From NCBI GenBank assembly GCA_000004985.1, contig GG738896.1: 64,000 nt of DNA; one strand, written 5' to 3'. The position numbers and the translations under genes are program-made. Under the pieces are notes generated by a model. It was not told the origin of the DNA, searched no databases, and was given only the letters and a program-made list of their open reading frames with translations. This document shows, piece after piece, positions 1 through 64,000 of the stretch. Every line of letters begins with the position of its first letter. Positions within the stretch are counted from its first letter, which is position 1. This DNA is from Naegleria gruberi. Its lineage: Eukaryota.

Positions 1-3000
1 GATCCATTAGCATTGATCTTAAGCTCATCTCAAATACTTTCCAAAACAAACCTCAATCATGCTTGGTAAAGTATGAAGATGGTGTTTTGTCCATCGTTCA
101 AACATGCTCTGTTACCTATGAAAGTGGTAGCGTTACCCCCGTAGTACACATAACAACTCCATTAATGTGGTATTATGACATTGTTTTCCCAAGAATAATC
201 TCTTACTCATTCTCATTGGATGGAGGTGCTTTTTACTATACCCATGCAAATTTCAAAATTAAGATGGTGGACGATAGTGAGAATTTCATTATTCGAACTA
301 TTTATGATCAAAATATTGTTACATTTTCCAATGTTCCTTATTCTATTTTATCTGGTGTCTCACTTTCCTTCATCAAAATTGGAACAAATGGTACAAATTT
401 GCAAGAACTTGTTTTTACAAAATCTTGTAAAGCAAGCTATTGTAATCTTGATTATGGGCATATAATATTTGAAAATTTAAGACCATTTGAATACTTTGAA
501 TTTGATCGTATTAGAATCAACAAGGGAGCTTCTAGTAAGATCTTTGCAATTTCAAAGAACCTTCTTATTTTCAATCCTAATAATACTTTATCCTCAATTC
601 CTTCCGTTTCAATTTCACATTCCAAAGTTCAATTAGGAGCTAAAACAAGTGTAACAATAATTCTTCCAGCTAGTTTTAGTAGTGATCTTTCCAAGATTAG
701 CACTGTTACTGTGATTTTCAAAGCTGATGGTTCTACCAGTACCCCTTCAACCATATCCAAAGGTTGGACCTCAAAATATTCCTTCATTATTGAAATGGAT
801 TCTCTACCACCGTGGGATTTGCAAATAGCTGCTATTGCTTTCCAAAATATTAATATTAACGTTATTGCCTCTCCAACAATTACTTTAATCCCTTCATTTG
901 ACTTTTCTATTATTAATCAGTACCAAAAAGCCAAAGCATCTACAAGATCACAAACTAATCTCAGAGTTACATTTAATAGTGCAATTACTACTCAACAAGG
1001 AATAATTCCTTCAATGAAAATTTCTAATTCAAACACTAATTTATTCAAGTCCTACACTACAAATATTCAAATTGATGGAAATACCAGAACAACAAATGCT
1101 GTACAATTTACTGAATTGACAGTGACAGCTCCAGCAGCTTCATCAATTCTTACTGTTGATAAATCCCTGGTTAGATTCCCTACAAAATTTAGTATTGGCT
1201 TTGCATTCCTGGAAAACCAATATGTTATGAAGGAAATCCTTACCTATGATGATTCTATTGCTGATCCTCCAATTATAGTTAGTGTAAATCCACAGGAAGT
1301 TCCTCTAATTGATCAACCAGTTACTTTGGATATCAAAGCTTCTTCAATAGACTCACAGTCAACTCAATGTATCTTTAGGGCTAGCAAGGCATCCAGTGTT
1401 AATAACACAATAATTGTAAATGCCAATTTCATTGATCAGTATTCCATTGGTTGTACATTTGTTCCTTCTCAAATTGTTACCGAATTGGGTATTTCTAGTA
1501 CTTTAGAAATGGACATGACATTGAGATCTAATTTGGATGAAAGCAAAGAAGTTATCAATATTCCAATCTACAGACAACTTAATATTGATTCTTTCACACC
1601 TAAACAAGGTATTACAACAGGTGAATTTGAAACCACATTCATTGGAAGCTTCCCTATTCATCCTAGAGAAGAGTACTTTTTAACTCAGGGAAGAATGAAA
1701 TTCAGAGCCAAGTTCGGTATCAGAGAATCAACTGACTGCTCAAGAATAAGCTCAACAACTGTAAAATGCAAAGGTGTTAGTAACCCTATCTCTGAAGTAG
1801 ATATTTCCCTATCCAGAAATTCTGTTGATTTTGTGAAAGCATCTGAAAAGTTTGTTTATTATGGATGTGGACCTGGATATGAACAATCTAGTTTCAATGA
1901 ACTTTGTAAACCATGTAAGATTGGTTATTCAAAGAACTTTACTGGTGGTCCTTGTGTTGCATGTGATAGAGGTTACTATGCAAGTCAACCAGGTTCTTTA
2001 GAATGCACTAAATGTCCTTCCTTGCAAACTACATTAGATACTGGCTCTACAAGCATTGACTATTGTGGATGTCCTTCACAAACATATTATTATAATATTT
2101 ACAAGAATTCCTGTGTAACATGTCCAAAAGGTGCTGATTGTCCATCATTTAATACTACTTACCCTATTGCCAAGACTGGTTACTGGCATTCAAATGCAAC
2201 TGGTTATAGTCCTTACAATTTCTATGAGTGCATTCCTTCAACTTCTTGTAATGCAGGTTTGTTTGGAAACTGCACCGATGGTTATACTGGTTTCGTTTGT
2301 GGTTTGTGTGAAGATGGTTTTTATAGAAGTTCCAGATCATGTAGTAGATGTTCAAATCTTGCTCCTCTCTATTTGACACTTTTGATAGGTGGTGTAGCTG
2401 TTATTGCATTGATATTCTTCTTCTTTTCATCAATCAAGGTGCATCACATTTCATCATTGAGTATTGCACTCTTCTTCTTCCAAGTGAATAGTATGTGGAC
2501 AAAGTTTGATTTGAACCTTCCAGAAGAAATCTCTGGACTTTTCACTGCAAGTTCTGCAAGTACTTTCAACTTTGATTTTATTCAGTTCCAATGTGTTTTT
2601 CCAATTGGTTTTGTACCTCAATGGATTTTGAAAATGTTAATTCCTGTAATGCTTTTAATCTTATTCGTAGTGTTGTATTTAATGGGCGAATTGAGAAATA
2701 TTATTGCCAAGTTTGCTGGACCTAAAATTCCATGGAAGAAGTGGGATATTACCGATTTGTACAATGAGTTTATCAAGAGACAAGAAATTGAATCAGATCC
2801 AAAGCTCACTAAGATGCAAAAGTTAAAACATTCTCTCACTGGTATAATGTTCTCAGCTAGAACTGCAATCTACAAATCCCAACACAAAATTATTTGGACT
2901 CTCACCACCTATTTACCAAGAAGTGAGATGAAGAAGTTTTTGAATAATTGTATTCACTCATTCATTACTTTCCTTTCATTGGCCTACATGTATATTATTC

Positions 3001-4013
3001 AAACAAGTGCTGATATTTTCTTGTGTAAGGATCAAGCGGATGGTTCAAAGAACTTGGAACAAGCTCCACACATTACTTGTTTTGAAGGTACATGGTGGGT
3101 AATGTTCCCATTCTCAGTAATTTACTTTATCTTGTTTGGATTGGGAGCAGCTGCATTCTTCCTCTACTCTGCTATCAGATATAGAAAAGTCAAACTTACA
3201 GAAGAACATGCTTTCATTCAGAGATTCAAATTCCTATTTGTCAAATTCAAGCCAAGATATTTCTATTATGAAAGTGTTATTACCATTAGAAAGTTGGTCT
3301 TTTCAGTTCTCTACGTCTTTTTAGCTCCACTTCAAGTAATTGCTTTAGGATTTGTTTTGATTTTCCTTTCATTTGTCATTCACTTACAATTAGTTCCATA
3401 TTCAAAGAAGATGCACAACCTCATTGAATATGTAACCCTAGTTGCCACCCTCCTGACATTATTTACTGGTTTAATTTTCTTCTACGATGTTGAATCCTTG
3501 GTCGGTTTATTGTGGATTAGAACTCTTGCGCTTGTATTGACAATAATCATTTTCGTTCTCACTGCAGCTGTTCTCGTATTGGCTGTCTTGTGGGATATCA
3601 GAACTAGAAAGAGAAAAGAAGCCAAAAAGATTAAGGAAAAATTGGAAGAAATTAAAAATTCCATCAGTAATGGAACTACAGACAAGTCTGATGATAAGGT
3701 GAAGGAAACAATTGTCTTTGGTTTGGACATTGATGAATTTGATGATGATCCAGCTGGAGATAGCTCTCTCAATAGCAAACATGAAACCATTAATGATGTC
3801 TTCTCCAATCTATTCTCCCTCGAAAGAAGAAAGAAGAAAACAGACAAGATTAAACAAAAGGGAGCCAAGATCAAGTCAAAGATTACCAACAAGACCAAAT
3901 CAACATCAGAAAAGACAAATGGTGATGATAGTTTCGATTATTCTGATCAAACTCTATCCACCAACACTACCTCTGGTGACACTAAACAAACTTCCTCACA
4001 ACTTTTCCAATAA
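1..4013 (+). CDS. Large cysteine-rich-repeat multi-pass membrane protein (furin-like/TNFR-like Cys repeats, then 7-8 TM helices, then a K/E/D-rich tail); 5' partial
   Basis: The reading frame of ORF 63..4013 stays open back to base 1 and has no signal peptide, so the gene most likely starts upstream of the window or has a 5' intron. A Cys-rich block (CKPCKIGYSKNF..CVACDRGYYASQPGSLECTKCP..CGCPSQTYYY..CVTCPKGADCP) is followed by about 8 hydrophobic helices (LAPLYLTLLIGGVAVIALIFFFF ... LVLTIIIFVLTAAVLVLAVLW) and a charged tail (KRKEAKKIKEKLEEIK). Confidence 0.55.
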   Translation, partial: SISIDLKLISNTFQNKPQSCLVKYEDGVLSIVQTCSVTYESGSVTPVVHITTPLMWYYDIVFPRIISYSFSLDGGAFYYTHANFKIKMVDDSENFIIRTIYDQNIVTFSNVPYSILSGVSLSFIKIGTNGTNLQELVFTKSCKASYCNLDYGHIIFENLRPFEYFEFDRIRINKGASSKIFAISKNLLIFNPNNTLSSIPSVSISHSKVQLGAKTSVTIILPASFSSDLSKISTVTVIFKADGSTSTPSTISKGWTSKYSFIIEMDSLPPWDLQIAAIAFQNININVIASPTITLIPSFDFSIINQYQKAKASTRSQTNLRVTFNSAITTQQGIIPSMKISNSNTNLFKSYTTNIQIDGNTRTTNAVQFTELTVTAPAASSILTVDKSLVRFPTKFSIGFAFLENQYVMKEILTYDDSIADPPIIVSVNPQEVPLIDQPVTLDIKASSIDSQSTQCIFRASKASSVNNTIIVNANFIDQYSIGCTFVPSQIVTELGISSTLEMDMTLRSNLDESKEVINIPIYRQLNIDSFTPKQGITTGEFETTFIGSFPIHPREEYFLTQGRMKFRAKFGIRESTDCSRISSTTVKCKGVSNPISEVDISLSRNSVDFVKASEKFVYYGCGPGYEQSSFNELCKPCKIGYSKNFTGGPCVACDRGYYASQPGSLECTKCPSLQTTLDTGSTSIDYCGCPSQTYYYNIYKNSCVTCPKGADCPSFNTTYPIAKTGYWHSNATGYSPYNFYECIPSTSCNAGLFGNCTDGYTGFVCGLCEDGFYRSSRSCSRCSNLAPLYLTLLIGGVAVIALIFFFFSSIKVHHISSLSIALFFFQVNSMWTKFDLNLPEEISGLFTASSASTFNFDFIQFQCVFPIGFVPQWILKMLIPVMLLILFVVLYLMGELRNIIAKFAGPKIPWKKWDITDLYNEFIKRQEIESDPKLTKMQKLKHSLTGIMFSARTAIYKSQHKIIWTLTTYLPRSEMKKFLNNCIHSFITFLSLAYMYIIQTSADIFLCKDQADGSKNLEQAPHITCFEGTWWVMFPFSVIYFILFGLGAAAFFLYSAIRYRKVKLTEEHAFIQRFKFLFVKFKPRYFYYESVITIRKLVFSVLYVFLAPLQVIALGFVLIFLSFVIHLQLVPYSKKMHNLIEYVTLVATLLTLFTGLIFFYDVESLVGLLWIRTLALVLTIIIFVLTAAVLVLAVLWDIRTRKRKEAKKIKEKLEEIKNSISNGTTDKSDDKVKETIVFGLDIDEFDDDPAGDSSLNSKHETINDVFSNLFSLERRKKKTDKIKQKGAKIKSKITNKTKSTSEKTNGDDSFDYSDQTLSTNTTSGDTKQTSSQLFQ

Positions 4014-4091
4014 ATTTAATTTCTTTCTCATCAAACTCTTTTAAATCTTTTTGTAAAGTTCAAATTTAGAGAGATACAGAATTGGAGACCT

Positions 4092-5693
4092 ATGAACTTT
4101 GAAAAAAAAATGTTTGACTTGTTTCGCTCCAAAAAGAAGGATGAACATGAAGAGAAATCCCTCTCCTTTCTCGTAATACCACATGGCAAGATTCATAATG
4201 ACTCATTCAAAATGTTGCCTATTGATATTGTGCTGGAAATTTTGGATTATATTTGTGGGGACGAGCAATTGATGATGAGCTTGACGAATTGTCATGATCA
4301 GGCGTTGAATAAGCAGATTCCTAGGGAGACTCCATTCAGAGAGAGGAAATGGACGCCTCCTGCATGGGATGTCAATTCCGATTTTAATGAATTAAAATTT
4401 GATGAGAAAAAGTTTTTCAAACAATACTTTGGAAAGTTCCCGAATAGAGATTCTAGTTGTCCAAGGCTGCTATTTAGAAAATTAGATTTGGGAGTGGATA
4501 GGTATTCTCCAAAAGAATTGTGTAGACTAATTCAAATTGTAAATTATGGAAATAAGCCAATTGTGATTGAGAAAACTTTAGCTCGTCAAATATTGCAGTG
4601 TATAAGAAGATTTGGACAAGTAAACGAGGATAAAGAAAAGGATATTGAAAAGAAAATGTTTAAATATTTGAGATATGTATTAAGGAATGGTCTGTGTGAG
4701 AGAGTTATTGGATTGGATATTGCTGGTATTGAAACATTTCCTTCTTTAATTAATGAGTTAGTACTAATGTGTCCGAATATAGAACATGTTAATCTTGGTT
4801 CGTATAACCAGAAGGAAAATTACCATGCAAAGCAAATTCTGATGAAAGATGTCAATGAGTCCATGATGATCTTGAAATTGTTAAAATCCTTTAGATGGAC
4901 TGGACATCATTTTGGTGAAGGTTTTATTGATGAGTTATCGAAACATACACCTCTATTGGAGAAGCTGGTTTTAAAATGTGAAACATCTGTTATATGTTGT
5001 CACGAAGCCATCCTAAATTGGAAGAATCTCAAACTAATTGTTTCAAAAATTAGTCCACATATTTATTCAAGAAATAATGGAACAGCAGAAGATCTATACA
5101 AGTTTTTCAAGAATATAAGTCAATTAGACAAGTTGGAAAAACTTGTTTTGAATGAAAACAATATTAAGGAAGGAAATATTCAATCATTACCTCATTCTCT
5201 GACATGTTTAGATTTGAGTAATACCCAGATTCCAGACAACTTTCTTCAAATTGTCGCATCCTTGCCCCAATTAAAGTCTCTGGGATTGAACTGTTATTAT
5301 GGAGGAAGGGATTCTTTGAAGCATCTCGTTGGATTGAAACACACTCTCGAAGAATTACACATAACCCAAAGTAGTAGTTGTGGAGATGAAGGTGTGATGT
5401 ATATTTCGCAAATCGAATCTCTAAAGAGACTATTTCTAATGAACCTAAGCCAAGATCAAATCAATGACACTGGAGGTTATGAGCTAGCCAAATTGAAAAA
5501 TTTGGAAATTGTTGGTCTTGAATATTGTTACATTTCACACAAAACAGTTAACAGTATTGCAGCAAGTTGTCCTAACATTAAGAAAATCCACATTGATGGA
5601 TGCCACAACATTAAGAAACACAAATTATCAAAGCAAGCCTTCTCTTTAATAGATGATGCATCTTATGCTGTTAGAATTTCAGAAGATCTATAA
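4092..5693 (+). CDS. F-box-like / leucine-rich repeat (RNI-type) protein
   Basis: True ATG at 4092. N-terminal F-box-like LPIDIVLEILDYI. C-terminal LRR_RI repeats (LDLSNTQIPDNFLQIVASLPQLKSLGL.., NLEIVGLEYCYISHKTVNSIAASCPNIKKIHIDGC). Confidence 0.7.
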   Translation: MNFEKKMFDLFRSKKKDEHEEKSLSFLVIPHGKIHNDSFKMLPIDIVLEILDYICGDEQLMMSLTNCHDQALNKQIPRETPFRERKWTPPAWDVNSDFNELKFDEKKFFKQYFGKFPNRDSSCPRLLFRKLDLGVDRYSPKELCRLIQIVNYGNKPIVIEKTLARQILQCIRRFGQVNEDKEKDIEKKMFKYLRYVLRNGLCERVIGLDIAGIETFPSLINELVLMCPNIEHVNLGSYNQKENYHAKQILMKDVNESMMILKLLKSFRWTGHHFGEGFIDELSKHTPLLEKLVLKCETSVICCHEAILNWKNLKLIVSKISPHIYSRNNGTAEDLYKFFKNISQLDKLEKLVLNENNIKEGNIQSLPHSLTCLDLSNTQIPDNFLQIVASLPQLKSLGLNCYYGGRDSLKHLVGLKHTLEELHITQSSSCGDEGVMYISQIESLKRLFLMNLSQDQINDTGGYELAKLKNLEIVGLEYCYISHKTVNSIAASCPNIKKIHIDGCHNIKKHKLSKQAFSLIDDASYAVRISEDL

Positions 5694-5784
5694 AATTAAA
5701 CATTGAGAAGACTAACACCTTATTTAATGGATTAAATTACAAGTTTATATACAGTTAGATTTACATGGTTTTCAATTCAGTAAT

Positions 5785-7044
5785 TTAGTGAATCAAATCA
5801 ACAATGACTCTTTGAAGATCACCATTATACTTATTCAACAAAATTAAATTGGAAACTTCATCAACAAATCCCATGTCTCTCAACAATGCGAGCTCAGTTT
5901 GGTAAAGTGTTGGTTGTGGTTGAACAATTGGTTCTTGGACTACAACAACTGGTTCTTCAACAATTGGTTGTTGAATTGGGTTCAATGGATGAGGAACTTG
6001 GTAAACATTCACTGGTTCAGGAACAATAACAGGTTCTTCTACAACAACAGGTTCTTCGACAGGTTCTTCAACAACAACTGGTTGTTCTTCATATAATTGG
6101 TTATCAATAACAGTTTCTTCTTCCTTCTTTTCAGCACCAAAGATATTTCTCAAGAAACAAGCTGATCTAGGTTGTTGTTCAGTGAATGAGTGAGAACCAC
6201 CAAAGTGAGCATTTCTAACAGTTTCAGATGCAAAACAATCTTCACAAAAGTCAAAATCATCACAGTCATCACACTTGAATCTCTTTCCAACAAAAGCATA
6301 CTTTCCACAACCATCACAAGTGACACCAAAGTGTGGGACTTGAACCTTGTCAATATTTTCTCTGACAAAATCATTAACGTTCAATCCATTCTTCAATTGT
6401 TCAACATCAATATCAACTTCAAGAACATTATCACCGTCCATAGTCTTTTTGAACATGAATGGACAATGTGGATGATTTTCTGGAAGAGGATGGTGTCTTG
6501 GTCTTCTAAATGGACAACCACCTTGTCTTCTACCTTTCCAATATGGACATTCACGTTTTTCTTCTTCTGGTTGCCTTGGTTTTTCTTCTTCCTTCTTCAA
6601 CAAGATGACAGCAATTCTAAAAACTGATCTAATAGCACTTGTTCTACTTTCTCTACAAAGTTGAATACCATAAGCAAGTTCTTCATCACTAGAAATATCA
6701 ACCCAGTGATTTTCATCGTCTTGATAACGAATTAAAGCATTTTCGAGAGTTAAACCACACTTTTCAGTCAAATATCTAGTCAAGTCAGCATAATTTGTCA
6801 ATACTCTTTCACCTCTACGAATAGAAGTTGGCTTTAAAGTTTCCAAAGCAGAGAGATCTTCCTTCTTGGTTTCAAACACTAAAACCTTAACGTGAATAGG
6901 CTTTGGTTGTTGTTGTGCTGGTTGGAAAATATTGTGGAGGTTTGGAAGTTGTTGTTGATGTTGTGGCATTGGTACTTGTTGGCCGTTAGTATTATTGTTA
7001 GCAAGGATTGGATGGTAGATTAAATGTGATGATGGAAAGGACAT
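5785..7044 (-). CDS. p62/SQSTM1-NBR1-like autophagy receptor (PB1 - ZZ zinc finger - UBA)
   Basis: PB1 with OPCA motif (RYQDDENHWVDISSDEELAYGIQ). ZZ finger (CDGCGKYAFVGKRFKCDDCDDFDFCEDCF). C-terminal UBA (LALLRDMGFVDEVSNLILLNKYNGDLQRVIVDLI). Single exon with an A-rich context at the ATG. Confidence 0.8.
   Translation of the reverse strand: MSFPSSHLIYHPILANNNTNGQQVPMPQHQQQLPNLHNIFQPAQQQPKPIHVKVLVFETKKEDLSALETLKPTSIRRGERVLTNYADLTRYLTEKCGLTLENALIRYQDDENHWVDISSDEELAYGIQLCRESRTSAIRSVFRIAVILLKKEEEKPRQPEEEKRECPYWKGRRQGGCPFRRPRHHPLPENHPHCPFMFKKTMDGDNVLEVDIDVEQLKNGLNVNDFVRENIDKVQVPHFGVTCDGCGKYAFVGKRFKCDDCDDFDFCEDCFASETVRNAHFGGSHSFTEQQPRSACFLRNIFGAEKKEEETVIDNQLYEEQPVVVEEPVEEPVVVEEPVIVPEPVNVYQVPHPLNPIQQPIVEEPVVVVQEPIVQPQPTLYQTELALLRDMGFVDEVSNLILLNKYNGDLQRVIVDLIH
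5990..6100 (-). repeat. Imperfect 15-18 nt tandem repeats inside the p62-like CDS, encoding (EEPVVV)n
   Basis: Protein segment EEPVVVEEPVEEPVVVEEPVIVPEPV. On the plus strand it appears as repeated ggttcttc(a/g)acaacaac units. It also creates the antisense shadow ORF 5899..6096. Confidence 0.5.
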
Positions 7045-7292
7045 ATTTTTTCTTTGATGGCAATAGAAGTTCTAACTTGTTGGTTATTTATAGTTTTTTA
7101 AGAGGTTTCTCAGTGGTAACGTGAAGAAGGAATTGAAAATACAAATAACCTTGCAAAACTTCCGAAAACATGTTTCAATGTAATTACAATGTAGTTCATC
7201 CTGGTTACAGAGTTTGCTTGAATGTTGTACAACAAGGAATATTGATCTATTAATGTATTTTCATAAATATAAATAAGATTAAGAGAGTAATA

Positions 7293-9309
7293 TTACTTGG
7301 CTGATCTTTTAAGTTCTTCCTCTTCAATTTCTTTGAGCCATTGATTCATATGCTTTCTATTTCTCAAAAACCAGAAGGTGTACGATAGAGCAGCAATACC
7401 AACACAACATAAACTTCCACAAGCTAGGAAAACAAATCTGGATGGTGTAGAGAAGAAGAGAGCAGAGAAAAAGACAATAAGGTCAGCAATTTTGGTTAAG
7501 GAACCTTCTGTTGAGTTGACAATACCAGAATCTTTCTGATCTACCAATTGTTGCATAATTTGAATTTCCGCAAGGTCAAAGGCATATAAACCCAATCTAC
7601 TCATGATAATTCCAATAAGGAAGAAGTAAACAGCAAAGTAGAATTGCTCAGACCAGAAATTGAAAACAATAAAGCACAAAACTCCTGCCACTAGAGAGAA
7701 GAATTGGAAGTAAAGGGAAACAAGTCCTCCTCTAAAAACGTTAATTCTCATAATCAAGTAAGGTGCTATAAAGGTTGACAAGAGACCAGAGATGGCACTC
7801 AATGCTTGGAAAGTTCCCAAAACAGCAGAGTGAATTTTGTGACTCTTAAGGTAAGAAAGGAGCAATCCACTATGAGTAAGTACAGTAATAAATAAAAAGA
7901 CAAATGCCAAACTTGAGAGAAATACTTTTTGGGTGAGATATGATTTCCATCCCATAAACAGAATCTAATCAAAATGGAAGTAGATTATTATTGTAAAGTT
8001 ATTAATTCTAGTACGTACCTTGAAAACGTTTTGATGTTTCAAATTAACTGTTTCCTCCTTTTGTTCCAAATCAATTTGTTGCATTCCCTCATTGGCTGCC
8101 AATAATTCTCTTTCACGCTCTTCTTTGATTTTCAATTCTTGCTCCAATTTTGTAATGTGAAGTTCTTTCGTATTATTGTAAACATAGCGAATGCAAATAT
8201 ACTCTGGAACAAGAGAAAACACATTCCATAAACAAACTACAATGGCTCCAATCTTGTATCCTGCAAAAGTAAGAATGAGACCAAATAAAACAGGTGATAC
8301 AATGAGTGAAACCATGTCGAGACGTCTCATCATTGAGTTGATTCTTTCTAATGGAAGTTTTTCGCCTCTGGCAACCACCAAGCACCAATCTTTAGTTCTG
8401 GCCACACTTGTAACCATAGAGGATAAGTCACTTAAAGAACCAATAAGAGCACATGAAAAGAAAAGTACCATTGAAAGAACTGTTTCGAATGGCCAAATAA
8501 ATAGAGCATCTGTTTCAGTTTGAGGTTTTGAATCCTCAGATCTCCATCCAAAATATCCAAGTAAGAAAATTAAAAGAGTAGTTAATGCTACAGAGGCATT
8601 TTGTACAATAAGAGCAATTGACATGACCTTAAATCTTGGCATTGTATCAACCATGTAACCCATATGTGGCCCAAGTATTATTCCAATAAGTTTTTGTATA
8701 AATCCCATAAGTGCCATAGGTAATAATGTTTCTGGGAACATGTCACCAAATATTACAGGTAAAGCAAAAGCCCACATTCTATCACCCTTTCGTATTATTT
8801 CACAATTAATAAAATTAATTTCACACTCTTTCACTTACCCAAGATGCCAAAAAGTGACTTGCATAAAAGACATTTAACTTTCTAGATTTAAATTGAAATT
8901 CATCCTTGAAATACTTTTTAATTTTCTCAATGGTTGATTTCGGAGCAGCATCTTGTTCTGCACTCTTTTCAAATTCCAACATTTCATCGAGTTGAGTTTT
9001 TTCCTGTCCATGAACAATGATTTCATCCTCTGTATGTTCTTCCTCTATATCATCATGTAGAGAGAACATTTGAACGTTTTGTGGTTCGTAACTAATTGTC
9101 TCCTCCGTAGGAACAACAGTAACTTGTCGATTGACATCTGTTGTTTGCTGTTCAGCGATTTGATGATCATCAGCATTAACAAAATCAACAACAGCTACTC
9201 GTGGTTCATTATCAATCACCTGTGGATTATCATTCATACTCGAGTAGTCACCATCATCCTCCAAAGCAAAATGTTGCCTTAAGTTTGCTGGCTCTTCTTC
9301 GTTAAACAT
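7293..9309 (-). CDS. Ferroportin (SLC40A1) family iron exporter; 3 exons (about 9309..8839, 8786..8037, 7958..7293)
   Basis: Matches ferroportin N-terminal signatures (ASHFLASW|GDRMWAFALPVIFG.. RFKVMSIALIVQNASVAL) and has multiple TM helices. Donors read gtaagt and gtacgt. Acceptors are ..cgaaag|GGT and ..gattag|ATT. The ATG is set at about 9309 in an AAAAAAATG context. The ORF track splits the gene across 8821..9435, 7965..8834 and 7293..7955. There is an acidic N-terminal extension of about 150 aa. Confidence 0.7.
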
Positions 9310-9495
9310 TTTTTTCTTCCTTTTAATATTACTAAGCCCCTTCCAAAATACCAGAATATCAGAGCTATAATGTTGCACAAAAGGAATATTCAATACCGTA
9401 TTATTTCTAGGTGAATGATAGTAACAATATATCAATTTCTAATCAAAATTAAATTGAAGAATTGGCATCGAGAAGTAAAACAAGCCTTTAAAAAA

Positions 9496-12042
9496 ATGAG
9501 AAGAGGAATTAACACACTTTCCAAACTTTCTTCGAAGAGTTTGACAAGACAACAATCTTTGATTGCTAGATTTTTGGTGGAGCAATGTAGAATGTTTTCT
9601 TCATCGGGAGTGAAACTCTCAGAAGGTATTACAACAACACCATACCTTCCGAGAGCATCAATTGAAGAGCAATTTTTCAAAGTTTTTGCTAAAAAGAAGG
9701 ATTTGCCTGAAAGTACTGATGATGGAAAGGTTGTTGCACCAGCTGAGAAATTATCTGGAGTTTTGATTTTAGGACCAAAAGGATCTGGAAAGACAACGTT
9801 TTTAAGCAAAACGATTAGAAAAGTTAGAGAACAAGATAGTAATATTTTGGAAAACGATGGTGTACACACCATAGTAATTGATTTGGGAAGTATCAAATCA
9901 TGGATTCAAACATATTCTACAACAAACAAATTCCAAAAAGCATCAAGCATTTATTTAATTAACACTCTTACAAATCAATTGGAAAAAGAATACGAAAGAT
10001 TTAAGAAGAAACATGAAATTATGTTAAAGAATGAAAAAGTTGAACCAAGTACTACTGTCACATCATCAAATCAAGAGCAAAAACCAATAGAAAATGAACT
10101 CACCACCACAGAAGAGGAAGAGCATCACGAGACTGGACTGAAGGCTGTTGTTCAAGTTCTTGAAGCTTGGGTTGAATATTTACAAGAAGTGAGAAATGTT
10201 CAAGAAGAACTCTCAGAAAAGGATATTTCCGTAGCTCTTGCCAAGTTCATGAATTTATTAGCTCAAAATTCCTTCTCAAAGACTGTTATTTTCTGTGATG
10301 ATTACCAAGAAATGTTTGAACATCCACAAACAAATAAGGCCTATTTTACCATGTTCCCATTCATTGAAATTTTGAAACTCCCAGATAATATTGAATTCGT
10401 TTACGCTTGCGAAGAAAAAACAAATCTTTTCAAATATACAAATACATATCGTGGAAAATCGGAAAAGCATAATTTGATTAACTTCGGAAGACTTAGTAAT
10501 GAGGATGTAGACTTATTCTTGGAAAATTATAAGAAAACCAATGAGAATCCTTTATTGGAACATCCAGAAGAAATCAAAAGACTTACCAACAACTTTATCG
10601 GAGACATTGTGCACCTTCTTAATAATTATAGATCATTTGAGGATTACATTAGAGACTCTAAACAAAATTATCAACACAAGTTAGTTAAGTCAATTTTCGA
10701 AGAAAAGCTTGGTAACGTGAGAAAAGTTATAGCTTTCCAAAAGCAAAAGGATCAATTAGAATCAGGAGAATTTGCCAATATCACCATCGAAGACAAACCA
10801 TTTACTATTGGTGATATTACATTTAATAACCAAGAAGAAGTTACCATGTGTATGGATAGCAGTAGACTTAATTTTTACAATAATGCATTCGATTGGTACC
10901 TTTCTAGAAATGATTACTCTGAGAAATACAACTCTTCTCTCATGGAATCAACCTTACTGGATACAAATATTTGGTATAGAATTTCTTCGAAAAATGGAAC
11001 CAAGTACAAGTTCAGAAATTCGATGGCCGAATCTGTTTTCAAGCAAAATTTGGCAAATCACTTGTATGCCACAAAGTTCAACCTTCACTCTACTAGATCA
11101 GAAAGGATAATGTCTTTGTGGTTGGCCAAGACACCTTTCCCAAAGAAGAGAAATGCATTGATTTTGGAACTTCTTGCTCGTCTTTTGGAGGATCAATCCC
11201 AAATTATTGGAAAAGTAGAATATAGAGCTGGTAAGAAGCTAGAAATTTTGAAAGAAAAATTGAAGCAAAGAATCAAGCCAAAGACTGAAATTGATGCATT
11301 GCTTGAACAAGAGCCAAAGTTAGACATGAAGGGTTTGTCTGTTTGTTTGAATCAACCTAGTCCTCTCATTTCATTCTTCGGTAGAGATCTTTCTGACTTC
11401 TCCAAGGGGTCTCTGATATCTATTAAGCCTGGATCACCTCCATTCAATGTAAATATTCATGAGGTTTCTTCAGACAGTCAAGTTGCCGAAGCTCTCAAAT
11501 CCATTTGTGAAAAAGACTTATTGGATGACATTCATATTGTTTATCCAAAGTATAGTTTGTATAATGACATTGATGTTGTCATTGCAACAAAGGGTGAATC
11601 TGGTCTCGATGTATTTACAATAAGAATTGTTGAAGGAAATGGATTTGGTAAGAAACCAGTTGACTTCCAAGATACTTCCAATGTTAAGAATTATATTTCT
11701 GTTGTCAATAGTTTGAAATCAAATAATTTTGAATCTGTGAATCATCATTTTGCTCTCTTTGCTTTGGAAAAGACTCACACCAACGTAAAGAATTACAAAC
11801 TGTACATTCCAGAAGATTTGGCATCATTATTGCCTAAAGTAACAATCTCATATGTGGAAGATTACTTTACAGAAGATACTGAAAGAATTTCGCAATACTC
11901 CGAATATCTTCAACAATTAGAGGAAGAACTCAAACAAGAGGAGAATGATGAATTGAACTTTGGTGATACTAATACTGTTGAAGCAATGATGTCCCAAATG
12001 GGTCACAAGAATTTGCCATGGTACGATAAGGTTGACATGTAA
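9496..12042 (+). CDS. P-loop NTPase of unknown function (Walker A GPKGSGKTTFL; Walker B-like HTIVIDLGS), with a basic Ser/Arg-rich N-terminus that may be an organellar presequence
   Basis: The ORF track starts at TTG 9415. The first ATG is at about 9496 (aaaaaATGAGAAGAGG). 848 aa with no recognisable partner domains. Confidence 0.5.
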   Translation: MRRGINTLSKLSSKSLTRQQSLIARFLVEQCRMFSSSGVKLSEGITTTPYLPRASIEEQFFKVFAKKKDLPESTDDGKVVAPAEKLSGVLILGPKGSGKTTFLSKTIRKVREQDSNILENDGVHTIVIDLGSIKSWIQTYSTTNKFQKASSIYLINTLTNQLEKEYERFKKKHEIMLKNEKVEPSTTVTSSNQEQKPIENELTTTEEEEHHETGLKAVVQVLEAWVEYLQEVRNVQEELSEKDISVALAKFMNLLAQNSFSKTVIFCDDYQEMFEHPQTNKAYFTMFPFIEILKLPDNIEFVYACEEKTNLFKYTNTYRGKSEKHNLINFGRLSNEDVDLFLENYKKTNENPLLEHPEEIKRLTNNFIGDIVHLLNNYRSFEDYIRDSKQNYQHKLVKSIFEEKLGNVRKVIAFQKQKDQLESGEFANITIEDKPFTIGDITFNNQEEVTMCMDSSRLNFYNNAFDWYLSRNDYSEKYNSSLMESTLLDTNIWYRISSKNGTKYKFRNSMAESVFKQNLANHLYATKFNLHSTRSERIMSLWLAKTPFPKKRNALILELLARLLEDQSQIIGKVEYRAGKKLEILKEKLKQRIKPKTEIDALLEQEPKLDMKGLSVCLNQPSPLISFFGRDLSDFSKGSLISIKPGSPPFNVNIHEVSSDSQVAEALKSICEKDLLDDIHIVYPKYSLYNDIDVVIATKGESGLDVFTIRIVEGNGFGKKPVDFQDTSNVKNYISVVNSLKSNNFESVNHHFALFALEKTHTNVKNYKLYIPEDLASLLPKVTISYVEDYFTEDTERISQYSEYLQQLEEELKQEENDELNFGDTNTVEAMMSQMGHKNLPWYDKVDM

Positions 12043-12428
12043 TAAAGATTTAGACTTCTAACATTAATCATGATGAATTTTGCCCAAATATTCTTGTGAG
12101 CAAAAATGACAATAGATTGGCTGTAACTGGGCAAGGATAATAATTTTCCCCTTCCTTAATATTATCATTGTAAAATTTATATCAAAACGACGTTCAGCAA
12201 AATTACATTTTCAAATTGGACAATATTCCAATTATAATAAACTCACCAAAATTGTTCTCTACAAACATTTGGCTTGCCAAGGAAAAAACCTCAAAAAAAT
12301 CCTCCCAACTCTCGACTTGGCTTTAATTATCTGTTAACTTGTGTTGTTGTGTGATCATCTAGTATATAAGCCAATCAAATAGTCTTTAATTCGGAACAAT
12401 AATAACATTGTAATATTATAATTTGAAA

Positions 12429-13864
12429 ATGATTTCATCATCAAGTAGAGGAAGTTTGAGTAGTGTTAGTAGCAATGATACTACACATCAACCATTTGTT
12501 GTGGATGAGGACTTTTTAAAGGATATTGAAAAGCATTATAGTAAATCATTGAAGAGTAAATCTTTCCAATATATTGTTGGTGTTGATGTAGGTGCAACTA
12601 ATACAAGAATTGCCATCCAATTTATTGTTAATGATGAGGATGATGAAGTATTCATGACTAAATTCCCATGTAATACTGCTACCAACTTGGCAGAACATCT
12701 TACATTTTATGGTAAAGCTTTGGTTAAAATTGTTAAACAAGGAAGTGCTGCTGGTACTATTGCTCTTGCAGGTCCAGTTACTGGAGAAAAGGTTAGAATT
12801 ACAAACTACAAGGAAAATGATCAGGAATTTTACTATTCTCAACTCACTGATACTCTCTTCCCTGCTCATAAGAATACCTTGTTGAATGATCTTGAAGCCA
12901 GTTGTTATGGTATTATTAATGTTGGCACCAATAATCGTCTCCATGAATTCTTCTGTCCATATGATAGTGCTAATAATTTTGCAACACCACAAACAGTAAG
13001 ACTTTCCGATACTAGTGAATGTGAGTAGTAGTTTAATCTCAATTATTATTGAATCATTAATTTATTCATTAGATGCTGTTTTGGCTATGGGAACTGGTTT
13101 GGGAACTGGATTGATTGTTGGAGCTTCTGGAGGTAAATTTAATGTTATTCCATTGGAAGCTGGTCACGTTCATGTTGCTACTCCTGGTACTAATTCATGT
13201 GATTTCCACGAAGATCGTGAAAGAATTGAATTCCTTAGTCAAAAGATTTATAGTGGTATTTACCCAATTGAATATGAGGATATTTGTAGTGGAAGAGGTT
13301 TGGAATATTGTTATGAATTTGAAATTAGAAATATTCCCAATGCTCAAAGAAAGAATGCTGCTCAAAGTATGTGTTTATTATTATCAATTTTTGTAATAAT
13401 TTAATTATGAATATTTTTTAAAAGTTGCTGAATCTTACTCAACTGATGTACATTCAAGAGATGCCATGATTACACACTATCGTTACTTGATGCAAGCTGC
13501 TCAAAATATTGCTATTTTGATTCCAACTTGTCGTGGTGTCTTCCTTGCTGGTGACAATCAAGTATACAATGAAGATTTCTTTAAGGAACACATTAATATC
13601 CTCCAAAAGGAACTCTTCATAACTCACCAAAAGAAAAACTGGTTGACAGACTTGAAACCATACAGACAAATGAAGGAATATAACTTTAATGTTAAGGGTT
13701 GTCTTCAAAAGGCTAAGGAACTAGCCCATCTTGATGTTACTCATGTCACTACCAATACCTCTCCAGCTAAGAACAGCTTTAAGGATGCTCTTTCTGTTGT
13801 TATACCAGCTGCCTTCTTCTCTGTACTTTCCTTCTTCACTGCTAAGAATATGTATGAAAAGTAA
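12429..13864 (+). CDS. Bacterial-type glucokinase (Glk family, EC 2.7.1.2); 3 exons (about 12429..13020, 13073..13366, 13425..13864)
   Basis: N-terminal [15 protein letters not shown] aligns with the E. coli Glk motif [38 protein letters not shown] aligns with the Glk catalytic core. Intron 1 is gtgagt..cattag and intron 2 is gtatgt..ttaaaag. Phases are consistent with ORFs 12423.., 13015.. and 13466... The assembled product is about 441 aa. Confidence 0.75.
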
Positions 13865-13866
13865 AT

Positions 13867-14373
13867 CTATTTTACACTTTTTTCTGACTCGGATTTCTCA
13901 GCTTCTTGTTCATCTATCGTCTTGATTAGTAAGGACCTATCATGTTCAAAGAGAAGCACCAAAAGCACTGTTCTTCCAAGGCAATACAGAACACCAAGCA
14001 CAAATATCACTAAAAACATAGCAAAAGCCACAAAGAAACCAGTGGATGTAGTAAAAACAAAGGAATCATCAGTCTTGATTATCTTTGCTGCCTTCTCTGT
14101 AACTCTCTGCCAAACATGAAGCACTAGGAAAACTATGGAACCAATCAGAGAAATTAATGATATAAATACAGAAAAGCCAATATGCGCAAAGAAGTTTTTC
14201 CTCTCTCTCTTGATCTTATCCAAAGTATGCTCTTCTTGAATTTCATAATCATCAACTTCCTCAATTTCCACCGGGGCTAAACTACCCTTCCTTCCTCTAT
14301 TTCCAACTTTAATTTCTATTACATCATTTGATGAGTCTTGAGAGGAACGCACCATTGAGATTTTCTTCGTCAT
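13867..14373 (-). CDS. Small two-TM membrane protein, hypothetical
   Basis: 168 aa with a real ATG. Two hydrophobic helices (FFAHIGFSVFISLISLIGSIVFLVL; GFFVAFAMFLVIFVLGVLYCL) flanked by acidic tails. Confidence 0.4.
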   Translation of the reverse strand: MTKKISMVRSSQDSSNDVIEIKVGNRGRKGSLAPVEIEEVDDYEIQEEHTLDKIKRERKNFFAHIGFSVFISLISLIGSIVFLVLHVWQRVTEKAAKIIKTDDSFVFTTSTGFFVAFAMFLVIFVLGVLYCLGRTVLLVLLFEHDRSLLIKTIDEQEAEKSESEKSVK

Positions 14374-14809
14374 CTTGTTGGTTTAAAAAGTTTATAACAA
14401 AAAGGTGGTTGTATGTTGTCCTTTTTTCTTTATCTTTGAAAAACAACGAACACACAATATTTGACTATTGTTGAGAGAGATACATTAAGTTGGAACAAAA
14501 GGGGGATTTAAGGCTCCAACAAGTGAAAAAAACAATAGATTGTTAATGAGCATCATGGTCCCAATTAAGGTACCAAGCTTATTTATCTGGATAATACCTT
14601 GAACTGAAAAGATTCTTAGTTAGATGCATCAAGAAACAAAGTTTTGAGCGATCAACAACATTGTATGTTACTTGTTTTGGGTATTGTAAAAGCGATTTTC
14701 TTTGGCTGTTTTCTTACGTTATTCTCCTTTAAAACAATATCTTTTATTGATTTATTATTATATTCTAATACAAGATCAAATATTGATAGAAATGTTTCAA
14801 TCCTCCATC

Positions 14810-16768
14810 TCAATTAACTCCTGTTGATTTAAACCCATCTTTATGGTAAAAGATTCCCATTGATTCTACAGTTTCCTTGAGAGAATGGTGACGTCCAGTA
14901 TATCCCACATAAATTTCATTCAAATTATGAAAACTTGACAGAAAGTTCAAAATCTTTGCTTCTGAATATTCGTTAAAATTGTTCGGTTCCAATTTGAGAG
15001 ATTTCAGTTTTGTTAATTTTTCCATCACCCAATACAGACCTATATGTGATATTTTATCTTCATCGATAATTATCAGGTTCCTAAGCTTTCTTCCTAGTGA
15101 GCTATTGGCTAGGAGTTTCAAATCAGAATCTATCAAACCAACTCTTTTCAAAGTGAGAGATTTCAAGTTGATTAAATTAGAGCTTTCAAAAAGATTAGAT
15201 ATTCCTGTACCTTCTTCCGAAGTAATATTATTTTCTATAACCATTTCTTCAAGAGAATTGAGATTTTCACTCAGTGAGATGATATTCAAATCTATAGGTT
15301 TCAATTTACAGTTTAAAAAAGATAGATATTTCAATGATTTAGAATTATTTCCAGAAAATAACACTTCCAATCCTTCTTTTCCCATCTGAATATCGTTCAA
15401 TTCCAAACGTTGAATGTGAACTAGAAAAGAACAATCTTTCAATTCAGAAAAGTCGATCTTTGTAGTTTCTGATTGTAAAACAAGTTTTTTCAATCTGCAA
15501 AACTTTGGGTGAGATAACAGCTTAAAGAAATCATCTTTAACATCACACGCTACGCAGTCTATAGTTTCTAAACCCCTAATTGCTGATGAAAAAGCAATTG
15601 ATTTTAAAAGGTTGGTCTCAAATCTTCCATACAGACCTCTAACGTTACTAAAATTAGAGCTCATGAGATGTTGAGAGCACTCCTCGTTCTCTGATAGGCT
15701 CCTCAAATTCAAGCACAATCTGCTCAGATTTCTAATACTATTACTCATTGAAAGAGCTTTTAACCCATCAGACTTCATAAACATGTTAAGGTAAAAGATA
15801 TTCTGAATATCTTCTAATTCTTCTAAGTATTCTGATTGACTCAACGTAAGTGCAACACTATTCAAGTTATGTGCACAGCAAAAACGTTTCAATTTCCTAA
15901 AACTGGGGCTTTCAATAAAGTGTTTGAACTCGCCAATTTCTAAACTGGTCAAGTTTTTGATATACTTTCCATTACCTAAATGTTTCAAAGCTTCAGAGGA
16001 GAATTTCCCACCATTCTCAAGCAAATTCAAATCAGTTAAATGTTGAAAATTTTCAGAGTTAGCCATCAATTTAATATCCTCATCCCCAGCAGAACCAATG
16101 TCGTCAATGATATGAAGAGTTTCTAACTTGGTAATGAATGCACTTTTACACAATGCTTCCATTCCATCCGAATTGATAACACTTCCCAGCCATATCAATT
16201 TTTTCAGATTGGAAAAGTATTTACATTTGGAAATTTCACACATTAACTGATTTGAAGTATCATCAGCAGAACCACTATATTCCAACTCTAAAGATTTCAC
16301 CTTTTCCATTTCAGGAAATTTAGTAATCTTTAAATAATTCTCATCAAATTTATCTCTTAGGACGAGTGAAATTTCTTGTACATTCTTGAATATTTTGATA
16401 AATGATTGAAGATAATTAATCGAATAGCATGTCACATCAATTTCTTTTACCTTTGAAAAACATTGACAAGTGGCAAATTTATGAACATCTTGCTTGGCAA
16501 AGAGAGAATTAATTTTCACAAATTTAATACTACTGAGGAGGGGAACATGTTCTCTCTCATAAATTTCCCTATCACTAAATATTCTTCTCAAGTTACCACT
16601 TTCTAATTCTATCGGATAGTTTATCAAAGAAATTGCCAAATCACTCACACTTCTCCACTGCTTGCAAACAAGAGAATAACTATTAACAATTTCATGAAAA
16701 TCTGCAAAATTTTGAAGCAAATAACAAAGCAAATCATTGATAATAAAAGGTGGTGAAGATGAAGCCAT
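14810..16768 (-). CDS. F-box-like / LRR (RNI-type) protein
   Basis: N-terminal DLLCYLLQNFADFHEIVNSYSLVCKQWRS is F-box-like. The body is continuous LRR_RI repeats. Single exon of 652 aa. Confidence 0.65.
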   Translation of the reverse strand: MASSSPPFIINDLLCYLLQNFADFHEIVNSYSLVCKQWRSVSDLAISLINYPIELESGNLRRIFSDREIYEREHVPLLSSIKFVKINSLFAKQDVHKFATCQCFSKVKEIDVTCYSINYLQSFIKIFKNVQEISLVLRDKFDENYLKITKFPEMEKVKSLELEYSGSADDTSNQLMCEISKCKYFSNLKKLIWLGSVINSDGMEALCKSAFITKLETLHIIDDIGSAGDEDIKLMANSENFQHLTDLNLLENGGKFSSEALKHLGNGKYIKNLTSLEIGEFKHFIESPSFRKLKRFCCAHNLNSVALTLSQSEYLEELEDIQNIFYLNMFMKSDGLKALSMSNSIRNLSRLCLNLRSLSENEECSQHLMSSNFSNVRGLYGRFETNLLKSIAFSSAIRGLETIDCVACDVKDDFFKLLSHPKFCRLKKLVLQSETTKIDFSELKDCSFLVHIQRLELNDIQMGKEGLEVLFSGNNSKSLKYLSFLNCKLKPIDLNIISLSENLNSLEEMVIENNITSEEGTGISNLFESSNLINLKSLTLKRVGLIDSDLKLLANSSLGRKLRNLIIIDEDKISHIGLYWVMEKLTKLKSLKLEPNNFNEYSEAKILNFLSSFHNLNEIYVGYTGRHHSLKETVESMGIFYHKDGFKSTGVN

Positions 16769-17705
16769 TTTTTTGAGATAAAATCCGATTGACCAGATTT
16801 ACAAAATGACCTGAATGAAGTGAATAATCTGACACTATTCACCGTCATTGAATGGGAATTGTTGTACAACCAGTAATTAACATCACAAAACACTGAGGCT
16901 GTTCGAATGGAAAGAGTTCATCGTTTTCATCATCCAACCTAAAAGATAAGAAATTGAGTCGTAGCGTGGCAACCTATTGAAGACATGTTTCAATTCTTGC
17001 AAAATTGAAAGAATTTCCATATCCAAACTGCTAGCCCAACCTGGCAACATTTATGTTTCGCCACCTTCTGGAGGAGAAGTTAACTATTTAATAACAGTTT
17101 CTCATAAAAGCACTGTAACTGTTTCAGAAATTAAGAAATCTGGTATACAATTTTGTGACCCAAGGAATAACAGCTAACAATTAATAGGTTTTGAAAGATA
17201 GTTGGATCTTGTTTATTTCTACTGTTTCTTGCAGTTTCTATTGGAATGGTAACTTTTGTTGTAAAGAGAAACCAGCAACAGAAATCTCATCAAACATACG
17301 AATTGTAAATAGTAAACAACCAGATTCATTGCTTTTAACACCACTTTACATTTTCATTATCCATCATCCACCTTCTAATTGACAAGAGTTCGAGCGCCTA
17401 ATTTTTTGAATCCATTCCTTACTGTAAATTTGATTTTGGTGATGAGATTATGAAAAGCTTGCTCAACTGTAGTGGCATGAACAGAGAATACTAAAAGATT
17501 ATTCCACAGTTTCGTTCATTTCTATGGAACAAATCTCAAATTCTCAAGAAGGAAGTTTTCATTCAAGCACCGACTGATGAATCAACGACAGGCACACGAT
17601 ACTCCAACGGTTTCTTTGAGTTTTATTAATAAAAAACAAATAGCACCACATTCGCTCTCTGCCATCGAGTAAAACAAATCATCCGTTAAAATATTTACAA
17701 AAAAA

Positions 17706-18469
<764 letters not shown>

Positions 18470-18544
18470 TATAACCACATAATAAGCATTAATCAATGTT
18501 TAGTTTCACTAACTTATATGTAAATAATCAGTAAATTAGAAAGT

Positions 18545-20590
18545 TTATTCCTCATCTATTTCATCATCAAAATAAGGAACATCTAGCCCTAAATGTTGTA
18601 AAAGAACTGAGGTTGGTCCATATTCTGATCCTTGAGCTTGTAAGGATCTGAGAAGATTCTTCATCACATTAGCATCTGTAATTTCCGATCTTTGTTGAGT
18701 GTCACCGAATTGATATAATTCATCATCCATTTTTTGCATTAGGTCTTCCATTTCTGGATCAATTGTTTCTTCGTCTTCCCAATCGTCATCATCATTTTCG
18801 TTATCGTCAATGTCCTCATCTTCGTCTACTTCCTCTTCTATGTTAAACTTTTCTATCAACTCCTCAATAGGATATTTCCCAAATGTTTCCTTAAGAAAAT
18901 TGTCTAAACGAGATTGATCGTTTGGTGCAGTTGATGATGAGGATATGAATGACCAATCATCCTTACTTGTCTTATGTTTTGATTTGGTTTTTACACCTCC
19001 AATATTTGATTCTTCCTCCTCAATAAATGATTTCACTTTATCCATCATATCTTTGGCTTTCTTTTCTATATCTTGTTCTCCTTCTCCACTTTCTGAAAAT
19101 CCCTTCTGAGAGAAATACTTCTCCATCTCTTCATTGGCAGAGTCAAGCCAATCATCAGTGTCAACTATTAACTTTCTCTGTTTGATTTCTTTCATTGACA
19201 AGGTAGAACCTTCCATTAAAGCTTGCTCAATGAAATAACAATTTGCTGTCTTTCCAAACTCATCATAGTATGTTTTTGATTTGGTCACAAGATTATTGAA
19301 CTTATCAGTGCCACTCATTTCCAAACCAAAGTATCCATGATCGTAGAGATGATCCACATAATCTTCAAAGGAATCAAAAATATCGATTGGTTTTTCCGCA
19401 TGATAGTACATTTCCAGTCCACATAATATCTTGAACCCAAGTTCGTATGCTTTTTCTTGTTTGTCTGTTCTCTTATTGCTAGGTCTGTAGATTGAAGCAA
19501 GTTTTGGAACATCATTCACGTCTATTCTACTCGATATTAATTGTACATATTGACATCTATTTACATTGACAGAATAGTATGTGAAATAATCTCTTAGTGA
19601 ACCATTATCTGATGATGGCTCAGTTGGTAAAAATCTCGAAAATGATTTTAGGAATTTCTCAGTGACAGTGTTTTTACGTGTCAAGTAATAAATACACTTG
19701 GATACAATCTGAGGGTGCTTATCGAGAAGTCTAATCACATCTAAAGGAAGGTAACAAGCTATTTTTTGAGAACCAAACTCTACTGCTTCCTTTGGGAATG
19801 AAGAAAGTCGAGTTGAAATGCAATTTTGAATAGAGTCTTCACTTTGACAGTATTTGGATTCTCTGAAAACCATTTCTACTGCCTTGTGGATATTTTGTAT
19901 TGGTTTGCTAATTGGAAATACTTCATAATATGAATAGGAAGGAGTTTCTGGCTGGTCAGGCAGAATATGTAATTTTCCATTATAAATAAAAACTCTATTG
20001 GTTGTCAATTCGGGTTCGTCATTCATCCATTCTGCAATGTAATCAGCTGCTTCAATTAGAAGGAATTCACCATCTTGGTCAGAAATTTGTACCACTACTT
20101 GATCTTTGAAATTCTTAGAGAGCTCAACAAGAAGATAGGTAATGAACCATTCATCAATGTTGGTCTCTGAAAAATTAACTCTTCCACAAATGTATGGATA
20201 AACAGGTTGATTATTTCTGAGAAACATTTCCTCGGTGCAATCTTCTAATTGCTCTGGAGGAGAAACAAATGTAATATTGAACATATCACCTTGCCAAACA
20301 TAATTTTCGGGAATTCTTTCTTTGAGGAAGTTATGAATCTCGCATGATTTCTCAAAGAATAATTCTTCATTAAAATCTTCAATCGTTTTTGTTTCATCCT
20401 TAAATCTTGATGTCAATTCTGGTTGTACAATAAATATTCTATATGATACAAAGTCATGTGTAAAGTTTTCAGAATTTTTCTGGAACAGATTCTTCAATAC
20501 TTGGTCAATTGGTAGATTTGGATCATAGCAAAACGAATCCTTATTATTCTTAGACTTGGTCTTTTTCTTATTTGTTTTAGGTTTTCTCAT
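18545..20590 (-). CDS. Ecdysoneless (ECD/SGT1-family) homolog
   Basis: [58 protein letters not shown] aligns with human ECD ([55 protein letters not shown]). It has an acidic DE-rich C-terminus ending ..[19 protein letters not shown]. Confidence 0.8.
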   Translation of the reverse strand: [681 protein letters not shown]

Positions 20591-21060
20591 TTGAATAAGT
20601 TTTTAATAGTTAAAATGTAGAAATAGGTAAAAAGTGACAATAATCTCGAGTATGGAAATATATATTTCAATCTAATAATATCCAATAAAGTTAAAATAGT
20701 ATTTTCTCTATTATTCGTATTGGTTTTAATTTGTTTTTCCAAAGCGTCTTTAAATCTTAAAGTATGATAATCAATTCTATCCTGTTCAAACCAATTCGAA
20801 ACCTTATTTATCTCCTCCAAAGCAGTCTGAGTGGTAACAAATTTACGATAGGTATTATTCTTTCTAAATTCCGAATCAGCACCTGATGATTTAATTAGTG
20901 ATGAGTCGTTTGTAAATTCAATATTGGCCATAAAATCCAATGTAATTAATCCGATGATGATGATTGATTTTAAAACAACAACAGCAACACCAATAAATAG
21001 CCTTTGATGATTTTTTTTGAATTTTTTAAATAAACATTTTTGTTTTTTAATATTGAACAT
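20587..21060 (-). CDS. Hypothetical 157-aa signal-anchor protein ORF directly abutting the ECD start (ATGA overlap); coding status uncertain
   Basis: Real ATG at 21060. One TM helix (LFIGVAVVVLKSIIIIGLITL). Its stop TGA overlaps the ECD ATG. An ORF of this length could arise by chance in about 33% GC sequence, so confidence is low. Confidence 0.25.
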   Translation of the reverse strand: MFNIKKQKCLFKKFKKNHQRLFIGVAVVVLKSIIIIGLITLDFMANIEFTNDSSLIKSSGADSEFRKNNTYRKFVTTQTALEEINKVSNWFEQDRIDYHTLRFKDALEKQIKTNTNNRENTILTLLDIIRLKYIFPYSRLLSLFTYFYILTIKNLFK

Positions 21061-21181
21061 GAACTAATTTCATCTTGAAGGAGATGTTTCGGAATGACAA
21101 TAAATGTTAAATAAACACAAAGGACATTATTTTCTAAATATTAAATTAAATAAATAATTTAAATATTAAAATTAAAAAAAA

Positions 21182-22090
21182 ATGAGCAAAATCGTCAAGA
21201 ATCTAAGTTTGGGAACGATGGTTTTCCTGGTTGGAGGTCTGGGAGCCACTATGTGGATGCAAAACAAGAGATTTGAATCGGAGAGTAAGATGAAAGACCT
21301 TACCTCTCCTCAGCAGATACAAAAAATTTCCGAGTCTCTTTCACCTTCTGATTTTACTAATTATCCAATTGGACAAATAATACCACTTGATGAGGATTCA
21401 AAACTTGTTAGATTTGTACTTTCAAAGCAAGGAGAGCCATTGAGATTAAATTTAAACAAGACAATTTCTAAAGTAAATATTTTGGATCCGAGAAATAATG
21501 ATGAGAATAGCACAAAATATGTACAAGAGTTTTATCCGATTAATGCATGTGATACTGTTGGATTTTTGGATATTTTGGTGAGCAAGAAGGAACAACCAGA
21601 TTTATTTAAATCAAAAACAGGAATGAGTTTTGGAATTCAAGGACCTTTTGAATCGGAATTTCAATATGATAAAAAGGAAAATAAGAGTCCATCAATTACA
21701 TTGGTAGCTCAGGATGTGGAACATGGAATTTCTCCATCTTTTCAATTAATGTCTGAAATTTTGGTCAACTCCCAAGGAAATAAGAGTAATCAACCAAAGA
21801 TTCATCTCTATTATATTGTATCAAAATCAAATTATCTCTTGAGACAAAGTTTGGATGATTTAAAGATTCCATTCCAAGGAAAATTAGAAGTAACCACCAT
21901 CATGAATAAGGGTGATAAGAAACCATGGGAAGCTCTCTCAGAAAATCTTCACAATATCGAAAAACTCAGACAAAACTCCACCTCAGGATGTCCAATCATT
22001 ATCTGTGGAACCAAAGATTTTGAATCCAACATGAAATCCCACCTCTCCAAACATGATATTTCTTCCATTACTCTCCAAAAAGATCAATAA
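21182..22090 (+). CDS. Divergent NADH-cytochrome b5 reductase-like FAD/NAD(P)-binding oxidoreductase with an N-terminal TM anchor
   Basis: N-terminal anchor GTMVFLVGGLGATMW. EFYPINACDTVGFLDILV resembles the RxY(T/S) FAD motif region. VAQDVEHGISPSFQLM corresponds to the GGTGITPMLQ position. The PIIICGTKDFESNM motif sits where NAD(P)-binding CGPPPM would be. The canonical glycines are degenerate. Confidence 0.4.
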   Translation: MSKIVKNLSLGTMVFLVGGLGATMWMQNKRFESESKMKDLTSPQQIQKISESLSPSDFTNYPIGQIIPLDEDSKLVRFVLSKQGEPLRLNLNKTISKVNILDPRNNDENSTKYVQEFYPINACDTVGFLDILVSKKEQPDLFKSKTGMSFGIQGPFESEFQYDKKENKSPSITLVAQDVEHGISPSFQLMSEILVNSQGNKSNQPKIHLYYIVSKSNYLLRQSLDDLKIPFQGKLEVTTIMNKGDKKPWEALSENLHNIEKLRQNSTSGCPIIICGTKDFESNMKSHLSKHDISSITLQKDQ

Positions 22091-22324
22091 TCCACAAAAT
22101 TTCAAAATATATATCGAATTACTAGGATAAAATCAAATAAACCAATACAATGAAACTCAGCATTTTGACCCTTTTCAAAACCATTTCAATTCACTTGTAT
22201 TGTCTTCTAAATTAGAACCTGAAATGTCTATTCAAATTTCTTTTTATTTTTGAAAATTAAAAAACAATATCGCATCTTACTCCGAGTGTAATATATTTTC
22301 TATCCATCACAACACAGCAACAAT

Positions 22325-23032
22325 ATGAGTACGATAAGTAACGAGAGTAGTGATGATCTACCAAAATTTGTACTATATGGAAATCGTTTCTATCGTTCGA
22401 TTGGGATTTCTGTGGATGATTTAGATCCCGAAGGAGCTTTATATACCTATTTATTTAGTTTTGAAGAGGATGATGAAAATTCGCATCAACACAATACACT
22501 TGAATCATCAACAACTTCGGATCCATTATTGAATGCTACGGCAAATTCTACAAATGCCAATACAGATGTTACCACATTACGAAATGATGAAGAAAGTGAG
22601 GAGGATGATGTTGATGAAGATATGTCTGCTGGTACGTGGAGAATTAATAATTATTATAAAATTATGAAACACTTTATGATGATGATAATGCGGATTTAAT
22701 TTAATGAATTTATTCGAAAAGGAGGTGGAGCAGAATTAAGTTCTCATCAAACTCCTAATATTATACAACCTCCAAAGAGAGATGGACATGAATTTGATAT
22801 GCTACAATCAATTTATCAAGTTACAGGCCAATTATTAGCAAGTGCTGAAGAGAGAAGAGTAATTATTACCTATGTCTTGTGGTTTATTAATTTATCTTTG
22901 AAAAACGAAGAATCAGAAAGAAAAAAGATTGCCAGCTCAATTAAGAGGACTGAATTGGAACAAAATTTGATTGATATTGGTTTTAAGGAACAATCATCAA
23001 TTTACAAACATGTTAAACATATTTATGAATAA
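22325..23032 (+). CDS. Hypothetical acidic protein; probable 2 exons (about 22325..22631, 22722..23032)
   Basis: Donor ATGTCTGCTG|gtacgt. Acceptor cgaaaag|GAGGTGG. Phase 1 is consistent with ORF 22799... No recognisable domain. Confidence 0.35.
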
Positions 23033-23187
23033 TTTGTTTAACAATTTTGTGTAATTGATTCTGTAAATATTTCTATTGTATTAGTTCTTGGCAACATTGA
23101 TTCTTTTTTCAATATTGTTCGATTATCAGCCTTGACTGTAGCCCAATGGTTTTTACACCTGTCAACAATCCAAAATTATAATAAAAA

Positions 23188-25698
23188 ATGGTAATTCATC
23201 AACCACAAGACTCCGCTCAGCAGCAACAGCAACAACAAGAATTAAATTTAAAAACCGTCAAAGTACCTATCGAAGTACAAAAACCACTCCTCTCTTCCTC
23301 TATTCTAAACTCTGAAGATTCCAATGATCCACAAACTGTTCTCACTGAACAAATTGTTCAACAATTGATGGACTATAGAGAGGAAGCTATCGCCAAGGGA
23401 TACCTAACTCTGAATATTCCCTTGCCACCAAATTTAAATTCCTCAACTTCTAATTTCACAACCGACTCACAAACTCTGAAACAATTTATGAGTGAGACGA
23501 ATCCTAAAGTTGAGAAATGTAAACCACAACATCAAGATAAACTTCACAATCATGAATTGAAGAGAGTTACTAAACATATACAGGGACAAGTTGAAAAATC
23601 ACTGATTAGTCAGTCGGAAGTTTCAAATCCATTGATGGATAGAGAACAGTGGTTGGCTCGTGCATTGAAGAGAAATCCAACTGCTTTGGCTTTGATGGAA
23701 AGAATGCGTCCTCTCAGTAAACACCCTTCTAATTGTACTGCTCTGACTCAAGTTCCAAGCGTTGGTGGTGGTCTGAGAGCTAGTTCAAGTTTTAGAAAGA
23801 AGGCCTCTTCATCATCTGGAAATTTGACCGATCAAAATTCTCCAAGAATTTCCACAAATTTACAAAGAAATGGAAGTGATCATAATATTGGCGGAAGTGT
23901 GAATATGACTTTATTAAATTCAATGAATGAGAGTGGATCAAGAGATTCTGTTAGTAATTTAATTTCATCCACAACTTCAATTTCTGGTGGAAGTACCACA
24001 AATTTATTGAAATTGATGGATATGGCAGGAAATGCAACTGATAGTGCTGGTGTTTTGAACGAAGAAGGAAAGAAGAGTATTTTGGATTATTCTAGCATTT
24101 TGGGTACTGTTGAAAATAGAGAAGTTCTCTCACGTGAAGCTCTTCTCCAATTGATCTATCAACATTTTGCTCAACGTGGACTTTATAAGACTATTCAAAC
24201 TATGGAAGAAGAAACAGGTATCAGATATAACGGCTTCAGATCAGAAAAGAATGCCAATAAGGATACACTCGTTACTACACTCCTCAGTCTTGGTATTAAA
24301 GATATTGAAAAGCCATACGCAATGCCACAATCAGATTTGGTCGATTTGGAAGCTGATGTAGAGATTCAAACTTCAAGTATTTATCATCACTTTGATGAAG
24401 ATTACGTTGATGACATGAAGAAACCATTGTGGGCTGAAATTAGTCATGCAGAGGAAGATGCAGAATATGTGGATGGTCATGACTTGAGAGGTGCTACATT
24501 GAACAAACTTATTGAAAAATTGACAAGTACAAGTGCTGATGGTAAATTCATTCAGTGCTTCCTTGTCACTTATCGTTCTTTCACAGTTCCTGAAATTTTA
24601 CTTCAAAAGCTTTGTCAAAGATATAGAGTTCCAAAATCTATTCCAGAAAGCGAAAAGGTACAAATTCAATTGAGAACTGGTGTTATTTTCAACAAGTGGA
24701 TTGAAGAATACTTTTCCTTGGATTGGAACGAAAACATGATTCGTGATTTTATTGTTTTCATTGAAGATTTCCTCTTGAAATATAGAAAGTTGGCCAAGAT
24801 GGGTGAAAAACTCAAACAAAAACTCGCTCAAAAATTGGCCTCCAGAAACAGAGAAACTGCCTTGGTTTTCAGTGAACAATCCCAAGCACCTGACGTACCA
24901 AGAAATGTCTTTTCACCAAAGCTTTCCATTTGGGACATTAAGGAAGAAGAATTGGCCAAACAAATTACATTCATGGATCACAACTTGTATCGTAACATTG
25001 AAGCTCACGAATTGTTGAATTGCTCTTGGTCTAAACCAAAACTCAGACATCGTTCCAAGCACGTTTTACTCAGTAGTGAATTTTTCAACAAACTTTCCAA
25101 TTGGTTCTCATGTCAAATTATTACCGAAGATTCATTGAGAGAAAGAAAGGCCAAATTGACCAAACTCATGAAAATTGCTGTAGCCATGTTCAGACTCAAT
25201 AACTTTAATTCATTGATGGCCCTCAACTCTGTCTACTCAAGTTCAGGTGTCTTCCGTTTGAAGTATGCCATAGGTGAAATCGACGAAGGAACCAAGAAGG
25301 ACTTTACTGATGCCATTGCTGTCATGTCCAACGATTCAAGCTCCAAGAGATACCGTACCTACATTAAGCAAGAAGCTAAACCACCTTTGAATATTTATTT
25401 GGGTATTTATTTGACCGATTTGACCATGATTGAAGATGGTAATCCAGATGTGATCAAACATCCAAAGACTCAAAGAAGTTTAATTAACTGGAAGAAGAGA
25501 CAATTGGTTGCCAATACTATTTCTGAAGTTATGCAGTACAAGAATCCACCTTACAATATTCAACAAGTGCACCAAATTCAAGAATTACTCAAGAATACTT
25601 TCGAAAATCATGAAATGGTTGAAGAAAAGAAACTCTTTGAAAAATCACTCATTACCGAACCAAGAAGTGTTCAAAGAAAAGAAGATTTGAAACAATAA
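23188..25698 (+). CDS. Ras guanine-nucleotide exchange factor with LisH, RasGEF N-terminal (REM) and CDC25 catalytic domains
   Basis: LisH (ALLQLIYQHFAQRGLYKTIQTMEEETGI). REM (LRGATLNKLIEKLTSTSADGKFIQCFLVTYRSFTVPEILLQKL). CDC25 domain (EELAKQITFMDHNLYRNIEAHELL ... LNIYLGIYLTDLTMIEDGNPD). Single exon, 836 aa. Confidence 0.8.
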   Translation: MVIHQPQDSAQQQQQQQELNLKTVKVPIEVQKPLLSSSILNSEDSNDPQTVLTEQIVQQLMDYREEAIAKGYLTLNIPLPPNLNSSTSNFTTDSQTLKQFMSETNPKVEKCKPQHQDKLHNHELKRVTKHIQGQVEKSLISQSEVSNPLMDREQWLARALKRNPTALALMERMRPLSKHPSNCTALTQVPSVGGGLRASSSFRKKASSSSGNLTDQNSPRISTNLQRNGSDHNIGGSVNMTLLNSMNESGSRDSVSNLISSTTSISGGSTTNLLKLMDMAGNATDSAGVLNEEGKKSILDYSSILGTVENREVLSREALLQLIYQHFAQRGLYKTIQTMEEETGIRYNGFRSEKNANKDTLVTTLLSLGIKDIEKPYAMPQSDLVDLEADVEIQTSSIYHHFDEDYVDDMKKPLWAEISHAEEDAEYVDGHDLRGATLNKLIEKLTSTSADGKFIQCFLVTYRSFTVPEILLQKLCQRYRVPKSIPESEKVQIQLRTGVIFNKWIEEYFSLDWNENMIRDFIVFIEDFLLKYRKLAKMGEKLKQKLAQKLASRNRETALVFSEQSQAPDVPRNVFSPKLSIWDIKEEELAKQITFMDHNLYRNIEAHELLNCSWSKPKLRHRSKHVLLSSEFFNKLSNWFSCQIITEDSLRERKAKLTKLMKIAVAMFRLNNFNSLMALNSVYSSSGVFRLKYAIGEIDEGTKKDFTDAIAVMSNDSSSKRYRTYIKQEAKPPLNIYLGIYLTDLTMIEDGNPDVIKHPKTQRSLINWKKRQLVANTISEVMQYKNPPYNIQQVHQIQELLKNTFENHEMVEEKKLFEKSLITEPRSVQRKEDLKQ

Positions 25699-25836
25699 GG
25701 CTCTGTAACTTATTTTCCAATGAATTGTACCATATAATAAACCTTTAGTTTCGTATTAATCTGTATGTAATATTGAAATGGAAAATTATTTGAAATGCTT
25801 TTAGCAGATTAAGGATAGCAAAAAATTAGTAAAATT

Positions 25837-25909
25837 TATACCCTGTGGGACTCGAACCCACAACCCCCGGCTCCGTAGGCCGATGCTCTTCCAATTGAGC
25901 CAAGGGTAC
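25837..25909 (-). tRNA. tRNA-Arg (anticodon ACG)
   Basis: The reverse complement reads GTACCCT TG GCTC AATTGGAA GAGC A TCGGC CTACGGA GCCGG GGGTT GTGGG TTCGAGT CCCAC AGGGTAT A. The CTACGGA anticodon loop matches eukaryotic tRNA-Arg-ACG. The T-loop is TTCGAGT. The cloverleaf has a G1-U72 wobble. Confidence 0.8.
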
Positions 25910-26073
25910 TTTCTTTGAAGTGATATCATTATTCTTTTTATCATTTCCCTTTTTTGTACAGCTAAGGTTCAAGTTTAATAATGCAGTATTAATAATTGTG
26001 GGATTTGAACATTATCCTTAGTGCTTTGAGTTATTAATAACCGTACCAAATTGTATTACACCTCGGAAAAAAA

Positions 26074-26946
26074 ATGTCCAAAAACCAATTCGATTTGTTG
26101 GGAGATGATTCGCTAGTTAAAGATTACGAAAAACACAGAATCATTAATGAAAGAAATCAACCACTACTCTTCCGATCACTAAAAGAAAAAGAAAAATCGA
26201 AAAAGCGAACCAAAAGAGCTGAATTTGAACTAATATATGATATTGAGTATTTGTGGTTTATAGTATTGGAGTTTCTTCCTTTGAGAGATTTATTAAGATG
26301 CTCCGTAGTGAATAAATTCACATGTGGATTGATTCATTCCTATAATTGTTATGGAGAAATATTGAAAAGAGATTTCTTTAATAACAATGAAAATGATAAG
26401 AAAGAGATGGGAAAAATTGTAAAGAATATCGATAATACTGGAGTTTTTGCTTACTTGATTCAGGATTTTATTGGAAAAGCCAAGTTAACTCCTCAAAAAT
26501 TACAAACAATTAAGAATACTATTATGCAAGAACCAGACTCTAAAATGAAGAGAATATTTGGAAAGATTTATTTGGCCATTGAGGAGGAGATTGAAAGTGT
26601 ACAAGAAGAGGCAGAGCTATTGAAGCAACATGTTAGAAGCTTCTTGATTGAAAAGCTTTCTAAAAAGAAGACTGAAAATATGAAAACTAAGGTTAAGGAA
26701 TGTGCTCACAACCATTGTGCAATTTCTCAAATCAGTTTACCTCCATTTACATTCAGACTCGAGTGCTTGGATTGTAAAGTGGCTGCAAGTACCAACTTTA
26801 GGCCAGAAAATGTTTTCAGAAAGGAAGTTCGATCAAGACTATGTAGATACCGAGTTCTGGACACATCAACCAAATTTGACAAGTATGTCTTGAATACTAC
26901 TTCACATTCTTTTGAATTTGATCCAGATACTGTGTATAATTGCTAA
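26074..26946 (+). CDS. F-box domain protein, hypothetical
   Basis: LWFIVLEFLPLRDLLRCSVVNKFTCGLI is an F-box. The rest of the protein has no recognisable domain. It ends with a Cys-rich CAHNHCAISQ..CLDCKVAAS segment. Confidence 0.5.
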   Translation: MSKNQFDLLGDDSLVKDYEKHRIINERNQPLLFRSLKEKEKSKKRTKRAEFELIYDIEYLWFIVLEFLPLRDLLRCSVVNKFTCGLIHSYNCYGEILKRDFFNNNENDKKEMGKIVKNIDNTGVFAYLIQDFIGKAKLTPQKLQTIKNTIMQEPDSKMKRIFGKIYLAIEEEIESVQEEAELLKQHVRSFLIEKLSKKKTENMKTKVKECAHNHCAISQISLPPFTFRLECLDCKVAASTNFRPENVFRKEVRSRLCRYRVLDTSTKFDKYVLNTTSHSFEFDPDTVYNC

Positions 26947-26995
26947 GATAATGAATGGGATTAAATAATTCAATTTATTTCTTTATAAAACAAAA

Positions 26996-27952
26996 ATGCA
27001 CAAGCAAATACCTTCACCATCCTCAACTTTGATCAAACTTGATAAATTCTCAGATACTGATGATTGGCCAGTACAAGTTTCGGAATGGACTTGTCCAAGT
27101 TGTTCTCATCAAAATCAAAAATCATACAAGTGTTGTGAAAATTGTTCTTTCCAATCATCTCAATTCTTTTTCAATAACAGAGGAGCACACTTTAAATCGG
27201 AGAAGAAGATTGACAAGTTTTATCAAGTTTTTAAAAAGAAAAAGGTTTTCCTACCTGTAGTCCACGTTTGGGATGTTGCTCATGCTCTAAAGAATGCAAA
27301 ATTACTCTACGATCATCACGTAGATGGTCTCTTTCTCATCAATAATAATTGCTCGGCTGACATCTTGATCGATGCTATTAAAAGTGTTAGAAGGGAATTT
27401 CCAGACAAGTGGCTTGGTATTAATATTTTGGGTATTTCTATTAGGGAATTATTTCTGAAGATTGCTGATTTGGATTTTGATGGATTGTGGTTGGATAGTG
27501 CCATGATTACTGAGGAGAGTGAATTCCAGAATATTGCAGAATTCATTCAGGATCAATTGGGGAGTATGAATTTCAAAGGATTGTACTTTGGTGGAATTGC
27601 ATTTAAATATCAGAGGACTGTTATCAAAGATTTGAAAAAAGTAATTGATATTGCTAGCAGCTATGTGGATGTTATTCTCACATCAGGTGAAGCAACTGGA
27701 ATGCAAATTAAGGAGGAAAAACTGAAAAAGTTTACAGAGCTAGTCAAATGTAATCCTTTAGGAATAGCTTCTGGTGTGACGAATAAGAATTTGATCACAT
27801 CAATTAAACATGCAGATGTGTTCATTGTTGGTACATATATTGAGCACTACGTAACAGGAGATATTGTTGAGGAGAAGCTGGAAGAAATGTTAAAACTATT
27901 TCAAATGTACAATGAAATGCTAGAGAAGAGGAAGCAAGATGATATTCAGTAA
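26996..27952 (+). CDS. RanBP2-type zinc finger fused to a BtpA/SgcQ-family TIM-barrel protein
   Basis: ZnF_RBZ: WTCPSCSHQNQKSYKCCENC. BtpA-like motifs: DVILTSGEATGMQ, PLGIASGVTNKN, ADVFIVGTYIE. Confidence 0.5.
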   Translation: MHKQIPSPSSTLIKLDKFSDTDDWPVQVSEWTCPSCSHQNQKSYKCCENCSFQSSQFFFNNRGAHFKSEKKIDKFYQVFKKKKVFLPVVHVWDVAHALKNAKLLYDHHVDGLFLINNNCSADILIDAIKSVRREFPDKWLGINILGISIRELFLKIADLDFDGLWLDSAMITEESEFQNIAEFIQDQLGSMNFKGLYFGGIAFKYQRTVIKDLKKVIDIASSYVDVILTSGEATGMQIKEEKLKKFTELVKCNPLGIASGVTNKNLITSIKHADVFIVGTYIEHYVTGDIVEEKLEEMLKLFQMYNEMLEKRKQDDIQ

Positions 27953-27960
27953 GGAATAAA

Positions 27961-29429
27961 TTAAATCTTTTTTAGTTTGACAGTAAATGAATTATTGGCA
28001 GAGCTGGTAATTGTTCTTATGGAGTGACCTTGTAATTCCTCAGATTCTCCATATTGTGCTACACTCGAGGAAGAAAATTGGAAAATTTGACCACCACTTC
28101 CTTGTGATGAGAGAGGTGTGGGTATTTCTCTTCCTTGATACTCGTTCAATCTTCCAGTTTCATCCTTGAAATCTTTCACTGAGCAAATAAAATCTGGATT
28201 CATCTTGCTTACCGATTCACATACATCCAAAAAACTGTGTGGGAGGATGTATCCGCCACTGACCTCCAGTGAGTAAGGTTTGTTATTGCCATTCTCGTTA
28301 TTTGTTCTTGGGAATAATTTACATTTTTTCAAGGTGGAATTAATGAAAATATGTGGACTGATTATTTGAGGAACATCATAATCTAAAAATCTCAAATGAT
28401 AATTTCCCAAAAAGTCAATTAGTGAGTGAAGATTGCTTCGTCCAATAATAACCAAGTACCTATACTGATTGCTGATTTCCTCTGGTCTGGATGCCAACAT
28501 GACGTTATCTGCCTCAGTTCTCATCTCTGGCTTATTCACAGAATGTTCACTAAATTCAATGTCCTCAGCTTTCAATCTACTAATTAAATCCGAACTTGGC
28601 TGAGAGACGATACACCTTTTGGCTTTTGATGAAAAGGCAGATTCGTTTAAAAAGATGAAGGAACTTTTCTGGCCATAATCTGGAAGGAGGTAAAAGTAAG
28701 GGCATAGACCTTCAATGAAGGATGTGAAAACTGAAATTAATGCCTCACACCAACAATTATACCTCTCATTTAAAAACTCGATATCTAATCTTTGTAAATT
28801 CTTATCAAAAGTCTCATAAACATCTGACAAATTTTCCAAATTTTCTCTGTTATAGTTAGGTAATTCTCTTATTTTGGAATACATAGAGTGAGGTAAAAGA
28901 GATGAAGGATAAATATGATAGAGAAGGCCTTTGAAGAATTCACTTGAGGTTTGCGGTTCTTGATGAATTGGTGAAGGAGTCATTGGACTCTGACTAAAAC
29001 TTTGTGAAAATCTCGTATTCGTTACAACATTACTAGTAGAGTTACCAGTTACAAAACTGGACAATCCCACAACTTTAGAATTTCCACTAATATTATTCGT
29101 CCAAATAAAATTCGCCGATGACTTGAAAGTTATAAATGTTTTCAAAGTATAATCAATAGGAATATTCTTGATCAATTTAACATCCAATTCTCTTTCCTGA
29201 TTGGCAATCTTTTTCTTATTCGCTACTGCTGATGGCTTTCCCAAAAGAGCAAATCCTTGAAAGAGTTTCTTTTTCTGCTCTTCGGAAACTTGTCTCTTGG
29301 TAGCACCCACTCCGAGATTTAATAATTTATTGTCAGCCTCCGTCAGCTTTGGCTTCTTGCTTTCGGTGGTAGATGAGGAATCGGCAGAAGACGAGTGATG
29401 ATCATTTTCAGAAGGGGAGGATCTTTTCA
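27961..29429 (-). CDS. Hypothetical protein with a basic, probably nuclear N-terminus
   Basis: The ORF track starts at a TTG. The first ATG is at about 29429 in an aaaaaaaaATGAAAAG context. Lys-rich N-terminus (KKPKLTEADNKLLNLGVGATKRQVSEEQKKKLFQGF). No assignable domain. Confidence 0.45.
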
Positions 29430-29529
29430 TTTTTTTTTGAATTTGTTTTTTATTAAATTTTGGCGCCAAATTTGAGTTATTCAACAGTTATTTGTTAATA
29501 TCTCAAAGTGTTTAAATAGTATTTGACAA

Positions 29530-31849
29530 TTATTGTGTAATTTGGAATACTTCAATTTCTAAAACTCTAAAATTAGCACATCCAGCCAAATATTTCGAAA
29601 TAGACTTTGAACTATAATTGCCCGTATCTGGAAGGTAATACGTGTGTCCAAATTTCGAATAAGAATTGAGATTTTCATTGCAATTATCAGCAATGCAAAA
29701 GTCATTTCCACCTCCAAATATTGGTAAATAAGAAGCTTTTGCAGAAATAGCAAATCTGTGTTGACCTGGCTTGATATTGAACTTGTTAAAAATATATACC
29801 ATTCCATTGCTAGTCACTTTTTGAAATATTTTAAAGATGAAAGCTGAAGTATCAGAGACGTATTCTACACCAGTGTTAGCCCAACTTTGCATTGTGAATC
29901 CTCCAAAAATATGTCCAAAATCTGACTGAATAATTGTAAGAGTAGGTCCCTTATTATCACAAAGTTCATGGAATTTTGATGCCTTGAAACCATCTCTTGA
30001 ACCTCTGTAGAGTAGAGTGGGCTTAATACGAGATTTGGTATGAACATTAATCTCATTGAACATTCTAGAATTTGGAATAATATTTGAGTTGAAAAAAATG
30101 TTCTTGAATTTTTCAGAATTACAATCAAAGGTATCATTATCGGCATTGAAAATGGCTTGTTCGAAATTGGAATTGGCAAAATCACACATTCTCAATTTAC
30201 ATGTGGAAAAGTTGCACTTTTTCAAGTTCGAGTCAAGAAATTTGCACTTGTCGAATAGCAAGTTCTTGAATTGATAATTTTCAAAGTTAATGGAATGGAA
30301 GGAACATTCGGTGAAGGTAATGTCATACAATTGAGATTCGGGAAATACGAATTCTCTATCGAAAGAGCATCTCCAAAATTCCACACATATGATTTCACAA
30401 TTTTCAAATTTGGTTTGGAAGGAACAATCTGAAAATCCAATATTCAACAATTTGCAGTCCTTAAACTTGTTGTTTTTCAAGTTTTCTAAATGACAATTTT
30501 CAAATGTGAAATCTGAAAATATGCATTCAGTAAAGCAATACGCCAAATTTAAATTGGTTTCGAATAGAGATCCAATCTGACTGTGTTTGACTTCTATACC
30601 TTGAATTGTAAGAGAGTTAAGTAAATCAGGGGAAATTTTGGAAAGATTAATTTGACACTTTTTCAATGTACTTCCCTTAATTGTATTCGAAAAATCGAAA
30701 TGTCTCATGTCCATATCAGAAAATGTGCATACATTGAGAGTACATTCTTTGCATTGCAAACTCTTTACACCAGTAAAGAACGATCCATCAAGAGTACAAT
30801 TCACAAACCTGCAACTTTCAATATTATTTGATTGATTGAATTGAAGTTGAACTCGACATGAAATCATTTTAGCACCTGCAAAGTTTGCCTTATCAATCAA
30901 ACAATTCTCAAATCTCACATTTCTAAATGTAGTTTTGGAAAAGTCACAATTAATGAAATCATAATGATAGGAGAATGTAATTAATGCAATTTCCATTCCA
31001 CTGAATTTCATATTTCTAAAGTATTTGGAATTCATGTGATTGTTAAATAATTGACCAAGTGTACTATTGATTGGAATTTTCTTCAATTCCTTCCAATAAT
31101 TCTTCAACTTGAAAACCTTACAAGCAGAAATCAATTGTTGCTTCAAAGTTGGTGATAAATCACTACTTGCAATGATATTGCCAAACTTGAACCATTCCAA
31201 TAGGTGCTTGAATACTGTTGGATCACAATCAACAAAGAAGGAACCATTCTTTTCGGTAAAGATATTGGTTCTTTCACCTTTCAATAATTTGATGAATAGA
31301 TTGGTTTCGTCCTCTCTTTTTGTGGAGGTGAAATATTTCTTATTGGTCATTATTAGTTGACCACCAATATTGAAATATATTGGATCCAGTTCCATTTCGT
31401 CATCATCGTCATCTTCAAACTCATCTTCGGATTGTTCTTCTTCAACTTGTTTCTTTTCTGCCTCCTCAACTGCTTCTTTTTGCTTTCGTTCAATTTCTTC
31501 CAAAATTGTCTTCCTTGTTGAACATTCTTCCAAATGTTCTAGAATTCTCCCTCTAGCTTCTTCTTTATTGCAATAACTACAAACTACCATCAGCTTGTCA
31601 ATGTAGTTTTTAATGTTTTTCGGAGCAGGTTTAGTTTGAAAATTGGCATCATGACATTTAGGACAAGTTGAAAGGGACTTGGCACATGCTAAACAAAACA
31701 TATTTTCACAAATAGTATGGAAAACAGGATCAGACAATGGCAGAGAACAGGAAGAACACAGCCACTCTTCTTCTACCTTCTCCACAAACGAAAAATCGAG
31801 TATTGTCGCATGAGATTGTGGTGTCACCTGCTGCTTCACTGTCAACATT
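29530..31849 (-). CDS. RING finger + TRAF-type zinc finger + BTB/POZ (T1/KCTD-type) + pentapeptide repeats + C-terminal TLDc domain (KCTD9-like core with extra RING/TRAF and TLDc)
   Basis: RING: CSSCSLPLSDPVFHTICENMFCLACAKSLSTCPKCHD. TRAF ZnF: CSYCNKEEARGRILEHLEEC. BTB: IYFNIGGQLIMTNKKYFTSTKRED..FVDCDPTVFKHLLEWFKFGNI. More than 30 A(N/D)LxF-type pentapeptide repeats follow. TLDc: LLYRGSRDGFKASKFHELCDNKGPTLTIIQSDFGHIFGGFTMQSW. ATG at about 31849; the track's 31866 is a TTG. Confidence 0.75.
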
Positions 31850-32460
31850 TTTTTTTCAAGGAACAATTTCCATAAAAGGGTGGTTTGACTGTGATTGATT
31901 ATATTGGTTACGATTCAATAATGGAAGGTTTAACTTTAAATACCATTATTGTAAAATATTGTAAAATATGTTAACAACCGAAATACTCGTACTATTATCC
32001 AAAGAAAACCTTAATATTTCAAATAAAGTTGTCGGTAAGAGCTCCGATTATGGAATTTTATGGTATGAAATCATTAAGGTGATTTTTCATAAAAGGTTTT
32101 GCATAGAATAGCCCCTATATTGAGAGCAAACAACGTACACTCCTCAACTTCTCAGATTTTCCACTCTGGGTTGATTCTTTACTTTTGATTGATTTGTAAA
32201 ATATCCGAGTAAGATGGTTTTGAATAATGGTTCCAAAAACTCTACAAAGCATCTTATGTAGCTTCCATTAAGCCAGAAGCAAGTTGTTGTGTGCAGAACA
32301 ACACTGTATCAACACGCAAAACTCACCTTGCTCAAATTATTACTGAGAAAAAAAAGAACAAACCTATTTAACCTTATAAACTCAACAGTGCCTAATTTCC
32401 CATCTGCTTGGAGTGAATTGTGGGGTGCCATCTGTAAAAGATTCTTAGAGGATAACGAAA

Positions 32461-33111
32461 ATGTATTCTTCATCGTCATCACTGCCAGATTTTAAAAAGT
32501 CGAACAAATCATCATGCTTATCAACTGGTCAATGTGAAACCCAACTGATTCATTGTTCATCTTCTTGGTCCACCATTCTCACATCCTGTAACAATAGCCA
32601 CAAGAGTCTCCAACAACAATTCCCACCATGTAAAAATACTACTACTCATTCACCAGAAAAACAGCAGCAATTACCATCAATGCACCAAAATGCAGCATTC
32701 AACAATCAACAAACACTTCCTGGATCTTCCATCTACTTTCAAAAAGACACAACACCAATGAAAAGATTGCCATCATTTCAATCCCTTCTCTTTAATATCA
32801 GTTTGGACTCTCAGGGATTTCCTGAATCGCTTCCTTCCCTTAATTCTTCTATTTTGAATAATATCTCTCCTCATGTAGACGCAACATGTACAGACACAAC
32901 CTATTCAAATAAGGACCTTACATGTGAAATTAGTTCATCATCAACATCATCACTTGAACGTGATACTGTAGTAGTGAGAGAGGTCCTCCCAACGTATAAT
33001 TGGATCAATTTCCTCATTATTTATAAATCCCATATGGGAGTTAAATTTTGTGATGTAATCTGTGGTAATGTGTTGTGGCATTTTTTTGTAATATGTATAG
33101 AACAAGAGTAA
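32461..33111 (+). CDS. Low-complexity S/T/Q/C-rich hypothetical protein; coding status uncertain
   Basis: Real ATG. 216-aa ORF in a locally C-rich region. No domain, so weak support. Confidence 0.25.
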   Translation: MYSSSSSLPDFKKSNKSSCLSTGQCETQLIHCSSSWSTILTSCNNSHKSLQQQFPPCKNTTTHSPEKQQQLPSMHQNAAFNNQQTLPGSSIYFQKDTTPMKRLPSFQSLLFNISLDSQGFPESLPSLNSSILNNISPHVDATCTDTTYSNKDLTCEISSSSTSSLERDTVVVREVLPTYNWINFLIIYKSHMGVKFCDVICGNVLWHFFVICIEQE

Positions 33112-33230
33112 TTACAAATTTACTAAATCGGAATAGTCTTTCTAATTTAATAAATACATCCCTTTATTTTTGTAATATGTGATTCTTCAAGTCCATATAT
33201 AAAAGGGAGAAAGGCACCATTTGTGAAAAC

Positions 33231-35273
33231 TCAATACGAATTAATATCAATGTTTATTGCAAGATTTTCATCTTGTTGTGAATTGGAATGTAGGCAGAGT
33301 GATATTTCTCTCATTCTCTCATTGAATTTTTCAATAAATTGCTCCTTATCTATTGCTTTAGTGAAATAGACTGAATTATTCGAGTTATTATTGTGCTCTC
33401 CATAAAATTCATCGACGAGAGGATTTACTTTACATGCCCTTTCTAAAAATGATGGTCTGTTATTATTCCAACGATTTTTCCTATAGAGGAAATGTGTAAA
33501 TCTTGTGTATAATTGAAAATTCTCTTTCTTTTCCAGAATTTTCAGACAAGTTTCCTCATCCAAATCAGAACAATCATTAAATGCCAGGTAAGCAGATGGA
33601 TTTTTGAATAGATATATTTTCTTAATTTCACGTGGAATCGAGTTGCAATAAAGGTAGAGATTGTGTTTCGTAACACATTCTTCTAGAAATTCTAGGTCAG
33701 CAAAGATTGGATGTGTTGATAAGTCACTGATCAAAAATAAACACTTTGGGGATACCTTGATCAAATCACAATCTAATTTCAAAGTTTCACTAGCAAATGA
33801 AAATGATTGAAAATCCTGCTCAACCGCTTTCATCACTACTTCCTTGTCGTTCCAAAAATGTCTAAGGTATTGTAGTGAGCTACCAAATTTCCCAACACAT
33901 CTCAATGCAAAATTCTTATTTTGCTTAATCTCATGAGATGAATGAATAATCAAGTGAAATAGCCCTCCTGGAGTGACGCAATAATCAATCAGTAATGTTA
34001 CTTGTTCTAAGTTTGATCTTATTTCTATGGAAGCATATCTAAAGAGTTGAGGATTCAACCTCATGCATCCCTTAATCATTTCAAAATCATTTTGACAGCT
34101 TTCATCGAAATATTTAGATGGTTTTTTCAGTTTGGACATCATTTCTCTAATTAAATTTCTGTCTGTTGAATAGAGTCTTAATGCCTCTTCTATTGATTCA
34201 TTTGGGGCTAACAGCATTACATCCTTGTCCAGTCTGTATTCAGAATCTAAGGGAATCAATAAATAGTTTTTTGGATTATAGTTGATTAAACTAATTACAA
34301 AATCTTTAGATGGAATATCAAATTTGATATTCTCTTCTAGCAATCTTGAATAAAAATACATGTCACTCCTCAAATTAGATCCAATATATTGGAGAGTATC
34401 TGTAGATTTCTTAACAGCCTCAAGTGCCCAAACAGACATATTCCTCAAATTTTCCGTTGCAAATTGATATGCATTTACATTATTAGAAAGGGCTATTTCT
34501 ACAAAGGACCATTCGTTTCTTAATTTCCCTGAAGCAAATCTCAAATTCATTCCATCAAACTCAATAAATTCTTTCATAAATTCTTGGTTTCCTCTCAATG
34601 AATAACTAGCCCTAGATAAATCCACCTGTTCATATTGATTTGCATTAATCAAACAACCATACATTTCCATAAAATCCTCATCGTTAAGAATAATATCCTT
34701 TGTTCGTTCTTCCTCCAATCTGTCATATCTTTCCAATACTATAGCTCCATATTTTGATGAGAGAATTTCACGCTTTTCACTCTCATCCAAATTCTCAAAA
34801 TTATCAAGGAATTTTCTCGATACTTTCTCCATCAATTCAATTTCCTTTGTAAAAGAAATTGCTGAAAGTTTCGCAAACAGAGTAAAATTATTTTCCACAA
34901 TTTTGTAAATTAATTCTTCATCCTTCACATTCAAAGGATAGATTCTAAATTTTTGCAACATTCTTTTTGCAAATTCTACATCATTGGCAGCCACTATCGG
35001 ATACGGATTGATAAAGTTCAAACCAAGGTGACTCGTAATTATTTCATAAATTCTCGCATCACAAATAAATTCAATCGGAGTGAGTTTACTAATTGGAGCA
35101 TAATTTCTCATGAATTGCAATTGATCTTGGAGAGAACTTTCATAGGTGGCTGCTCCTTTTTGTTGATTGAAAAACCTTCTTGTGAGCAAGGTGTGAAAAT
35201 AATTATTGGGCTCAAAATCTAACACAGTAAAAACAATCGACATTTTTTTTGATATTGAAATTAATTTATTCAT
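33231..35273 (-). CDS. DUF4116-repeat protein
   Basis: Repeated ..LRFASGKLRNEWSFVEIALSNN..AYQFATENLRNMSVWALEAVKKSTDTLQYIGSNLRSD.. and ..LQYLRHFWNDKEVVMKAVEQDFQSFSFASETLKLD.. match the DUF4116 pattern AL.yAs.eLrnDkevvl.Av. Confidence 0.5.
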   Translation of the reverse strand: MNKLISISKKMSIVFTVLDFEPNNYFHTLLTRRFFNQQKGAATYESSLQDQLQFMRNYAPISKLTPIEFICDARIYEIITSHLGLNFINPYPIVAANDVEFAKRMLQKFRIYPLNVKDEELIYKIVENNFTLFAKLSAISFTKEIELMEKVSRKFLDNFENLDESEKREILSSKYGAIVLERYDRLEEERTKDIILNDEDFMEMYGCLINANQYEQVDLSRASYSLRGNQEFMKEFIEFDGMNLRFASGKLRNEWSFVEIALSNNVNAYQFATENLRNMSVWALEAVKKSTDTLQYIGSNLRSDMYFYSRLLEENIKFDIPSKDFVISLINYNPKNYLLIPLDSEYRLDKDVMLLAPNESIEEALRLYSTDRNLIREMMSKLKKPSKYFDESCQNDFEMIKGCMRLNPQLFRYASIEIRSNLEQVTLLIDYCVTPGGLFHLIIHSSHEIKQNKNFALRCVGKFGSSLQYLRHFWNDKEVVMKAVEQDFQSFSFASETLKLDCDLIKVSPKCLFLISDLSTHPIFADLEFLEECVTKHNLYLYCNSIPREIKKIYLFKNPSAYLAFNDCSDLDEETCLKILEKKENFQLYTRFTHFLYRKNRWNNNRPSFLERACKVNPLVDEFYGEHNNNSNNSVYFTKAIDKEQFIEKFNERMREISLCLHSNSQQDENLAINIDINSY

Positions 35274-35364
35274 GGTGAGATTGATCGTGGAATGGTTTCG
35301 ATCAATAGAGATGACAGTTCCATAAATTGAGTTTAAAAAAATACCATTCCAGGAATATATTTCT

Positions 35365-37326
35365 TTAAAAGCTATTGTAAAATAAATATTCTGATCTATT
35401 TGTCATTTGGCTAATATTACTCATCAAGTTAACACCGTAATCAGTCATGTCATTATTAGAAACATCAAAGATATTATAATGTCTCAAACTTTCCACATTC
35501 TCTGAGAAGACCTCAGCTCCTCTATCACAGATATTGTTATCATACAATACAAGGATGGAAAGATTTGGCAAACCACTCTTGCTCACAATGTATTGTGCTG
35601 ATATTGCTGTAATGGTGTTACCACAACAAAACAATGAGACTAAATTATTAAGATAAATGCTGGAACAAAGCAGTTGAATGCAATCATCATCAATAATATT
35701 CTTGAAATTTTGAATTTCCTGAGAGTTACCCAAATTAAGGTAGGCCAATTTTGACATGGTCTTACAGGATGTCAAGTACTTCACTCCATCTATTCCAATA
35801 CCATTATTTTCCACATCCAAACTTCTTAGGTTGCAACAGTTTGTACATATATTGTAAAGGCCCTCATTTCCAATGTTATTGTCACATAATATCAATTGGC
35901 TCATGTTTCTCAAGATGGTGCTATTAAAAATAGATGGAAAGCCAGTTAGTGAGCAGGAGAACATTTTCAATTTTCTCAATTTCTTCAATGATTCGGATTT
36001 GAATAAAGAACTCATCATTTCCAATGTTATTACAGAACAGTCATTCACTTCAATTTCTTCAAGATTTCCCAATACCTTACTCGTACCAATTTTTTCAAAT
36101 AGTTCATTATCTATGAGTGTAAATATTTGGAGAGACTTGGTTGTTCTAAAAAAATTATGGGAGAAGGAGTGTATTGAATGAATACCAAATTTAGGACAGT
36201 AGGCTTGAATCTTCTCCAAATCATCTAAACAATCTAGCCCGTTAGGATAATATGAAAACAATAATTCCATGCCCTTCTCCTTACTAGTATTGAGTGCTTT
36301 AACAGAAGAATTCAATGAATGAAACCAATTATTTCCCAATAACGAGAATAGTTTCAAATTTTCAAACTTATCAATTAATAATTGACATGTTTCGTGTGCT
36401 ATAAAATTTGATTCCAAAATTAGCTCCTCTAAATTTCTCAATGTAAAGCAATCATTTAAAACTAGAAAGTCTTGGCCAAGACGATTTTTGCTCAAGTTCA
36501 AATATTTCAGATTTGAAAGCTTATTCAAAAGTGGGATAATGTCATATTTTTTCAATGAACATTGAATAAGTGATAAGCTTGTGATAGTATTGTTCTCTAC
36601 ACAAGCATTGCAATAATCTTCTATCCGTTTGTATTCTGTATCCTCAAATAACAATCTTTCTAATTTGCAAATTAGTGTAGAGGTTTGAGAAATCTCAGTA
36701 ACACTTGAACCATTACCCAAACTCGCACTGAAATCTCTCAAATTATTAAAAGCAGAATGATAAAATATATTATCCAAAGTTTTCGTTGTAATTCTATTAC
36801 TTCTGACATCCAATTTTGTAAGATTTTGCAAATTCTTGCACGATGTAAGTAATTCCATCATGTCATCATTTAGAGAACAATTCATTAATTCCAAACTTTC
36901 AAAAGTCAATGTCAGTTTTTCATCGCTTAACAAACAATTTAAATTCTGCCAATCCAACACCACATAATTCAAACACAAATGTCTCAAGCTTTGCAATCTG
37001 CTTGTCAACGTTTCAAAATGACAATAATCTATACAATTAAATGACAAATTCAACATTTTAACTTTCTTGAAAATCAACCACTCATCCATCCTATTACCAA
37101 TCAAATCATAAGCTCCTCCGTCACCATCATCATAACATAAGAAATTATTTTCGTCTTTATATAAATTACCAGAAAAATCAAATTTCCATTCCAATCGTTC
37201 AGTGATGATTTTGTAAAATTGTGATGAAATAGAAACATAGGATTTCAAGGTTTCCGGTGAGATGAATGTAAAAATTGAATAAATGACATCATCAGGAAGG
37301 TATGTTTGGTCTTTCATTTTTTTGAA
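35365..37326 (-). CDS. F-box / LRR (RNI-type) protein
   Basis: The first ATG is at about 37326 (aaaaaaATGAAAGACC). The track's start at 37440 is a GTG. N-terminal F-box LPDDVIYSIFTFISPETLKSYVSISSQFYKIITERLEW, then LRR_RI repeats. Confidence 0.65.
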   Translation of the reverse strand, partial: FKKMKDQTYLPDDVIYSIFTFISPETLKSYVSISSQFYKIITERLEWKFDFSGNLYKDENNFLCYDDGDGGAYDLIGNRMDEWLIFKKVKMLNLSFNCIDYCHFETLTSRLQSLRHLCLNYVVLDWQNLNCLLSDEKLTLTFESLELMNCSLNDDMMELLTSCKNLQNLTKLDVRSNRITTKTLDNIFYHSAFNNLRDFSASLGNGSSVTEISQTSTLICKLERLLFEDTEYKRIEDYCNACVENNTITSLSLIQCSLKKYDIIPLLNKLSNLKYLNLSKNRLGQDFLVLNDCFTLRNLEELILESNFIAHETCQLLIDKFENLKLFSLLGNNWFHSLNSSVKALNTSKEKGMELLFSYYPNGLDCLDDLEKIQAYCPKFGIHSIHSFSHNFFRTTKSLQIFTLIDNELFEKIGTSKVLGNLEEIEVNDCSVITLEMMSSLFKSESLKKLRKLKMFSCSLTGFPSIFNSTILRNMSQLILCDNNIGNEGLYNICTNCCNLRSLDVENNGIGIDGVKYLTSCKTMSKLAYLNLGNSQEIQNFKNIIDDDCIQLLCSSIYLNNLVSLFCCGNTITAISAQYIVSKSGLPNLSILVLYDNNICDRGAEVFSENVESLRHYNIFDVSNNDMTDYGVNLMSNISQMTNRSEYLFYNSF

Positions 37327-37562
37327 ACTTTTCGAGCTTGATATCTTGAGTTTAAAATCTATTTTAAATTTAAATTCTAAATATTTGGGTTTCCCAGTTT
37401 CTTGTTGTAAAGGGATAATAAATGGTGAAATATTACTCACCCATCAACCAATCAGTGACTAAGTGAAGCACTGACAAAACCAAATAACCTTAAGAACCAC
37501 AGCTCATTTCAACAAGTCCAAAACCAATCAAAAAAACAAAGACACAACAATTAAACTGAACA

Positions 37563-37721
37563 ATGGCCAAGTGTGACTGGTGTAGTTTCAATGCTTCAAC
37601 TTTGGGTTCAATCTCTTGTAAGAATGGTTGCTCTCACAAGGTTTGTCCTGGATGTAAGAGTTCTCCTTCTGGAAAGGTTGGATTGAAATGTCCAACATGT
37701 GGTAAACCAGCTGGTTGGTAA
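37563..37721 (+). CDS. 52-aa cysteine-rich small protein (zinc-ribbon-like CxxC pairs), below the ORF-track cutoff
   Basis: MAKCDWCSFNASTLGSISCKNGCSHKVCPGCKSSPSGKVGLKCPTCGKPAGW*. It lies in the 390-nt gap between two minus-strand genes and is preceded by a CA-rich leader. Confidence 0.3.
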   Translation: MAKCDWCSFNASTLGSISCKNGCSHKVCPGCKSSPSGKVGLKCPTCGKPAGW

Positions 37722-37827
37722 TTGAATCTGATGATCAATATGACAAGAATTGTAAATAAAGTTTCTTCTTTATCTAAACTGTTGGAAAGTATTTTAAATA
37801 GTTTTGTAAAAAATTGTGGAGTGATAT

Positions 37828-40800
37828 TTAGGCCTTAGTAGCACATTTTGTTCCTTTCCATCCCTCATTACACGAACACTTTCCATCAGTAATGCAAATT
37901 CCATGTTTCGAACAAACCAATGGATTCGAAGCTCCATAACCAAAACAAACGAATTCTGTCGTTTCACATTCATTTCCAATTCTTCCTAGAGGACAAGCAC
38001 ATGTATCTGGACTAGTACAATTACCAACTCCACTACAAACTAATCCACTTACAATTTTTCCATAACAAATTGGTAAGGAACATTGAGTAGCTCCATAACC
38101 AGAGTTACATAGACAAGTATCAGGAGATATGCATTGACCTCGATTGGTACAATTCAGGGAACAGATTGGAGTGTTACAAGTTTCACCAATCCATCCTTGG
38201 TTGCATTGACATGTGAAAGGAGCTGTACAGTTGCCATTACCATTGCAAGATTGAGCACAGAATGGTGGTTCGTAAATTCGTTGATGGAGAGCATCAATAT
38301 CTGGATCAGAAACTGAATCACCACAAACAGATTGAAAACCTGAAATGTCAGAAGGTAAAATTGGACTTGATGTCAAGTTGGCATCTGTCATTTGGGCATA
38401 TGATTCAGTAATGAAACGAACATCATCCATAATAAACTCTCTATAATCCAATGTGATGTCATCAACTGGTTTTTGCATAAAGGTTACTCTTTGAATTGAG
38501 TTCAAACCTGTTTGATTTGTGAAAGGAATGTCACTAACTGGAATTCTGACACGAGTTACTCTTGTGTGATCAATCTTGAAATGTTGAATATACTTTGGAT
38601 CAATGTAAATTGCTGGAATATCAGTGAATGCAGTATTCTTAATTTCAGAAAAGAAAATATTCAAATTTAATTGACCTTCAGAAATGGATTGGATAAAGAA
38701 TTCGAAATATCTAAATTTAGAAAGGTCAATTAATTGAACAGGGCCTCCTTTAGTATAACTTTTAGTAATCTGAACTTTACCCATTCCCATTCCAAATCTA
38801 ATACTTGTACTTCCACAAATTGCTGCGGTTGAGTAATCTTTCTGAGCTAGTGGAACATCTTGTTTGGCTACAGTTTGTAAAACCCATCCAGTTTGAGTTG
38901 AGATATCAGTCGATTCACTGTAGAACTTGAACATGTCATCAGAAGAAATAGCTCCACATGGTTGACTGGCAGAAATTGAAATAGGAAGTGAACATCTTGG
39001 TGTACCAAATTGAGTAATACCATTGTTACAAAATAATTGGGCTCTCAAATGACCATTTGGATTAGTACTTGTTCTCAACAAGACGAAAACTTCTCCCTTC
39101 AAAAGTGAGATAATTTCATCATATGAAAAATCCATTGAAAATCTTGAAACTGAATAAGGACTTGGATAAATTGATGGTTCTTGTAAAAATCTGACAATTT
39201 CACCAATTTTACCAATTCCAACTTGAATTTGAGTTGCTAAATGAGATAGATCATGATAAACTGTAAAATCAACTGTTCTCTTATTTGCTAATAAGCCAGC
39301 AAGAACTTTACCGTTTCCTCCAGCATTGATCATGCTTGAGCTTACTTGGCAAGGTTGTAAAATTCCAGAGAATCTTTCTTCAAGAGTTACCTTTTTGATT
39401 CTATCAATGCTTGCGGTTGGGAAATCCCAATTATAGACTTGACAATTATTATTTGGACATGTGGCAGTGATTGAAAACTTGGTGGAATAACCAGTATATA
39501 GAGAATATTCATCATAATATTCAGCAAAGGCAGTTCTTCCACCAGTGTTCTTAAAATGCAAGAATAAATGTTCAGTTTGATTTTCATAGAAATAAGAATT
39601 TGGGTTGACCATTAAATCGTCAATAGAATTGACACGAGGCAATGCTCTCTGACTCATTGATGCTGTTTCATATCTGATATCGAGAACGGCAGTTCTTGGA
39701 TATTGAACAGCTAATACAATCCAATCATTATTTGCAATCGATCTCAAATAATATTGCAAGTCATTTGGAGTTCCAATATTTAAGGCCCATCTCAATACAT
39801 AAACATTCTTCAAAACTAAATTAGAATCCATCCAGAAACCTCTTGTTCCCATATTCCATCCATGTACTTGATCATATTTACCAGGATTAGAAGTATCGTG
39901 AATGAAAAGTCTTGGCATTTTAACAGTCAACTTGTTAAGGTTGGGATCACTTCCAAGAGGTGAACTAGTTGAGAAACCTGCATAATTGACAAGAGTTAAA
40001 GCACCGTAACCTTCTTTAAAGACAGGACAATTATAACTATTCCAATCTGGTTGAGCATTACAACCTGGAACAGTCAAGAAAGAATTATTAGAAACTGACC
40101 ATCCCCCTCCGGTGAATCCTGTCTTACTTCCATCAGTATCCAAAACAGTCATACCTCTATTACCATCTGTAGGTGCTTCCAAGTAGAATGCACTGTTTGA
40201 ATTTACAAAAGTCAAATTTCTCAATCTTCCTCCAGTTTCGTATTTGAAATTAGCATTTGACAAGTTTGTAATAGCTCCTGCCTTTCTATACGAATTGGAC
40301 TTGTAATTTCTAAATACGGTATTTCTTACGTAGGAAGGTCCTCCATTATCATAAAACTCATATGCCTTAAACTCCTCAGTGTTAGAGAAGAAACCAGGAT
40401 AGGAACGTGAAACATCAATGCCAGCTCTGTAAGTCTCGCCTACATTATCACTTTCCGCCTCAAATACTGAATCTTCCACAACACTTGGTTCACCAGCGAC
40501 ATCAATACCAATTCTAGAGTCACCAACAAACATATTTCTCAAAGTAATTGTGTCTGCTCTCAACCACAAAGCCCACTTTCTAATTTTGAAAGCAACAAAG
40601 TTTTCAATAATGCTTTCAACGATGGGTTTACTTTTTGAGCCACGAACTGGATAAGGAGGTTCTACAGGAACCCAGGTGTCATTTTCAGGAAATCCATTGA
40701 CATCTACAAAGTCATCAATGTGAAGACCGACATGATTAGCAGAGTGAACAACGTTATTCTTGAATGAACCAAGTGGAAGCATTCTAGGTCTAATCAATGT

Positions 40801-42263
40801 GGTATTGGCATATTTATCTTGAACTAGACCGATAGCATACTCTGGAAGTGAAAACCAATAGCCAAATTTACCACCAATAGCTCTGTTTCCCTCAAAATAA
40901 TTCATTGCCTTTTGTTGTGTAAGAATTGTGTAAAATTAAGGAATTACTTACATTGGTAATCCAGAAAACTGATACATCGTTATCTGTAGGTATTATTTGA
41001 AGCGGGTCTGAATCGATAATTGGTAAAACTTTAGCTCCCAAATTATTTTTGAACAAGTTGTACATTTCTGATCCATTTTCCAAGAAAAAGGCATGTCCAT
41101 TGATATTATAACAAACATTATTCTCAATTTGAATATAATTTGAATCATGAACAGTGATACATCTTTGATAAGAATTATAAATACTGTTATCCTTTAGAAT
41201 AAAAGGTTTGACAGTAGAGTTCAATGCCTTATCTCCTAATAAGTGAAAGTGAATTGAATAACGTCCCATTAAACCCTTTAAAATATAATTGTTAATCATT
41301 ATAATTCAATAGAATAAACTCACCTTTTGTCCCATTCGTCTCAATTCCACACCAACCATTTCGAATTGTTCAACAAGACGAATGATAACATGACCACCAA
41401 ATGAAGAAGAAGCACTGGATACATCCCCTTCAAACACAATATTCCTATTGAGTTTGGCAACTTCTCCTCTTGTAACTCCACTTGCATAGTGAGTGAACAA
41501 GAGTGTTTGGTTGACTATAAAAGTAGTCGAGTTAATAATTGAAACAATGGTTCTTTCCTCACTCTGATCAGGAAATGGAACACCAACTCGCCAAGTTGGA
41601 AGGGTGACTTTAGTTTTATCTAGAAGTTCTCCGTAATCTGTCGAGGTCAATAAGATGGAATCGCCAACTTTCCAATTGGTTGGAGAACGAGTCTTGATAA
41701 TGGTTGTTCCTTTGACGGCACTTTCAGCCAATTCTACCCAAGATAAACCATCAACAGAACCAACGATTTGAATGAAAGAACCTGAACAAGATGTAAAATT
41801 CATTCAAATGTCAAAACTTACCTGACATGGCAGCAAGACCTTTGGCTCCACCACTACTTCCATCAAATGGATCAATTCCAATAATATTGGAAGCAGTTCT
41901 ATTTCCATAGAAAGTAACCACAATTTTACCAGTAATTGGACAACTAGAGCTGCCAGCAATCAATTTACCTCCCTTGTCAACTCTAATAAATTGGAGAGTC
42001 AAATTTAAATTGACATTGTTAAATATCAAGCTTGCATTTTGTTGGACAATAATTCCATACAACAAAACACCAGGTGACTTATCCAAAAGCGTATTTTGTG
42101 AAATGGTAATGGTAGAATTGACCTTGTTCCAATCAGCAATCGAAGAAAACATTTTCAAGCCAGATTGTTGATGTGGACATTGACCAACTACCATCTTTAC
42201 ATTTCCAGCTACTAAAAACAAGATAGTTATTAGTAGAATAGTTTGTAAGAAACGGTTTAACAT
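37828..42263 (-). CDS. Secreted G8-domain / right-handed beta-helix (PbH1) protein with C-terminal EGF-like modules (CEMIP/TMEM2/PKHD1-like architecture); 4 exons (about 42263..41832, 41791..41324, 41275..40952, 40908..37828)
   Basis: Signal peptide MLNRFLQTILLITILFLVAGNV. G8 domain in exon 1. Beta-helix segments (IHFHLLGDKALNS.., NNVCYNINGHAFFLENGSE). C-terminal Cys-rich EGF-like modules (CNGNGNCTAPFTCQCNQGWIGETCNTPIC..). Introns are gtaagt..ttcag (40 nt), gtgagt..ttaaag (48 nt) and gtaagt..aaaag (43 nt). All phases were checked against ORFs 41811.., 41306.., 40892.. and 37828... Confidence 0.7.
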
Positions 42264-43071
42264 TTTTTTTTGATAATCTTTGAGTTGACTGTCTCAGTTC
42301 AATGTGACTAGATTGAAATTGTTCCACAATGAAAAATAACAAGCACTTTCTAGTATGAACTTGTCCAGAACTTGAAAGAATTAGTACCTGCCATATCAGA
42401 TATTCTGTATTTGTTAAAATCTTTGATAAGCCAAATCTTTTGAACTCCAAAACTGAACTCATCAACAAGCATTGTGAACATTTGCAATATTACAATTAAC
42501 TAATTTACAATTCTGTACAGAGTTTCAACACCGAACTCAAGTGAATATTTTGTATCAGAGAGCAGTTTCCTTCAAGTTAGATAGAACTTGGATACATTCG
42601 AGGAGCTTTACAAAATAGAAATGCTCTCAACTGTGAGAAGTATTTTTCAATAGGAGATAGAATTACTTTCATTGTGTAGATGAATCTTGGCTGATGTTCT
42701 CCCTTTGCTTGTAGCATGATGAAGGTTGGTATTTGGCAGGGTGATATCATGTTTGTTGTTTTTTTGTTGAAAATTTAACGGTCAGAACAGGCAATTTTCA
42801 GCGGTTTTTTTGTTAGAGAGAAATTGCAGGACTGTCTACTGAAGAAAATCAACATTTATGAGTTTATGTTTTTTATTAACAAACTTTGAATTTTCTCAAA
42901 TAAATTGGTTAGACGAAGTACAAGTATTTTCATCTTAGGCCAGTTTCAATATTCATTGTAAAGTTGGCATTCAAAATATTTTTAGATTTTATTTTTAGAT
43001 TGTAGCTTCATGTTAAAAGTAGCAAATGTACAACCTTGAATTTGAAACAAAAGAAGAACAACAATAACACA

Positions 43072-43464
43072 ATGGTCGTCCAATACCAAACTTCCGATAA
43101 TCAATACTTAATCATTGTTGGTGAAAACGCCAAGGAAAACGACAAAATTCGTCAAGAAGCCTCTCAAAATGATTTGTGGTTTCACTTGGAAGATGTATCA
43201 TCACCACACGTAATTTTGAAACCAAATAATAGTTCATCATCCTCATCGTCATTTCCTGCCCAGGCTATTTATTATGCCGGCGTGTTGTGTAAAGCCTACA
43301 GTAAACAAAAGGCCACACAAACTTCATCCGTTATTTATGCACCAAGAAAATCAGTCAAAACTGTAAAGGAAATTGACGGGAGAGTTGAAGTGAAAGGACA
43401 TGTGGAGAAGATGAAGGTTTATCGGGATGATACTATCAAGGAAACATTGAAGAAAGTTGTTTAA
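43072..43464 (+). CDS. CCDC25 / NFACT-R (DUF814) family protein
   Basis: MVVQYQTSDNQYLIIVGENAKENDKIRQEASQNDLWFHLEDVSSPHVIL..VIYAPRKSVK aligns with human CCDC25 ([49 protein letters not shown]). Start is at the first ATG; the track's 43036 is a TTG. Confidence 0.65.
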   Translation: MVVQYQTSDNQYLIIVGENAKENDKIRQEASQNDLWFHLEDVSSPHVILKPNNSSSSSSSFPAQAIYYAGVLCKAYSKQKATQTSSVIYAPRKSVKTVKEIDGRVEVKGHVEKMKVYRDDTIKETLKKVV

Positions 43465-43933
43465 ATAATTCAAAATAGAACATGTAGACATTAGAAAACT
43501 ATTGTTTAACAATTACTTGATGGTCGCTACTACCAATAAGCAAAATTATAAGATGAAAAGTTTTTCAACAAAAGCCTTCGGAAACTAGTAAATTCATCAC
43601 AGGAAAAAATACTAAAATCTGTATGCACTAGAAAAAAAGATATTCCCTTTGAATATATTTATGATGATCCAAAATAAAATAGAAGGAAGATGAATACAGT
43701 ATCCTCACAGATGTATTAAAATATTGTGTTGCTATTAAATAATAGAATAATTGTGGTATACACTTCGTGCCTTCATAGTATACTTCTGTGAAGGTAAGTC
43801 GCCTTTCCTATTTGGTGCGATATGCCAGCTTTAATGAAGCAACATATTTCAAAGTGTCATCCATCTGTGCATGGACTTCTCCAAATTCGATTTCATTTGT
43901 CAACTGGCCTGAACATCATTTGAAACAAAAAAA

Positions 43934-46900
43934 ATGCAACAACCACATTCCAGAACGTTTCTCTATTTGCTTTTCATATTAATATTGCAAGTGTGTTTGC
44001 AAGTTCAACAACATTCCACCACACTAGCTGTCAACACATGTTGGGGATATTCAGCTACTGACATTTCGAATGTATGTGGAGGTCATGGTTTCTGTCAAAG
44101 TACTGATTCTTGCTATTGTGTAGATTCAACGAGTAGTAATACTTTATATTCATCAGGAGGATCCAACACTCTCTATCAGGAAACTTCTCTATGGTCCACC
44201 AACTCTCAATTCGAATTGAAACAACAAAATGATGGTAATTTGGTAGTTTATACGAGAAGTGGAGGAGTGGTTTTCTCTTTCTCAACTTGGCAACAAACAC
44301 CTGATACTCCCTATACTTTAGTTCTTTCTGGGGATGGTACATTACAAGTTAAAAGTGGTGGAGGTGCCATTATAAAGACAATTTCAGGAGCATGTGGTGG
44401 TACAGCCCCTTACAAATTACTAGTCCAAAATGATGGTAATATAGTGCTCTATGGAGCACAGAGAGAAGTTTGTTTTGCTTCTGGAACATCTCAAGGTGGT
44501 TATTCACTTACGTATAATTGGGGTGGAGACCAGTGCAATCAATATCTTTGTTACGGGTTGACTGGTGCTAATGCATGTAATGGTCACGGCTCTTGTAATT
44601 CGAGGGATAGTTGCTCATGTAATAATGGATACAGTGGAAGTCAATGTACTGAGTACTACTGCAATAGTGTACTGTATTCTCAGATTGGTACAGTTTGTAA
44701 TGGTCATGGAACGTGTACGGCTCCAAATACTTGTCAATGTACTGGTGGATATAATGGTACTTTTTGTGCTTCATATCAATGTTATGGATTTGAATCGAAT
44801 GACCCAGGAGCATGTAGTGGATTTGGAACTTGTTCTTCACCAAATACTTGTACTAATTGTCTTGCTGGAAGATATGGATCTGAGTGCCAATATTATGATT
44901 GCGGTGGAATTAGATTTGATCAACCAAACGTATGCTCTGGAAGAGGAGAATGTGGTTCTAAAAACAATTGTACTTGTTCAGAGCCATACTTTGGAGATAA
45001 TTGTGAAAATTTTATGTGTAATGGAATCATTAACAATTCTACGCTCGTTTGTTCAGGCCATGGAGCATGTTCTTCACCAGAGAATTGTACTTGCCAAGAG
45101 GGTTACTTTGGAGAGAATTGTGAATTGTTTGAATGCAGTGGAATTTTGAAAAATGAATCAAATGTGTGCACTGGATTTGGTAATTGCACAGCATTTGATA
45201 GTTGTCAATGTGATGAGCAACATTATGGTAAATTCTGTGAAATTAATATTTGCAATGGAGTACTCTCAAACAGTCCAAGTGTTTGCTCTTCACATGGTCA
45301 ATGTAACTCATTCAATAATTGTACTTGTGATGAAAATTATAGTGGACAAAATTGTGAAATTTATGATTGTTATGGAGCTTCTAAAAATTCCTCCTCCGTA
45401 TGCTCTGGAAGAGGAACATGTTCAGCATATAACAATTGTAGTTGCTCTGCACCTTTTTATGGATCTGATTGTGGATTATATAATTGTTTTGGAGTAGAGC
45501 ACTTGAACGACAGTTCATGTTCATCCCATGGTTCATGTGATTCACCAAACAATTGTACATGTAAACCTGGATATTATGGAAACCGTTGTGAGTTTCATAA
45601 TTGTTATGGCACTCTCTTCAACAGCTCAGGTGTTTGTTCCACTCATGGACAATGCTTATCACCAAATAATTGTTTCTGTGAAGCAGGATTCTATGGACCA
45701 GAATGTGCAGAATATGATTGTTTTGGAGTTCATAAGAATTCTTCAAATGTTTGTTTCCAACATGGAGCTTGTTTGAGTCCAAATAATTGTTCTTGCCAGG
45801 AAGGATACTTTTCGTTTGATTGTTCTAATCATAGATGTTATGGATATTTATTTAATGATACTACAAATGTTTGTAATGGCCATGGCTCATGTCCTTATCC
45901 AAATAATTGTACATGTCAATCAGGATATTATGGATATCAGTGTGAATCTCATGAATGCTTTGGAAAGTTATTCAATATCTCGACTGTTTGTTCCACCCAT
46001 GGACAATGTTTGTCACCAAATAATTGTTTCTGTGAAGCAGGATATTATGGACCAGAATGTGCAGAATATGATTGTTTTGGAGTTCATAAGAATTCTTCAA
46101 ATGTATGCTTCCAGCACGGTACATGTTTGAGTCCTAACAATTGCTCATGCCAAGAAGGATACTACGGATTCGATTGTTCTAATCACAACTGTTTTGGAAT
46201 TCTGTTTAATGATACCATGAATGTTTGTAATGGTCATGGTTCTTGTTTTGTTCCAGATAATTGTACATGTCATCCAGGATATTATGGAAAAACCTGTGAA
46301 ATGCACAATTGTTTCAATATTTTGTTCAATGACTCAAATGTTTGCTCAGGAAAAGGTCAATGCTTATCACCAAATAACTGTTCCTGTGTTGATGGTTTTA
46401 CCAATAAGGATTGCTCAGTGAATATCAGTCCTTTCCAAATCAACCTCACAAAATACGAAGAAGTTGTTTATTTGGAGTTTGATAACAAGACTATTAGTGT
46501 TGAAATTCAATTGACAGATCGAGTATTGAGCCAAAGTCCAAATATTTCCTACACTTGGTCTTGTGCTCAGTGCGATGGACAAAATGTGGTGTATTATGTT
46601 GATTCTAATCGTTTGTTCATCAACTCTACATTAACTGATGTTACTCAAGCAGGCAATTACACTTTCATTGCAAACGCATCCATTGCTAATATTCAACCAT
46701 TCCAAAGTAGAAAATCCAACATTGAGCAATTCAAATTGGTTGTAAAGTATGATTTGAATCAGCCAACTTTGGGCTCCTTTGGCTTACCTTCTGTACTTGT
46801 ATCTAATACTCAAGATCAAACTATTTCAACTGTTATTAATAGTATCACTCTTAATCAAACAACTGTAAGATACTTTTTGGGTTGTGGTAGAAATTGCTCA

Positions 46901-49900
46901 ACTTTGGTTTCGTATTTATACGAAGTGAAGGCTGGAGTGTTTTATTACAAAAAATCAGGTTCTGTAATGGCACAATTTGAGAGCTCTAATCTATTGACCT
47001 TTTCTCCATCTGTTCCTATTCAAGCAACCATTCCATCTGATTATTTGAATGAAACAGTCTCATTCACATTTACAGTTATCAATAACAAGCAACAGAATAT
47101 CAGTTCAACTGTACAAATTCAAATTGTCTCCTCTGCAAGCCCACCAACACGACTGACAAACATAGTGGATGTTGTACCAACATATGGTATTTCAATGAGT
47201 GAAAAGTTTACAATTAAGGTTTCGGAGTGGGTTGCATCACCTGAACTGTTACCACTAAAATACGCTTTTGGATATTTTGATAAATCCAAGGCAGAAGCTG
47301 TGAGATTGACCGAATATGGTCTTAATACTACGTTTTCATCTTATCTACCTTATATTAGATCATCATCTAGCTCTAAGGCAAGAAGCATCTTGGAAGCTAC
47401 AGAGACAATTGCTTTGGTTGTCTTTGTACAAGACTCTCTTGGAAATGTCGAAACTGAAACGGCAGCTAATGTAACAGTATCTCCATTTAATGGAACTCAA
47501 GAGCAATATATTGAGGTTGTTAAATCTTTGAGCGGAGAATCACTATTGGTTGCCTCAGTGGATCAAACATTCACAAGCTTAGCATCATCATCATTGGTTT
47601 CAGCCCTCATTTCTAATATTGAAATTGATCCAAAGAATCCTTCTTCTTCTCTTTCCAGCTTGGAAACGCTCACGTCCAACAATGAAACACTCACAGCCAA
47701 TACAGTTACTCAGGTCATCAACAAATTGGATTCATTTATCTCCAATCTAACAGAGCTCTATTTAAGTGAACTTGCTCTATATGGCTATGTGAAATCCGGG
47801 ATGTCCAGTACAGACATTAGCAAAACAGTTCAAATTATTTCGAACTGTTTCTCTACTTCATATGATGCCGAAAAAACCAAATCAACAGCAAGTCTCGTCA
47901 CAGGTCTGATTTATTATGGAACTATTCCTTCTGTTGTAGACACAACATCCACAGAATTACCAACAACCTCTTACAAATCAACTTCTATTAACATTACTGT
48001 TTCTAGTTTCAACATGCCAACACCGAGTACGAATCTACAATCAGTCTCAGATACTGAAAGCAAGGTAGCAATGAATTTGACATCTATTTTGTCCAAATAT
48101 GGTGCCTATTCGACAACATGTGGTGCAACAATGATAATTTATTCAAAGAACACTAATTATGATTCCTCTGTTAGTAACATGACTATCAGTTCCTCTGTTA
48201 CTGACTTTAAATTCATGAGAAAACTGGATATTTTAGTATTGAAAAATTTGGATTCACCGCTCATACTTTCCTTCAATGCAGCCACAATCCCAAGCTCAGT
48301 GATCGCCAACTCCACAGTTACCAACAGTACGTATCATTGTAAGTATTGGGATGAGAGTCTTAAATTGTGGAGCAGCAATGGATGTTTATTGAATAGAGTT
48401 TCATCAAATTCAATTGAATGCGCTTGCTCTCATACAACTATGTTTACAACTTTCCTTGAATCCAAGACCACAGCACTTACTGTTCAACTCAAGGATCAGG
48501 TTTCGTCTTTATACTATGCCCAAATATCATTCGGTATTATTTACTTGATTGCCGCCAGTGCTATTTTGGTTGGATTGATTGTTTTGAGAAAATCGCAACC
48601 TGTTAGCTCTAGATTACTGACTCCATATGTTGGTTTGATTGCCTTAATTGTGGAATGTACATTGATTTACATAGTACAAAGATCTGTTCTCGTTGATCAA
48701 TTGAACTCTGCCAATACTCAAATGTGGGAAAATGGAGATACTGCTGCCAACATTATTGCAAACATTGTAATGATTATTGTAAACACTCTCAATTTAACTG
48801 CCATTTTCTGTTACGTCATGCAAGTTTTCAGATTCCAATTCATGAAATTGCTTTACAAGAAACTTTCTGATAATAGAACTCAAGCTCAAAGTGCAACAGT
48901 TTTGAAAGTATTGAAGTATACCACTTCTCAAATATTATTTTATTCATTGATTGGAATTTTTACTGCCCTAAATATTGCCTATTGGGTTATTTGGGTCATT
49001 CTGAGAAGAACTGGAGTTCTCACATCAACACAGTACACCTATGTTGTATCCCTTTCTTATACGGTTTGCATTTTGGCATTTGGTTTGATAATTACTGCTG
49101 TTGCAATCCTTGACATGATTCTCTCCTCAAAGAAGGAAGTTGAGCAAAAGAAAAATAGAAGAAAAGCTATTAACTTTTCACAACCAACCAGCAACTTTAG
49201 TCTTGATAATGCTGAAAATGTACATGAAAAGAAGAAAATTAATAGGAATGTATTCTTGAATGCTTTCAATTGGTTTACATCAATGGATGGACCACTCTAT
49301 TTCAGAATGGAAATGTTCATTTATATCGTGTCTTTCATTTTGCTAATATTGAATCAAGTTATTGGATTGAGTAGCTTAGCATACAGATTTGAGAGTTTGA
49401 CAATGTTTAAACTTGCTTTGACTTTTGATTCCATTTCCTTCATCTTTGAGGTACTCTATGTGGTCTCATATATTTTAGTATTTGGTGGTTATGCACTCAT
49501 TGTCGCAATCATTTACAAGGTTAGACAACGTAGAACAAGAAAGGAAGAACAAAAGAAACAAAATGAGGAAATTATGAATCAAGAACTTTACAATACTTTG
49601 GAATCTGAAGAAGGTTATGAACTCTTTGCCAACTTTTGCGAAAAAGAATTCAGTTCAGAAAATCTATTCCTCTTCTCTGATATCAAAGCAAGTCCAGATG
49701 TGGCCTCTGGTGAAAATCTAGGAGGATTACTCTTCTTTGCTGAGAGAATTTATGAAAAGTACATCAAGACAGGTGCAGAAATGGAAGTTAACATTCCATC
49801 AAAGAGTAGAACTGCTTTTGTCCAACTCTATGAAAAATGTAAGAAAGTTGAAACAAACTCTTCATTGGAATTATTAGATTCTAATTCTCTAGCTAAATCT

Positions 49901-50077
49901 GGAATTGAAACCAATATTGTAAAGGATTGTTTCGATTTAATGATGAGACAAGTAGTAATGAATTTAGGAGATACCTTTTCTAGATTTGTTTTCACACCAG
50001 AATATGTTAATTTCAAGGCGGTTAGAGACGTTCAAATGCAAATTATCGAGAAGGCCAATGTTGTCTATGATATTTAA
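43934..50077 (+). CDS. Giant adhesion-GPCR-like receptor: signal peptide - bulb-type (B) lectin - about 20 EGF-like modules - S/T-rich stalk - GAIN/GPS motif - 7TM - C-terminal RGS domain
   Basis: Signal peptide FLYLLFILILQVCLQV. B-lectin QNDGNLVVYT and VQNDGNIVLYG. EGF units have a CxxxxxCxC..GYxGxxC periodicity of about 40 aa. GPS: CKYWDESLKLWSSNGCLLNRVSSNSIECACSHTTMFTTF. Seven hydrophobic helices. RGS: FANFCEKEFSSENLFLFSDIKA .. AEMEVNIPSKSRTAF .. DCFDLMMRQVVMNLGDTFSRFVFTPEY. Single 6.1-kb exon with an A-rich context at the ATG. Confidence 0.8.
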   Translation: MQQPHSRTFLYLLFILILQVCLQVQQHSTTLAVNTCWGYSATDISNVCGGHGFCQSTDSCYCVDSTSSNTLYSSGGSNTLYQETSLWSTNSQFELKQQNDGNLVVYTRSGGVVFSFSTWQQTPDTPYTLVLSGDGTLQVKSGGGAIIKTISGACGGTAPYKLLVQNDGNIVLYGAQREVCFASGTSQGGYSLTYNWGGDQCNQYLCYGLTGANACNGHGSCNSRDSCSCNNGYSGSQCTEYYCNSVLYSQIGTVCNGHGTCTAPNTCQCTGGYNGTFCASYQCYGFESNDPGACSGFGTCSSPNTCTNCLAGRYGSECQYYDCGGIRFDQPNVCSGRGECGSKNNCTCSEPYFGDNCENFMCNGIINNSTLVCSGHGACSSPENCTCQEGYFGENCELFECSGILKNESNVCTGFGNCTAFDSCQCDEQHYGKFCEINICNGVLSNSPSVCSSHGQCNSFNNCTCDENYSGQNCEIYDCYGASKNSSSVCSGRGTCSAYNNCSCSAPFYGSDCGLYNCFGVEHLNDSSCSSHGSCDSPNNCTCKPGYYGNRCEFHNCYGTLFNSSGVCSTHGQCLSPNNCFCEAGFYGPECAEYDCFGVHKNSSNVCFQHGACLSPNNCSCQEGYFSFDCSNHRCYGYLFNDTTNVCNGHGSCPYPNNCTCQSGYYGYQCESHECFGKLFNISTVCSTHGQCLSPNNCFCEAGYYGPECAEYDCFGVHKNSSNVCFQHGTCLSPNNCSCQEGYYGFDCSNHNCFGILFNDTMNVCNGHGSCFVPDNCTCHPGYYGKTCEMHNCFNILFNDSNVCSGKGQCLSPNNCSCVDGFTNKDCSVNISPFQINLTKYEEVVYLEFDNKTISVEIQLTDRVLSQSPNISYTWSCAQCDGQNVVYYVDSNRLFINSTLTDVTQAGNYTFIANASIANIQPFQSRKSNIEQFKLVVKYDLNQPTLGSFGLPSVLVSNTQDQTISTVINSITLNQTTVRYFLGCGRNCSTLVSYLYEVKAGVFYYKKSGSVMAQFESSNLLTFSPSVPIQATIPSDYLNETVSFTFTVINNKQQNISSTVQIQIVSSASPPTRLTNIVDVVPTYGISMSEKFTIKVSEWVASPELLPLKYAFGYFDKSKAEAVRLTEYGLNTTFSSYLPYIRSSSSSKARSILEATETIALVVFVQDSLGNVETETAANVTVSPFNGTQEQYIEVVKSLSGESLLVASVDQTFTSLASSSLVSALISNIEIDPKNPSSSLSSLETLTSNNETLTANTVTQVINKLDSFISNLTELYLSELALYGYVKSGMSSTDISKTVQIISNCFSTSYDAEKTKSTASLVTGLIYYGTIPSVVDTTSTELPTTSYKSTSINITVSSFNMPTPSTNLQSVSDTESKVAMNLTSILSKYGAYSTTCGATMIIYSKNTNYDSSVSNMTISSSVTDFKFMRKLDILVLKNLDSPLILSFNAATIPSSVIANSTVTNSTYHCKYWDESLKLWSSNGCLLNRVSSNSIECACSHTTMFTTFLESKTTALTVQLKDQVSSLYYAQISFGIIYLIAASAILVGLIVLRKSQPVSSRLLTPYVGLIALIVECTLIYIVQRSVLVDQLNSANTQMWENGDTAANIIANIVMIIVNTLNLTAIFCYVMQVFRFQFMKLLYKKLSDNRTQAQSATVLKVLKYTTSQILFYSLIGIFTALNIAYWVIWVILRRTGVLTSTQYTYVVSLSYTVCILAFGLIITAVAILDMILSSKKEVEQKKNRRKAINFSQPTSNFSLDNAENVHEKKKINRNVFLNAFNWFTSMDGPLYFRMEMFIYIVSFILLILNQVIGLSSLAYRFESLTMFKLALTFDSISFIFEVLYVVSYILVFGGYALIVAIIYKVRQRRTRKEEQKKQNEEIMNQELYNTLESEEGYELFANFCEKEFSSENLFLFSDIKASPDVASGENLGGLLFFAERIYEKYIKTGAEMEVNIPSKSRTAFVQLYEKCKKVETNSSLELLDSNSLAKSGIETNIVKDCFDLMMRQVVMNLGDTFSRFVFTPEYVNFKAVRDVQMQIIEKANVVYDI
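45600..46400 (+). repeat. Intragenic higher-order tandem duplication (about 360 nt, or 3 EGF modules) with high nucleotide identity
   Basis: ..caccaaataattgtttctgtgaagcagga(t/a)t(c/t)tatggaccagaatgtgcagaatatgattgttttggagttcataagaattcttcaaatgt.. occurs at about 45660 and again at about 46020. At the protein level, HGQCLSPNNCFCEAGFYGPECAEYDCFGVHKNSSNVCFQHG..CLSPNNCSCQEGY.. is repeated. Confidence 0.7.
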
Positions 50078-50099
50078 TAAATGTAGAGTTTGAAATATT

Positions 50100-50858
50100 T
50101 TATTGATCTTTAATGCCGATGGTAACTGGTTGTAAAGTGACTGGTTGAGTAACCATACCTGGTGGATTGATAGTGCCGTAACCTTGTGGCATTGGTTGAC
50201 TAGAGGCTGATGATGGTGTAGGAATGAATTGTTGCTGTTGTGGTGGAACTAGCATTGGTTGTTGTTGATACGGTTGACCATATGGTTGTTGAATCATCAT
50301 TGGTTGTTGGGGTGGCATTGTCAAATTAGCTGTTCCAGTATAAACCAATCTCAATACGATACCAGTAGAAACATGAATCAATTTCCATTCGAAACCATTG
50401 CTAGTCAATTGAGAATTATTCAATCCTTGGAACATCTTATTCACTTCTTGTTTAACTTCAAGTTGTTTTTGCTGTTGTTGATAAATCATGTAAAACATTA
50501 CAAAAATATAAACAAATATCCACAATCCACATGTCAATACTATCAAAATAATATTGATCATCATTATCATGAAATATTTGCTTTTAATCTCACCAACAGT
50601 CCTATCAAGATAAGTATTCAAACTATTCATCGTGTCAGTAAACAATTGTCCATCAAGTGAATACGATTGTACCAAATTAGGAGCCAACTGATTATTGAAA
50701 GTTTTCATAGTGTGAGCGTAGGAATCTTCATAGACAACTTGTTGTCCTGGTTGAATGGCCAAAAGTTGTTGATCCATTGCCATGGCCATAGCAGCACGAG
50801 CTGCATAATTTCCACCATGATGATGATGGTGATGGCGATGGTGATGCATTCTTGTCAT
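50100..50858 (-). CDS. Single-pass membrane protein with an N-terminal poly-His tract and a Q/P-rich C-terminus, hypothetical
   Basis: MTRMHHHRHHHHHHGG.. TM helix FMIMMINIILIVLTCGLWIFVYIFVMFYMIY. C-terminal PQQPMMIQQPYGQPYQQQP. Confidence 0.45.
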   Translation of the reverse strand: MTRMHHHRHHHHHHGGNYAARAAMAMAMDQQLLAIQPGQQVVYEDSYAHTMKTFNNQLAPNLVQSYSLDGQLFTDTMNSLNTYLDRTVGEIKSKYFMIMMINIILIVLTCGLWIFVYIFVMFYMIYQQQQKQLEVKQEVNKMFQGLNNSQLTSNGFEWKLIHVSTGIVLRLVYTGTANLTMPPQQPMMIQQPYGQPYQQQPMLVPPQQQQFIPTPSSASSQPMPQGYGTINPPGMVTQPVTLQPVTIGIKDQ

Positions 50859-51025
50859 TTTTTTTAACTGTCACTCTGAACAGGTTCATAGATGGTTCTA
50901 TTTAGAAGATAGATCACTTTTTTACAATAACTATTTTGTAAATGGTTTAAGAACAGTATTATAATTTTATTTCCATTTCCAAATTTAAGGTTCTCTAAAT
51001 TTAAATTGAATATTTATTAAAAAAA

Positions 51026-52039
51026 ATGTCGCAACAAGCAACAATTGATTCATCATCATCGCCAGCAAACATGTATTTTCCGGTGCAAACAAAAATTTCA
51101 TGCCTCTTTGAAATTGAATTTTTAGAGAAGGAGAAGAAAGTTCTTGCTGTCAATAGATTATATAAGAAGGTTGTTAATTTACCAACCAATTCTGATGATA
51201 TCCGAGTGAATCCGACCATAAAAATTGATGGCACTTGTTGTCTTGTTCGTCAAGAGAAATTATTTAAACGTTATGATAGAAAATTGAATGCTTCGGGATC
51301 GAAGAAGAATAAGCAATTTCAAAAAGAAATTTCTCAAGGTACTGCCGATACTAATATTTTACAATTTGATATTTCAAAGGATTTTAAGGAGGGACCAAAA
51401 GGATGGATACCTTGTGATAGTATTGCTCATTTATTTACTGAGGAGAATAATTCAAATGTGGTTTCGTCTCAACATTTAGTGGGATGGATTCCTGTGGATT
51501 CTAATGATGCTGCAGATAAATGGCATTCTTCTGCGATAGTTTCGATTAATAATGAGCCACATGCCATAATGTTAATTCCCTATTTTGACCAAAATGATGA
51601 ACAAGCCAAGTTTTCAGTTGAATTTAGAAAGTTATCAAGTTTAGAAAATCAAACATTGGAATTAATTGGATCAAAAATTAATGGTAACGTTTATAACTTT
51701 CCTGCAAATGAAAAACAACACTTTTTAGTTCCACATGGATGGGCTTCCTATTCTTGGAAAGCAAGTAATGCATTTTTGGAGAATGTTAAAGAGCTCACCG
51801 TGGAAAAGCTTAAATCTTGGTTCGAAGATGAATCCAATATCATGAGTAAAAGTGAAGGTATTGTATTTCACATAATGTACAAAACAGAGGAAGGTAAGGA
51901 TAAGGAAATGCTGATCAAAATACACAGACACCACCTTAATTTGGATTGGCCTTTGAAGGGCTCTGCCATTCCACAATTTCAATATCAGTTGCAATGGATA
52001 GAAGAAGTTTTGAGACTCAAGAGTGAAAATAAACTCTAA
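51026..52039 (+). CDS. C12orf29-like (Rnl-family) 5'-3' RNA ligase homolog
   Basis: NPTIKIDGTCCLVRQEKLFKRYDRK matches the KxDG nucleotidyltransferase motif and flanks of human C12orf29 (..IPTEKVDGTCCYV..RLDRK) as recalled. Similar length, 337 aa against about 325. The N-terminal ..ISCLFEIEFLEK..KVLAV.. is also similar. Confidence 0.6.
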   Translation: MSQQATIDSSSSPANMYFPVQTKISCLFEIEFLEKEKKVLAVNRLYKKVVNLPTNSDDIRVNPTIKIDGTCCLVRQEKLFKRYDRKLNASGSKKNKQFQKEISQGTADTNILQFDISKDFKEGPKGWIPCDSIAHLFTEENNSNVVSSQHLVGWIPVDSNDAADKWHSSAIVSINNEPHAIMLIPYFDQNDEQAKFSVEFRKLSSLENQTLELIGSKINGNVYNFPANEKQHFLVPHGWASYSWKASNAFLENVKELTVEKLKSWFEDESNIMSKSEGIVFHIMYKTEEGKDKEMLIKIHRHHLNLDWPLKGSAIPQFQYQLQWIEEVLRLKSENKL

Positions 52040-52185
52040 TATTATTTCTTCTTGCTGAATTTTTCTTGTAATGTGTCATTCATCTCAATGGCTTCTCTGG
52101 TTTTTTCAGGTTTTAATTTATAGACACTATGATAAATAAGTCTATCAAATATTAGAATTTTTCTTCAATTAATATTGTGAAATAC

Positions 52186-53826
52186 TTACTCGGGATAATC
52201 TTTAACAAGATTTTTCCATGTAGGACCGAATCTTTTTTGGGCCAATTTCTTGTTCCATTCCTTCTCCAGTCTCTTTCCTTCTGATCTTGGTGTGTTTAAA
52301 AGCACAAGTTCGCAAACATCTTCATTACACATCTCGTCTATTGACATACCATTCAAAGACTTGAAAATGGCTGTTAACAGTCTCTGATCATCACAATAAG
52401 GTCCAAATTTCATAATAAGATTAACAAGAGCATTGGTTGACACTCCCCTCATTTTTTCTCCTTTAACAATTCCTGCATTGGATGAAGAAGGATCTGAAGG
52501 AGGGTGATTAGTTTCGACTGGAACAGTACTGGCACTAGGGCCATTGGATGCCTCAGGAACACTCTGTTGATGACTTGTACTATTAAGATCAATTGGTGGT
52601 ACAGAACTAATTGGAAACTCGATAATAGGTTGTTCTTGAATTTGATGTTGTAGAGATTGAATTGGTGGAGGAAGAATTTGATCATTGGTTGGATGTGGAA
52701 TCATATTGTGTAAATGTTGAGGGTGTTGAGGGTGTTGAGGCATTGATGGAGGCATTTGGATAGTGTGTTGGATCATTTGGGAATGTTGGATTGCAAAATC
52801 ATTGAAAGATGGTCCAACAGTGGAAGCTGAAGCTCCAAATTGTTGGAATGGATAACTGAGTGCTCTGAAGTGATCTGGTGGAGGTAGTGAATGAGGATGA
52901 GCACCTATTGGAATTGGTTGATTTTGCATGTGCAAAGCATGTTGTAGTGATGCACTTGGTGGAGTTAATTTTGTTTTGGATGGATGGCTGTGACGTTTCT
53001 TCTTTTTCATTCTTTCAACAAACTTTACAATCTTCTTTGAATCACTTATGAAAGGTTGTGTCTTGTTTGATTTTTTAACCTTTTTTGGTGGTGGTGTTTG
53101 AGAAGATACCTCGGTTCTCAATGTAAGAACTGAATCCATTTCCAAATCAGAAACTTCTTCATCATCATCAGAAGATGAATAATAAAGTGAAGGAGTTGGT
53201 GCACTTCCTGTTAATTTTCTCTTTCGTTGTGTTTTGACTGGTGTGAGTGTGATTTGGCTAACTTCATCAGAGTCGCTGTCACTGTTCTGCTCACTTGCTC
53301 TTCCATTATTTGGTGATGGATTAGTAAAGCAAGGAGGTGGTTGACTACCAAGAAAAACCACATCATCATCCGAGTCATCAAAAACATCAGAATTATTTCC
53401 TTCTTCTTGTTGAACGGGTGTCAAGGCTTCCTCCTCTTGTACTACTGTTGTTCTTTTTGGTGTTTGGAATGATGGTGATTTACCAAAGGTAATAATGGGA
53501 CTAATTTCTTCTTCCTGTTGACTGTCGGGTACTATTGAATTATTAATTGTTTGTTGCTGTGTTATTAATTGATTATTATTATTTGTTGGTTGGCTTTTAC
53601 CATTTGCTAATTGATTATTATTATTATTGTTGGAAGGTTTGTTATTATTTCCTACTGATGGCGATTTTGAATTATTTTGTTGTTGATGGTTAGTTGTTGA
53701 TAAAGATGAGGATGAGCCATTATTATTATTAGTAGAAGCACCACGAGGTTTTGGTGGAGAGTTGGAGACGAGATTCGGAACAGTAAACAAATCACCAAGA
53801 CTCGATAGGGAATGTGAGACTGACAT
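52186..53826 (-). CDS. N/Q/S/H/P-rich low-complexity protein with a conserved-looking C-terminal globular region, hypothetical
   Basis: The first ATG (MSVSHS..) is at about 53826; the track starts at a TTG. Poly-N and poly-Q tracts, HPQHPQH repeats. C-terminal LVNLIMKFGPYCDDQRLLTAIFKSLNGMSIDEMCNEDVCELVLLNTP. Confidence 0.45.
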   Translation of the reverse strand: MSVSHSLSSLGDLFTVPNLVSNSPPKPRGASTNNNNGSSSSLSTTNHQQQNNSKSPSVGNNNKPSNNNNNNQLANGKSQPTNNNNQLITQQQTINNSIVPDSQQEEEISPIITFGKSPSFQTPKRTTVVQEEEALTPVQQEEGNNSDVFDDSDDDVVFLGSQPPPCFTNPSPNNGRASEQNSDSDSDEVSQITLTPVKTQRKRKLTGSAPTPSLYYSSSDDDEEVSDLEMDSVLTLRTEVSSQTPPPKKVKKSNKTQPFISDSKKIVKFVERMKKKKRHSHPSKTKLTPPSASLQHALHMQNQPIPIGAHPHSLPPPDHFRALSYPFQQFGASASTVGPSFNDFAIQHSQMIQHTIQMPPSMPQHPQHPQHLHNMIPHPTNDQILPPPIQSLQHQIQEQPIIEFPISSVPPIDLNSTSHQQSVPEASNGPSASTVPVETNHPPSDPSSSNAGIVKGEKMRGVSTNALVNLIMKFGPYCDDQRLLTAIFKSLNGMSIDEMCNEDVCELVLLNTPRSEGKRLEKEWNKKLAQKRFGPTWKNLVKDYPE

Positions 53827-54103
53827 TCTTGTGCTGTAAAGCAAATGAATTTTTTTTGCTTGAGATTTGCTGAATTTTCAGAAAGCATATTGTTTAGCAG
53901 TTTGGTAATTATTTAATAACTCAAAGTTTTTTCCTACGACAAAGTTTTGTGACTGGAATCCAAGAATACTGTATTAGAAAGTTGACTGTGGATTCAATCC
54001 CATCTGATGTGTTCCAATATTGATTGACCTGATGGTGACTTAATTTTTGAGCTTTTAATTCATGTCTCTTGCAAAAATTTTAATATTTTTAAATTAAAAA
54101 AAA

Positions 54104-56778
54104 ATGAAGAGAAACATATTACCAAATGTACTTCACTTTCTTCAAAAACAATCAGAGGGCAAGATGTTGTTAACAAATAAGTCCAACAACAAAACTTTTA
54201 ATTCAAATACTTCTTCTCTCAATTTCAGTAATTGGACCTCAGAACAAGTAGCAAAATGTCTTTCCAAACCTAAGGAAGAAGGTGGTATTGGTTTGTCTGA
54301 GAACCAATATGCTCCACTCATTAAGGCAAATATTGACGGACTTGTTCTTGATATTATTTACTCATCAGCTGATGCTAACAAAAGACAAAACATTCTTCCA
54401 AAATTTGGTGTAGAAATTACACCAGAAATTAAACAAGCCTTACCCATTATCATGAATTGGTTGAAATCTTACTCTCAAGAATCCTACTTACAAAGGATCA
54501 ACAAGGCAGAAAATATCTTTGGAGTTCTGAATATTTCTTTCGAATGGCAAGGCAATGGTTTAGAGAAAATACGACCTCCTTTTGTTGGCAGATATGAAGC
54601 AATTTTAGAAACCATAGAAACAATTTTCAAGCTTGGAACATATGAAAAACCCAAAATGTCACTTATTTCAACCACCATGGGAATGGGTAAATCTTCTTTT
54701 CTTTTTGAATGCATTAGTCAATTTCTAACTAGTAAGTTTTATATTTATTTTTCAACTTCTAATCTTTCCAGACCATAAGTTAATTAATAGCTTCTTATTT
54801 CAAACACCAATTAATGCAAATATTAATACTAGTAATCTGAAAAGGCAATTAGAGGTGTTTAATTCACCTGAATGCTACTTACGTGCTGATTTTGTTAACA
54901 AATTGAACAGGGCTTTTAAAATTAGACACATAATTCCTTTTAAGTGCAATACAAAACGAGTGGATGTGAATGGTTGTAAGTATCGAATTTTTTACTATTA
55001 GAAATATTATTTCAAAAGTGTTTCGTGAAATAGTGTTGGGGCAATTAGAATGCCTTTTTTTAAATGTTGCTATTAGAATTAACAAAAAAAAAGATTTAGT
55101 AATTTTCAACACGATGGATGAATTATTGGGTAATAATACACACAAATCTACTGCAAACTTAATACAGAAATTCTCGGAATTGGTGCAACTTAATGCACCT
55201 TTTGTAGCAGATATATTTGATATTCCCTATAAATATCAAACTCATCCATTACCTTTGATAATATTGGTAGATTCATTCCATAATATCAATATGGACACAA
55301 GTTCAAGAGGTTCTTTATACAAACTTGGCCAACAATTTTTTACAACTAATTTAGAAGTTTTAAACTTGGATAAGAATATATCTTTGTCTCTCATAATTAC
55401 AGCAAACTCATTACCAAATCAGTTCGTCTCTAAAGATAATACAATATTTTCTCTTAAAGTTATTAATTTGGAGTTATTATTTGGGGTAAATATATTTCAA
55501 CAAATTACAAACGATTTATTTTTGGCAAGCCTTAATAGAAAAATATTTGAGGAATTTGGAAGTTATTATTTTGCTGAAAACAATAATTACCTTTCTCCAT
55601 ATCTCTCAAAAATCATTATATCAATTTTAATCATGTGTAGTGGTAATGGAAGGGCAATAGAAATAATGTATAGAAAATGTGGTCAAGATATTAAAAATTT
55701 AGTTACAAAGGAATTGGCAATGGATATAACAACAAGGTTTGCTATTACCTATAATGCAGAGTACTTATTGATTTTACAAAAATGCAAAGAAGTGATTGTA
55801 GAATTTGTGACACATTTTGCAGAAAAAACCTTAGAACATTGTAATGATCGCTCCAAAAAGTATTTCAAGGTATTCAGAATAATGGGTATTACAACATCAC
55901 CAAATCATTTATTATTTCCCTATCACTTTAATTCAAACCAGAACTTGACTGTTGAAGAATTACAAAGACTTGGATTGCTAGTTAAAATTGGTGTTGATGA
56001 AAAGAAAAGCAATGCAAGTTATGTGGGATCTTTTATGATGCTTGATACTTTAGATTCAAACAAAGAGATAATTGAACTGAAGAATTTAACAGAAGTATCA
56101 AATAGTGATTATTATTATTTACCAATATATTACAATGATCTTTTAACACCTTTTGCAGATCTTGGGAAATTTAAAAACCAAGGTGACCGATTTGAAAAAA
56201 CAGTAGCTTCTTCAATATGGGCTAGGTATTACTTGGGCTGTATGGAATCTAACATACCAATTGGGTCAAGCATTCCAATTACAAAGATTCTCCCTTCTAA
56301 CATGATACCTGATAATTGCTTACAAGGTTCGGTTTCTCTTAAAGGAGTGATAAAATTACACAAACCATTTACTGTGGAGTCAGATATTAACGGTCTTCCT
56401 TTTGATCGAGTGATCTTAAATTCTGACCAAACCGTATTCTCTGACATTATTTTACCTTTAACCGTTAATGGAGAACAAAGATTCATTGGTATTCAAGTTT
56501 GTTATGTAAAATCAAAAAGAACACAACCTAAGCCCTTAAAAATTGTAAGCAACATGAAACAAGTGTTGAATTATTCTTCTTTTTCGTACCTATTTATTTC
56601 CACTTACTTACCTCCAAGTATTCTTTTATTAGGTCAAGAAAAGGTAAAAAGGGTTAAGGATGGTCAATTTCTTTTTCAAAATAGACAAAAGTTTCAAACT
56701 GCCCTACCAGACAAACTTGTATCCTATTGGTGGAGCCAATTGATGTTCAAGTATTATCCTGAATTTTATGAAAATTAG
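54104..56778 (+). CDS. SAM domain + P-loop NTPase (STAND/NACHT-like) protein; split by at least one intron (tentative exons 54104..54731, 54772..54975, 55019..56778)
   Basis: SAM: FSNWTSEQVAKCLSKPKEEGGIGLSENQYAPLIKANIDGLVLDI. Walker A at the end of ORF1 (LISTTMGMGKSSFLFECISQFLT), then donor gtaagt. Walker B hhhhD in ORF2 (PLPLIILVDSFHN). Frame 0 stays open for 76 codons between 54772 and 54999, which suggests an intervening exon. The exact junctions are uncertain. Confidence 0.45.
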
Positions 56779-56888
56779 TCTCGTCTTTGGATAGAAGATT
56801 CCATAGTGGACAAATTAGTTGAAGTAACATTAGTTTGTACTGTATGACTTTTTCACAAGGAAGCAAAGAATGTAAAGATTGAATAAAT

Positions 56889-58143
56889 TTATTCCTCAAT
56901 GGCACGAACAATAAATTCCTCCACAAATTCGAAAAATGATAAACTACCATCTAGTTCAAAAGGATTTTCATGATCAAAATCTCCTGTAAATGGATCCTTA
57001 TCAGAGCTACCTGAATCTCTAATAAAGGATTGGCCATTACCAGCTCCATCATTGTTAAATTGGAGTACCTCTTTCTCCATATCCTCACCTGAATCCATGG
57101 GTGTCAAGAATTCTGATCTGAAAATGCCAGACTCCCAAGAATCTAATCTTATTCCAAAAGTTGTTAACCCATTGTTAACAGTATAGAATTTTGCTAACGA
57201 GGTTGGAATTTTTCCCCAACCATCAACTTCGAATTCTTCTGAATTCTTGAGTGGCGGTTCCGCAGAGAAGAATTCGAGCTTTTTTTCATTGAGAATATAG
57301 AGAAGATACCAAGTTTCGTCCTCACTCTTTTCTCTAGTTACATACAGTGATTTGACTTTTTCAACTAAAAGCTCAATAAGATCCGGTACCTCAGAGGCAA
57401 TTGGTTTCCAAATTTCCTCAATTATTTGTGGAACTGTCTTGCCTTTCAAATGGGACCAAGGTGAGTTGACTTGATCAATTGGAGCCAAAACTGAAACCTT
57501 TTGAAAAAAAGAAGGTTCCAAGAGGTATGGTTTCTTTTCAAATTCAGCCAATGAACAATCCCTCATCCTAGATGTGCTGCTAATTTCCTTTGCCTGATCC
57601 TGCCATACAGAACGAACACTCTTATCTCCAACAAATGTTTGCAAAGCTTGTTTGCCATACTTGGTGATATAGAGATTCTTCCACACACTTTCTTCACTTG
57701 CAATCTTGTTGAATGATTTACAAGTTGTTCCAAACTTTGAAACATCGGAAGGTGTGAGATATTGTGAAATATGTGAAAAGATAAATTCAGTTTCCAAGAT
57801 TGATTTGGCTTCACTAGTGAGAGGAGGCCATTTCTTTTCCTCTACAATTGGTTTCCTCTTCTTTCTTGGATTTTCGTATTCTTCTTGTTTTGCCAACTCC
57901 TCCAATCTTTTCTTTGTATTCTCCTCTTCAATCTTTTTCACCTTCTCCTCATGAGCTTTCTTCCACTGATCAAAATCATCAGTGGTGACTTGATCGGATG
58001 GCAACTTTTTAAAACATTGTGAACAATATCCTAAAGTTACACAACAACAACAACAATACGTGATCAATGATTATTGTGAATGACAACAAACCCTTGTTAG
58101 CTTCAGAACCAAAAAAACCACAACCTCCTCTGCAATTACTCAT
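56889..58143 (-). CDS. A20-type zinc finger + F-box protein; 2 exons (about 58143..58092, 58030..56889)
   Basis: The ORF track starts at a TTG and has no in-frame ATG for more than 150 codons. An upstream exon, aaaaaaaATGAGTAATTGCAGAGGAGGTTGTGGTTTTTTTGGTTCTGAAGCTAACAAGG|gtttgt.., joins through ..ttgttgtgtaactttag|GATATTGTTCACAATGTTTTAAAAAG. The product MSNCRGGCGFFGSEANKGGYCSQCFKK matches the A20 finger consensus CxxGCGFxG..CSxCyk. The F-box is ISQYLTPSDVSKFGTTCKSFNKIASEESVWKNLY. Confidence 0.55.
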
Positions 58144-58455
58144 TTTTTTTAATTTTTGATTATATTTAAAACTCTTTGATGGCGGGAAACTGATATTGTA
58201 ATCATGGTATGTAAATCCTGTTAATGGAGGAATATTTAAAATATTACAATAACAAAAGCTGATAATGATTCATAATGAAACTGACTTATTTAGAGTTTGA
58301 TGATACATTGTAAAGTGCATCAAATCTTTTAGTATGAAAAGAATTTAGTGAGCCAGTTCTTTCACTACACTTGCAAAAATTTTATATTCTTGGAAAGTAA
58401 GATGACAGTCCTGATATGAAATTCAACAAGCTCAAAAAAAACTCGACTATTTAAT

Positions 58456-59729
58456 TTAGAAAGTATCAATATCAACAGCCTTCAAAGTTTGACATTCTTC
58501 TCTCAAATCACTGAACAAGACAGTACTCAAGTAACGTTCACCAAAGCTAGGAATGATGGCAACAATCAATTTACCTTCATTTTCTGGTCGTTTAGCAACT
58601 TCCAATGCAGCATAAATAGCAGCACCAGAACTGATACCAACAAACAAACCTTCCTTCAATGCAGCTTCCTTAGCAAATTTAACAGCATTGTCAGAGTGAA
58701 CCTTAAAGATTTCATCAATGAGGGATGTATCCAAAGTGTTTGGAATGAATCCAGCACCAATACCTTGAATCTTGTGTGGGCTTGGGGTATTTCCACTAAT
58801 GACAGCACTTTCTTCTGGTTCAAGAACAATACCTCTAACCTTTGCACGACCTTCCTTTTCAGTTTGTTCATTGAAATACTTCATACATCCTGAAAAGGTA
58901 CCACCTGTACCGGCTCCACTGACGAAAATATCAATTTTGCCATCAGTATCTCTGTAAATTTCTGGACCAGTTGTATTGTAGTGAATCAATGGATTAGCTG
59001 GATTATCAAATTGACCCAAAATGAATGAATTTTCAGTTCTTTGGGCAAGCTTTTCAGCAACAGCAACAGCTCCCTTCATACCCTTGGCAGCAGGAGTCAA
59101 AATCAACTTGGCACCAAGTGATCTCAAGACAACTCTTCTTTCAATACTCATAGAATCAGGCATGATAATAGTACACTATTTTTACACAGCATTTCACATG
59201 TGGTTAACAATTTGTTCAAACACAAACAGCTAATGTTAGTGTGATTAATTCTAAACACTACACATACCTCATATCCCTTGCTAGCAGCAATAAAAGCAAT
59301 ACCAATACCAGTATTACCAGATGTTGGTTCAATCAAGACAGTTTTTCCAGGTTGAATTTTTCCTTCCTTTTCGGCGACTTCAATCATTGACAAGGCAATT
59401 CTGTCTGTTAATAATAATATAAAGGATTCCAATTTGTACAACAGCAGTACAAGGATGAACATTGAATCAATCCATAGATCAATTTTTAATTCATCATCAT
59501 CATCAAATTGAAATAGGAAATTAATTCCATCATCATGATCATCAATTGAAAACTATTAAAAACAATATGATCATCATCAGAATAACATACCCTTGACACT
59601 GCTCATTGGTTCCAAAGATTCCAACTTTAATGCAATCTTGGCTACAGCACCATGTTCCGCAGTGAGTTTATTCAAATATAAGAGTGGTGTGTTACCAATC
59701 AATTCAGTGATGGAATTAGCAATCTTCAT
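58456..59729 (-). CDS. Cysteine synthase / O-acetylserine sulfhydrylase (PLP-dependent, CysK family); 3 exons (about 59729..59591, 59404..59268, 59175..58456)
   Basis: [35 protein letters not shown]|[45 protein letters not shown]|[27 protein letters not shown].. aligns end-to-end with bacterial CysK ([51 protein letters not shown]). Introns are gtatgt..aacag (about 186 nt) and gtatgt..aaatag (about 92 nt). The assembled product is about 331 aa. Confidence 0.8.
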
Positions 59730-59947
59730 CGTGTTTTTGAAATATGATACAAAAGGTGTGAGTTGTTTTTTTTTGATTTTTCTTGATCATTTCACGGATT
59801 CCAGGTATTTTTAGTGTGAAAGTTTCCAGGTCATGTTCATCAATCAATGAAATCAAGGTTGGAAGTTTCTAATATCACCGTGCTCAATGGGTGGAATAAT
59901 TAAATGGGGAATTTTATTAAGAGTGTGTGGAATGGTTTTAACACAGG

Positions 59948-61352
59948 TTAAGGAAAATCATATTCAAAGACAACATCTGACAAACTGGAAGATTGAAGGG
60001 ATTTGAAAAGGAGAGATTTCAATCTTTTTTCTGCTTCCAATTTAGTGTAATGATTCGAAAAGATGATGGCTGTTGAATATTGACCTGCTGCCACGAGTGA
60101 TAGATTGGCGGTGTGTTCAATAACTAGCTCTCTATTGACACCAGGGGATCTTGGAATCATATCGTCATCATTAAAACCACATTGTGCACAATCATTGACA
60201 CCGAGAGGATAAAACTTTTTGTCATCAATTACCAAAATGCAATGATAGTATCCAGCACTGATTCTTGAAACATTTTCCAATTTGATTTTCTTTGCATTTG
60301 GGTAATTTGATAATTTTTCCACATCTGTTTCAGGAAGCAAGAATCTAGTACCAAATACGTAAACTGTTCCATCTTTTGTCAAAATTAGAGAAAAGTCATA
60401 ACCAAGTGCAATGTCCTTAATATCTGGTACGAAAGGTAGCTTATTTTCTGTTATTGTGAAAATATTATTGGTGTGGGTGAGACCTAGTTGGTTATCTTCA
60501 TTCCATCCCTAAGTCAAGAAAATGGTCAATCTCATCAAATTATGATCTACTTACACAGACGAACAATTTAGTCTCCATTTCCATTGTTTTAACTAGGTAA
60601 TAGACGTGAGAATATCCTGTAAAAATCTTTTCAATTGTCAGATTTCTTTCACTAAAAAATGTTTCCTTCCTTGGCACTTGCTTATCACTTTTGGTCGAAA
60701 GCTCTCCTCTATAACTCCATCCAAAGACAATCAAGTTGTTAAAATTGGTCTTGCAAATAGTACCTTGTCCTAAACAGTGTACAGAAACAATTTTTTCATA
60801 TTGATCCAAATGATGTTCCACCTCGATTCTGTAACATTTTACATTATAGAACTGACTAAACATTCTAGATACCATATCTTCCATATTTACAGCTTCATGT
60901 GAAACACCTAGTCTGCAGTTTCCATTTGTACCGAATCCATAGAGCATATTCTCATTCTTTGTTAAAAACACACAATGTGAAAAACCAATAGCTACATCGA
61001 TAACATTTTTCTTCAAAATGTAAATATCATTACTGATATTCTCAAAATGAGTATGTGGAATAGGCTTCTTAGAGTCTGATCCTTTAGGTTCAGCACAAAT
61101 TTTACAAGCATTATAGGTAGATGGATTGTTGTTTCTATAATCGTTCAGAGTAATGATTAAATTATTTTCATATGTTATAAAGGCCAATCTATTTCCGCCC
61201 ATCTTCACAACTTTAATTCCTTCTTGTTCTAAATAATCATAATTTACAGTATTCTTAAAATTTAATTTGGTTGGTAGACATTTACTAGTCCTAACGTTCA
61301 ATCCCAATTGTTCATTTTCATTTCTTCCGAAAATAACAAATTCAATATTCAT
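59948..61352 (-). CDS. RCC1-like repeat (RLD) protein; 2 exons (about 61352..60555, 60508..59948)
   Basis: RCC1 repeat signatures: IFGRNENEQLGL, GFGTNGNCRLGV, FGWSYRGELS, GWNEDNQLGL. A 46-nt intron (gtaagt..acttag) joins ..KLFVC|GWNEDNQLGLTHTNNIFT..ILTKDGTVYVFG in frame. Confidence 0.65.
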
Positions 61353-61597
61353 TTCCCTATGATTATTATATTATTTTTGATATTGATCAATAATTATTTT
61401 AAATAAATTGATGATGACGTGATGATAGGTTTCTCTCAAATGACGCTATTTTTTTTGTTGTTGTTATAAATAGATTGATGAATAACAATTTGGGATTTTC
61501 GTGGAATTCAAGATTGGGAAATTGAATGATTAGCTAATAATTCGAATAGAGCTTTTCGAATAAATTTACTTTATTTACAGTATCTGTAGATAGATAA

Positions 61598-63124
61598 TTA
61601 ATGATAGGTGGATTGTTGAGTGTTGACAATGTTTCTAACACATTGTTCGATACTATCGACGAATATATTCAAATCTCTTTCATGAATATTGAAGGGTGGA
61701 GTGATGAGAACAACTCTATCATTTTGTCTGGAATAATCTACGAGAATGTGATAACAGGTTGCCAATTCTTCATGGATTCTCTTGGCACTTACATGTTCAT
61801 CGAAAATCAATCCAAGCATGAAACCCATTCCACTAACTTCCTTGAAATGTGGAATGCCCTGAAGTCTTTGAACGAGTGTGGATTTGAGTTGAGTTCCCAT
61901 CACTGCAGCTCTCTGTACAAGATTTTCATCGAACATAATCTCTAAATTCTTCATTACAATTTCACAACATACTGGATGTCCAGAGAAGGTAAATTCATGA
62001 AGGAATGGATGTTCAATATTTGCCTTGAAGAGAACTTGACATAGGTGTCTTGCTAGCATCATTCCTCCCAATGGAAGATAGCCACTAGTGACTCCCTTTC
62101 CAAAAACAACAATATCTGGCTCAATTCCATAATGAGAGAGACCAAACCATTTACCAGTTTTACCAAATCCTGTCATGACTTCATCTGCAATGAGTAGAAC
62201 ACCATACTTGTCACAAATTCTTCTGGCTAATGGGAAGAAATCCTTATGTGGTTCAAGAGCTCCATTCACTCCTTGAATTGGTTCTGCAATGAATGCTGCA
62301 ATATTTTCTGGACCTTCAAGTTTGATGAGATTTTCCAATTGTTCAGCAATGAAGAAACCATTATTTGCATGTTGAGTGTGTTTCTGGAAGGAATTAACAA
62401 TAAAATCATGAGGGAAATCAATACTCAAAAAGATGCTATCCTTTGAGAAACGATCGGTTGGGCCTTTGAGATTCTGATAACCATACTCATCCTTTCCAAC
62501 TTGCTCATTGAGTGAAGAGCTGACGAAAGTGGAGCCATGATAGCAATTTCTGAATGAGATAATCTTCTTCTTTGTTTGACTATTATTTAACAAGGACCAG
62601 TATCTCTCAGCAAGGTGGATTGAAGCTTCCACTGCCTCACTTCCACCAGATGTGAAATAAACCCTCTCCATGGACGGATACTCATGTTTGGTAATGGATA
62701 CTAACTTTTCAGCACACTTGATAGCACTTGAATGAGAATAATTGTAAATATTGGGAGCAAATTCCATTGTTTTCATTTGGTTGTAAGCAACTTGAGCCAT
62801 TTCTTCTCTACCATGACCAATATGACACGTGTGTAATCCACCAATCATGTCTAAATATTGAACATTGTTAACATCCCAATAGTAAGAGTCCTTTGCTTTT
62901 TGGAAGACGATTGAGTGGACACTACTTCCCAATTCATGATTAGAATGAATGAGAGAACGATTGTCACGGAAAACCCACTCCTCTCTGGATGGAGATTCTT
63001 CAGAACTGGATGGAAAGTTTGCAGTTGATTCCAAGAATGAAGAAGGAGCTGTTAAATCAGTGGAGAGTGGAGGTTTAAGTTGGTCCTGTATTGGATTTTG
63101 TTGATATAATTTGCTTTCGACCAT
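61598..63124 (-). CDS. Class-III (omega) aminotransferase, PLP-dependent
   Basis: Signature LIADEVMTGFGKTGKWFGLSHYG (class-III D-E-V-x-T-G-F-G-R/K-T-G). GGLHTCHIGHG N-terminal motif. 508 aa in one exon. Confidence 0.8.
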   Translation of the reverse strand: MVESKLYQQNPIQDQLKPPLSTDLTAPSSFLESTANFPSSSEESPSREEWVFRDNRSLIHSNHELGSSVHSIVFQKAKDSYYWDVNNVQYLDMIGGLHTCHIGHGREEMAQVAYNQMKTMEFAPNIYNYSHSSAIKCAEKLVSITKHEYPSMERVYFTSGGSEAVEASIHLAERYWSLLNNSQTKKKIISFRNCYHGSTFVSSSLNEQVGKDEYGYQNLKGPTDRFSKDSIFLSIDFPHDFIVNSFQKHTQHANNGFFIAEQLENLIKLEGPENIAAFIAEPIQGVNGALEPHKDFFPLARRICDKYGVLLIADEVMTGFGKTGKWFGLSHYGIEPDIVVFGKGVTSGYLPLGGMMLARHLCQVLFKANIEHPFLHEFTFSGHPVCCEIVMKNLEIMFDENLVQRAAVMGTQLKSTLVQRLQGIPHFKEVSGMGFMLGLIFDEHVSAKRIHEELATCYHILVDYSRQNDRVVLITPPFNIHERDLNIFVDSIEQCVRNIVNTQQSTYH

Positions 63125-63352
63125 TTTGTTTTGTCTTTGTTCAATGATGGTGTTCGAAACTGAAATGTTATCGAAACGAAAGTGTTTGGTTATTTAGTAT
63201 ATTTCCAAAATGGGAAAATTTCTTTCTTGAAATTTCTTTAGTAGTATTATGCTCCAGATAATTCAAGTCACAGTAAAAGGTTTCTAATAAAAACCATAAC
63301 ACATCTTAGTCTTAATCAAATTATTTGGGGTATATTTTCTTAATGAACATAA

Positions 63353-63426
63353 GCAGCGATAGATCAGTTGGTTAGATCGTAAGCCTAACACGCTTAAGGT
63401 CGCGGGTTCAAGCCCCGCTCACTGTA
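63353..63426 (+). tRNA. tRNA-Val (anticodon AAC)
   Basis: GCAGCGA TA GATC AGTTGGTTA GATC G TAAGC CTAACAC GCTTA AGGTC GCGGG TTCAAGC CCCGC TCACTGT A. The anticodon arm GCCTAACACGC..AAGGTC is the eukaryotic tRNA-Val-AAC signature. The acceptor stem has one C-A mismatch and a G1-U72 wobble. Confidence 0.75.
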
Positions 63427-63463
63427 TCCTTTTGCTTTTGAAAAATTCTTTATTTTTTTCCAT

Positions 63464-64000
63464 TTACAAGATAAAATCTGTTTCAGTCTTAATTAGATTC
63501 TTACTTCCTTCCCACAATTCCAGTTGCTTGGAAACTTCGTAGGACTCATCAGAGGATGGAATAATTTCATTTCCATCATAGTAAACACCATTCGAAACCT
63601 TATCTAATTGTGGATTCACCAAATCGGCCAAATATCTCGAGGAGTTTGCGATTGGTTTTCTATATTTCTTGCCTTCTCCCTCAACAATCATATTGAAAAG
63701 CTTTGGATCCAAATATCTTGCCAAACTATTTCATGTTTTAACAATTCGAAACCAAACTGAAATACTTACGAAGTTTCTGGCATAAATCCTGGATTGAAAC
63801 AATTGACACGAAAATGATTCTTAAATTCATCAGACTTATCCAATCTGTTTTTCAATTCGTAAGTAAATAAAATGTTACACAACTTTGATGTGGCATATCT
63901 GCTATCTCTTTTTGGAGTTTCTTGTGGTGGAATAATGAGCTTGTCAACTGGGCCATAGGTTGGTACTGGAACTGGAGTTCCATTCTTTGGGTCTTCTTTT
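63464..64000 (-). CDS. Short-chain dehydrogenase/reductase (SDR); 3' exons only, and the gene runs off the window end
   Basis: The upstream exon encodes ..YATSKLCNILFTYEL.. (YxxxK catalytic motif) and ..NCFNPGFMPET. A 44-nt intron (gtaagt..aaatag) joins it to the last exon ..SLARYLDPKLFNMIVEG..* in phase 2. Confidence 0.6.

Follow-up and report, generated by a model that had tools for sequence, protein, structure and literature searches.

A minus-strand gene of Naegleria gruberi is, with high confidence in both its gene model and its domain content, an ordinary two-exon protein-coding gene. Its 397-aa product carries an A20-type zinc finger, an F-box-like domain and a C-terminal SUKH-1 (Smi1/Knr4-like) domain. 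The two-exon model and its A20 and F-box content have been public since the N. gruberi genome release, and the gene model is not new. The A20/F-box/SUKH architecture and the SUKH-1 assignment appear to be unrecorded so far. Positions below are those of the window, the whole stretch of 64,000 nucleotides that was analysed.

Gene model and public annotation

The six-frame ORF list contained two separate entries at this locus, a long ORF that opens on TTG and a short ATG ORF (Table 1). The preliminary description had stated that the long ORF runs from TTG through CCCCC with no in-frame Met, and its coordinates and sequence statements were correct. The first in-frame ATG of this ORF lies only at 57566, downstream of the F-box (57779..57666). 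The CCCCC run is a translated (TTG)5 microsatellite (58056..58042). An upstream ATG had been proposed as the start of a short first exon, and this assignment was confirmed. No other ATG in its frame intervenes between an in-frame TGA at 58272 and the ATG at 58143, which lies in the context AAAAAAATGA and encodes MSNCRGGCGFFGSEANKG. Further upstream, an ORF of 18 codons (window 58205..58149, -) starts from an ATG at 58205 and ends just ahead of the main ATG.

Removal of the intron at 58091..58031 joined 52 and 1142 nt into a 1194-nt CDS with no internal stops. The intron has GT...AG boundaries (GTTTGT...TTTAG), and its removal restored the frame. The resulting 397-aa protein has the N-terminus MSNCRGGCGFFGSEANKGYCSQCFKK, in which the cysteines are spaced C-x3-C-x11-C-x2-C. 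GC content was 31% in the intron vs 37-40% in the exons (window, 33.7%).

Table 1. Coordinates of the features of the A20/F-box/SUKH gene and of introns in neighbouring genes
Feature	Window position	Strand	Details
Long ORF (six-frame ORF list)	56889..58067	-	392 codons; TTG start; reads MITYCCCCCVTLGYCSQCFKK
Short ATG ORF, separate entry (six-frame ORF list)	58009..58143	-	44 codons; reads MSNCRGGCGFFGSEANKGLLSF...
Exon 1, CDS part	58092..58143	-	ATG at 58143; 52 nt; MSNCRGGCGFFGSEANK and first base of Gly18
Spliceosomal intron	58031..58091	-	61 nt; phase 1; GTTTGT...GTAACTTTAG; (TTG)5 inside
Exon 2, CDS part	56889..58030	-	residues 18-397 and TAA stop at 56891..56889
A20-type zinc finger	58008..58134	-	residues 4-25; PF01754; intron after first base of codon 18
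PRKKRKP basic motif, NLS-like	57849..57869	-	residues 72-78; read from sequence
F-box-like domain	57666..57779	-	residues 102-139; PF12937
C-terminal SUKH-1 (Smi1/Knr4-like) domain	56892..57470	-	residues ~205-397; not in public records
CysK intron 1	59590..59405	-	186 nt; CAAGG|GTATGT...AACAG
CysK intron 2	59267..59176	-	92 nt; GAG|GTATGT...ATAG
RCC1-repeat (RCC1-like) gene intron	60554..60509	-	46 nt; GTAAGT...TTGACTTAG; gene at 59948..61352

The spliced protein was identical (100% identity over 100% of the length) to XP_002672664.1 / EFC39920.1 / UniProt D2VTF2 / EukProt EP00686_P004735, and the exon-intron model is therefore the same as the published one. In public records, N. gruberi XP_002672664.1 / D2VTF2 is named 'A20-like zinc finger domain-containing protein'. 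The 61-nt phase-1 intron running from 58091 to 58031, as earlier proposed, was thus supported by both the open CDS and the identity of its product to XP_002672664.1. Since the public N. gruberi model already includes exon 1, only a prokaryote-style ORF track misses it. The preliminary description of a hidden exon that makes the gene differ from a naive ORF call holds against a bacterial-style ORF list; it does not hold against the published eukaryotic model, which already has both the exon and the A20 name. Annotation of the genome is unaffected; the intron and the split zinc finger were correctly deduced from raw sequence. Precomputed Pfam annotation of D2VTF2 consists of PF01754 and PF12937 only, and the SUKH-1 domain of residues ~205-397 is unrecorded there. 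A literature search for a Naegleria A20/F-box protein found no paper, and one on introns yielded no specific information.

Domain content and predicted role

The order of domains in the protein is A20 finger (residues 4-25), long charged helix with KKRK, F-box-like domain (102-139), helical linker and SUKH-1 (~205-397). The four finger cysteines (Cys4, Cys8, Cys20 and Cys23; C-x3-C-x11-C-x2-C) are present in the spliced product only. Assignment to the zf-A20 family was based on the spacing C-x(2-4)-C-x11-C-x2-C and the Pfam gathering score of 21.6. As had been predicted, splicing rebuilt the finger: the zf-A20 HMM (PF01754) run on the spliced product gave 32.0 bits (E 1.1e-7) over profile positions 3-24 of 24. 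Without splicing, the exon-1 ORF gave 23 bits over profile positions 3-18 only, and the naive TTG ORF did not match the zf-A20 HMM.

Residues 1-50 aligned with solved ubiquitin-binding A20 fingers, i.e. those of TNFAIP3 ZnF4 (3oj3), ZNF216/ZFAND5 (2kzy) and Rabex-5 (2fid, 2c7m); the cysteines are spaced as in these fingers, and the alignments to Rabex-5 and ZNF216 were free of gaps. In the GCG-aromatic-aromatic-G loop, Phe10-Phe11 of the Naegleria finger correspond to YY in Rabex-5, FY in ZNF216 and YF in TNFAIP3 ZnF4. This aromatic pair contacts ubiquitin in the published structures of Rabex-5, ZNF216 and A20 ZnF4. The site on ubiquitin that is bound by the Rabex-5 A20 finger is the Asp58 polar patch (PMC5135002). 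Ranked by similarity of the A20 finger, the nearest 24 proteins were OTU, UCH and MINDY deubiquitinases and AN1 / PUB proteins, all of the ubiquitin system; an F-box was found in none of these 24 proteins when they were scanned. The AlphaFold model has low confidence in the A20 region (pLDDT 41-56), as expected without zinc.

The F-box-like profile PF12937 scored 30.3 bits (gathering 24.3) in both the spliced product and the naive ORF, in agreement with the earlier placement of an F-box in the gene product. The classical F-box profile PF00646 scored 14.7 bits, below its gathering value of 20.5. The N-terminal L-P-x-E/D motif was absent at F-box helix 1, where the sequence is SILETEFIF with no Leu-Pro; the canonical LPxE was judged absent because the PF12937 match begins at about profile position 9-10. 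The region showed a three-helix F-box fold resembling that of Skp1-bound F-box proteins. The fold of the Naegleria protein matched F-box proteins whose structures were determined together with Skp1; among them was FBXO3, in which F-box and SUKH follow each other in the same order. Upstream of the F-box, the PRKKRKP motif lies at the end of a long helix (residues 34-70) predicted in the AlphaFold model. KKRK is kept in N. fowleri, and this conserved motif suggests that the protein may have a nuclear pool.

The C-terminal half gave no match of its own in the Pfam scan, and no match to PF09346 even at E <= 1. In phmmer, ~40 standalone proteins of 230-280 aa matched residues ~205-397 (E 3e-13 to 1e-3). 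PF09346 scores of the standalone relatives scanned were 15-28 bits, with two above the cut-off of 25.4. In a profile search, precomputed PF09346 was present on 19 of the 21 matches besides the query, and one match was a named Anaerolineae SMI1/KNR4 protein; the relatives found in this way bear precomputed PF09346, PF14568 or PF14567. Motifs CPW, GW..P..L..FY.VHNGFG, DG.GNGQ.F and DWDHE are common to the Naegleria domain and the standalone proteins, and the C-terminal half has the SUKH alpha/beta fold. Sequence neighbours and fold, with no direct Pfam match, identify the C-terminal half as SUKH-1. The preliminary description had missed this.

The standalone relatives have bacterial gene neighbours (ABC transporter, IclR, transposases, integrases), and one of them comes immediately after a gene that matches HNH faintly. 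Among bacterial SUKH relatives, fusions with immunity domains of the GAD-like and T6SS Tdi1_C types also occur. Both the fusions and the faint-HNH neighbour (loci P0022, 477 aa, and L005 4101..5753) fit the toxin-immunity role proposed for SUKH proteins of bacteria.

The SUKH-1 assignment makes the product a predicted FBXO3-like substrate receptor with a ubiquitin-binding finger. By analogy with known systems, its most likely role, to which we give about even chances, is that of an SCF substrate receptor equipped with such a finger. Zhang, Iyer and Aravind (2011) proposed that the SUKH domain that follows the F-box in FBXO3, SKIP16 and, independently, some fungal proteins sits at the substrate-recognition position of SCF receptors (PMC3113570). 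In an SCF receptor of this kind, the F-box would dock the protein on Skp1 within the SCF (Skp1-Cullin-F-box) ubiquitin ligase, and the SUKH domain would recognise the substrate, a role that has been proposed for it in FBXO3. Ubiquitin would be bound by the A20 finger, and could be carried by a substrate ubiquitinated beforehand, by a charged E2 (the TNFAIP3 ZnF4 case) or by the ligase. Such binding might make the receptor favour primed substrates or regulate itself.

An unlikely but credible alternative accepts the gene model and dispenses with the SCF ligase. Skp1 would then be bound by the F-box-like helices in the absence of a cullin, or these helices would serve purely as a structural linker, and the A20-SUKH combination would form a ubiquitin-dependent adaptor for trafficking (like Rabex-5) or for proteasome or p97 delivery (like ZNF216/ZFAND5). 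This adaptor role keeps some probability because PF00646 does not reach its threshold and the F-box lacks its LPxE start. By sequence, the nearest A20 fingers belong to adaptors and deubiquitinases, not to E3 receptors, and F-box proteins that act outside SCF exist, yeast Rcy1 and Ctf13 being examples. However, PF12937 scores above its gathering cut-off, the fold is like that of Skp1-bound F-box proteins including FBXO3, with F-box and SUKH in the same order, and a SUKH domain after an F-box has been argued to hold the substrate-recognition position (Zhang et al. 2011, PMC3113570).

Naegleria relatives and splicing

Among 1.84 billion representative proteins scanned in full with HMMER, two were relatives over the whole length, P0002 and P0003. 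The cluster mate of P0002 is Naegleria fowleri XP_044569451.1 (FDP41_000637, 'A20-type domain-containing protein', 426 aa), which begins MSACRAGCGFFGNEANKGYCSKCY. The cluster mate of P0003 is an N. gruberi paralogue, XP_002675876.1 / D2VJ37, which begins MSLCIGGCGFYGTPERRGYCSSCEKK. Identity to the N. gruberi protein was 43% for the N. fowleri orthologue and ~30-32% for the paralogue. Both relatives have the same domain order: A20 finger, charged helix with KKRK, F-box-like domain and SUKH-like C-terminus.

The public model of the paralogue (P0065, 518 aa) has an extra actin-like tail at its C-terminus. In a related metagenome contig (L003, 1211..1570), which starts past the A20 finger, gene calling separates the F-box/SUKH gene from an actin-like ORF. 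Because of these separate calls, the public D2VJ37 model may be a fusion of two neighbouring genes.

Removal of two GT-AG introns from an N. fowleri-type contig (L001) gave exactly the 426 aa of XP_044569451.1. N. fowleri DNA encodes GFFGNEANKGYCSKCY uninterrupted across the N. gruberi junction point, which confirms ANKG|YCS, the peptide at this junction, by homology. N. fowleri has a finger intron of its own (L001 2997..3049; 53 nt, phase 1) in codon 6, i.e. 36 nt or 12 codons upstream of the N. gruberi position in codon 18. The finger introns of both species are in phase 1 and in an ...AG|G context, but their position is not conserved. Such differing introns within a 24-codon domain look like a case of intron turnover or sliding. 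The second N. fowleri intron (L001 4221..4373; 153 nt, phase 2), located before DYDHE, has no counterpart in N. gruberi. A finger intron at different codons in two Naegleria species may interest students of intron turnover; it opens no major question.

The intron was compared with others in the window. In the adjoining cysteine synthase gene (58456..59729, -), two GT-AG introns must be removed before a complete CysK-type protein of 331 aa can be read; in the naive ORF list this gene is cut into pieces. The intron of the RCC1-like gene was used as a control for intron signals. The length of 61 nt falls inside the in-window range of 46-186 nt (46, 92 and 186 nt). The exon context AAGG|GT is common to the A20-gene intron and CysK intron 1. 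A TAAC motif lies just ahead of the acceptor, and TRAC is also found near the 3' end of the RCC1-like gene intron. The donor GTTTGT has T at +3, vs a purine in 5/5 other Naegleria donors (GTATGT twice, GTAAGT once, GTAGGT twice), which are a small sample.

Elsewhere in the window, an intron-free ORF of 2047 aa (43934..50077, +) combines numerous EGF repeats of the teneurin/Jagged type with a hydrophobic multi-pass stretch and, at the C-terminus, an RGS domain (PF00615, 37.9 bits), and looks like a receptor-like RGS protein. A 337-aa ORF at 51026..52039 (+) matches Pfam RLIG1 (RNA ligase 1, PF17720; E 1.6e-42). The 83 N at 18284..18366 are an assembly gap.

From sequence and homology, we infer splicing at 58091..58031. 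The 29-nt spliced junction had no exact match in a collection of metagenome contigs, where a Naegleria transcriptome is not to be expected and its absence is uninformative. The unusual T at +3 of the donor, compared with five other Naegleria donors, could point to an intron that is retained or rarely removed. In that case the product would be the 44-aa peptide MSNCRGGCGFFGSEANKGLLSFTIIIDHVLLLLLCNFRILFTMF or a protein lacking the F-box that starts from Met 57566, and the A20-like exon would be a coincidence or relic. This is highly improbable. Retention brings a stop after 44 codons, and a start at Met 57566 would delete the F-box. The halves of the finger fit at the exact 11-residue spacing and jointly score 32 bits, and finger, F-box and SUKH are found in one protein in both the orthologue and the paralogue. 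The A20-like exon is not a relic, because half the finger is conserved across species at an overall identity of 43%. The retained intron was rejected on the basis of the 44-codon stop, the fit of the finger and the conserved finger/F-box/SUKH layout.

From ATG 58143, 44 in-frame stop-free GT..AG pairings can be drawn on paper, and the four-cysteine spacing was rebuilt by one of these, 58091/58031. Use of one of the 43 further combinations (e.g. the donor/acceptor pairs 58091/57989, 58091/57956 or 58118/58031), with an incomplete A20 finger as the outcome, is likewise highly improbable and was rejected: none of the 43 restores C-x3-C-x11-C-x2-C, such pairings remove the N. fowleri-conserved residues GFFGNEANKGYCSKCY and the following helix, and the public model has 58091/58031.

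Origin and comparison with known systems

The searches made turned up the A20, F-box, SUKH-1 architecture in no organism outside Naegleria. The SUKH module in it lies much nearer to standalone bacterial SMI1/KNR4 proteins of the immunity type than to the eukaryotic FBXO3 lineage. We tentatively propose, as a possibility to which we give less than even weight, that a bacterial SUKH domain was recruited independently, in a heterolobosean-specific event, into an SCF receptor that reads ubiquitin via its own A20 finger. Such a protein might act as an E4-like factor or as a receptor that takes substrates primed with ubiquitin. The SUKH-1 assignment may interest students of the evolution of ubiquitin-ligase architecture; its significance is modest and it opens no major question.

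FBXO3 in animals and SKIP16 in plants consist of F-box, SUKH-1 and ApaG/DUF525. The Naegleria protein, in contrast, ends with SUKH and has no ApaG/DUF525 match, and it has an N-terminal A20 finger, which FBXO3 lacks. Sequence similarity to FBXO3 was negligible (E ~1), vs E values down to 3e-13 for bacterial standalone SUKH proteins. The protein is not an FBXO3 orthologue, because the bacterial proteins match far better; orthology was rejected also on the missing ApaG/DUF525 and the extra A20 finger.

Standalone SMI1/KNR4 (SUKH-1) proteins of bacteria, B. subtilis YobK among them, act as immunity proteins of polymorphic toxin systems. The Naegleria SUKH domain, by contrast, is fused C-terminally to an A20 finger and an F-box, in a eukaryotic gene that has an intron, and a toxin partner is not expected. 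In Rabex-5, ZNF216 and TNFAIP3, the A20 finger has as its partner a VPS9 guanine-nucleotide exchange factor domain, an AN1 finger and an OTU deubiquitinase domain, respectively, whereas its partners in Naegleria are an F-box and a SUKH domain.
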